Source of the DNA: a virus | Taxonomy: Duplodnaviria > Caudoviricetes | Length of the DNA stretch: 39,733 nucleotides | Direction: 5' to 3' (one strand) | Virus record (IMG/VR): IMGVR_UViG_3300043174_000063 | Location: 1-39,733 of that record | In this document: one piece after another, positions 1-39,733 of the stretch | Position numbering within the stretch: position 1 is the stretch's first letter | Layout: each line of letters starts with the position of its first letter | Program-made: the position numbers and the translations under genes | Notes under the pieces: model-generated | Database searches by the model: none | Told to the model about the DNA's origin: nothing | What the model saw: the letters and a program-made list of their open reading frames with translations, nothing else

Positions 1-178
1 GAACTACGCCGGCCGGATCGGGCTCGTAAGATCCTACTACGCCTCGCTCCGGACGGTCGAGTACCGCTACGTGGGCGAGGATCCGTCGTTTCGCCCGCTG
101 ATGGCGGCAAAGCTGCGGCAGATGATCCGCGACTACGCGCCCAGGCACGATCCAAGCACGCACGAGGAACGCAAGCTC
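1..178. repeat. Terminal direct repeat, left copy (circular assembly overlap)
   Basis: Identical to 39556-39733 except position 79 (G) versus 39634 (T); implies a circular unit of 39,555 bp. Confidence 0.97.
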
Positions 179-469
179 CAGGAGCTGGCGCGCGCGTGGA
201 TCTTCGTCGACTCGCCCGAGTCGCACGAGTGCTTCGGCTTCGTTTTCATCTGTAACTACTTCGGCATCAACGCCGCCCGGGCGCGCCGCCTGATCCTCGA
301 GCGGAGGCTTGCACCGGCCGGCACGGATGCTACAATAGGGGACGAACCGAAAGGAGGTTCCAATGAAGAAGCACTACTGGCTGATCCTGATGGCGGCGAT
401 GCTGCTCCTGCCGGCGCTCGGGCTGGCTCAGGACGAGACGCCGACCACGCCGGCGGTGGACCCCGATAA
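1..469 (+). CDS. 3' part of a conserved phage protein crossing the circular junction (true start GTG 39554); possible late-gene regulator
   Basis: Frame is open from GTG 39554 (overlapping the resolvase TGA) through the junction: MNYAGRIGLVRSYY...ARAWIF...FGFVFICNYFGINAARAR. Lies between resolvase and lysis genes. Function is inferred from position only. Confidence 0.6.
   Translation, partial: NYAGRIGLVRSYYASLRTVEYRYVGEDPSFRPLMAAKLRQMIRDYAPRHDPSTHEERKLQELARAWIFVDSPESHECFGFVFICNYFGINAARARRLILERRLAPAGTDATIGDEPKGGSNEEALLADPDGGDAAPAGARAGSGRDADHAGGGPR
309..336 (+). promoter_or_regulatory. Sigma70-type promoter with extended -10
   Basis: TTGCAC (309-314), 16-nt spacer, TG at 328-329, TACAAT (331-336); upstream of the AAAGGAGG RBS of the gene at 363. 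Confidence 0.55.
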
Positions 470-734
470 GGTCGCCGCGCTGCTCGTCTTCCTCGGCGGC
501 GGCATCGTGACGACCATCGTCGAGCTGCTGAAGAAGGTGACGAAGGCGACCGGCATCCTGGCCGTCCTGATCACCGGCTTCGTGGCCGTAGCTGGCACCG
601 CGATCTACTTCGTCTTCATCGACCCGATGACGCCGGCCTGGAACTGGCTCTCGTTCGCGCTCTACGCGCTCGTGATCTTCGGCGAAGCCACCGGCTTCTA
701 CCACATCTATCAGCGCAGAACGACCACGACTTAA
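363..734 (+). CDS. Small membrane protein (signal peptide plus ~3 TM helices); holin-like or moron
   Basis: Strong RBS AGGAGG; MKKHYWLILMAAMLLLPALGLA-Q signal peptide followed by three hydrophobic segments; upstream of endolysin. Confidence 0.7.
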   Translation: MKKHYWLILMAAMLLLPALGLAQDETPTTPAVDPDKVAALLVFLGGGIVTTIVELLKKVTKATGILAVLITGFVAVAGTAIYFVFIDPMTPAWNWLSFALYALVIFGEATGFYHIYQRRTTTT

Positions 735-962
735 CTGCTCCGAAGGAGCAAGGAGTCGGCGGACCGACGCCGCGGCTGCGTTTTGTGGGACGCGCGCCGC
801 AGATCGGCGGAGTGGGGGGAGGGGTCGCGGACGTATCCCCAAAATCTTCTGCCGCGGACTTGATTCTCCGCTCCGGGTATGCTACTGGTGCTGGTAGTGT
901 GCGAGCACGCTTATGCGCCAGGAAGCTGATGTCATAAGAAACGTCCGTTCTTCTTCTCCTCT

Positions 963-997
963 GGGGCCGCGCCGACGGCGACGCGGCCCTCTTTTTT
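963..997 (+). terminator. Rho-independent terminator
   Basis: GGGCCGCG (964-971) pairs with CGCGGCCC (982-989), followed by TCTTTTTT. Confidence 0.75.
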
Positions 998-1021
998 CCT
1001 GCCGGCCGATCAGGAGGTCAG

Positions 1022-1453
1022 ATGTTTTTCCCGAATAAAATCATCGTCCACCACTCGGCCACCGAGGACTCGGGCACCGTCTCCTGGCTCGCGATCCGCA
1101 AGTACCACGTCTACGATCTCGGGTGGCGCGACATCGGCTACCACGCCGGCGTCGAGCTTGTCAAGACCGGCGACCACGAGCACTACGAGATCCTCTACGG
1201 CCGGCCGTGGAATCAGGACGGCGCGCACACGATAGGCCAAAACGATCAGGCGCTTGGCCTCTGCGTCGTCGGCAACTATGACGCAGCCGCACCGCCGCGG
1301 GCAGCGCTCGAGGCGGCCGCGCGGATCCTCGCCGAATGGATGCGGCTCTTCCACATCCCGGCCTCGGCGATCCACCGCCACTCGGAATTCAACCCCAAGA
1401 GCTGCCCGGGCAGCCGATTCGATCTCGAGGTGCTGCGGGGAATGCTCGCGTGA
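1022..1453 (+). CDS. Endolysin, N-acetylmuramoyl-L-alanine amidase (Amidase_2 / T7 lysozyme-like)
   Basis: IIVHHSA, GWRDIGYH, GAHT.GQN, GLCVVGNYD, H.E...KSCPG zinc-amidase motifs; RBS AGGAGG. Confidence 0.93.
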   Translation: MFFPNKIIVHHSATEDSGTVSWLAIRKYHVYDLGWRDIGYHAGVELVKTGDHEHYEILYGRPWNQDGAHTIGQNDQALGLCVVGNYDAAAPPRAALEAAARILAEWMRLFHIPASAIHRHSEFNPKSCPGSRFDLEVLRGMLA

Positions 1454-2127
1454 AACGCTTCGTCCCGATCCTCATCGCCTTCATCGCCGGCGCAGCCGCC
1501 GGCGGCCTCCTCACGGCGCTTATGGCCGAGCGCTGGTTCGGGCCGGATCCTGATTACTGGGTACGCCGCGACCTCTACCTTGCCGACTCCGCCGCAGCCG
1601 CCCAGAAGCTTGACGCTGCGCTTGCCGTCATCGCACAGAAGGACGAGCTGATCGCCGCGAAAGACGAAGAGATCGCCGCGGCCGACGCACGCATCACCAC
1701 GCTCCAGGCAACCGCCACTCACCAGTCGGCCGAAGGCCGGCGACTGGCCACGGAGAACGCGGCGCTGCGTGCCGACGCCGCGGCCGTCATAGCCGCAAAC
1801 CCCGCAATCCGCGCCCTCATCGAGAACTTCGACCTGCGCTGCGCGAATTACGAGGCTCAGGTCTTCACGCTCAACGCGACGCTGGCCGAGGAGCGCAAGG
1901 CGCGCGCCGCTACGGCCGAGCAATTCGTAGCCGCCACCTTCCAAGTCGCTCAGCTGCGCGCTGCCCTCGACGAACAGATCCGGCTCCGCGCCGTCTGCGA
2001 TATGCTGCGCACGGAGAACGAGCGCCGGCTCAGCGGATCCAAATTCTGGGCGACCACCGGCAAGGTACTTACGCTGACAGGGGTTATCTGGGGGGGAATC
2101 ACCATAGCGAAAGGAAAGAATGGATGA
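1450..2127 (+). CDS. Membrane-anchored coiled-coil protein, spanin-like
   Basis: GTG 1450 overlaps endolysin stop (GTGA); N-terminal TM, long Ala/Glu/Arg heptad region, hydrophobic C-terminus. Confidence 0.55.
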   Translation: MKRFVPILIAFIAGAAAGGLLTALMAERWFGPDPDYWVRRDLYLADSAAAAQKLDAALAVIAQKDELIAAKDEEIAAADARITTLQATATHQSAEGRRLATENAALRADAAAVIAANPAIRALIENFDLRCANYEAQVFTLNATLAEERKARAATAEQFVAATFQVAQLRAALDEQIRLRAVCDMLRTENERRLSGSKFWATTGKVLTLTGVIWGGITIAKGKNG

Positions 2128-2495
2128 ACGTTCCCCAACCGATTGTCGACGCCGGCGGAATCGCGATTGTCGTCTTCCTGATCGCCGCCATCGTCTACGC
2201 GATACTCAAGATCGTCCAAACCGTGAAAAGCGGATCCTCGAAAAACAGCAACGGCGAGCGCCTGCCGCGCTGCTACGCCTCTCCCATCGTCGCGCAGCTT
2301 GCGGCCACCCAAGCACAAACCAGCCACAACATCGAAAAGATGGAAACCGCCGGCGCTGAAATAAGCCAGAATATGGCGCTCCAAACCTCCCTCCTTGCAC
2401 GCGTCGCCGCCGTCCAAGAACGCCTCAGCGAGCTTCTCGTGAAAATGAACGCCAGAGACGAAGCACGCACCACCACACTCGGACGCAGAGGCTAA
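2124..2495 (+). CDS. Putative holin or lysis accessory protein (one N-terminal TM plus coiled coil)
   Basis: GGIAIVVFLIAAIVYAILKI hydrophobic helix; ATGA overlap; between lysis and packaging genes. Confidence 0.5.
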   Translation: MNVPQPIVDAGGIAIVVFLIAAIVYAILKIVQTVKSGSSKNSNGERLPRCYASPIVAQLAATQAQTSHNIEKMETAGAEISQNMALQTSLLARVAAVQERLSELLVKMNARDEARTTTLGRRG

Positions 2496-2500
2496 CGCCA

Positions 2501-3070
2501 GTGAGAAAGAATCACGCACTCTCCAAGCGCCAGCTCGCCTTCATCCGCGAATACCTCAAAGACTTCAACGGAACCCGCGCCGCCCGCGCCTCCGGCTTCC
2601 GAGGCTCCTCCGCTCCCCAGTACGCCTACGATCTCCTGAAGAAGCCTCAAGTCCAGGCCGCACTGGCGGCCGCGCTGGCCGAGATCGCGGGCAAGACCGG
2701 CATCACGGCCGAGCGGGTGATCCGCGAGCTGGGGGTGGTGGCCTTCGCTGATCTCAAGGACTATCTCGACATCGACCCCGACACCGGCTGCGTGCGCGCG
2801 AAGGGCTGGGAGCAGATCCCCGAGGATGCCTCCCGGGCGCTTGCCGCCATCACGGAGGATCGCTCAATCCGCGAGGATGCCCGGGGGGAGCAGACGATCC
2901 TCTTCTCGAAGGTCACCTTCAAGATGAACGACAAGCTGCGGGCGCTTGAGCTGCTCGGGAAGTACTTCCTGCTCTTCCGCGAGCGGATCGAGCACTCGGG
3001 CATCGACGGCGGCCCGATCCGCTTCGACTTCGGCACAAACGGCAACGGCAGCGAGGAGAACGGTGGGTGA
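2501..3070 (+). CDS. terS: Terminase small subunit
   Basis: LSKRQLAFIREYLKDFNGTRAARASGF HTH, ITAERVIREL..VAF.D and DKLRALELLGK motifs; directly upstream of terL. Confidence 0.93.
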   Translation: MRKNHALSKRQLAFIREYLKDFNGTRAARASGFRGSSAPQYAYDLLKKPQVQAALAAALAEIAGKTGITAERVIRELGVVAFADLKDYLDIDPDTGCVRAKGWEQIPEDASRALAAITEDRSIREDARGEQTILFSKVTFKMNDKLRALELLGKYFLLFRERIEHSGIDGGPIRFDFGTNGNGSEENGG

Positions 3071-4269
3071 TCGTCCAGGGATTCGTTCCGCGCGGCGGGC
3101 AATCCGAGGTGATGGCGGCCACCGAGCGGTTCCTCTCGGTGGATGCCGGCCGGCGATGGGGGAAGTCGATTATGGGGTTGAATTGGTGCCTCGAGGGGAT
3201 CTTCAACCACGGCGGCCCCGTGGCGTGGATCTCCCCCATCTGGGCGCAGGCGAAAAGCGCATACCTGCGGCTGCTCCAGGCGGCCCGCAAGGGTGGCGGC
3301 GCTGCGCTTATCAAGGCAAAGTCAGACACAGAGCTGCGGATCGTCTTCGTCAACGGCGAGCTGCTGGAATTCAAGTCGGGCGAGAAGCCGGACAATCTGC
3401 GCGGCGAGGGGTGGAGGCGAGTCGTGATTGACGAGGCTGCCCGCTGCCGCAAGGAGCTTTGGGAGGAAGTGGTGCGGCCGGCCGTCAGCGACACGGGCGG
3501 GCGCGTGATGTTCCTCTCGACGCCGAAGGGGAAGAACTGGTTCTACGAGATGTGGTCGCGCGGCGCGGATCCGGCTTTCCCGGCCTTCCGCTCCTGGCGC
3601 TTCCCTACGGCAGACAACCCGAAGGTGCCGGCCGAGGACATCGAGCAGGCGCGGCTGGCGCTGCCGGCCGACGTCTTCGCCCAGGAATACCTGGCCGAAT
3701 TCCTCGAGAACAACGCCGGCGTCTTCCGAGGCGTGCGCGATGCTATCGGCAGCGAGGAGGAGGATCCACGCGAGGGCGGCGAGTACTACGCCGGCCTCGA
3801 CCTTGCGCGCCTGACCGACTTCACGGTGCTGACGATCCTCGACGGCGAGGGCCGGCAGGTCTACCACGACCGATTCAACACGCTCGACTGGGCAGTGCAG
3901 AAGCAGCGCATCATCTCGACGATTGAGCGCTACGATGCTCGGCTGCTGATAGACAGCACCGGGATCGGCGACCCGATCTACGACGACCTCGCCCGGGCCG
4001 GCCTGGTTTGCGAGGGGTACAAATTCGACAATCAGTCGAAGAAGCGCCTGATCGAGGCGCTGATGATGGGCTTCGAGCAACGCCGGATCCGGCTGCTCGA
4101 CATCGCCGAGCAGACGAACGAGCTTGAGATCTTCGAGTATGAGATCGGCAAGAGCGGCATCGTGCGCTACTCTGCGCCAGAAGGATACCACGACGACTGC
4201 GTCATCGCCCTCGCGCTCGCCTACTGGCACCTGCGGCCCGGGCGCGTGGAGCCGCGGATCTACTTATGA
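3067..4269 (+). CDS. terL: Terminase large subunit
   Basis: Walker A GRRWGKS, Walker B VVIDEAA, STPKGKNWFY, QEYLAEF; nuclease motifs GLDLAR..DFT and HDDCVIALALA. Confidence 0.96.
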   Translation: MIVQGFVPRGGQSEVMAATERFLSVDAGRRWGKSIMGLNWCLEGIFNHGGPVAWISPIWAQAKSAYLRLLQAARKGGGAALIKAKSDTELRIVFVNGELLEFKSGEKPDNLRGEGWRRVVIDEAARCRKELWEEVVRPAVSDTGGRVMFLSTPKGKNWFYEMWSRGADPAFPAFRSWRFPTADNPKVPAEDIEQARLALPADVFAQEYLAEFLENNAGVFRGVRDAIGSEEEDPREGGEYYAGLDLARLTDFTVLTILDGEGRQVYHDRFNTLDWAVQKQRIISTIERYDARLLIDSTGIGDPIYDDLARAGLVCEGYKFDNQSKKRLIEALMMGFEQRRIRLLDIAEQTNELEIFEYEIGKSGIVRYSAPEGYHDDCVIALALAYWHLRPGRVEPRIYL

Positions 4270-4279
4270 GGAGATGCCG

Positions 4280-6415
4280 ATGGCGATGAGAATACCTCCA
4301 ATCCTGATGCGGCCGCTGCTGCGGCTGATCGCGAAGGAGAACCCGGCGTGGCGGCCGATCCTCGCCTACTACGGGATGAACCAGGTACAGTACACGCCGA
4401 AGGACTACCGCATCCTGACCGAGGCCGGCTATCAGAACGTCGCGGCCGTCTACAACTGCGTGGCTCAGATCTCGCGCGGCGCTGCCGGGATCGACTGGGT
4501 GGTGCAGAAGAAGCAGGGCGACAAATGGATGAACGTCCCCGATCACCCGCTCCTGGTGCTGCTGCGCCGGCCGAACGAGTTTGACGGCAAGAGCCGGTTC
4601 AACGAGAAGGTGGTGGCCTACAAGCTGCTCAGCGGCAACAGCTACGTGCTGCGGGTCGGGCTCGGATCGCAGCCGCCTCGCTTCCTCTACCCGCTGCGGC
4701 CGGATCGGGTGCAGATCAAGACGGGGACGCCGAAGAACTACATCTCGGCCTACCGCTACACGGTGTGCGGCAACTTCGACGACTACTCACCCGAGGAGGT
4801 GCTGCACCTTACGGAATTCCACCCCACCGATGACTTCCTCGGGCTCAGCCGGCTCGAGGTGGCATCGAAGGCAATCGACATCAGCAACTGGGCAATGGAG
4901 TGGAACCTGAAGCTGCTCCAGAACGATATGAGGCCGCCCGGGGCCGTCGTCGTCGACGGGACGCTGACGAAGCAGCAGCGCGAGCAGATGAGGACGGATC
5001 TGCGGCAATATCAGGGCGCGGAGCACGCCGGCTCCATTCCGATCTTCGAGGGAGGATCCGATTGGCGGCAGCTTTCGCTCGCACCGAAGGATATGGACTG
5101 GCTGAACTCGGAGAAGTACAACCTGCGCCGGATCTGCGCGATTTTCAACGTCGACAGCTGCCTCGTGGGCGATCAAGAGTACGCCACCTATTCCAACAAA
5201 CAGGAGGCGCGCAAGGCGCTTTACCACGAGGCGATCCTCCCCGAGATGGATATGATGCGCGACGAGTACAACAATTGGCTCGTCCCCTCCTTCGGCGACA
5301 ACATCCGGCTCGACTATGATCGGGACGCCATCGAGGCCATCCAGGAGGATCGGCAGAAGAAATTCTCTTACCTCGCGCAGGCCGATTGGATGCGGATCAA
5401 CGAGAAGCGCGAGGACTGCGGCCTCGAGCCGCTCGGCGAGGAGGGCGAAGTGGTGCTCGTGCCTATGGGCAAGGTGCCGCTCGAGATGGTGGCCGAGGGG
5501 CCGGAGGAGACAGAGATCGAGGAGGAGGAGACGACGCCGGAGGGCACGAAGAGGATCCGGCGCTACAAGGCGAAGCTGACGACGCTGCGGCCGGCGCACA
5601 AGACGACAGCGCCGCAGGCCGGCAAGAGCTTCTGGACGAAAGCGGAGCGCAAGCGCACGCTCTGGGACAACTTCGTGCTGCGCGTCAAGGCGAACGAGGT
5701 GCCGCTGCGGGTGGCCGTCAAGCGGTTCCTCGGGGCGCAAGCTGCCCGGGCAGCGAAGGCAGCCGCGGCGGCCCCGGGCGCGAGGATCCTGGACCTCGCC
5801 TACGAGGCCGAGCAGTATGCGAAGGCCACGATGCCGGCCTACCGGGAGATCTATCGGCGCGCCGGCGAGGCCGGCCTGCGGGCATCGAAAGGCTCGCTCT
5901 TTATGCCCGACGAGAAGGCCGAGATCTTCCAGGCCTACCCCGACGCAGAAAAGCGGCTTTACCAGATGGTCGTCAAGAGCGGCACGCGGCTCTCCGAGAC
6001 CACGATGGAGAAGGTGCTGGACATAATGTCTTCGGGCGAGGGCGAGGGGTTGACGGTCGACGAGATGGCCGGGATGATCCGCGCCTCGCTCGGGGAGCTG
6101 GAGCCGTGGCGCACGCGGCTGATCGCCCGCACCGAGGCGGCAAAGGTCGAGAACTGGGCGCAGGTCGAGGGGTACAAACAGGCGGAGTTTGTGGAGCGGA
6201 AGGGCTGGCTCTGCGCCTTCGTCGAGGATAGCCGGGAGGCGCACATCCAGGCCGATCAGACCTACCGGGAGAACACGATTCCGCTCGATATGCCCTTCGA
6301 GGTCGACTCGGAGCTGCTCCAATATCCCGGGGATCCGGCCGGCAGTCCCGGCAACATTTGTAACTGTCTCTGCACGACCTTCCCCGAGGTCGTCGAGATT
6401 GAGGGAGGCGAATGA
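4280..6415 (+). CDS. HK97-family portal protein fused to a MuF/SPP1 gp7-like head morphogenesis domain
   Basis: Portal motifs (VYNCV, LL.RPN, LLSGNSY, LRPDRV, GLSRL, RINEKRE..GLEP), then MuF motifs (LIARTE, KGW, REAH, YPGDP.GSPGNICNCLC) in one frame; start chosen from GAGGAG RBS. Confidence 0.9.
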   Translation: MAMRIPPILMRPLLRLIAKENPAWRPILAYYGMNQVQYTPKDYRILTEAGYQNVAAVYNCVAQISRGAAGIDWVVQKKQGDKWMNVPDHPLLVLLRRPNEFDGKSRFNEKVVAYKLLSGNSYVLRVGLGSQPPRFLYPLRPDRVQIKTGTPKNYISAYRYTVCGNFDDYSPEEVLHLTEFHPTDDFLGLSRLEVASKAIDISNWAMEWNLKLLQNDMRPPGAVVVDGTLTKQQREQMRTDLRQYQGAEHAGSIPIFEGGSDWRQLSLAPKDMDWLNSEKYNLRRICAIFNVDSCLVGDQEYATYSNKQEARKALYHEAILPEMDMMRDEYNNWLVPSFGDNIRLDYDRDAIEAIQEDRQKKFSYLAQADWMRINEKREDCGLEPLGEEGEVVLVPMGKVPLEMVAEGPEETEIEEEETTPEGTKRIRRYKAKLTTLRPAHKTTAPQAGKSFWTKAERKRTLWDNFVLRVKANEVPLRVAVKRFLGAQAARAAKAAAAAPGARILDLAYEAEQYAKATMPAYREIYRRAGEAGLRASKGSLFMPDEKAEIFQAYPDAEKRLYQMVVKSGTRLSETTMEKVLDIMSSGEGEGLTVDEMAGMIRASLGELEPWRTRLIARTEAAKVENWAQVEGYKQAEFVERKGWLCAFVEDSREAHIQADQTYRENTIPLDMPFEVDSELLQYPGDPAGSPGNICNCLCTTFPEVVEIEGGE

Positions 6416-7389
6416 TGGCCGAGATGAGGGAGGAAAAAACCTTCAAGTTCGCGCTTCAAGAGCACGACGAGCGCGGCACCTTCAAGGGGTATGCCTCGGT
6501 TTTCGGGGTCGTCGACAGCTATCGCGACGTCGTGGATGCCGGCGCTTTCAAGAAATCGCTCAAGGACAACAAGCACTTCCCGATGCTCTGGTCGCACGAT
6601 CAATACGAGCCTATCGGCATCGTGATGGGGGAGGAGGACGAGAAGGGTCTGCGGATCGAGGGTCACTACAATATGGACGTTCCGCGGGCCGTTCAGACGC
6701 GGAGCCTCGCGATCCAGGGCGCAGTCAACGGCCTGAGCATCGGCTTCACGACGGTGCGCGAGGCCTACGACAAGGACGCGAATGTCCGCCACCTGCGCGA
6801 GGTCAAGCTCTACGAGATCTCGCCGTGCGTCTTCCAGGCCTGCCCGGGCGCGCTGATCGCGGCGACCAAGATGTCGGATCTCGAGCAGAAGCCGTACCCG
6901 AACGAGCACGCGGCGCGGATCCAATCGCCCGACAAGTACGACGACTTCCGGCGGGCAAAGGACGGCAAGGTCTGGGGGAAGGACATCCCCGAGACGGTGG
7001 GCGTGATCTGGGGGCATCCGAAGGGCAGCGAGAGCGGCGACTGGGAGCCGCAGGCGCTCCGCTTCCCCACCTCCGCGTGGACAGCTGCGGAGGCGCGCGC
7101 GTGGCTGAAGGCAAACGACATCAAATACATCGCTTTCGAGCCGGCTGCGAAGTCGCTCGAGGGCATCGCAGAGGAACTCCTCGGGCTCCGCGCTCGAGGA
7201 TCCGTGACACCACAAGAGAAGACGCTGCTCCGGCAGGCAGCCGCAGACATAGTAGCACTCCTCGACGGCGACGGGCCGGGAGAACCACCCGCCGCCGGAG
7301 GGAGCCGCGAACAGAAGGACAGAGCCGCGATTTGCACTCTGCTCGACGGTCTGCGCGGCGGCTACGAGCAGCTTCGTCAAAAAATCTGA
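6412..7389 (+). CDS. HK97-family prohead protease with C-terminal extension
   Basis: FKGYASVFGVVDSY.D, MLWSHD...PIG, GLSIGF, L.EVKLYEIS.CVF.A motifs. Confidence 0.92.
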   Translation: MMAEMREEKTFKFALQEHDERGTFKGYASVFGVVDSYRDVVDAGAFKKSLKDNKHFPMLWSHDQYEPIGIVMGEEDEKGLRIEGHYNMDVPRAVQTRSLAIQGAVNGLSIGFTTVREAYDKDANVRHLREVKLYEISPCVFQACPGALIAATKMSDLEQKPYPNEHAARIQSPDKYDDFRRAKDGKVWGKDIPETVGVIWGHPKGSESGDWEPQALRFPTSAWTAAEARAWLKANDIKYIAFEPAAKSLEGIAEELLGLRARGSVTPQEKTLLRQAAADIVALLDGDGPGEPPAAGGSREQKDRAAICTLLDGLRGGYEQLRQKI

Positions 7390-7402
7390 AAGGAGACACT
7401 TC

Positions 7403-8566
7403 TTGGAAGACAGCGACATCCAGAAGAAGATCGGCGAACTGAACGCCGAACACAACAAGCTCCTGCACGACGTCCAGCAGAAGTGGGACGATCAGCTGAA
7501 GGGGCGCGTCACGATGGACTCGTTCCAGGAGTTCGAGCGCAAGCTCGACGCTCGCTGGGCAGTCATCGAGAGCGAGATCCTCAAGCTGAAGAGACCCGGG
7601 CACGGGCAGGAGACCAAGACCGAGCAGCGCGCGGCCGAGCGGAAGGCTTTCGAGACCTACATCCGCAAGGGTGAGGTCGGGCCGGAAGAGCGGAAGGTGC
7701 TGACGGTCAGCGGCGACACGGGCGGCGGCTACCTCGCGCCCGAAGAGTACGTCGCCGAGATCATCAAGGGCATCGTTCTCTACTCGCCCATCCGCACGGT
7801 GGCGCGGATCCGCACGACCTCGCAGAGATCCGTGCGCGTCCCGAAGCGGACCGGCACGTTCGCCGCGGCCTGGGTCTCGGAGATCGGGACGCGGAGCGAG
7901 TCGACCGGCCTGACCTACGGGCTCGAGGAGATCCCGAACCACGAACTCTACGCGCTCGTCAAGATCAGCCTCCAGGAGCTGGAGGATTCGGCCTTCAATA
8001 TGGAGTCCGAGATCGCCGCCGAGTGCTCCGAGCAATTCGGGGTCGCCGAGGGCACGGCCTTCATCACCGGCAACAAGGTCGGGAAGCCGGAGGGCATCCT
8101 CAGCAACGCCTCCGTTCTGGGGAACTTCATCGAGACGGCCGGCAGCAACGTCATCGCCGGCGACGATCTGATCGGCGTGCAGCAGGCGCTCCCCTCGACC
8201 TACACCCCCGGCGCGGCTTGGCTGATGAAGCGCGCCACGGTGGGCGTCATCCGCAAGATCAAGGAGTCCACCACAAACGCCTATATGTGGCAGCCGGGGC
8301 TCCAGTCGGCTCAGCCGCCGATGCTGCTCGGATCGCCGGTCATCGAGTGCGTCGATATGCCCTCGGGGCTGGTCGACAACCAGTACGAGGTGGTCTACGG
8401 CAACTTCGCCAAAGGCTACCTCATCGTGGATCGCATCGACATCGCGATGCTCCGCGACCCCTACTCGGGCAAGACCAGCGGCACGCTCGAGATCTCGGCC
8501 CGCAAGCGGGTCGGCGGCCAGGTCGTCCTGGCCGAGGCCATCATCCCCCTCAAGATCAAGGCGTAA
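7403..8566 (+). CDS. Major capsid protein, HK97 fold
   Basis: TTG start after AAGGAG; N-terminal coiled-coil scaffold, GGYLAPEE, AAWVSE, AFITGN..GKPEGIL, YMWQPG, LLGSPV, YGNF..GY.IVDR, KRVGG. Confidence 0.95.
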   Translation: MEDSDIQKKIGELNAEHNKLLHDVQQKWDDQLKGRVTMDSFQEFERKLDARWAVIESEILKLKRPGHGQETKTEQRAAERKAFETYIRKGEVGPEERKVLTVSGDTGGGYLAPEEYVAEIIKGIVLYSPIRTVARIRTTSQRSVRVPKRTGTFAAAWVSEIGTRSESTGLTYGLEEIPNHELYALVKISLQELEDSAFNMESEIAAECSEQFGVAEGTAFITGNKVGKPEGILSNASVLGNFIETAGSNVIAGDDLIGVQQALPSTYTPGAAWLMKRATVGVIRKIKESTTNAYMWQPGLQSAQPPMLLGSPVIECVDMPSGLVDNQYEVVYGNFAKGYLIVDRIDIAMLRDPYSGKTSGTLEISARKRVGGQVVLAEAIIPLKIKA

Positions 8567-8578
8567 AGGAGGTACACC

Positions 8579-8965
8579 TTGTCGAAAGATCTTCACAGCA
8601 ACATCCTCCCGAAGCTCTCGATCTACCCGGCCTCGCTCGGCGCGGCCGCAAAGACGGGCGACGCCATCGTCGACCGTGCCGGTTACGAGAGCGTCACGGT
8701 CGTCTGCTTCAGCGGCGCGCTGACGGTGGATATGCCGTTCCAGCTGATGCACGGCGATGCCTCGAACCTCTCGGACGCCGCGGCCGTCCCCGACAGCGAT
8801 CTCATCGGCACCGAGCCGACGCTGGCGCAGGCCACGGACAACGAGATCAAGACCTTCGGGTACAAGGGCAACAAGCGGTACCTGCGGGTCGACACGACCA
8901 CGGGCACGGGGATCGCCGGCGCGGCGATCATCCTCGGCGCTCCGATCCACGCTCCGGCTCAATAG
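8579..8965 (+). CDS. Putative capsid decoration / head accessory protein
   Basis: Follows capsid gene, strong RBS, G..VD..GY and GY.G.KRYLRV motifs typical of post-capsid proteins. Confidence 0.6.
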   Translation: MSKDLHSNILPKLSIYPASLGAAAKTGDAIVDRAGYESVTVVCFSGALTVDMPFQLMHGDASNLSDAAAVPDSDLIGTEPTLAQATDNEIKTFGYKGNKRYLRVDTTTGTGIAGAAIILGAPIHAPAQ

Positions 8966-8995
8966 ATCGCCAGCACAACCTGAATGACACGCACC

Positions 8996-9027
8996 GGGGG
9001 GGGGCTGGAACCGGCCCCTCCCCCTCT
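8996..9027 (+). terminator. Hairpin, probable partial terminator after capsid genes
   Basis: GGGGGGGGGCTGG pairs with CCGGCCCCTCCCC, followed by a short TCTT. Confidence 0.45.
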
Positions 9028-9052
9028 TAAAAGCGGAGGAGGTGAGGCTAAA

Positions 9053-9310
9053 ATGACGACGGACATCAAGGCGCTCTCGAAGCGGCAGCAGCGCAAGGTC
9101 GAGCCGGTCAGGCACGAGCCTGCGCCCGCGCCCGGGCTCACGCGCGTACGTATGCGCGTCACGCGGGCCGGATCCGTCGACGGCATCCACACGACGTATT
9201 TCCAGGCCGGCCAGAGCTACCTGCTCATCAACGCGCTGGCGCGGCCGTGGCTCGAGAAAGGCTACGCCGAAGAGGACAAGATGCTCGACGGCGCGCCCGA
9301 GACGAAGTAG
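9053..9310 (+). CDS. Small hypothetical head-region protein
   Basis: ATG after GGAGGAGGTGAGG; ends LDGAPETK, a style of C-terminus common in small proteins before head-tail connectors. Confidence 0.55.
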   Translation: MTTDIKALSKRQQRKVEPVRHEPAPAPGLTRVRMRVTRAGSVDGIHTTYFQAGQSYLLINALARPWLEKGYAEEDKMLDGAPETK

Positions 9311-9319
9311 GAGGACGCT

Positions 9320-9895
9320 ATGGCACTCGGAGCGAATGCGCTGATCACGACAGACCCGGTCAAGGCGGCGCTCACGATTCAGAACGACCAGATGGATGCG
9401 ATCATCGAGCTGGTGATCACGGGCGTCTCCGAGGCCATCGCGCGCTACTGTGACCGGCCGCTGATCTCGGCCGCCTACACGGATCTGAAGCTCGACGGCA
9501 GCGGCCTCAATGCGCTTCAGCTGCCGGCGTGGCCGATCTCGGCGGAGCCGGCGACGATCACAGAGGACGACACGCTGACGCTGACAAAGGACGTGGACTA
9601 CTACGTCTATGCGGCAGACGGCCTGCTGCGCCGCGCGGATCCGGCCGCCATCTGGATGTTCGGCCTGAAGAACTACAAGCTGACCTACACGGGCGGCTAC
9701 AACCTGGCCTCCGTCCCCGGCGATCTTCAGCTGGCCGCGGTGATCCAGTCGTGCCACGAGTATCAGATCTTCCTCAACCGCTCCTGGGGCGTGCAATCAA
9801 AGTCCATCGGCGGCAGCTCGACCACCTACGAGCAGGCCGGCCTCCTCGAGCGGGTCAAGATGCTGATCGAGCCGTACCGGAGGAGAGGCGTTTGA
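9320..9895 (+). CDS. Head-tail connector (gp6/gp15-like)
   Basis: VKAAL, I..VSEAIARYCDR, L.LP.WPI, LTYTGGY..VPGDLQLA, LIEPYRR. Confidence 0.85.
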   Translation: MALGANALITTDPVKAALTIQNDQMDAIIELVITGVSEAIARYCDRPLISAAYTDLKLDGSGLNALQLPAWPISAEPATITEDDTLTLTKDVDYYVYAADGLLRRADPAAIWMFGLKNYKLTYTGGYNLASVPGDLQLAAVIQSCHEYQIFLNRSWGVQSKSIGGSSTTYEQAGLLERVKMLIEPYRRRGV

Positions 9896-10503
9896 ATCTG
9901 AAGATGTCGGTTGAGGTCACCGCCGAGGCGGCCGCGCAGCGCAAGACCACAAACAATCTGCCGGCTGCGGCCCGCTACGTTCTCCAGCGGTGGGCGGCAG
10001 AGACGGTGAAGGTGATCAAAGAAGGGCTGGCCGGCCGCTACCTCAACCGCGGCACAGGGCAGCTGGCGCGATCCGTTGACAAGGTCATCCGTCGCTCGGG
10101 CGAGGTCTCGGAGGCCACGATAGGGACAAACGTGCGTGGCAAGACGAACGACGTGCCGTACGCGAGGATCCAAGACGAGGGCGGGTGGATCGTGCCGCGG
10201 CGCGCCCGGGCGCTGACAATCCCCATCGGGGGGGAGAAGGGCAGGGCGCGCGATTATGCGAACCTCCAGGTGATAAAGACCGCCTCGGGGAAGGTGCTGC
10301 TCGTGGAGAAGGTGGGGCGATCCTGGAAGGTGCGCTTCCTGCTCGTGCGCTCGGTCAAGCTGCCGGCGACGAATTGGTTCTCCTACCCGTGGGCAGAGCA
10401 GCTCGGGGAGCTGCGCTACGCGACGTCGGCCGAATCGCTCTGGGCAACGGCTGCCGAGATGGCATATAAATCGAGTGCGCCGGCGGCGGCAGGAGGAGAG
10501 TAG
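9892..10503 (+). CDS. Neck / tail completion protein (HK97 gp10 or Mu G-like)
   Basis: RGTGQLARS, IGTNV...VPYARIQDEGG.I.P motifs; start TTG 9892 or ATG 9904. Confidence 0.75.
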   Translation: MNLKMSVEVTAEAAAQRKTTNNLPAAARYVLQRWAAETVKVIKEGLAGRYLNRGTGQLARSVDKVIRRSGEVSEATIGTNVRGKTNDVPYARIQDEGGWIVPRRARALTIPIGGEKGRARDYANLQVIKTASGKVLLVEKVGRSWKVRFLLVRSVKLPATNWFSYPWAEQLGELRYATSAESLWATAAEMAYKSSAPAAAGGE

Positions 10504-10506
10504 CAG

Positions 10507-10986
10507 ATGCCACCCACCGATAATCCGCTCCGCCTCCAGGTGATCGACCGAATCGTCGAGGTGCTGCGCGGCATCGTGGCCGGCGCGGACTATTTCTACA
10601 CGCCCTACGCGGTGGTCAAGCGGATGGCGCACCACTTGGACGCGCCGGGGTTTCCCTACTATATGGTCTACCCCGACGCCTCGGCCCGCGCTCCCGAGTA
10701 CGCAGGGCAGCAGCTTTACGACGAGCTGATGGTCGTGACCGTGAAGTGCTACGTGGATCTCGAGGGCGACGAGGCCGCGACGAAGCTCGAGAAGTGCCTC
10801 CGCGACGTGCGGAAGGCAATAATGGCCGATCAGGTCAGCGGCGGGGCCGGATCCCTGGCAACGCTGACGCTGGCGGCGGACGTCGACATTCTTGAAACCG
10901 ACGGCGGGTTGCTGGCGCTCGAGGGGCGCGGCTACTTCGACCAGCGGTTCATATTCCGGATTACTGGCCAATGGGGTCAGCTGTAA
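10507..10986 (+). CDS. Putative tail terminator protein
   Basis: Size (159 aa), position, and N-terminal R.Q.I..I...L..I pattern. Confidence 0.6.
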   Translation: MPPTDNPLRLQVIDRIVEVLRGIVAGADYFYTPYAVVKRMAHHLDAPGFPYYMVYPDASARAPEYAGQQLYDELMVVTVKCYVDLEGDEAATKLEKCLRDVRKAIMADQVSGGAGSLATLTLAADVDILETDGGLLALEGRGYFDQRFIFRITGQWGQL

Positions 10987-10996
10987 GGAGGATGAG

Positions 10997-11179
10997 ATGG
11001 CCGATCAGAAATTCACGTGGCTGCTCGACGACTGCTACGACGGCTACCTGAACAAGCTCGAGAAGGGGAAGATCTATGACGCGCGGATCGTTCCCCCCCA
11101 CGTCCTCGAGGAGTGGGTCAGGACGGGCGCGGCGCAGATCGTGCAGGCCGGCAAGAAGAAGGCCGGCGAGGAGGAATAA
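10997..11179 (+). CDS. Small hypothetical protein (60 aa)
   Basis: ATG after AAGGAGG; fills the gap between flanking genes. Confidence 0.6.
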   Translation: MADQKFTWLLDDCYDGYLNKLEKGKIYDARIVPPHVLEEWVRTGAAQIVQAGKKKAGEEE

Positions 11180-11180
11180 A

Positions 11181-11804
11181 ATGGGACTCGCAGACTTCAC
11201 CGTTCACGAGCTGCTCGACCACCTTTTCGGTAAGGGCAGCTACACGCCGCCGACGAGCTTCCTGGCTCTCTCGACGACGAAGCCGACCGACGCCGGCGGC
11301 AACCTGACCGAGCCGTCGGGCAACAACTACTCGCGCAAGACGACGGCCGCGGGCGATTGGAACGTCGCCGCGACGCGCAAGATCACAAACGCCAATGCGC
11401 TGGCCTTCAACGAGGCGAGCGGATCCTGGGGCACGCTGACCCACTTCGCGATCTGCGACAGCGGCACCACGGGCGGCGGCAACGTCCTGGCCTGGGGCCG
11501 GCTCGGCAAGGCGTACAGCACGCTCAACGAAGAGCTGACGGCCATCGACACGACGATCACCGTGGCCGACGGGACGAGCTACCCGGCCAGCGGGACGGTT
11601 CAGATCGAGTCGGAGGACATCACCTACACCGGCAAGAGCACAAACGATCTGACCGGCTGCACGCGCGGCGCAAACAGCACCACGGCGCACGCGCACGCGC
11701 TCGGGAAGGACGTCTTCCTGGTCGTCTCGAAGGCTATCGCTTCGGGGGACACGCCGCAGTTCGCGGCCGGCGATCTCGAGACCAAAGTCCGCGCCTCCGA
11801 ATAA
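11181..11804 (+). CDS. Virion structural protein with an inserted beta-rich module
   Basis: LLDHLF...FLALST..P...G..Y.R...WGTLTHFAI.D...GGNVL..G.L...K.I.SGD.PQF.AG.L frame interrupted by a TLNEELTAIDTTITV...GCTRGANSTTAHAH module. Confidence 0.7.
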   Translation: MGLADFTVHELLDHLFGKGSYTPPTSFLALSTTKPTDAGGNLTEPSGNNYSRKTTAAGDWNVAATRKITNANALAFNEASGSWGTLTHFAICDSGTTGGGNVLAWGRLGKAYSTLNEELTAIDTTITVADGTSYPASGTVQIESEDITYTGKSTNDLTGCTRGANSTTAHAHALGKDVFLVVSKAIASGDTPQFAAGDLETKVRASE

Positions 11805-11828
11805 TAGGCGCGGGCGGCAGGAGGCGAG

Positions 11829-13439
11829 ATGGCGGCGACATTCTTCGGCTACGCCATTAATCCGACGACGGATGATGGGACGAACACCGCGGATCCGACC
11901 GCCGTCACGCCTCCTGGCTCTATGGCCGCAGGCGACCTCGTAATCCTCTGGGCGACCTGCCGCACCGCCTCGGCGACCCTTGCCATCTCGGCGGCGGGCG
12001 GGCAGACCTGGAACAGCGAGGACAGCGCCACCTCAACGAACATCACGAGCCGGCTTTTCTGGTGCCGGTACAACGGGACCTGGAGCGCGAACCCGAGCGT
12101 CAGCTTCGGCGCGACGACGTGCAATAGCGTCTCGATGCTGGTCTTCCGGCCGACGACGGGGACGAATCTCTGGGCGCTTGACCAGGGCGAATCGGTCAAC
12201 TCGTATGCGGCCCCGGGATCTCCCTACACGGTCACCATCACCGGGCAGACCACCACCCACATCAGCGTCGCCGTGGCGCTTTGGTCGTCGACCGACAACA
12301 ACACCTGGGGCACGCTCAGCGGCACCGGCTGGGTCAAGACCTCGCTGCCGGCGCAGAACAGAAACTCGTCGGGGCAGGACACCTCGCAGACCTGGGCGTA
12401 TCAGATCCAAACCAGCTCCGGCGCGACAAACAACGTCAGCCAGAACCAGGCGACCCTGGGAGGCGACCTGGGCATCGCAGCAATCGCGTGCTTCTACGAA
12501 TACGGGGTCACCTATGTCCCGATGATCGGGCAGGCCGTAAACGACCAAGTTGCGCCGGCGATCTCGAAGGCTACACGGAAGGTCAGCGGGCAGGCCGTGA
12601 ACGATCAGGTCGCCGCCGGCCTCGCGAAGGCCACGCGCCGGCTGCTCGGGCAGGCCGTGAACGATCAATACTCGGTGGCGCTGGCGCGCGCCACGCGCCG
12701 CCTGTGGGGTCAGGCGATCAACGACCAGACGGCAAGCGGGCGGCCCGGGAATCTCGTGCGTCTCTACGGATCCGCGCCGGCGGAAGCGACGGCCGCGGCG
12801 CTCTTGAAGACCACTCGCACGGTGGCGCTGACTGGAGCGAGCGTGGCGGAGGCCACCTCCGTGGCGCTCGCGCGCGCGACGATGCGGATCTCCGGCTCGG
12901 CCGTGGCCGATGCCGTGGCTGGCGGGCAGCCGAAGGCCACGCGCAGACTGATGGGCGCAGCCGCGGCCGATCAGGTCGCCGGCTCGTTGCTCAAGGCCAC
13001 GCAGCTTCTCTACGGCCTCTCGTCGACCGATGCCGTGGCCGACGCACAGCTGACGATCACGGTGCCGCAGTACGTCGCCATTATCGGCAGCTCCGACTCG
13101 GGGCAGACCGCGGCAGGCCTCCTCAAGGCCACCAGGCGGCTCACTGGCGCGGCCGTTGCCGATGCCTCGGCCGCTGGGATTGCGAAGATGACATCGCAGC
13201 TGTACGGCGCGAGTACAGCGGAGGCGGTCTCGGCCGGCCGGATCTCGGCAACGATCCGGCTCGAGGGCAGCAGCTCCTCCGAGGCCGTCGCGGCCGGCGC
13301 ATTCGCCGAAGGGGTCGAGCCTCCTTATTGGGTCGTTGACGTGGATCCGCGCGAGCGGATCATCTTCGCACGCACACGCACACGCATCGTGGACGCGGAT
13401 CCTCGCGAGCGGTTCGTGGATCGTGACTGGAGGGTATAA
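11829..13439 (+). CDS. Putative neck/collar fibre protein with 20-aa repeats
   Basis: Thr/Ser-rich beta-type N-terminal domain, then GQAVNDQ repeats; RBS GGAGG. Confidence 0.65.
   Translation: MAATFFGYAINPTTDDGTNTADPTAVTPPGSMAAGDLVILWATCRTASATLAISAAGGQTWNSEDSATSTNITSRLFWCRYNGTWSANPSVSFGATTCNSVSMLVFRPTTGTNLWALDQGESVNSYAAPGSPYTVTITGQTTTHISVAVALWSSTDNNTWGTLSGTGWVKTSLPAQNRNSSGQDTSQTWAYQIQTSSGATNNVSQNQATLGGDLGIAAIACFYEYGVTYVPMIGQAVNDQVAPAISKATRKVSGQAVNDQVAAGLAKATRRLLGQAVNDQYSVALARATRRLWGQAINDQTASGRPGNLVRLYGSAPAEATAAALLKTTRTVALTGASVAEATSVALARATMRISGSAVADAVAGGQPKATRRLMGAAAADQVAGSLLKATQLLYGLSSTDAVADAQLTITVPQYVAIIGSSDSGQTAAGLLKATRRLTGAAVADASAAGIAKMTSQLYGASTAEAVSAGRISATIRLEGSSSSEAVAAGAFAEGVEPPYWVVDVDPRERIIFARTRTRIVDADPRERFVDRDWRV
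12528..12767 (+). repeat. 60-nt tandem coding repeat (four clear copies, degenerating further downstream)
   Basis: GGG/GGT CAG GCC/GCG GTR/ATC AAC GAY CAR at 12528, 12588, 12648, 12708. Confidence 0.85.
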
Positions 13440-13720
13440 TGGCGCGGGCGACTGGCATCATCGAGAAGAAAACCGACGAGAGCTACCCCATCGGATTCCG
13501 CTACCGCGACCCCGATCTCCCGTTGGGGGTGACGATCACCGGCGTCGTGGCGACGGGATCGCCGGCCGGCCTGACCGTGGGAGCCGGTCAGTATTTGGGC
13601 GACACGGTCTATGCGAACGTCTCGGGCGGCACCGTCGGATCCGACTACACGGTGCACTTCAAGACCACGCTGAGCGACGGTAAGATCTTGAGCGACGATT
13701 TCGTCGTCAAAGTACGCTAA
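13439..13720 (+). CDS. Small fibre adaptor-like structural protein
   Basis: K...E.Y...F, VSGGTVG.DY.V....T.SDG......F.VKV pattern; TAATG overlap with previous gene. Confidence 0.6.
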   Translation: MARATGIIEKKTDESYPIGFRYRDPDLPLGVTITGVVATGSPAGLTVGAGQYLGDTVYANVSGGTVGSDYTVHFKTTLSDGKILSDDFVVKVR

Positions 13721-13736
13721 TTTTTAGGAGGTACGT

Positions 13737-14792
13737 ATGCCTACACCCACCGGGCCGGAAAGAAAACTTCTGGCGGCGGGCGCGAAGAAGGGAGCCACCT
13801 GGGGGACGGCGGTCGCCCTCGGGGCCGGCTTCGGCGTGAACATCAAAGCTCACACCGGCTTCAACCGCGTCCAGGAACTGCTGAGAGCCGAGGAGATCGA
13901 CGCTCCTCTGCCCTTCAGCGCGGCGCTCGACAACGTCAAAGAGGTCGAGCCGCTGCTGACGACCGACTTTCTCTATGACCCGGGCTCGCTCGGGTCGCTG
14001 ATCGCCGGCCTCTTCGGCACCGCCGGCGCGCCCACGCAGCAGGGCGGCACCACCGCCTACAAGCACACGCTCCAGTGGGCGGACACGAACTGGGGTCTGT
14101 TCTTCACCTTCGCCTCGGAGATGCCCGGGAAGATCTGGGAGTGCGCCTCGGCCAAGCCGACCGACTGGACTCTCAAGAGCACCGGCGGCGGCATCATCCA
14201 GTCGGAGCTGAAGCTGCGCGGCAACATCATCATCGACAGCTCGGCCGTCAACACGGCCACGCAGATGGACGCGCTGACCTACAACGACCGCGACAACCGG
14301 GTCCTCTTCCGGCAGCAGGTCGTCAAGATGAACGCGCAGTCGGCCGGGGACGTCACCGGGTCCACGGCGCTCAACTGCACGAACGTCGAGATCAGCTTCA
14401 AGCGGCAAGGCTACGACTCGCTCCATCCGGCCGGACAGTACGACATCGTCGAGCCGGCCGAGGGCGGCTACCCGGAGATCCGCGTCAAGCTGCTCTTCCC
14501 CCGCTTCGACTCGGTCAACGCGGCCTTCTTCGCGACGGCCATCGCGGAGACCACCCAGAAGATGCTGATCGCCTTCACGTCGGCCGTCGAGGCCGGGGCC
14601 GGCTACCCCTACTCGCTGAAGCTCTTCTTCCCCCGGCTGCGGATGCTCGTGCCCGAGGCCTCCTTCGAGGAGATCGTCAAGAACGGGCTGGAGCTGATCG
14701 CCGAGACCGCTTCGGCCGCGCCGACGGGGATGAGCTACACGCGCCCGTACGCGGAGCTTATCAACAAGCGCACCACGGACTACCTCTCATAG
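13737..14792 (+). CDS. Major tail tube protein
   Basis: Strong RBS, 351 aa, TTAYKHT and beta-rich tube-like sequence; precedes chaperones and tape measure. Confidence 0.78.
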   Translation: MPTPTGPERKLLAAGAKKGATWGTAVALGAGFGVNIKAHTGFNRVQELLRAEEIDAPLPFSAALDNVKEVEPLLTTDFLYDPGSLGSLIAGLFGTAGAPTQQGGTTAYKHTLQWADTNWGLFFTFASEMPGKIWECASAKPTDWTLKSTGGGIIQSELKLRGNIIIDSSAVNTATQMDALTYNDRDNRVLFRQQVVKMNAQSAGDVTGSTALNCTNVEISFKRQGYDSLHPAGQYDIVEPAEGGYPEIRVKLLFPRFDSVNAAFFATAIAETTQKMLIAFTSAVEAGAGYPYSLKLFFPRLRMLVPEASFEEIVKNGLELIAETASAAPTGMSYTRPYAELINKRTTDYLS

Positions 14793-14802
14793 GCGGGCAG
14801 CT

Positions 14803-15174
14803 ATGAGCGAGGTAAGATATAAGCCGATGGAGCCGCTCTCGGGGTGGATCGACTATCCGCTCGAGAGCACAATGCTCGACCCTCCGCTGCTGCGGCTGCG
14901 GCTGCGCCCGATAGACACGTACGACGTGACCGACAACTCGTTCACGGACGGCGAGCTGCGGGCCGGCCGCGCTATCGTTCAAACGGCCGTGCAGGCGGTG
15001 GCCGAGTGGGACCTGGTCGAGGGCGGGAAGCCGATCCCGGTGACCGAGGAGACGAAGCTCGCCTTCCTGCGGCCGATCCTCGGAGAGCCGCTTCTCGGAT
15101 CCGAGGGGAAGCTGCTGCTCGGTATCAAGATCGTCCGCGATGCGAGGAACCGGGAGAACTTCTTAAAAAACTGA
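14803..15174 (+). CDS. Tail assembly chaperone (lambda G-like)
   Basis: AEWDLVEGGKPIPVTEE motif, ends ENFLKN; between tube and tape measure genes. Confidence 0.8.
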   Translation: MSEVRYKPMEPLSGWIDYPLESTMLDPPLLRLRLRPIDTYDVTDNSFTDGELRAGRAIVQTAVQAVAEWDLVEGGKPIPVTEETKLAFLRPILGEPLLGSEGKLLLGIKIVRDARNRENFLKN

Positions 15175-15476
15175 TCGGGTTCCTCGCTTGGCTCGCCGAC
15201 TGGGGTCGGGTATGCGACTGGGAGGCGCTGGGCGAGGGACAGACCCCGGCGCAGAATCCTCCGCCGCTGGAGGACGATGAGAAGATGGCCTGGAAATTCT
15301 ATAATGAAAACGCGACGCCGTTCGCCCGGGACTTCGGATTGATGCCGCGCGCTATTGCCGGCACGAGGCTCGAGGGTGTAGGCCTCACGGTATTCCAGCA
15401 ACGGCTCTCGCTGATCCACGACACGGTTCTTCTCATCCAAGCGCGCGGGGAGAAGGGAGGCGGCTCCGATGGCTGA
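15165..15476 (+). CDS. -1 frameshift extension of tail chaperone (GT-like)
   Basis: Slippery heptamer A AAA AAC at 15165-15171 just before the stop; -1 frame open to 15476, abutting the tape measure start. Confidence 0.8.
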   Translation, partial: KKLIGFLAWLADWGRVCDWEALGEGQTPAQNPPPLEDDEKMAWKFYNENATPFARDFGLMPRAIAGTRLEGVGLTVFQQRLSLIHDTVLLIQARGEKGGGSDG

Positions 15477-17796
15477 AATCCGCTACACCGTAACGGTCGA
15501 CTCCACCGGGGCCGTCACCTCGATCCAGCGCCTCGACGATGCGTTCAAGAAAGAGGAGCAAACGATGAAGGGAGCCGGTCAGTCGACCAGCTCTCTGTCG
15601 CGCGCATTCTCCGGCCTCTGGAAAGATATGGCAGTCGGCACGCTCGTGGCCGACGGGATCCGATCCGGCCTCCACGCACTCAAACAGACACTCACCGACA
15701 CGATAGGCGAGGCGATGAAGCAGGAGCAGGCCGACTCGCGGCTGCGCGCCTCGCTCGAGCTGACCGGCCGCACCGTCGCCGGCAATCTGAAGCACTACAA
15801 AGACTTCGCCTCCGCGCAGCAGCAGGTCACAATCTACGCCGACGACGAGATCCAGGCCGTCCAGACGCTGCTGCTCCAGATGACTCGGCTGAATCAGGAG
15901 GGCATCGACAAGGCGACGAAGGGCGCGATGGGGCTCGCCTCGGTGCTCGGAATGGATCTTCAGTCGGCGGCGCTGATGGTCTCGAAGGCGATGGAGGGCA
16001 ACTATCAGGCGCTCCAGCGGGTCGGGATCTACATCGACGCGACCCTGCCGGCCGAAGAGGCGCAGGCGCAGTTGCTCGAAAAGCTCGGCACGCTCTACGG
16101 GCGCGCCACGGCGGAGGCCGGGACGTTCTCCGGGATGCTCAAGACGCTGAAGAATGCGTGGGGAGATGCCCAGGAGGAGATCGGCAACGCGCTGGTTCAG
16201 AACGACGACGTCAAGAAGGCCATCACAGACATTCGGGAGCTGATCCGCGAGGTGACGCCGGAGATCAAGGACTGGCTGGCCGGCCTCGTGACCTTTATCG
16301 GCACAATCGCGAAGGTCGGCGCGGCCTTCCTCAAGGCATTCAAAGAGCTGCGCGAGGAGGTCGGCGGCCACCAGGGAGCCGTCGACGAGGCGACGAAGGC
16401 GTGGACGAAGTTTATGATGACGATGGGCGGCTTCACGCCGGCCGTGGATCGGATCACCGGCTTCCTGAAAGCTTCGAATCAGTACTCGGCCGAGTGGATA
16501 AAGAAGGGCGATGAGCTGCGCGACAAGCTCTGGGACAGCTTCAACGAGATCGGGGAGCGCGCCACCTACGTGGCCGTGGCCGTGGGGAAATTCGGGCCGG
16601 AGGCGAAGAAGGCGCTCGAGGTCGTCGGCGGGGAGGCGCTCAAGGTGGCGCTCTCCTTCGAAGATGTCGGGCAGAAGGTCGTGGAGACCGGCAACCAGGG
16701 GGCGCGGGCAACAAAGCTCTCGAGCGAGCAGATCAAGGCGATGGCCGAGCGCACGAATCGGCTCAACGAGGAGCTGCGGCAGTGGCGCAACTTCAACGGG
16801 GAGATCGCCACCACGCTGCCCGAAGACAAGACGAAATCGTTCGCCCAGGCCGTCTACGGGGCGCTTGCGCCGCTGGTCACGTTCAGCGAGATAGACGCCG
16901 AGGTCGCGGCCGGCTTCGAGCAGATCCGCGAGGCAGCGCGCAAGGCCGCCGAAGAGCTGCGCGGAATGACGCGCACCGACCTCAAGAAGGATCTGCGCGA
17001 CAAAGAGAAGCAGCTGAAGGAGATGGCCGCGAGCGGCGACTACACGGGCGAGCGGGTGCGCAAGCTGAAGGAGGAGATCGCGGCGCTGAAGGCCGAGCTG
17101 GCCGAGCCGGAATGGCTGACCGAGTGGCGCGCGAACCTCGACAACTTCCTCGTCTATTCGCAGGCAGCTTTCGCCGGCTTCAATGCGATCTTCTCGCAGG
17201 CGCAGAAGAACAAGGAAATCGAGATCGAGAACGAGTACAAGAAGCGCCTCGACCTCATCAACGCCACCTACACGAACGAGGAGGAGCGGCAGAAGGCCAT
17301 CACGTCGCTCGAGGCAGAGTTTCAGATCAAGAGGACGTCGGCAAAGCGGGCCGCGGCGAAGCAGCAGAAGGCGATTGCGCTGATGGAGGCAGTCGTCAAC
17401 ACGGCCTCGGCCGTTACAGAGGCGCTGCCGAACATCTTCCTCGCGGCGCTCGTGGGCGCGATGGGTGCGGTCCAGATTGCGCTGATCGCGCGGCAGCCGA
17501 TTCCACTCGCCCGGGGCGCGGTCTTCGACAAACCGACGCGCTTCACGACCGAGGAGGGGCGCAGCTACGTGGCCGGCGAGGCCGGATCCGAATTGCTGGT
17601 GCCGGACGCAAAGCTCCGCTCCATCATCAGCGACGAGCTGAAGAAGCGAGGATCCGGCGGCGGCGGGCCGCGCACGATCATCTTGACGCTGAACGGCAAG
17701 AGGGTGGCCGAGGCGATGCTGCCCGACCTCAAGGCGCTCAGCGGACAGGGGAAATTCACGCAGGACATCATCGGGCTCGTAAGGAGTGAGACGTGA
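15469..17796 (+). CDS. Tape measure protein
   Basis: 775 aa, helical Ala/Glu/Lys-rich; TFSG.LKTLKNAWGD..EEIG, QIALIARQP.PLARGA and VAGEAGSE motifs. Confidence 0.92.
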   Translation: MAEIRYTVTVDSTGAVTSIQRLDDAFKKEEQTMKGAGQSTSSLSRAFSGLWKDMAVGTLVADGIRSGLHALKQTLTDTIGEAMKQEQADSRLRASLELTGRTVAGNLKHYKDFASAQQQVTIYADDEIQAVQTLLLQMTRLNQEGIDKATKGAMGLASVLGMDLQSAALMVSKAMEGNYQALQRVGIYIDATLPAEEAQAQLLEKLGTLYGRATAEAGTFSGMLKTLKNAWGDAQEEIGNALVQNDDVKKAITDIRELIREVTPEIKDWLAGLVTFIGTIAKVGAAFLKAFKELREEVGGHQGAVDEATKAWTKFMMTMGGFTPAVDRITGFLKASNQYSAEWIKKGDELRDKLWDSFNEIGERATYVAVAVGKFGPEAKKALEVVGGEALKVALSFEDVGQKVVETGNQGARATKLSSEQIKAMAERTNRLNEELRQWRNFNGEIATTLPEDKTKSFAQAVYGALAPLVTFSEIDAEVAAGFEQIREAARKAAEELRGMTRTDLKKDLRDKEKQLKEMAASGDYTGERVRKLKEEIAALKAELAEPEWLTEWRANLDNFLVYSQAAFAGFNAIFSQAQKNKEIEIENEYKKRLDLINATYTNEEERQKAITSLEAEFQIKRTSAKRAAAKQQKAIALMEAVVNTASAVTEALPNIFLAALVGAMGAVQIALIARQPIPLARGAVFDKPTRFTTEEGRSYVAGEAGSELLVPDAKLRSIISDELKKRGSGGGGPRTIILTLNGKRVAEAMLPDLKALSGQGKFTQDIIGLVRSET

Positions 17797-18542
17797 TCAA
17801 TTTCGCCTACACGAACCGGGTCGACACGGCCACGATCACGGCCTCCTCGGAGGTCGCCACGCTGCCGGCCGCGAACGTGAAGCAGCCGTGGAAGACAAAG
17901 GTCTGGCGCACCACCGGCGACACGTCCGAGTGGATAAAATTCAACTTCGGATCGGCGCAGACGGTGCGCGCGCTTGTCGTCGTCGGGCACAACCTCACCT
18001 CGGGCGCGACGATCAAGATTCAGGGCAACGCCACAGACGTTTGGACGGCCCCGTCCGTGGACGTGACGCTCACCTGGAATGCCGCGAACCTGGTCTACCT
18101 CTGGGGATCCGATCAGTCCTACCAATATTGGAGGATCACGCTGGCAGACGCCGCCAATCCGAGCGGCTACCTCGAGATCGGGCGCGTCTTCCTCGGGCCG
18201 ACCACGACGCCGGACAGGAATTTCTCCTCCTGGGCGCGCGAGGTCGTAGATCCGACCACGATCACCCCGAGCTATGACGGGGCCGAGTCGTTCGAGCAGC
18301 GCACGGCATACGATCTCTTGAGCTTCGATTTCTTGCGGGTGCTGCCGGCCACCTTCGACACGCTGATAAAAGCGGTGGGGCAGAAGGAGTACTTTTTCAT
18401 CATCGCCGACTACGACAACGTGCTGCTGACAGACGGGCGGCACGATCTGACGCGCTACTGCCGGTTCGAGGAGCTGCCGGCCTTCACCTACTCGTTTATG
18501 ACCAGGCACGACATCACGCTCACGGTGCGTGAGGCACTCTAA
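17793..18542 (+). CDS. Distal tail (Dit-like) protein
   Basis: Directly after tape measure; N......K.WRT, HNLT..A.I, YQYWRI...D..N..GYLEIGRVFLG motifs. Confidence 0.7.
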   Translation: MINFAYTNRVDTATITASSEVATLPAANVKQPWKTKVWRTTGDTSEWIKFNFGSAQTVRALVVVGHNLTSGATIKIQGNATDVWTAPSVDVTLTWNAANLVYLWGSDQSYQYWRITLADAANPSGYLEIGRVFLGPTTTPDRNFSSWAREVVDPTTITPSYDGAESFEQRTAYDLLSFDFLRVLPATFDTLIKAVGQKEYFFIIADYDNVLLTDGRHDLTRYCRFEELPAFTYSFMTRHDITLTVREAL

Positions 18543-20500
18543 TGGCCATAACGACGTTTGCGGAACTGATCGCCGCGCCGGCTTCGCAGCGCGATTTCCT
18601 GCTGACGATAGAGCCGAAGGAGAGGATCCGCAGCTGGACGAAAACGGGCGGCTATACCTACACCTACGAGAAAAGCTGGGCGTCGATGTTCGAGTCGTCG
18701 GCCGGCGGCAAGATCGGCAAGGTCTACCGCGCGCTCACGCGCGTGACGCAGAACGGGGCAGAGCTGACGGCCCGGGCCTCAATCGCCCTCGTCGATGCCA
18801 ATGCCGGCAGCTATTACTACGACACGGCAGCCGCGAAGATCTACGTCCACTGCTCCGACGACGGCGGCGCAGATCGCGGCTCCGTCTGGATGGTCGTCTA
18901 TTTCAAACTCTACTTCGCCTCCGGCGTCGGATTGGACGGCGCGGGCAAGATCTTCAACGCTATCTACTACGAGCCGATCTTCGACCCCCGCTCGGTCTCC
19001 GAGATCACGGCCGAGCAGACCGACCTCCTTGCCGGCGGCGGTATGAGCTACGGCGATTTGACGCTGCGGCTGGCGAATCCGTGGCGATTTTTCGACTATA
19101 TCTGGACCGAGTGGTCGTGGAAGAACGCCGCGGTGGCCGTCTACTACGGCGGCGAGAGCCTGCCGCTCGGCGAGTATGCGCTGATCTACTCGGGCATCGT
19201 CAAGGAGGAAAGCTGGCTGCCGCACGCCGTAACCTTCGACACGGTCAATTACCTGGAGATCTTCAAGCGCAACGTGCCGGTCAATCCGTGCTTCGGATCG
19301 GCCGTCCGGCAAGAGGACAGCGGCAAACCCTTCCCCCTCCTTTTCGGAACGGTCGACAACATCTCGCCCCTCTGCACCAAAGCGGATCCGATCAACGCCA
19401 CCGAGTGGTCGGTGGCCGATCCGACCTACCAGACGCTGACCGAAATCTCGGCCGTCTACGATGGCGGCACGCTGATCGCGCCGGCCAATTACACGGTCGA
19501 CCTGACGAATTGTAAATTCACCTTCAGCAACTATACGCCGGCCGGCGAGATCACCTGTAACGCAAGCGGCGCAAAGCTCTCCGACATCCCGGGGGAATCG
19601 GCCTCGACGCTGCTCAACAACGCCTCGGACATCGTGCGCTTCTTCCTGAAAAAAGTCCTCGGACTCGCAGATAGCTCCCTCAACACGACAAGCTTCGCGG
19701 CAGCGAAGGCCTCGCTCGCGGATCTTCCGCTCTCGAAGTACGTGCGGTTCCGGCGCAATCTCTCGAGCTATTTCGCCGAGATCGAGCGCTCGACCCTCAG
19801 CGTGATCTTCCAAGACACGGACGGGAAGATCGGGATGGCCGCCTTCGACCCCTTCTTTACGTCCGACGACTCGCTCGGAAACGAAGAGATCGTCAGCTTC
19901 AAACAGGCATCCCCGGCCTCGAAGCTCTACGCCGGCGTCAAGGTCTACTACAACGCGCAGCCGTTTGAGCGGCCCGAATCGGGCGGCGTCGAGGGGGAGG
20001 ACGACTCCTACGCCGTCGTCGAGGGGCTGAACACGAACAGCCGCTATCTCGACGACGAGGAGACTGCGTACAGGCGGGTCGTGACCTGGCTCTACGGATC
20101 CGTGGCGGCGGTGACGATCCGAGACCGCGTGCTTTTTCTGACCAATAAATCCATCCAAGAATACGAGGTCGAGGTTGCCGGCGGCAAGCTCTTCCTCCGC
20201 CGCCCGGGCGACGTGCTCGCGGTCTCTAAGCTGCGCGCGCCGACGGCGAGCGGCACGATGGAGGCGCAGGCGCTTCAGATCCTCGCCATCACGAAGCGCC
20301 TGACGGAGAACCGCTGCTGGCTGCGGCTTGACAACTTCGCCGGGGTGGCCTATATGGTGGGTACCTGGTGCGACGGATCCGCGCCGGCGTGGGGCGCTGC
20401 CTCCGATCAGCAGCGCCTCGAGCAAGGCTTCTGGTGCGATTCGGACGGCCTGATTGTGGCCGGCGATTGGACGACAGCTGACAAATCGGTCTGGTGGTAA
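18542..20500 (+). CDS. Tail tip / baseplate hub protein
   Basis: 652 aa after Dit; GKPFPLLFG.V.N, VYDGG, L..RPGDV..V pattern. Confidence 0.7.
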   Translation: MAITTFAELIAAPASQRDFLLTIEPKERIRSWTKTGGYTYTYEKSWASMFESSAGGKIGKVYRALTRVTQNGAELTARASIALVDANAGSYYYDTAAAKIYVHCSDDGGADRGSVWMVVYFKLYFASGVGLDGAGKIFNAIYYEPIFDPRSVSEITAEQTDLLAGGGMSYGDLTLRLANPWRFFDYIWTEWSWKNAAVAVYYGGESLPLGEYALIYSGIVKEESWLPHAVTFDTVNYLEIFKRNVPVNPCFGSAVRQEDSGKPFPLLFGTVDNISPLCTKADPINATEWSVADPTYQTLTEISAVYDGGTLIAPANYTVDLTNCKFTFSNYTPAGEITCNASGAKLSDIPGESASTLLNNASDIVRFFLKKVLGLADSSLNTTSFAAAKASLADLPLSKYVRFRRNLSSYFAEIERSTLSVIFQDTDGKIGMAAFDPFFTSDDSLGNEEIVSFKQASPASKLYAGVKVYYNAQPFERPESGGVEGEDDSYAVVEGLNTNSRYLDDEETAYRRVVTWLYGSVAAVTIRDRVLFLTNKSIQEYEVEVAGGKLFLRRPGDVLAVSKLRAPTASGTMEAQALQILAITKRLTENRCWLRLDNFAGVAYMVGTWCDGSAPAWGAASDQQRLEQGFWCDSDGLIVAGDWTTADKSVWW

Positions 20501-20509
20501 GGAGGCGCT

Positions 20510-20926
20510 ATGGGCGCATTGACCTCAATCCCTACGGTCACGGTGGGCAACGCCACGAAGAAGTCCGACTACGACAACCTCGGGAGCCTGATCACCTACG
20601 GCGCGACCGTCGACGGCAGCAACGGCATCACGCTCACGACCTCGCAGATCGGGATGACGGTGATCGTCAACAGCTCCTCGGATCGGACGGTCAATCTCCC
20701 CTCGGTGGACTCCTCGTATATCGGCGCGACCTTCACGATCTGGAAGCTCGGCACCGGGAAGGTCACAATCGACGCGGCCGACTCGGACACGATTATGGAC
20801 AGCTCGGCCGGCGGCACGATCTACAACAGCTCGACCACAGAGATCTGGGCGTGCATCCGGCTCCGGCTTCAGACGGCTACGCAGTGGGCAATCGATGGCG
20901 GCGTCGGCAACTGGACTACGACCTGA
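20510..20926 (+). CDS. Small tail fibre-associated protein
   Basis: TVNLP.....IG..F.I.K.GTGKVTI.....D.I beta module typical of tail fibre joints; RBS AAGGAGG. Confidence 0.6.
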   Translation: MGALTSIPTVTVGNATKKSDYDNLGSLITYGATVDGSNGITLTTSQIGMTVIVNSSSDRTVNLPSVDSSYIGATFTIWKLGTGKVTIDAADSDTIMDSSAGGTIYNSSTTEIWACIRLRLQTATQWAIDGGVGNWTTT

Positions 20927-20935
20927 TCGGAGGCG

Positions 20936-21784
20936 ATGATGGCCGGCAACACCTACAAACTCTCGGGCGGCGGCGCAACCGGGAAGTCGCAGGAATGGAC
21001 CTCGGGAGCGTCGAATAACTGGACCGCGCCGTCCAATCTCTACACCCCGTGGGTGCTGGTCGAGATGATCGGCGGCGGTGGTGGAGGGGGAGGATCCGAC
21101 ACCTCCGGCTTCGGCGCGGGCGGCGGAGGCGGCGCACAGAGGATCCTGACCTGGATGAAAGTCGTCGCCGGGGGCAGTTACACCGTGGCCGTCGGATCCG
21201 GCGGCACCGGGGGGACAGCCGGCGCGAACGACGGAAACGATGGCGGCGACTCGACGGTCACCTACTCAAGCACCGTGATACTCCGCTGCCGCGGCGGCAA
21301 GAAGGGGCAGCGCGGCGTAAGCGGCTACGGGGACGGCGGGGCCGGCGGCGGGCGCTACGGGGGAGCCGGAGGCGCGGGCGGGGCAACCGGACAAGGCGGG
21401 AGCGGGGACTCGCCTGGGAGCCTGAGCGGAACCTCCAACTGGGAGGATCCGGCCGGGTGCTGCGGATGGGGGGGCGGCGGTGGCGGAGGCGACGACGTCA
21501 ACGGGGACGCCGGCGACTCTGGGCGCTACTACTTCAGCCATCTCGATGACCCCGGGAACGGCGGACAGGCCACCGGGACTGATCCGTATTTCGGAGGCGG
21601 AGGTGGCGGCGGGGGAACGTTCCTCGGAACGGGCGGCGACGGCGGCAACGGAGATGCTGCCGGTGAAACGGCAACGCAAGGCTACGGCGGCGGCGGCGGC
21701 GGCGCAGGCGGCGGCAACGCGGCCGGCCGCGCTGGCGGCGCAGGCGCGAATGGGATAGTCCGTTTCTATTGGCTGGAGAATTAA
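20936..21784 (+). CDS. Glycine-rich tail/adhesin-like protein 1
   Basis: SQEWTSG...WTAP...VLVEMIGGGGGGG ... GGAGANGIVRFYW. Confidence 0.8.
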   Translation: MMAGNTYKLSGGGATGKSQEWTSGASNNWTAPSNLYTPWVLVEMIGGGGGGGGSDTSGFGAGGGGGAQRILTWMKVVAGGSYTVAVGSGGTGGTAGANDGNDGGDSTVTYSSTVILRCRGGKKGQRGVSGYGDGGAGGGRYGGAGGAGGATGQGGSGDSPGSLSGTSNWEDPAGCCGWGGGGGGGDDVNGDAGDSGRYYFSHLDDPGNGGQATGTDPYFGGGGGGGGTFLGTGGDGGNGDAAGETATQGYGGGGGGAGGGNAAGRAGGAGANGIVRFYWLEN

Positions 21785-21785
21785 A

Positions 21786-22520
21786 ATGGCCGGAACCACA
21801 TTCAAACTCGGGCTCGCCGGCGGCGCTTGGAAGTGCCAGGAATTCACGACGCAAGGAGCCGGCACCTTCACGGCTCCGCTCGGCCCGACGCCGGTCAGCT
21901 TCGTGCTGGTCGAGCTGAAAGGCGGTGGCGGCGGCGGCGGTGGATCGCGCAGCAGCTACAACCACGGGGGAGGCGGAGGCGGAGGCGGCGAATATGCCTG
22001 GTATATGGTGCCGGTTACTCCTGGCACCGGCTACTCGCTCTACGTCGGCAACGGCGGCACGGCCGGCACCGGCAGCAGCTCCCCCACCGCCGGCGGCAAC
22101 GGCGAGGCTTCCTACTGGGTCTCCTCGGCTACGTTCCGCGCAGTCGGCGGGGTCGGAGGGGCGGTTGCCGGAACGGTCTCCGGAGGATCCGGCGGCAACG
22201 GAGGAGGATATTCCGGCCCGCGCACGTACAGCGAAGACGGGGCAGACGGAGGATCGGGGGCGACAGGAGCGGCGGCCGGATCGGCAGGGCAGGACGGGCT
22301 CTGTATAGACGGCGCGGCCGGCGGTTCAATAGCAACCTACGGCGGGGGAGGCGGCGGCGGAAGCTGCTACGACGCGCGCGGGGGCGCGGGCGGGAACGGA
22401 GGCGCTGCCGGCACGGCAGCCGCGGCCAACAGCGGCGCGGGCGGAGGCGGCGGCGGCGGCAACGGATTCAACGGAGGCGGAGGCGGCACGGGGATCGTGC
22501 GAGTCTGGTATCTCGGGTAA
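21786..22520 (+). CDS. Glycine-rich tail/adhesin-like protein 2
   Basis: QEFTTQGAGTFTAP...VLVELKGGGGGGG ... GGGGGTGIVRVWY. Confidence 0.8.
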   Translation: MAGTTFKLGLAGGAWKCQEFTTQGAGTFTAPLGPTPVSFVLVELKGGGGGGGGSRSSYNHGGGGGGGGEYAWYMVPVTPGTGYSLYVGNGGTAGTGSSSPTAGGNGEASYWVSSATFRAVGGVGGAVAGTVSGGSGGNGGGYSGPRTYSEDGADGGSGATGAAAGSAGQDGLCIDGAAGGSIATYGGGGGGGSCYDARGGAGGNGGAAGTAAAANSGAGGGGGGGNGFNGGGGGTGIVRVWYLG

Positions 22521-22529
22521 GGAGCGCCG

Positions 22530-25500
22530 ATGGCTGACAAGCTGACGAAAATCTCGGCCGATCTGCTCCAAGACATAATCGCTCATATGGGTGGAGGATC
22601 GCCCACCACGTTCCTCGGTCTGACCGACACTCCGAGCAGCTACGCCGGCGCGGGCGGCTATTATGTCAAGGTCAACAGTGGGGCGACGGGCCTGGAGTTC
22701 TCGGCGGCCGGCGGCAGCACGACGTTCGTATCGTTGACGGATACTCCGAGCAGCTATACGGCCGCGGCCTACAAGATGCTGCGCGTCAATACGGGGCAGA
22801 CGGGCGTCGAGTTTGCCACGCTCCAGGGAACAACCAATCAGGTCACCGTCACTCACGCCGCGGATCTGATCACCCTCTCGCTGCCGCAGAATATCCACAC
22901 GTCGGCGTCTCCGACATTCGCGAACGTCTTCGCGAGGCTCTACCGCTCTGTCGACTCCGACTGGAACGACCTCGTCGAAGGCCGAGTCTATTCGGCGACG
23001 GCGTCGCATTATCCGTACATCCTGCTGCGGCGGGCGCGGGGGACAGAGGCTTCGCCTGCCGATATTCAGGCGAGCGACTACGTGGGGTGCTTCAGTGGGC
23101 AGGGGAGAGTCAACGGGGCGTGGCAGTATGTCGGATCCGCCTCGTGGCGGGCGCTTTCAGTCGGCACAACATACCCGTCTGGATTCTTTGCGATTGCTCC
23201 GGCACGAAGCTCTGATGGGGCGACAACCGAAGTCCTCCGTGCTTATTATGAATACGTGACCGTCGACGGGAACTTCGGCATCGGGCAAGCGACATTCGGC
23301 ACGAGCGCCACAAAGACGCTCGCTATCGGATCCGGCGCAGCGCCGGAAACTTCGCCGGTTGATGCGATCCAGCTCTACTCCTCTGACTTCGCAGCCGGCA
23401 ACGCCTGCCCGACGTTCCGCACGGAGAACGGAACAGTCATTCAGTTGAATCAGAACCTCACGACGTACGCTTCGCCGACGTTCATCGCGCTCACGCTGAA
23501 CGGGAAGCTCTCGGCGGCGGCGGTCACCGGGACTACGGCAGAATACACAGACAGTCATCGGCTGGACTTTACTCTTACCGCCTCGTCTATCTCGGCCTCG
23601 GTCCAAGTCCCTTGTATGTGGCTCAATTACGTCTGGGCGAATCAGGCAGTCAGCGTCAGCGGCGGCGTGACGTACTCCCCCTCGTACTTTCACGGGCGGC
23701 AAGACGTCTACTCACAAATCTCGAACAGTGGGACGATTGACGCTGCCGGCTTCCGCTCGGAGCTTTATCTTCAGGCGGCCTCGACGGGCGTGATCACGAG
23801 CTTCACGGACTTCTATGCTCACGGCCCCGACTACAAGCACGCCTCGTCGACGGCAACAATCACGGACTGGGCGGGGTTGAGGGTCGCGAACCCAGCGGCT
23901 AACATCCTCACAAACGCCTACGGCATCTATGTCGGGAACATCACGGCCGGATCGAGCGTCAATTATTCAATCTACGTCTCCGGAGGAACGAGTTATTTCG
24001 GAGGCGTGGTGCGCTGCTCTTCCTATCTTGAGGTCGCCGAGATCGCAGCGCCCGGGACGCCGGGATCCGGCTATGGGCGCATCTACGGGGCATCGGACGG
24101 CAAGGTCTACTACGTAAACGACGCGGGCACGACCTACGATCTGACCTCTACGGGCGGCAGCGCGCACGCAATTCTCTCCTCCACGCACAGCGACACGCTG
24201 ACCGCTACCGTCGTGCGCGGCGACATCATCGTCGGGAATTCGACGCCGGCCTGGGCGCGGCTTGCCATCGGCTCAAACGGATACTTCTTGAAGTCGAACG
24301 GGACGGATGCCGCGTGGGCAGCGCACGGCCTCACGTACACGGACGTGGGCGCGCCTCCAGACACGCGCAGCATCTCGACTACCGCTCCACTCAGCGGCGG
24401 CGGCAACCTCACGGCCGACAGGACGTTGACGCTGGCCGGCCTCTCGTCGCTCGGGACGGCGAACTATCTGGTCGGGGTCAACAGCGGCGCGACGGGGTGG
24501 GAGTACAAACAGCTGATCCAAACGGCGAACCGGGTCACCGTATCCCACGGGGCCGGGGCGATCACGCTTTCCGGCCCGCAGGACATCCACACGGCGGCCA
24601 CCCCACAGTTCGCCCGGGTCGGCCTCGGGGTAGCTGCGAGCGACTCGAAGGGGCTCGCGCTGACCGGGACCGTGGATCCGGCGACGGACGCCACGTGCTA
24701 CGGAATCCAGGTTTATTCGCTCTCGCTGACCCCCGGCACCTCCTATGATGCGTACTTCGGATCGTTTGCCGGGACGGTCGTGGCCGGCGTGGGCGAGACC
24801 ATCGGATCAGCGTACGGGATCGCGCAGAGCGGAATGACGAAGTCTGGCTCCGGCACAATCACGACGGCCTACGGGATCTACTCGTCCTCTCCTGCGCTCG
24901 CCACGACGAATTGGAACTTCTACGCAAGCGGCGCGGCCGGCAGCTATTTCGGAGGCTTCGTGCGCCACGCCTCCTACCTCGAGGTCGCGGAGATCGCAGC
25001 GCCGGGTACACCAGGATCCGGCTACGGCCGGCTCTATGGCGCATCCGACGGGAAGATCTATTACGTCAACGACGGGGGGACGTCCTTTGATCTGACGCTG
25101 GGCGGCGGCGCAGTCGGGGCGCACAACTTCCTCGACTCCACGGTGCACAACAACACGCTCACCGGCACGCCGACGCGCGGCGACATCATCTACGCAAACT
25201 CGACGCCGGCCTGGGCGAAGCTCGGCAAGGGCACGGACGGCTATTTCCTGAAGTCCAATTCTACGGATGTCGTCTGGGCGGCGCACGGATTGACCGCCTC
25301 CGACGTGGGCGCGGTGCCGACGAGCCGGACGATCTCGACCACAACCCCGCTCGCGGGCGGCGGCGACTTGACGACGAACCGTACGCTCACCGTCGGCGGC
25401 CTGAGCGCTTGGGGATCTGCGAACCAGCTGGTCGGGATGAACAACGCGGCCGGCGCGTGGGAGTACAAGACGATCCAGGGGACGACGGATCAGGTGGCCG

Positions 25501-27203
25501 TCGCCCACGCGGCGAACCTGATCACGCTCTCGACCCCGCAGAACATCGCCACGACCAGCGCGCCGCAGTTTGCGCGGATCGGCCTGGGCGTCGCATCGAG
25601 CACGGCGTATCAGCTTTATCAGGCCGGGACGCTGACGGGATCGGCCAATTACCGTGGCATATATCAGAACCAGACGTTCACGCTCAGCGCGGCCGGGACG
25701 TACGTAGACGGCGTTTATATCGGCTTCACGGTCGACACGACAGTGAACAATTACTCGCTCGGCGGCGCTTACGGCCTGCGCGTCGGGGCGCTCTCGAAGT
25801 CGGGGAGCGGGACGATCACAGACGCCTACGGCCTGCACGTCACGGCACCGACCATCGGATCGAGCAACAACTATGGGATCTACACGACCGGCCTGTTCTG
25901 GGTGCAGGACGGGGTTATTTCGGGCGGCGGCACGACGTATATCTACTGCCCGACTTATACGATGTTCCCCTACCAGACGACGCCGACAACCCCGGCGACG
26001 GGCGTTAAGGTCTACTCGAAGAGCGACGGCCTCGTCTACTATCTCAACACGGGCGGCGTCGAGCGGGCATTCGCTATGGCGGCGCGGAGCATCTCGACGA
26101 CGTCGCCTCTGTCGGGCGGCGGCGATCTGAGCGCCGACAGGACGATCTCGCTGGCCGGCTTGACCGGCCTCGGATCGGCCAATCAGTTGCTCGGGATGAA
26201 CAACGGCGCTACGGCCTACGAGTACAAATCGCTGAACGGGACGACGAACCAAGTCACGGTCACGCACGCGACGAATAGCATAACGCTCTCTTTGCCGCAG
26301 AGCATCCACACAGGCGCGAGCCCGCAGTTTACGAACGAAACCCTGACCGGCTATCTCGACATCGCCGAGCAAACTGCGCCGGCGACCCCGGGCAGCGGCT
26401 ACGGGCGGCTCTACTTCAAGACGGACGGATACTTCTACGCGAAGAACGACGCCGGCACAGAGTCGCAGATCACCGGCGTATCGGCCGGCGGCGGCAAGCT
26501 CAAGTCGCAGGCATTCACCTCCGACGGAACCTGGACGCAGCCGTCCGGCGTCACGCTGGTCTGGGTCACGGCCGTGGGCGGAGGCGGCGGCGGCGAGGCC
26601 GGTATCACCTCGACGCGCGGCGGAGGCGGAGGCGGAGGCGGCGCTTTCTACTACCGCTTCCCGGTGACGGTCTCGGGGAACGTCTCGGTCACAATCGGCA
26701 CGGCCGGGACGGCCGGCAGCGGATCCTCGGGCGCGAACGGAGGCTCGGGCGGCAGCACTACCTTCGGCAGCTATCTCACGGCGCACGGCGGCATCGGCGG
26801 CGGCGTGGCCGGATCCGGCTACGGAGGCGCAGGCGGCGGCGAGGTCGGATTCGGGGCGACCCAGACGACGGCCGGCAGCGCCGGAAACTCGCCGACCATC
26901 CGCGGATCTTTCTACATCCCCGGTGCAGGCGGCGGCGCAGGCACGACGACCTCTCCCACAAGCGGAGGCGCGGGCGCGTACCAGGTGCGCTACGGCGGCG
27001 GCTCGGGCGGCGCGTCAACCTATGGCGGCGGCGGCGGCGCGGGCGCTATGGGGACGGGCGGCACGGGCGGCACCTCCGGAGTTGCCGGCACTGCCGGATC
27101 CGCAAACACCGGGGCCGGCGGCGGCGGGGGATGGGGAGGCGCGACGTATACGGCAGGCGGCGCGGGCGGCACCGGCTGGCTGCTCGTCGAGTGGGTCGAA
27201 TAG
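22530..27203 (+). CDS. Long tail fibre with internal duplications and C-terminal glycine-rich domain
   Basis: 1557 aa, Thr/Gly/Ser-rich, repeated modules; ends SQAFTSDGTWTQPSGVT.V.V..VGGGGGG...GGTGWLLVEW. Confidence 0.88.
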   Translation: MADKLTKISADLLQDIIAHMGGGSPTTFLGLTDTPSSYAGAGGYYVKVNSGATGLEFSAAGGSTTFVSLTDTPSSYTAAAYKMLRVNTGQTGVEFATLQGTTNQVTVTHAADLITLSLPQNIHTSASPTFANVFARLYRSVDSDWNDLVEGRVYSATASHYPYILLRRARGTEASPADIQASDYVGCFSGQGRVNGAWQYVGSASWRALSVGTTYPSGFFAIAPARSSDGATTEVLRAYYEYVTVDGNFGIGQATFGTSATKTLAIGSGAAPETSPVDAIQLYSSDFAAGNACPTFRTENGTVIQLNQNLTTYASPTFIALTLNGKLSAAAVTGTTAEYTDSHRLDFTLTASSISASVQVPCMWLNYVWANQAVSVSGGVTYSPSYFHGRQDVYSQISNSGTIDAAGFRSELYLQAASTGVITSFTDFYAHGPDYKHASSTATITDWAGLRVANPAANILTNAYGIYVGNITAGSSVNYSIYVSGGTSYFGGVVRCSSYLEVAEIAAPGTPGSGYGRIYGASDGKVYYVNDAGTTYDLTSTGGSAHAILSSTHSDTLTATVVRGDIIVGNSTPAWARLAIGSNGYFLKSNGTDAAWAAHGLTYTDVGAPPDTRSISTTAPLSGGGNLTADRTLTLAGLSSLGTANYLVGVNSGATGWEYKQLIQTANRVTVSHGAGAITLSGPQDIHTAATPQFARVGLGVAASDSKGLALTGTVDPATDATCYGIQVYSLSLTPGTSYDAYFGSFAGTVVAGVGETIGSAYGIAQSGMTKSGSGTITTAYGIYSSSPALATTNWNFYASGAAGSYFGGFVRHASYLEVAEIAAPGTPGSGYGRLYGASDGKIYYVNDGGTSFDLTLGGGAVGAHNFLDSTVHNNTLTGTPTRGDIIYANSTPAWAKLGKGTDGYFLKSNSTDVVWAAHGLTASDVGAVPTSRTISTTTPLAGGGDLTTNRTLTVGGLSAWGSANQLVGMNNAAGAWEYKTIQGTTDQVAVAHAANLITLSTPQNIATTSAPQFARIGLGVASSTAYQLYQAGTLTGSANYRGIYQNQTFTLSAAGTYVDGVYIGFTVDTTVNNYSLGGAYGLRVGALSKSGSGTITDAYGLHVTAPTIGSSNNYGIYTTGLFWVQDGVISGGGTTYIYCPTYTMFPYQTTPTTPATGVKVYSKSDGLVYYLNTGGVERAFAMAARSISTTSPLSGGGDLSADRTISLAGLTGLGSANQLLGMNNGATAYEYKSLNGTTNQVTVTHATNSITLSLPQSIHTGASPQFTNETLTGYLDIAEQTAPATPGSGYGRLYFKTDGYFYAKNDAGTESQITGVSAGGGKLKSQAFTSDGTWTQPSGVTLVWVTAVGGGGGGEAGITSTRGGGGGGGGAFYYRFPVTVSGNVSVTIGTAGTAGSGSSGANGGSGGSTTFGSYLTAHGGIGGGVAGSGYGGAGGGEVGFGATQTTAGSAGNSPTIRGSFYIPGAGGGAGTTTSPTSGGAGAYQVRYGGGSGGASTYGGGGGAGAMGTGGTGGTSGVAGTAGSANTGAGGGGGWGGATYTAGGAGGTGWLLVEWVE

Positions 27204-27205
27204 AG

Positions 27206-27946
27206 ATGGCGGTCACGAAGTCACAGAAGTTCACATCGGGCGGCACGTGGACCTGCCCGTCTGGCGTGACGATGGTTTGGGTAACGCTGATCGGCGGTGG
27301 AGGCGGCGGGGCCGGAAGCGACGGAGCCAGTTTGACCGGTGGGGGAGGGGGAGGCTGCGGCGAGCTGATCTTCCGTAAACCGGTTGTCGTATCGGCCAAC
27401 GTCTCGGTCACGGTCGGGCAGGGCGGCGACGGAGGCTACGGCACGCAGGACGGGACCGCCGGCACGTCTTCCTCTTTCGGATCGCTGAGCGCCTCGGGCG
27501 GGGGGGGAGGCGGCTCATCTACTGGGCAGGGCGGCAGCGGCGGAGCCACAAACAACTACGTAGGCTCGGCAGGCTCGGGCGGCTCACAAGAGCAGATGGG
27601 CGAGTCGCCCTCGGAAAGGTGGATGATGGAATACCTGCCAGGGTCAGGCGGCGGGGGAGGATCCGCGCCGAACGGCACTGGCGGCCGCGGAGGGTACCAG
27701 GGCCGCTACAACGGCGGAGCCGGCGGCTCGGCCGGAGGAGCCGATTATTGTGGCGGCGGCGGGGGTGCTTCATCGTTCTTCGGGGCCGGGGGAGCCGGAG
27801 GCAGTGGATCCTCCGGCGGCAGCAACGCATCGCCCTACACCGGGGCCGGCGGGGGGGGAGCCGGATGTATGGTGGGCGACCCGGTAATCGACCGAAACGG
27901 CGGGTACGGGGCCGACGGTTTCGTGCTTGTCGAATGGATCGAATAG
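27206..27946 (+). CDS. Glycine-rich tail/adhesin-like protein 3
   Basis: SQKFTSGGTWTCPSGVTMVWVTLIGGGGGG ... GGYGADGFVLVEW. Confidence 0.8.
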   Translation: MAVTKSQKFTSGGTWTCPSGVTMVWVTLIGGGGGGAGSDGASLTGGGGGGCGELIFRKPVVVSANVSVTVGQGGDGGYGTQDGTAGTSSSFGSLSASGGGGGGSSTGQGGSGGATNNYVGSAGSGGSQEQMGESPSERWMMEYLPGSGGGGGSAPNGTGGRGGYQGRYNGGAGGSAGGADYCGGGGGASSFFGAGGAGGSGSSGGSNASPYTGAGGGGAGCMVGDPVIDRNGGYGADGFVLVEWIE

Positions 27947-27955
27947 GAGGCCGAA

Positions 27956-28219
27956 ATGGCATCGCAAGACACGTGGTTGGCGCGCGAGGAGATCCTTCGG
28001 ACATTCGCCTCGCTGCACCGGCTGATCGGCGACTTCAAGATCATCGGCGGCCGGATGGAAGAGCTGAAGGCGTACTACATCGACGACCCCGAGCGCCGCA
28101 CGGATCTGATCGCGCTCCTTGCCGTTGACCCGGTGCACACGATCTCCACGCTCGGCGACGATTATGCGCTGCTCAAGACGGCGCTCGATTGGCTGAGGAC
28201 GAACTTCCCGTCCGACTGA
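27956..28219 (+). CDS. Hypothetical protein, possible fibre chaperone
   Basis: RBS AGGAGG; last gene of the structural operon. Confidence 0.6.
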   Translation: MASQDTWLAREEILRTFASLHRLIGDFKIIGGRMEELKAYYIDDPERRTDLIALLAVDPVHTISTLGDDYALLKTALDWLRTNFPSD

Positions 28220-28368
28220 TCGCCGCGCCGCGCAGCTGACAGCTCGCGTTCAAAACCAGAATTTTTCTGAAAAAAAGCAGAGCAGAAACAAAAGATTTTC
28301 AAAGATTTTTTAACCCCTTATACGCAATAAGTTACGCGTCCGAAAATCGCGATTTTAGCGAGAGCGAT

Positions 28369-28397
28369 TTGCTTTCTATAAATCCTTTATATATAAT
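28369..28397 (+). promoter_or_regulatory. Strong sigma70-type early promoter
   Basis: TTGCTT (28369-28374), 17 nt, TATAAT (28392-28397) within the only long AT-rich intergenic region. Confidence 0.8.
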
Positions 28398-28428
28398 GGC
28401 CGCATAGGATAAAGAAAGGAGAAAGAAG

Positions 28429-28677
28429 ATGAAAGAAAAAATTGAGCGAGCGGCAGCGAGGGAAGCGAACGGCACGCACCTGCTCGGCGAGATCAGCGGC
28501 GTGAGCTTCGACCGGATCCGCAAGAGCCTGGGCGAGCCCGAAGGCGGCGACGAGGTTGATCGGATCACCGACTGGCACGTCGGCGCGCACGACCTCAGCG
28601 CCTCCGAGGCCCGCGAGATTATGGCCGCCCTCTGGATGCTGCTGGGCGGCAACTACAACATCGACAGGAGGATCTGA
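28429..28677 (+). CDS. Early hypothetical protein
   Basis: RBS AAGGAG; first gene after early promoter. Confidence 0.65.
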   Translation: MKEKIERAAAREANGTHLLGEISGVSFDRIRKSLGEPEGGDEVDRITDWHVGAHDLSASEAREIMAALWMLLGGNYNIDRRI

Positions 28678-29168
28678 TGAACGCCAACACCGACTTCCCC
28701 ACGAAGCTCTGCGACAGCTGCCGGCACTGCGAGCGCTGGAACGGCGATTGCCGGATCTGCGGATGCGCCCAGAACCCCGGCGACTACTGCGACGGCTACG
28801 AGGAGATGAGCGAGGCCGAGGCCATCGCCCAGGACGAAGCTGCCGCGGCCGACGAGAAGATGGGACCCGGCTTCGGATCCGACAAACCCTGCCACCGGAT
28901 GAGCTTCGAGGACTTCTGCCGCCTCCCCGGCAACAATCGCCCCGAGCCGCGCCGCGCTGCTGCCGCTCGGCTTCCCAAGACCCGCCAGACCAAGAGCCGC
29001 TACCTCGTCTGGATTAAGATCAGCGGCTCCCCGAGAACCTCCTCCTGGCGGGTGCTGCTCGAGACGGAGGAGCTGAGCCTCGCCTACCTCGCTTTTATGA
29101 ACTGCCTCTATGAGACGCGGCTCTACGACTACAAGAAGAACGTACAGCTGCTCGTCGAGGCGCTCTGA
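28677..29168 (+). CDS. Early protein with Cys-rich, zinc-binding-like N-terminus
   Basis: CDSCRHC...CRICGC......C; TGATG coupling. Confidence 0.6.
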   Translation: MNANTDFPTKLCDSCRHCERWNGDCRICGCAQNPGDYCDGYEEMSEAEAIAQDEAAAADEKMGPGFGSDKPCHRMSFEDFCRLPGNNRPEPRRAAAARLPKTRQTKSRYLVWIKISGSPRTSSWRVLLETEELSLAYLAFMNCLYETRLYDYKKNVQLLVEAL

Positions 29169-29434
29169 TGAACGCCTACATCAGCCGCCGCGACTGGGAA
29201 CGGCACATCGAGGAGGCGCTCGGGATGAGCCTGCCGCGCCACGGCGGCGATCCCGTGCTTTGGATCGAGGCGATTGACAAGCACCGCGCCGGCTGCCCGA
29301 TCTGCGACGCGCGCGTGCGCACGCAGCGCCGCAACATCCGCGCCGCGGCGGCCCGGGCGGCCCGCGAGGACTGCTATCGGAGCCTCGGGATGACGAAGGG
29401 CAAAACCGCCCTCGGGCGGACAATCTGGGAATAA
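29168..29434 (+). CDS. Early hypothetical protein (H...CPIC motif)
   Basis: TGATG coupling; basic helical C-terminus. Confidence 0.6.
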   Translation: MNAYISRRDWERHIEEALGMSLPRHGGDPVLWIEAIDKHRAGCPICDARVRTQRRNIRAAAARAAREDCYRSLGMTKGKTALGRTIWE

Positions 29435-29447
29435 AGGAGAAGAAGAG

Positions 29448-29654
29448 ATGGCGACGAAACTGAACGGCAAGGTGGAGCGCGAGGTCGAGGTCCCCGGCAT
29501 CGGCCGGCCGCTGATCGTCGCGCTCGACGCCGAGGCCAAGTGCCTCTGGCTGCGCGAGAAGGGATGCCACAAGAGCTACCGGCTGCCGCTCTACACGGCC
29601 TTCCTGCTCGCGATCCGCTCGGACAGCACCGAAAAGAACGGAAAGGAGAAGTAA
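29448..29654 (+). CDS. Early hypothetical protein
   Basis: RBS AAGGAG; 68 aa. Confidence 0.6.
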   Translation: MATKLNGKVEREVEVPGIGRPLIVALDAEAKCLWLREKGCHKSYRLPLYTAFLLAIRSDSTEKNGKEK

Positions 29655-29655
29655 C

Positions 29656-29967
29656 GTGAACGCGAAGAAGATCGAGAGCTACCTCAGCGCCGAGGATCCG
29701 AACAACTACGAGGACGCCTTCTTTGTCGCCACGGTCCAGATGACCGAGACCGACGTGCGCCGGCTGATGGCGCACGCCATCCACGAGGCGAAGCTGTCGG
29801 ACGACTACATCGACATCGAGGAGGCCTGCGACACCGTCAAGGAGCTGCGCGCGATCCTCGAGCGCGGCCGCGGCGATCTCGAGAAGGCCATCTCCTACGA
29901 CCGCGAGCAGATGCGGAAGAAGGCGGCGAGGGAGAAGGCAGCGAAGGAGAAGGAGGAGGGCGAATGA
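29656..29967 (+). CDS. Early hypothetical protein
   Basis: GTG after AAGGAG; acidic then charged helical sequence. Confidence 0.6.
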   Translation: MNAKKIESYLSAEDPNNYEDAFFVATVQMTETDVRRLMAHAIHEAKLSDDYIDIEEACDTVKELRAILERGRGDLEKAISYDREQMRKKAAREKAAKEKEEGE

Positions 29968-30401
29968 ACATCCTCATCGCCACGCAGCAGACGCAGGGCG
30001 CGCGCAAGTCGGACTTCTGCCACGCGCGCGAGGGCGAGGTCGTGACCTTCGGATCCGAGTGCGACGGCGAGAGCGTGGACGGCGGCTGCGGCTGCCGGCG
30101 CTCGCTGATCGGCTGCGAGACGCTGAAGGGGACGACCACGATGAAGGTCGTCGAGAGCCAGATGGATCTTCCGGCGCTCGCGCTCTGGATCGCCGAGAGC
30201 TATCGGCGGGCCGGGTGGGAAGCCTACTCGAGCGCCGAGGACATCAAGGCGATGGCGACGGTCGACGCGCGGCAGCTGATTTACCTGGCACGCCACTTCG
30301 ACGTCGGGGACATCGTCGAGCGCCGCGGCAAGATCTACCGCCAGCGCACGGATCCGGCGCGCCGGCACGAGCGCGTGAGGGAGGTGGGGCGTGGACGTTA
30401 A
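29964..30401 (+). CDS. Conserved hypothetical protein with Cys cluster
   Basis: MNILIATQQTQGARKSDFC..EGE.V...CD....DGGCGC.RS..G....GTTT; ATGA overlap. Confidence 0.65.
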   Translation: MNILIATQQTQGARKSDFCHAREGEVVTFGSECDGESVDGGCGCRRSLIGCETLKGTTTMKVVESQMDLPALALWIAESYRRAGWEAYSSAEDIKAMATVDARQLIYLARHFDVGDIVERRGKIYRQRTDPARRHERVREVGRGR

Positions 30402-30588
30402 GAGCAAACCGAAGCTGAAGATCGTCGGGGCCGACGGCAACGCCTTCAACCTCCTCGGCCTCGCGCGGCGGGCCGCGCAGAAGGCCGGGATGCCGCACGA
30501 GGAGTGGGCGCAGATCCTCGAGGATGCTATGGCCGGCAGCTACGACAACCTCCTCTGCGTCCTGATGGAGCACTTCGATGTCGAATAA
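30391..30588 (+). CDS. Conserved small phage protein
   Basis: G.DGNAF.LLG...A..G.YD.LL motif; GTG after GGAGG. Confidence 0.7.
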   Translation: MDVKSKPKLKIVGADGNAFNLLGLARRAAQKAGMPHEEWAQILEDAMAGSYDNLLCVLMEHFDVE

Positions 30589-30886
30589 GCTGACGGGCAT
30601 CCGATCAACTGGGCGAGGAGCCAGCAGAAAATTGAACGTAGCGCAGCACACGCGCAAACACAACGCGCCTGATCTCGTCGCCGAGAGCCGCAAGCTGTAC
30701 GACGTGCGCGTGCGCGTGCGCGCCCACGGGGGCATCGAGGACACCTATGTGGGCGGGGTCGACGGCTTCGCGCTGGCCGACTACGTGGAGACGGCGATGC
30801 TGGCGCGCTGCCGGCGGCTGCGGCTGCACGAGCACGCCAACAGGAAACACGGCTGCGTGAGGATCCTCGTCCAGCGGCTGCGCTGA
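30578..30886 (+). CDS. Hypothetical basic protein
   Basis: Overlaps previous stop and fills the gap before the promoter region. Confidence 0.45.
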   Translation: MSNKLTGIRSTGRGASRKLNVAQHTRKHNAPDLVAESRKLYDVRVRVRAHGGIEDTYVGGVDGFALADYVETAMLARCRRLRLHEHANRKHGCVRILVQRLR

Positions 30887-30927
30887 GCGCAACGGCCGAG
30901 ATTCTTTGCCGTGAGGCAAGAAAGAGG

Positions 30928-30955
30928 TTGCACCTCGAAGACTTTATCATATAAT
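30928..30955 (+). promoter_or_regulatory. Sigma70-type promoter with inverted repeat over -35
   Basis: TTGCAC (30928-30933), 16 nt, TATAAT (30950-30955); GAGGT-TGC-ACCTC inverted repeat at 30924-30936. Confidence 0.7.
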
Positions 30956-30980
30956 TGGCTATATAAAGGAGAACGAGGCG

Positions 30981-31286
30981 ATGACCAAAAACGTAGCGCC
31001 GGCAGCGCTCGAGCTGCTCAAGGCTCAGCTGACCGGCGCGGATCTGCGGCGGGTGCTTGCCGAGAAGGGGATTTCGAAATACCGGCTCTCGAAATCCACC
31101 GGCATCTCCTACCAGACCCTCTGCACGTGGCAGCGCGCCGCCGGCCGGCCGTCGAATCGTTCGGCGCTGATCGTCGGCGTCTATCTCGGGCTCATCAAAC
31201 CGACAGAGGCCGATTTACTCGAGCTGCGGCAGCAGATCGCAGAACTCCAGCAGCAGCTCGACCGCATCTCGGCCGCTGCGGCCTAA
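30981..31286 (+). CDS. Cro/CI-like helix-turn-helix regulator with coiled-coil tail
   Basis: LRRVLAEKGISKYRLSKSTGISYQTLCTWQR...RPS. Confidence 0.85.
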   Translation: MTKNVAPAALELLKAQLTGADLRRVLAEKGISKYRLSKSTGISYQTLCTWQRAAGRPSNRSALIVGVYLGLIKPTEADLLELRQQIAELQQQLDRISAAAA

Positions 31287-31308
31287 TCTTATCGGAGGAG
31301 GAAGAAGA

Positions 31309-32628
31309 ATGACGGACGAGACGAAAGTCCCGGTGGCGGAGACGGCGGTCGTCGTGGCATCCCACTACGATCTCCTCGACACCGACCCCGGGCGCGCCCG
31401 CAAGGCGCTCAAGGCGATCAAGGACTTCCAGGCGGTCTGCCGGGAGGTTCTGGTCGAGGGGTTGGACTACGGCACCATCCCCGGCTGCGGCGACAAACCC
31501 TCGCTCTTCAAACCGGGAGCCGAGAAGATCTCGAAGCTCCTGAATCTCTTCGAGGAGTACGAGTTTGTCGAGCGCATCGAGGACTGGGATAAGCCGCTTT
31601 TCCACTACGTGATCCGCTGCACGCTGCGCGACATCGCGTCTGGCGTGCGGGTGGCCTCCGGCCTCGGGGAATGTAATTCCTGGGAGTCGAAGTACCGCTA
31701 CCGGTGGGTCGCCGAGACGCAGCTGACCGAGAGCGAGAAGATCGGCGCGCTCAAGCGCGGCGGCATCCAGACGCTCTTCGAGCCGAAGTTTGCCGTCGAG
31801 AAGAAGGAGGCCTCCGGCCGCTACGGGAAGCCGGCCGAGCATTGGCAACGCTTCGAGGATGCGATCCGCGACGGCAAGGCGCGGCAGGCCACGAAGGAGA
31901 AGCGCGACGGCGGCACGATGGCCGGGTGGGAGATCGACGTCGACACGACGCTCTACCGCGTGCCGAACCCCGAGATCTTCGACCAGGTCAACACGATGGT
32001 CAAGATCGCGAAGAAGCGCGCGCAGGTCGACGCCACGCTCTCGGCGGGCCGGCTCTCGGAGCTTTTCACGCAGGACTTGGAAGATCTCGTGGACGCAGTC
32101 CCAGAGAGCCTGCCGCGGCCGGCTCCAGTCGCCGCGCCGGCTGCCTCCAGTCCGGCACAGGGCAGCGGATCCTCCACGACCAGTGGCGCACCCAAGCCGG
32201 CTCCAGTCGCCACGCCAGAGCCACCCAAGAGCGGCCCGAAGCCGGCCACAGCGCCGGCCAAGAGCGCCAGCAAACCGGCCGCAGCGCCGCCCGCATCGAA
32301 GCCGGCCGCGGATCCCGGGCCGGAGCCTTCCGATGCCGACTTTGCGCTGCTGAGCGAAGAGGAGGCTCCCGACGCCCTACCGCTCGACCCGATCACGCCC
32401 AAGCGCCTCTGTCAGATCTTCGACCGGGTCAAGGCGGTCAAGGAGCGCGGCAAGTTCTCGGACGAGAAGGTCTACGGCACCATCGGCCGCGAGGTCAAGA
32501 AAAACTTCAACCTCGACATCGCCGAGATGTCGGACGTGACAAATCAGATCGGCGACTTCATCCTGGATCTGCTGCTCCGGTGGGAGAACTTCCTCAAGAA
32601 CGGAGGCAGCAATGGCGCGCGCAGCTGA
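31309..32628 (+). CDS. Putative single-strand annealing / recombination protein with Pro/Ala linker
   Basis: G.DYG.IPG..KP.L.KPGAEKI, G.G.CNSWE.KY, NT.VK.AKKRA.VDA.L......S..FTQDLED motifs; paired with exonuclease. Confidence 0.6.
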   Translation: MTDETKVPVAETAVVVASHYDLLDTDPGRARKALKAIKDFQAVCREVLVEGLDYGTIPGCGDKPSLFKPGAEKISKLLNLFEEYEFVERIEDWDKPLFHYVIRCTLRDIASGVRVASGLGECNSWESKYRYRWVAETQLTESEKIGALKRGGIQTLFEPKFAVEKKEASGRYGKPAEHWQRFEDAIRDGKARQATKEKRDGGTMAGWEIDVDTTLYRVPNPEIFDQVNTMVKIAKKRAQVDATLSAGRLSELFTQDLEDLVDAVPESLPRPAPVAAPAASSPAQGSGSSTTSGAPKPAPVATPEPPKSGPKPATAPAKSASKPAAAPPASKPAADPGPEPSDADFALLSEEEAPDALPLDPITPKRLCQIFDRVKAVKERGKFSDEKVYGTIGREVKKNFNLDIAEMSDVTNQIGDFILDLLLRWENFLKNGGSNGARS

Positions 32629-33277
32629 GCAGCTTCAGGAGAAGCTACGCGCCCACGGCCCGTACTTCAACAAGGCCGGCCTCGAGGTCGTCTCTTTGAC
32701 GACCTTTCTCGACGTCCTATCGCGCCCGAAGCTGATCCGGTGGGCGCACGATCTCGGGCGGGCCGGCATCGACTACGACGCCTATATGTCAGACCTCGGG
32801 GACGTCGGCACGCTTGCGCACCGCCTCTGCCTTCAAGATCTGCGCGGCGTGCCGGCTCCCTACGACGAGTACTCGAAGAACGTCCGTGATCGGGCCGAGA
32901 CCTGCTTCATCAAATTCCTCGACTGGAAGAAGCGCCATCACCTGGAGCCGCTTTCAGTCGAGAAGCCGATCCTCAGCGAGCAGTATCAGTACGGGTGCAC
33001 GCCCGACTTCTACGGCCGCATCGACGGCCGGCTGAACGTAATGGAGATCAAGACCGGGTCGGCGATCTACGACGACACCTGGGAGCAGGTCGCCGGCCAG
33101 CGGCTCGCGCTGATCGAGCTGGGCGTGCCGGTCGAAGAAGCGAGGATCCTCAGAATCAGCCGGCTCCCCGAGGAGGGCTTCGAGGAGGCCGTGCGCCAGG
33201 ATCCACTTCACTCCGAGGAGATTATCGTCATCTCGGCGCGCCGGATCTGGGAGGAGCGATTCCGGAGGCCTGCGTGA
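32612..33277 (+). CDS. PD-(D/E)XK exonuclease (phage recombination type)
   Basis: S.TT.L..L..P.L..WA, GT..H, E, YG.TPD, EIKTG..IY....Q motifs. Confidence 0.8.
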   Translation: MARAAEQLQEKLRAHGPYFNKAGLEVVSLTTFLDVLSRPKLIRWAHDLGRAGIDYDAYMSDLGDVGTLAHRLCLQDLRGVPAPYDEYSKNVRDRAETCFIKFLDWKKRHHLEPLSVEKPILSEQYQYGCTPDFYGRIDGRLNVMEIKTGSAIYDDTWEQVAGQRLALIELGVPVEEARILRISRLPEEGFEEAVRQDPLHSEEIIVISARRIWEERFRRPA

Positions 33278-33495
33278 GGTTTTTCGCCTCGCCGCCCGAC
33301 ATCGCCCCACAGAGCGTGCTGAACGCCCGGGACGGCGTCTGGCAAGAGCGCAAGCGGCTCTGGATCGCCCTCGGCATCAAGTCCGAGATCGGCCGCGGCG
33401 CGGATCTTACTTACTCTGGCGAGGCGATCACCACGCAGAACCTCAACTTCTACAGGAATCGCGAGAAGCAGCGAGCGAAAAATGGCAAACGGTGA
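33274..33495 (+). CDS. 73-aa paralog of the methyltransferase N-terminal segment
   Basis: GTG overlaps the nuclease TGA; SVLNARDGVWQERKRLWIALGIKSEIGRG matches TILNAREGAWQARKDAWISLGIRSEIGRG in the next gene. Confidence 0.7.
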   Translation: MRFFASPPDIAPQSVLNARDGVWQERKRLWIALGIKSEIGRGADLTYSGEAITTQNLNFYRNREKQRAKNGKR

Positions 33496-35374
33496 ATTCT
33501 CCCCATTCGGCAAAGACCTCTTCGGAAACCCGATCCGGCCGCAGTGCTCCGGCACGATGGCCGAGCGATTTATGGTGCCACCTTTCACGATCCTCAACGC
33601 CCGCGAGGGAGCTTGGCAGGCGCGCAAAGACGCTTGGATCTCCCTCGGCATCCGCTCAGAGATCGGGCGAGGCGACAATCTCTTGAACTTCTCGGACACG
33701 GTGCGGCTGCCCTCGCGCAAGGCGAACGCGGCCGCCTATAAAGGACAATCAGATCTCAACGCCATAATGAACCAGCGAAAAGACCTTTACTCGGATCGCA
33801 ACACTCATCTCGCAGAAGAGGCGCGCTCCAAGCTCGGCGTCTACGAGTGCTACGACGGCTCGGGGACGCTCGAGAAAGCTGACGGCGGGCCGACCGGCAC
33901 CTCGATCTTCGACCCGGTGCTCTGCGAGCTGATGTACCGGTGGTTCTGTCCCCCGGCCGGCCACATCCTCGACCCCTTCGCCGGCGGCAGCGTCCGCGGC
34001 ATCGTCGCCCATCTTCTCGGGCGGCGCTACACGGGGATTGAGCTTCGGCCGGAACAGGTAGCCGCCAACATCGAGCAGGCGCGGCTCGTCTGCGGCGCGG
34101 CTGCGGATCCGGTGGAGCCGGAGGATAACGAGGCGGCCCCGACCCCGGTTCAGAACTTCGCCGGCATCTGGGTCAAGCGCGACGATCTCTACTCGATTGC
34201 CGGCGCGCGCGGCGGCAAGGCGCGCAGCTGCTGGGCGCTCGCCCAGAAGGCCACGAAAGGACTTGTCACGGCCGGCAGCCGCAGCTCGCCGCAGGTCAAC
34301 ATCGTCGCCCACATCGGCCGGCGGCTCGGCCTGCCCGTACGCGCGCACGTGCCGAAGGGCATCCTCTCGCCCGAGCTGATCCTCGCGCAGGAGGCCGGGG
34401 CAGAGATCATCCAGCACGACGCCGGCTACAACAGCGTCATCAAGGCGCGCGCCAGGGTGGACGCCGACGAGAGCGGCTTCACCGAGATTCCTTTCGGAAT
34501 GGAGCATCTCGAGGCGGTCGAGCTGACTGCGCTCGAGGTCATCAACATCCCCCTCGAGGTCAAGCGCCTCGTCGTGCCGGTCGGATCCGGCCTCACGCTG
34601 GCCGGCATCCTGCGCGGCCTCGCCGCGGCCGGCCGCGATCTTCCGGTGCTCGGAGTCAGCGTCGGCGCAGATCCCACGCGCATTCTTGACAAGTACGGGC
34701 CGCCGCTCTGGAGGAAAATGGTCGAGATCATCCCGGCCGGGGTCGACTACCACACGGAGGTCGACGCCTCGCTCGGGCCGATCAAACTCGACCCGATCTA
34801 CGAGGCGAAGTGCGCCGCCCACCTGCGCCCGGGCGACTGCCTCTGGATTGTCGGGATCCGGCAGTCGGCAACGGCCGGCCTCGAGGGATTGCCGCGCTAC
34901 GTGATCGGATCCTCGGCCGACGTCGAGACGCTCGCGCCCGATCAATACGACTTCATCTTCGGCTGCCCACCCTACTACGATCTCGAGGTCTACTCGGATC
35001 TCCCGGGCGAGCTTTCGGCGCTGGCAACCTACGCCGACTTCAGGCAGCAGTACCAGCAGATCATCACGGCCTGCTGCTCGCTGCTGCGGCCGGACCGTTT
35101 CGCCTGCTTCGTCGTCGGCGACATCCGCGACGAGAAAGGCTACAACCGGCTCTTCCCACAAGACACGGTGCAGGCATTCGAGATGGCCGGCCTGCGGCTC
35201 TACAACACGGCCGTGCTCGTGACCTCGGTCGGCTCGCTGCCGATCAGAACGGGCCGGCAGTTTAAGGTCAGCCGCAAGCTCGGCCGCACCCACCAATACG
35301 TCTACGTCTTTGTCAAAGGTGATCCGGCGCGCGCCACAACGGCGCTGGAGGACTTCGAAGGAGAAGGAGAATGA
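33482..35374 (+). CDS. DNA amino-methyltransferase (N6A/N4C type) with inserted fold-type II PLP-dependent domain
   Basis: Motif I LDPFAGGSVRG (33968-34000), YTGIEL, motif IV CPPY (34964-34975); insert ~34139-34860 with PTP, VKRDD, GGK, VVPVGSG.TLAG, LDPIYEAK. Confidence 0.85.
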   Translation: MANGEFSPFGKDLFGNPIRPQCSGTMAERFMVPPFTILNAREGAWQARKDAWISLGIRSEIGRGDNLLNFSDTVRLPSRKANAAAYKGQSDLNAIMNQRKDLYSDRNTHLAEEARSKLGVYECYDGSGTLEKADGGPTGTSIFDPVLCELMYRWFCPPAGHILDPFAGGSVRGIVAHLLGRRYTGIELRPEQVAANIEQARLVCGAAADPVEPEDNEAAPTPVQNFAGIWVKRDDLYSIAGARGGKARSCWALAQKATKGLVTAGSRSSPQVNIVAHIGRRLGLPVRAHVPKGILSPELILAQEAGAEIIQHDAGYNSVIKARARVDADESGFTEIPFGMEHLEAVELTALEVINIPLEVKRLVVPVGSGLTLAGILRGLAAAGRDLPVLGVSVGADPTRILDKYGPPLWRKMVEIIPAGVDYHTEVDASLGPIKLDPIYEAKCAAHLRPGDCLWIVGIRQSATAGLEGLPRYVIGSSADVETLAPDQYDFIFGCPPYYDLEVYSDLPGELSALATYADFRQQYQQIITACCSLLRPDRFACFVVGDIRDEKGYNRLFPQDTVQAFEMAGLRLYNTAVLVTSVGSLPIRTGRQFKVSRKLGRTHQYVYVFVKGDPARATTALEDFEGEGE

Positions 35375-36039
35375 CAGACAACAACCGGGAGCTGGTGGTT
35401 CAATCCGTCAGCATCCTCGAGCAGGCGAAGCAGCTTATCATCCTCGACCAGGAATCGCTGGAATTCGTCAGCCGCTTCTTGGACAACATCCGCGACTGGC
35501 GGGCGCGGATCGCCGAGCGCTTGGATCCGCTCATCCAGGCCGCCCACAAGGCGCACAAAGAGGCGGTGGCGCTGAAGAAGGAGGCCGAGGAGCCGCTGAT
35601 CGCAGCCGAGGGGCTGGCGAAGAAGATGGTCGGCGACTACCTCGAGGCCGAGCGCCGGCTGCGCGAGGAGGCCGAGAGGAAGATCCGCGAGGCCGAGGAG
35701 GCGAAGCGGAAGGCCGACACAGAGCTGGAGAAGGCGGCGCTTCTCGAGCAGGTCGGCGCAAACGACAAAGCGGCCGAGCTGATGGCCGCGGCGGAGGCTA
35801 TTGAGGCGGCCGCGCCGAAGCCGGATCCGCTGCCCGAGAAGGCCGTAGCGCCGGGACTGACGACGCGCGAGGTCTGGCGCTACGAGATCACCGACCCGAT
35901 GAAGCTGCCGCGAGCCTACCTGATGCCGGACGAGTCGGCCATCGGCGCAGCTGTGCGCACCCAGAAAGCGCGCTGCGAGATCGCCGGCGTGCGGATCTGG
36001 ATGGAGAGGGTTTCGGTATTTTCAAACCGGCGCGCCTGA
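35371..36039 (+). CDS. Conserved phage coiled-coil protein of replication/recombination modules
   Basis: Long E/A/K/R coiled coil, then W.YEI.D..KLPR.YL.PDE..I...V......I.GVRI. Confidence 0.7.
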   Translation: MTDNNRELVVQSVSILEQAKQLIILDQESLEFVSRFLDNIRDWRARIAERLDPLIQAAHKAHKEAVALKKEAEEPLIAAEGLAKKMVGDYLEAERRLREEAERKIREAEEAKRKADTELEKAALLEQVGANDKAAELMAAAEAIEAAAPKPDPLPEKAVAPGLTTREVWRYEITDPMKLPRAYLMPDESAIGAAVRTQKARCEIAGVRIWMERVSVFSNRRA

Positions 36040-36053
36040 GAGGAGCGAGGAGG

Positions 36054-36872
36054 GTGAAGAAACAGGGGACGCTCAAATGGATACCCCTCTACGTCGACAA
36101 ATGGCTCTACGGATCTACGCGCGAGGAGCTGGAGCCGGCCGAATGCGCCGTCTGGATTGACATCCTTGCGCTTGCCGCAAAGGACGACGGCTATATCAGG
36201 GCGAACGAAGGCTTCCCGTATTCGGTGCGACGTCTTGCCGGCCTGCTCGGACGCGACGAGGAGCTGATCGGCCGAACCATAGAGAAGTGCCTCGCGACCT
36301 TTACGGCGAATCCAGAGGAGCGCCCAAAGCTGACGCGCCTCGCCGACGGCACCCTCTACGTCACAAACTGGGAGGAATATCGCCTGTCGGAGCGCCACGA
36401 GCGGCGCTTTCAGCCGCCCGCGGCCGCAGTACCGGCCACCCCGGCCGACACTCCGGCCAGTAGAGGAGAGGAGAGAGAGAAGAGAGTAGAGAAGAAGAGA
36501 GTAGATATATCTGTGCCGGACGCGCGCTCTCTTATTCCTCCGATCATCGAGAAATGGAACCTCTTCGCCCGGGCACACAACATCCCGTGGATCCGCGGCA
36601 TCGAGGCCGGCAGCACCCGGGAGCGCCACCTGCTGGCGCGGATGCGGCAGCCGGGGTTTGACTTCGACAAACTGCTCGAGGCAATCGACGCGCAGCCGTT
36701 CCTCCTCGGAGAGAATCAAAGCGGCTGGATGTGCGACTTCGACTTCGTGATCACGCCCTCGAAGTACCAGAAAATCCTCGAGGGCGGCTATTGTAAGAGC
36801 GCAGCCGGGGCAGCGCGGGCGCGCGGCCTCGACTCCCCGTACGTAGGATCTAACCGCCACTGGCGGAAATAA
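36054..36872 (+). CDS. Replication initiator / replisome organizer
   Basis: N-terminal W..LY...L, ..W..ILALA...G, V.NWEEY; charged linker; C-terminal FLLGEN..GW.CDFDF....K..KILEG.Y. Confidence 0.75.
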   Translation: MKKQGTLKWIPLYVDKWLYGSTREELEPAECAVWIDILALAAKDDGYIRANEGFPYSVRRLAGLLGRDEELIGRTIEKCLATFTANPEERPKLTRLADGTLYVTNWEEYRLSERHERRFQPPAAAVPATPADTPASRGEEREKRVEKKRVDISVPDARSLIPPIIEKWNLFARAHNIPWIRGIEAGSTRERHLLARMRQPGFDFDKLLEAIDAQPFLLGENQSGWMCDFDFVITPSKYQKILEGGYCKSAAGAARARGLDSPYVGSNRHWRK

Positions 36873-36888
36873 TCTATCAGGAGGCACA

Positions 36889-37203
36889 ATGCTGATCGTA
36901 GGACTGAAGGGCTGGAAGATGAATCTCGTGGGTGAGGAGGTGCGGCTCAAAGAGTGGCGCGCCGGCCTGCTGCGGCGGCTGCTGCGGCGCACGCTGAAGC
37001 CGGTCAAGACGGTCGAAGGCCACGAGGCGCTCCTTGACCTGCGCGAAATCGTGCTGGTCGAGCAGGTGCCGCAGGCCGAAATCGACGCGGCCCGCAAGGC
37101 GGCCGAAGACCAGATGAAGGCTCAACAGCAGGCGCAGGCGGCCGACAATCGGCGCGGCCCGCGCGGCGGCCGCGTCTGGACGCCCGGGCAAGGCAACGCG
37201 TAA
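36889..37203 (+). CDS. Hypothetical protein
   Basis: RBS AGGAGG before ATG 36889. Confidence 0.6.
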   Translation: MLIVGLKGWKMNLVGEEVRLKEWRAGLLRRLLRRTLKPVKTVEGHEALLDLREIVLVEQVPQAEIDAARKAAEDQMKAQQQAQAADNRRGPRGGRVWTPGQGNA

Positions 37204-37251
37204 GCGGAGGATCAGGAGAGAGCAAGAGGGCGGACTTGAGAGGGGGACACG

Positions 37252-37368
37252 ATGGCACCCTGGATCATCGTTCTCATTCTGGCTGGGTGCGTGGCCATCG
37301 CTTTGTGGCTTCTGCTGCTGCTGATGGACGGGCGGCGGCGGCGCGAAGCCGGACGCGAGAAGCATTGA
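37252..37368 (+). CDS. 38-aa single-TM membrane protein (below ORF-track cutoff)
   Basis: MAPWIIVLILAGCVAIALWLLLLLMDGRRRREAGREKH after AGGGGG RBS. Confidence 0.55.
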   Translation: MAPWIIVLILAGCVAIALWLLLLLMDGRRRREAGREKH

Positions 37369-37520
37369 GAGTGGCCGCCTGGGCGCTATTCGTCCTGGGC
37401 GGCCTACTCGTTCTCGCGAACATCATCGTAGATCGCTGCTCGCGCGCAGCTGACCGCTGGGCGTCTGCGCGGCAATCTATCTCACAAGACGTCCCGTCCC
37501 CACCACCGAGGCGACGATGA
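37365..37520 (+). CDS. Small single-TM membrane protein
   Basis: TTG overlapping previous TGA; VAAWALFVLGGLLVLANIIV. Confidence 0.4.
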   Translation: MRVAAWALFVLGGLLVLANIIVDRCSRAADRWASARQSISQDVPSPPPRRR

Positions 37521-37644
37521 GGAGGGATGGCAGAGCGGTAATGCGTGCCGATTTAGTCCGGCAGTCCCGGGTGGTATGGCCGTCCGCAGCGGGCCGCCTA
37601 ACCCACGTAACCGGGCGAGGGTTCGAATCCCTCTCCCTCCTCCA
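37521..37644 (+). tRNA. Atypical tRNA / tRNA-like RNA, anticodon ambiguous (TAG, TTA or 4-base)
   Basis: Acceptor GGAGGGA/TCCCTCC, U73, encoded CCA; D-arm TGGCAGAGCGGTAATGC; T-arm GAGGG-TTCGAAT-CCCTC; anticodon stem TGCCG/CGGCA with 8-nt loop; ~53-nt variable region. Confidence 0.8.
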
Positions 37645-37662
37645 TTTTAGCATAGGAGAAGA

Positions 37663-37839
37663 ATGATGCCAGAGCCAATCGAGGGGAAGAAGATCCCCGA
37701 GCCGCGATTCAAGGAGTGGGTCAAGAGCCTGACAGATCAGGTCGCCGAGGAGGGGGACTGCTACGGCGCGCTCCTGTGGCTGCTCGAGGAGGAGCTGGGT
37801 TACGACGTAGTCTGGACAAAACAAGGAGGCCGCGCGTGA
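37663..37839 (+). CDS. 58-aa hypothetical protein (below ORF-track cutoff)
   Basis: AGGAG RBS; MMPEPIEGKKIPEPRFKEWVKSL...; stop overlaps next GTG. Confidence 0.6.
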   Translation: MMPEPIEGKKIPEPRFKEWVKSLTDQVAEEGDCYGALLWLLEEELGYDVVWTKQGGRA

Positions 37840-38201
37840 ACGAACACGACTCCGCGATCCTGGGAAAGAGGATCCTCGGCGAGCTGCGGCTGCGCTGCGC
37901 CTTCGGCCTCGAGCACGCCGTGAAGCGCGAGGAGATCCGCAAGGTCATCAACCGCCAGCTCTCATCCTTCACGAACGAGAGCGAAGTGCTGAGCGACACG
38001 GCGCTGCGCGCGATCTACCGCGAGCTGCCAATCTGCGCCTGCGAGGGCGGCCTCTACATTCCCGAGACCGCGGCCGATCTCGAGGCGTTCCGGCTTTATA
38101 TGCGGAAGAAGGCGCTCGCACTCTTCGAGCGCTTCAAGCGCGTGGCCGACGAATACCCCGAGTTGACGGGCGATCCCGGGCAGCTGAAGCTGGACGTCTG
38201 A
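37836..38201 (+). CDS. Hypothetical protein, possibly winged-helix
   Basis: GTG after AAGGAGG; G...AV.R.EI, SD..LR.I...PI.....G.YI pattern. Confidence 0.6.
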   Translation: MNEHDSAILGKRILGELRLRCAFGLEHAVKREEIRKVINRQLSSFTNESEVLSDTALRAIYRELPICACEGGLYIPETAADLEAFRLYMRKKALALFERFKRVADEYPELTGDPGQLKLDV

Positions 38202-38203
38202 GT

Positions 38204-39067
38204 ATGAGTGAGCGCCGGATCTTACGGGTTTTTCCGCGCCGCACTCACGCGACTCCCGAGGATCCGCTCGCGGTGATCGGAGCGCCCGGGCTCTTTATCC
38301 CCGAGTGCGACGAGATCCACGTTTCGGTCGCGTTTCAATGGGATCTTCCCGACGCCTACAAGCTCGCCGAGCATTGGCAGCGTACCGCCCGCGTGCGCAC
38401 GATCCTCGGCGGGCCGGCAACGGGGCAGCCGTCGGGGGAATTCGTCCCGGGCCGATACCTCAGGCAGGGGTTCACGATCACCTCGCGTGGCTGCCCGCAC
38501 CACTGCTGGTACTGCTCGGTCTGGAAGCGCGAGCCGCGGCTCGTGGAGCTGCCGATCCGCGACGGCCACATCGTGCAAGACGACAACCTGCTGGCCTGCT
38601 CCGAGCACCACGTGCGCGAGGTCTTCAAGATGCTGCGCCGGCAGAAGCAGGCGGCCGAGCTGCGCGCGCTCGAGGCGCGGCTTTTCACGCGCTGGGTGGC
38701 CGAGGAGCTGACGGCGACCCACTTCTACCAGGTCTTCTTCGCCTACGATAAGCCGGAGGACTACGAGCCGCTGCGGCAAGCTGCGGCGCTGATAAAAGAA
38801 TACGGGCTCGAGAGCCGATCCAAGAAATTCCGAGTCTACGTTCTCTGCGGCTACCGCGGGGACACGCTGACCGCGGCCTCGGATCGGATGTACAAGGTTC
38901 TGGCGCTGAATATGTGGCCGTTCCCCCAGCTCTATCTGGGGCCGGACGGTAAGAAGGATCCCGGGTGGCAGAAATTCCAGAAGCTCTGGGCGCGGCCGGC
39001 CGCACAGTGGCACCTCAAGCGGGCGATGACGACTGCGGAGATCCCAGAGGAGGACGACTACCGATGA
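38204..39067 (+). CDS. Radical SAM protein
   Basis: TSRGCPHHCWYC (CxxxCxxC), DDNLLA, FAYD, VYVLCGY; N-terminal D.I.VS..F.W...LGGP segment resembling a truncated B12-binding-like domain. Confidence 0.88.
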   Translation: MSERRILRVFPRRTHATPEDPLAVIGAPGLFIPECDEIHVSVAFQWDLPDAYKLAEHWQRTARVRTILGGPATGQPSGEFVPGRYLRQGFTITSRGCPHHCWYCSVWKREPRLVELPIRDGHIVQDDNLLACSEHHVREVFKMLRRQKQAAELRALEARLFTRWVAEELTATHFYQVFFAYDKPEDYEPLRQAAALIKEYGLESRSKKFRVYVLCGYRGDTLTAASDRMYKVLALNMWPFPQLYLGPDGKKDPGWQKFQKLWARPAAQWHLKRAMTTAEIPEEDDYR

Positions 39068-39083
39068 AAACGGAGGATTGACG

Positions 39084-39557
39084 ATGAAGATCTTGGCGCT
39101 TGACTGTGGGACAAAGACCGGGTGGGCAGCTGACGGCGAGAGCCGCGTCGAGAGCGGCGTGCAGACGTTTGAGCTGAAGCGCGGCGAATCGCCCGGGATG
39201 CGCTTCATCCGTTTCAACGCTTGGCTGGTCGAGGTGATCGGCCTGACGCACCCCGATCTCGTCGTCTACGAGATGGCACACCTCCGCGGCGGCGCTGCCA
39301 CGGATCTGCTCGTGGGGATGACGACGCGGGTCGCTGAGGCCTGCGCGCGGATCGGCATCGAGTGCTCGTGGCTCCACTCGGTACAGGTCAAGAAGATCGT
39401 CGCCGGCACGGGCAAGGCAACGAAGGACGATATGATCTCCGTCGCCCGCAAGCTCTTCGGCCGCGTGCCCGAGGACGACAACGAGGCCGACGCCCTCTGC
39501 CTCTGGCTCGCCGCGAAGGCTCAATGGGATCCGGCCCCGCGGAGGGCGCAGCCGTGA
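39084..39557 (+). CDS. RuvC-like Holliday junction resolvase
   Basis: ILALD.GTKTGWA, PDLVVYE, VKK...GTGKATK.DM, DDNEADAL. Confidence 0.88.
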   Translation: MKILALDCGTKTGWAADGESRVESGVQTFELKRGESPGMRFIRFNAWLVEVIGLTHPDLVVYEMAHLRGGAATDLLVGMTTRVAEACARIGIECSWLHSVQVKKIVAGTGKATKDDMISVARKLFGRVPEDDNEADALCLWLAAKAQWDPAPRRAQP

Positions 39558-39733
39558 ACTACGCCGGCCGGATCGGGCTCGTAAGATCCTACTACGCCTC
39601 GCTCCGGACGGTCGAGTACCGCTACGTGGGCGATGATCCGTCGTTTCGCCCGCTGATGGCGGCAAAGCTGCGGCAGATGATCCGCGACTACGCGCCCAGG
39701 CACGATCCAAGCACGCACGAGGAACGCAAGCTC
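39554..39733 (+). CDS. 5' part of the junction-crossing gene (continues at 179-469)
   Basis: GTG overlaps the resolvase stop; same frame as ORF 71..469. Confidence 0.6.
   Translation, partial: MNYAGRIGLVRSYYASLRTVEYRYVGDDPSFRPLMAAKLRQMIRDYAPRHDPSTHEERKL
39556..39733. repeat. Terminal direct repeat, right copy
   Basis: 177/178 identity with 1-178. Confidence 0.97.

Follow-up and report, generated by a model that had tools for sequence, protein, structure and literature searches.

A phage gene joining a SAM-dependent transferase of the DNA methyltransferase fold to an inserted PLP enzyme, a candidate writer of aminopropyl-modified DNA

The proteins gp226 of phage ViI and gp52 of phage M6 are PLP-binding enzymes that remove the carboxyl group from serine or glycine adducts of thymine in DNA, a reaction that requires a free α-amine (PMC8989533). 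In MccD/MccE, transfer of an aminocarboxypropyl (acp) arm is followed by PLP-dependent decarboxylation, with the reverse order possible as well (PMC10491745), and CmoX is a phage DNA 'methyltransferase' that transfers carboxymethyl by way of a key arginine (PMC12783734). In spermidine synthase, Asp103 binds decarboxylated SAM by its amine and is assumed to repel the carboxyl of SAM, and a threonine three residues further on contacts the carboxyl; the substitution D103I alone leads to methyl transfer, and the primers place Asp103 after three glycines (PMC3725402). Phage homologues of SAM decarboxylase can act on ornithine or arginine instead (PMC10407285). For homologues of the transferase considered here, a ParB domain and a terminase neighborhood have been described (PMC4738411, PMC8256090, PMC13229309).

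The window, by which we mean the whole stretch of 39,733 nucleotides analyzed, is a tailed-phage genome (39.7 kb, 65% GC) in which Pfam and PHROG identify terminase, portal, HK97-type capsid and tail genes. Its ends form a 178-bp direct repeat with 177 identical letters, and this terminal repeat together with a CheckV estimate of 100% marks the genome as complete. The fusion gene lies in the replication/recombination region, between an exonuclease gene on one side and a replication-initiator gene on the other, and is open along its full 630 aa (Table 1). The small ORF that overlaps its start encodes a second, free copy of its N-terminal module. A radical SAM gene at 38204-39067 was considered as a member of the pathway and rejected, since it matched neither M6 gp53 nor anything in the loci that were fetched. 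The region is covered without a mismatch by one public contig, which is possibly the source of this DNA, so that it is not independent. The sole sequencing run to contain the gene in full is a freshwater metagenome, which may likewise be the source; no RNA dataset with this sequence was among the matches listed.

Table 1 Coordinates of the fusion gene, its predicted parts and the adjoining small ORF in the window
Feature	Position	Strand	Basis
Fusion gene (630 aa) for a SAM-dependent transferase of the N6/N4 DNA methyltransferase fold, interrupted by a PLP enzyme	33482..35374	+	Pfam, PHROG, homologues
N-terminal module, aa 20-70, family-conserved PP..L.AR.G.WQ.RK..W..LGI.SE.GR	33539..33691	+	phrog_15396, alignment
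Transferase first half, aa 136-205, motifs X, I, II	33887..34096	+	Pfam, alignment
SAM-binding motif I DPFAGGSVRG, aa 164-173	33971..34000	+	Gly169, Arg172 invariant in 106/106 aligned fusions
Inserted fold-type II PLP domain, aa 217-463	34130..34870	+	homologous to ViI gp226, M6 gp52
Lys246, predicted Schiff-base lysine	34217..34219	+	invariant 106/106
Ser269-Pro-Gln substrate loop	34286..34294	+	alignment
PLP phosphate loop PVGSGLT, aa 366-372	34577..34597	+	alignment
DPIYEAK, aa 437-443	34790..34810	+	Tyr440, Glu441 invariant
Transferase second half, aa 468-625, motifs III-VIII	34883..35356	+	PHROG, alignment, structural matches
Catalytic motif IV CPPY, aa 495-498	34964..34975	+	invariant 106/106
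73-aa ORF, GTG start	33274..33495	+	overlaps exonuclease-gene stop and fusion-gene start

The sequence-only reading of this locus had proposed a PLP enzyme inserted within a methyltransferase fold, and both domains were recovered. The Pfam models PALP (PF00291; 63.9 bits, cut-off 35) and N6_N4_Mtase (PF01555; 38.9 bits, cut-off 26.7) both score above threshold, and an AlphaFold2 model (mean pLDDT 86.2, pTM 0.70) compared by Foldseek shows both folds, the moderate pTM leaving their mutual placement unsettled. In the model, aa 215-468 resemble PLP enzymes of the ACC-deaminase type, with 253 residues aligned to 1j0a at Z 25.1 and rmsd 2.9. The flanks form a single methyltransferase fold nearest to TrmN, Trm11 and Trm14 (Z 18.1-18.8; for TrmN 3tma, Z 18.8, rmsd 2.0, 179 aligned over the range 30-613). 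All of the motifs that had been named are present (DPFAGGSVRG, GIEL, PTP, KRDD, GGK, VPVGSGLT, LDPIYEAK and CPPY), the lysine picked out at 34217 as the Schiff-base candidate is exactly Lys246, and the impression that both halves are intact is borne out by an alignment of 106 fusions, in which the residues of the two active sites vary little or not at all (Lys246 and Ser369 in 106, Gly368 in 105, Gly370 in 104). Motif I, a motif IV of the form xPPY and a Rossmann fold, the features of amino (N6-A/N4-C) DNA methyltransferases, are all present, and the closest solved sequences to the transferase are ordinary m4C/m6A DNA methyltransferases. Its motif order is circularly permuted relative to the beta-class amino methyltransferases 2zie and 8s9n and runs like that of Trm11/TrmN, with motif IV behind motif I rather than ahead of it as in the beta class (PF01555). 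Unlike many homologues, the fusion protein has no ParB domain.

A protein search gave 3,915 matches among 7,997 scored candidates. PF00291 is present in all of the best 120 of these 3,915, with the insert at the same site in 111 and at the C-terminus in nine, in a list that is ordered by whole-protein score and hence biased toward fusions. Two near-copies and three proteins with extra segments were left out of the alignment, which therefore holds 106 of the 111 same-site fusions. A chimera or mis-assembly is ruled out by the 111 homologues that carry the insert between the same two halves. Insertion, the arrangement seen at the outset, is not essential, and the parts also occur as C- or N-terminal fusions or as neighboring genes.

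Used alone, the insert finds 917 representatives at 50% identity, 378 of them at E 1e-30 or better. By hand count, the transferase is fused or adjacent in about 65 of 80 viral loci fetched by the insert and not nearby in about 15; when 11 of the latter were searched whole, a close transferase was found elsewhere in three, a distant one only in three and none in five (four small fragments and one 257-kb record), and no ADDT amino-acid:DNA transferase was found in any of the 11. Full-length relatives include Pseudanabaena phage Pam4 gp70 and Erythrobacter phages R6L gp1 and ZS04 gp7, the two parts are split into neighboring genes in mycobacteriophages Vincenzo and AlanGrant (gp1-gp2) and in Microcystis phage Mae-JY30, and Croceibacter phage P2559S (gp66-67) has a relative with a SAM decarboxylase; in all seven phages these proteins are annotated merely as methylases or PLP enzymes. 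The PLP-domain family is found also in prophages of many phyla.

The best PHROG match of the insert is phrog_3650, the family of ViI gp226 (119 bits), followed by phrog_7093, the family of M6 gp52 (52 bits), and its profile matches the two proteins pairwise at E 3.5e-17 and 3.3e-13, respectively. These profile alignments cover the lysine, the Tyr-Glu/Asp and the final W-x-x-G, and with gp226 also the S-P-Q and G-Y-N loops; Lys246 aligns with the lysine of gp226, gp52 and ACC-deaminase-like enzymes. The active-site residues of ACC deaminase are Lys51, Ser78, Tyr, Glu295/296 and Leu322 (PMC4048297). The counterparts of its Lys, Ser, Tyr and Glu (K246, S269, Y440 and E441) are invariant, while the insert ends at an invariant W-x-x-G common to gp52 and gp226 and the alignments stop short of Leu322. 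S-P-Q is common to the insert and gp226, whereas solved ACC-deaminase-like enzymes have S-N-H. Tyr-Glu had been taken for an ACC-deaminase signature, but it is not diagnostic, because ViI gp226 has Tyr-Glu too. Assignment to the ACC deaminase/D-cysteine desulfhydrase branch survives at the level of fold, in the match to 1j0a, but misses the family cut-offs: the insert scores 17.6 bits on TIGR01274 (cut-off 392), 31.6 bits on TIGR01275 (cut-off 289), at most 20.8 bits on PRK03910 (cut-offs 429-610), and no NCBIfam model gives it more than 37 bits. With scores this far below cut-offs of 289-610, activity as an ACC deaminase or a D-cysteine desulfhydrase was rejected. Judged by its alignments, the insert is a fold-type II PLP domain with kinship to the phage DNA-adduct decarboxylases and not an ACC deaminase. 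A further PLP relative, in phage Montesquieu, adjoins the gene for an ADDT transferase.

Kinship with decarboxylases bears on whether the PLP domain might, after acp transfer, eliminate or deaminate (2-oxobutyrate chemistry) rather than decarboxylate. Fold-type II PLP enzymes usually eliminate, ACC deaminase and D-cysteine desulfhydrase have the most similar solved folds, and Tyr-Glu is kept; against this, homologues from phages that share S-P-Q and Tyr-Glu are decarboxylases, and the interchange with SAM decarboxylase described below indicates loss of CO2, which makes elimination quite improbable.

A decarboxylase of this kinship raises the question of where its adduct would come from. No ADDT was found in the complete genome (0/1), in a search that as a control was positive in M6 and ViI (2/5) and missed the ADDT of Montesquieu, so that a distant ADDT could escape it. 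Neither a thymidylate synthase nor a match to the M6/ViI kinases turned up in the genome, and the 5-hmdU hypermodification set of ADDT, 5-hmdU kinase and dUMP hydroxymethylase was not found in it; when nine M6, ViI and Montesquieu modification proteins were compared with the genome, only gp52 matched convincingly, at the fusion ORF. With no other amino-acid:DNA transferase found, the SAM domain is the sole remaining candidate source of the adduct. An acp group carries a free α-amine and thus has what gp226/gp52-type decarboxylases require.

Transferase-only queries were pooled with the earlier loci to give 273 transferase ORFs, which fall into 113 clusters at 85% identity, and the partner gene of a transferase was found to follow its SAM loop. 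The class with Gly169/Arg172 comprises 84 clusters, 55 with a PLP domain and 29 with no partner, and neither SAM decarboxylase nor minimal PLP enzyme occurs in any of them; among the 44 viral Gly/Arg clusters reached by transferase-only queries, 15 are with and 29 without the PLP domain. In the Asp169 class a PF02675 SAM decarboxylase gene is adjacent in all six clusters, P2559S included, and in the Glu169 class a 165-aa minimal fold-type II PLP enzyme is the partner in all 21, one member (L046) having a larger PLP enzyme in addition. Two of the 113 clusters lie outside all classes and have no partner. An acidic residue in the glycine-rich loop, the mark of aminopropyltransferases that use decarboxylated SAM, is thereby present in 27 of the 113 clusters, and the fusion protein has Gly169 there. 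In the relatives with SAM decarboxylase or the minimal enzyme, motif I has Asp or Glu for Gly169 and Lys or Phe for Arg172, the Glu class retaining Lys at the latter position. The minimal enzyme has no Pfam, PHROG or PDB sequence match and compares weakly by profile (probability 29%); its model (pLDDT 92) matched fold-type II PLP enzymes in all of the Foldseek matches listed, so that it is a predicted PLP enzyme placed by fold search only.

Whole-contig searches turned up no hidden partners elsewhere on the contigs: SAM decarboxylase was found in 3 of 49 and the PLP domain in 5 of 49, never both, and the minimal enzyme in 4 of 25, which are precisely the four Glu-class records. In a quick tree, Asp with SAM decarboxylase arises twice, once inside the Glu clade and once among the Gly/Arg enzymes, and one complete genome within the acidic clade (L135, G012) combines Gly..Arg with the lack of any partner. 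The tree leaves 54 of its 110 forks open, and the independent events behind the covariation number only about three. Loci from cellular genomes (n = 80) are all Gly/Arg, 32 with and 48 without a PLP enzyme, and they therefore neither break nor test the acidic-loop rule; of the 52 whose flanks extend for 1.5 kb or more, 30 are without a decarboxylase. Complete genomes, too, are found among the Gly/Arg enzymes that have none. No fixed residue separates Gly/Arg enzymes with the PLP domain from those without (55 versus 29 clusters). The best separating residue is Y499 (15/55 versus 24/29), a pattern that the fusion protein breaks. Fisher values for Gly169/Arg172 were set aside as circular, since these two residues define the classes, and a further set was discarded for taking no account of relatedness. 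Among PLP-domain proteins (n = 256), GGSVR makes up 187 of 201 motif matches.

From the GxGxG register we infer that position 169 corresponds to Asp103 of spermidine synthase and Arg172 to its carboxyl contact. The acidic-loop relatives are then likely to draw on decarboxylated SAM that their partner supplies, and the fusion protein is likely to bind whole SAM. Decarboxylation of SAM or of a SAM adduct is of consequence only where the enzyme uses the amino-acid arm in place of the methyl.

We lean toward acp transfer from SAM to a base followed by PLP decarboxylation to aminopropyl-DNA; the acp transfer, the order of the steps and DNA as the target are all things that we infer. The transferase domain would first move the acp arm of SAM onto a DNA base, and the inserted PLP domain would then decarboxylate the acp adduct to leave aminopropyl on the DNA. 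In acidic-loop relatives SAM would be decarboxylated first and the same product reached, while relatives without any decarboxylase would stop at acp-DNA. The sequence-only reading had listed arm transfer with decarboxylation or elimination among its options, and it is the decarboxylation that the comparative evidence supports best, elimination being the part that fares poorly. Since loss of a carboxyl is common to all of the partners, transfer of the amino-acid arm is the simplest account of the family. On balance, we think that the family comprises SAM acp/aminopropyl:DNA transferases with three interchangeable routes readable from one loop residue, of which the fusion would be the one-chain version; the routes would run through a decarboxylase acting on DNA, a pyruvoyl SAM decarboxylase or the minimal PLP enzyme.

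An ordinary m4C/m6A methyltransferase, with the PLP domain a passenger or at work on another substrate, would fit the PF01555 score and the nearest solved sequences, and plain methylation would be a simple explanation of why 29 of 44 viral and 48 of 80 cellular Gly/Arg relatives are without a decarboxylase. It would leave unexplained the recurrence of three unrelated or distant, mutually exclusive decarboxylase-type partners and the tracking of a carboxyl-sensing loop residue by the partner, and it would provide no substrate for a DNA-adduct decarboxylase in an ADDT-free genome; we consider it unlikely. The unpartnered Gly/Arg enzymes are indistinguishable from the partnered ones, so that either all of them methylate or the unpartnered ones leave acp on DNA. 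It is rather unlikely that the order is reversed, with the PLP domain decarboxylating free SAM and the transferase using the decarboxylated product in the manner of spermidine synthase (or the product serving as an orthogonal methyl donor, draining host SAM). In relatives a SAM decarboxylase gene does occupy this position, and such a route is considered possible for MccD/MccE (PMC10491745), but the PLP-linked enzymes keep Gly169/Arg172 (106/106, and GGSVR in 187/201), the state expected for intact SAM, and the homologues of the insert that have been studied act on DNA adducts (PMC8989533).

Returning to acp transfer to DNA, the C/S-PPY form of motif IV is conventionally that of N4-cytosine methyltransferases, and from this motif N4-cytosine may be offered as a weak guess for the modified base. 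The same chemistry directed at RNA, or at phosphates of the DNA backbone, would suit the tRNA m2G methyltransferases TrmN, Trm11 and Trm14 as best folds of the flanks, and MccD alkylates a phosphate (PMC10491745); the sequence relatives are nevertheless DNA enzymes, CPPY is an exocyclic-amine motif, and homologues carry a fused ParB domain and often adjoin terminase genes (40 of 113 representative loci have a terminase-type cluster), which leaves such an acceptor very improbable.

Word counts give zero CATG, CTAG, GGCGCC, CGATCG and GAGCTC in the genome against 18-61 expected. This complete avoidance of several restriction-like sites implies that the mark is no blanket shield and that restriction continues to act on the genome; a sparse mark, or one with a role in packaging, is likely. 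CCCGGG is over-represented (42 versus 15 expected), and no target motif is readable from word counts. Destruction of SAM as anti-restriction, or removal of SAH, by the PLP domain, both raised from the sequence alone, found no support and are highly unlikely: some PLP enzymes do act on SAM (PMC10491745), but these belong to other families, the continued avoidance of restriction-like sites speaks against such a role, and neither the loop covariation nor the close association with a DNA enzyme would be accounted for.

The module is real, widespread and uncharacterized, a variant of phage DNA hypermodification with what is likely a new base. Neither the module nor acp or aminopropyl bases in phage DNA were found in the literature searched, in which subscription papers are thinly covered, and Iyer et al. 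2013 (NAR gkt573) reportedly may have predicted a methyltransferase/PLP association. If the proposal is correct, a charged aminopropyl mark derived from SAM, new for DNA, would take the place of a methyl, and enzymes annotated as methylases by pipelines would be the makers of a base modification (acp or aminopropyl on an exocyclic amine). A single gene that installs a primary amine on unmodified DNA would also serve as a labeling tool. The family is large, with the 917 representatives counted above, and cultured phages exist. The genome announcement PMC4472886 does not mention the genes of the module.

Among described systems, ViI gp226 and M6 gp52 have the same homologous fold-type II PLP domain, with its lysine and loops, in a phage DNA context (PMC8989533), and decarboxylation of a base-attached amino acid is predicted as common to both systems and the fusion. 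In ViI and M6, free serine or glycine is put on 5-hmdU by a kinase and ADDT, both of which the fusion genome lacks, and the partner of the PLP domain in the fusion is, unlike theirs, of the SAM-dependent methyltransferase fold. MccD/MccE (PMC10491745) resembles the proposal in joining acp transfer by a methyltransferase fold to PLP decarboxylation with an aminopropyl product, but its acceptor is a peptide-nucleotide phosphate, not DNA, and MccD has only the fold in common with the flanks (rank 50 among methyltransferase folds, Z 15.0), an analogy rather than membership. CmoX/CmoA of Synechococcus phage S-B43 (PMC12783734) combines a larger SAM-derived group, a neighboring enzyme and a carboxyl-reading arginine, as proposed for the fusion, and differs in being a C5-cytosine enzyme that uses a carboxymethyl group and the altered cofactor Cx-SAM. 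In spermidine synthase with SAM decarboxylase (PMC3725402), an acidic glycine-loop residue selects decarboxylated SAM, as would be the case in the Asp/Glu relatives, whereas the fusion protein has Gly there and the acceptor of spermidine synthase is a polyamine, not DNA. The ParB-linked phage N6/N4 methyltransferases (phrog_498, phrog_12517; ParB-terminase loci in PMC4738411) belong to the same family as the fusion, which stands apart from them in its lack of ParB, its location in the replication region and its extra free N-terminal module.

A companion of the related transferases that carry Glu at SAM-loop position 169 (Glu-class; Gly in the window enzyme) is a family of minimal fold-type II PLP enzymes of ~165 aa, which adjoins a Glu-class transferase in 21 of 21 clusters. 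Searches of Pfam, PHROG and PDB sequences returned no match to this family, which we consider a candidate PLP-dependent SAM decarboxylase. At five loci a Glu-class transferase has as a neighbor a PP-loop protein with a Cys motif, possibly an additional tailoring enzyme. A Cys-rich DUF3109-like domain, recognized with weak Pfam scores, is either fused to the module or adjoins it.

Features of the window and of related loci
Feature	Location	Strand	Remarks
Terminal direct repeat, 178 bp	window 1-178 and 39556-39733		copies differ once
73-aa ORF	window 33274-33495	+	repeat of the fusion enzyme's N-terminal module; coupled to both flanking genes
Radical SAM gene (phrog_9298)	window 38204-39067	+	2.8 kb downstream of fusion gene
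Minimal fold-type II PLP enzyme family, ~165 aa	L222:5848-6351, and relatives		alignment A3
PP-loop protein, 310-385 aa	L253:1630-2652; also L132, L179, L231, L260		QueC-like (weak); Cys motif
Cys-rich DUF3109-like domain	P0014, P0024, P0044; L126, L146, L256		weak Pfam scores
Stand-alone insert relative and N6/N4 methyltransferase	L003 3927-6687		Staphylococcus phage Alsa_1

Within the window, the small ORF preceding the fusion gene may serve as a docking or regulatory piece. For the radical SAM gene, a tie to the module was sought in the fetched loci and by comparison with M6 gp53, and none was found. The tail region (20936-27946, + strand) holds four tandem genes with Gly_rich_2 domains, one encoding 1,557 aa.

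The window probably represents a complete, circular genome. Across the whole window CATG, CTAG, GGCGCC, CGATCG and GAGCTC are absent (expected 61, 25, 45, 30 and 18, respectively); CCCGGG is over-represented (42 observed versus 15 expected).

The insert also has a stand-alone relative in Staphylococcus phage Alsa_1, where a more distant N6/N4 methyltransferase lies 1 kb away, and similar pairings occur in two large phages (G056 and G057).
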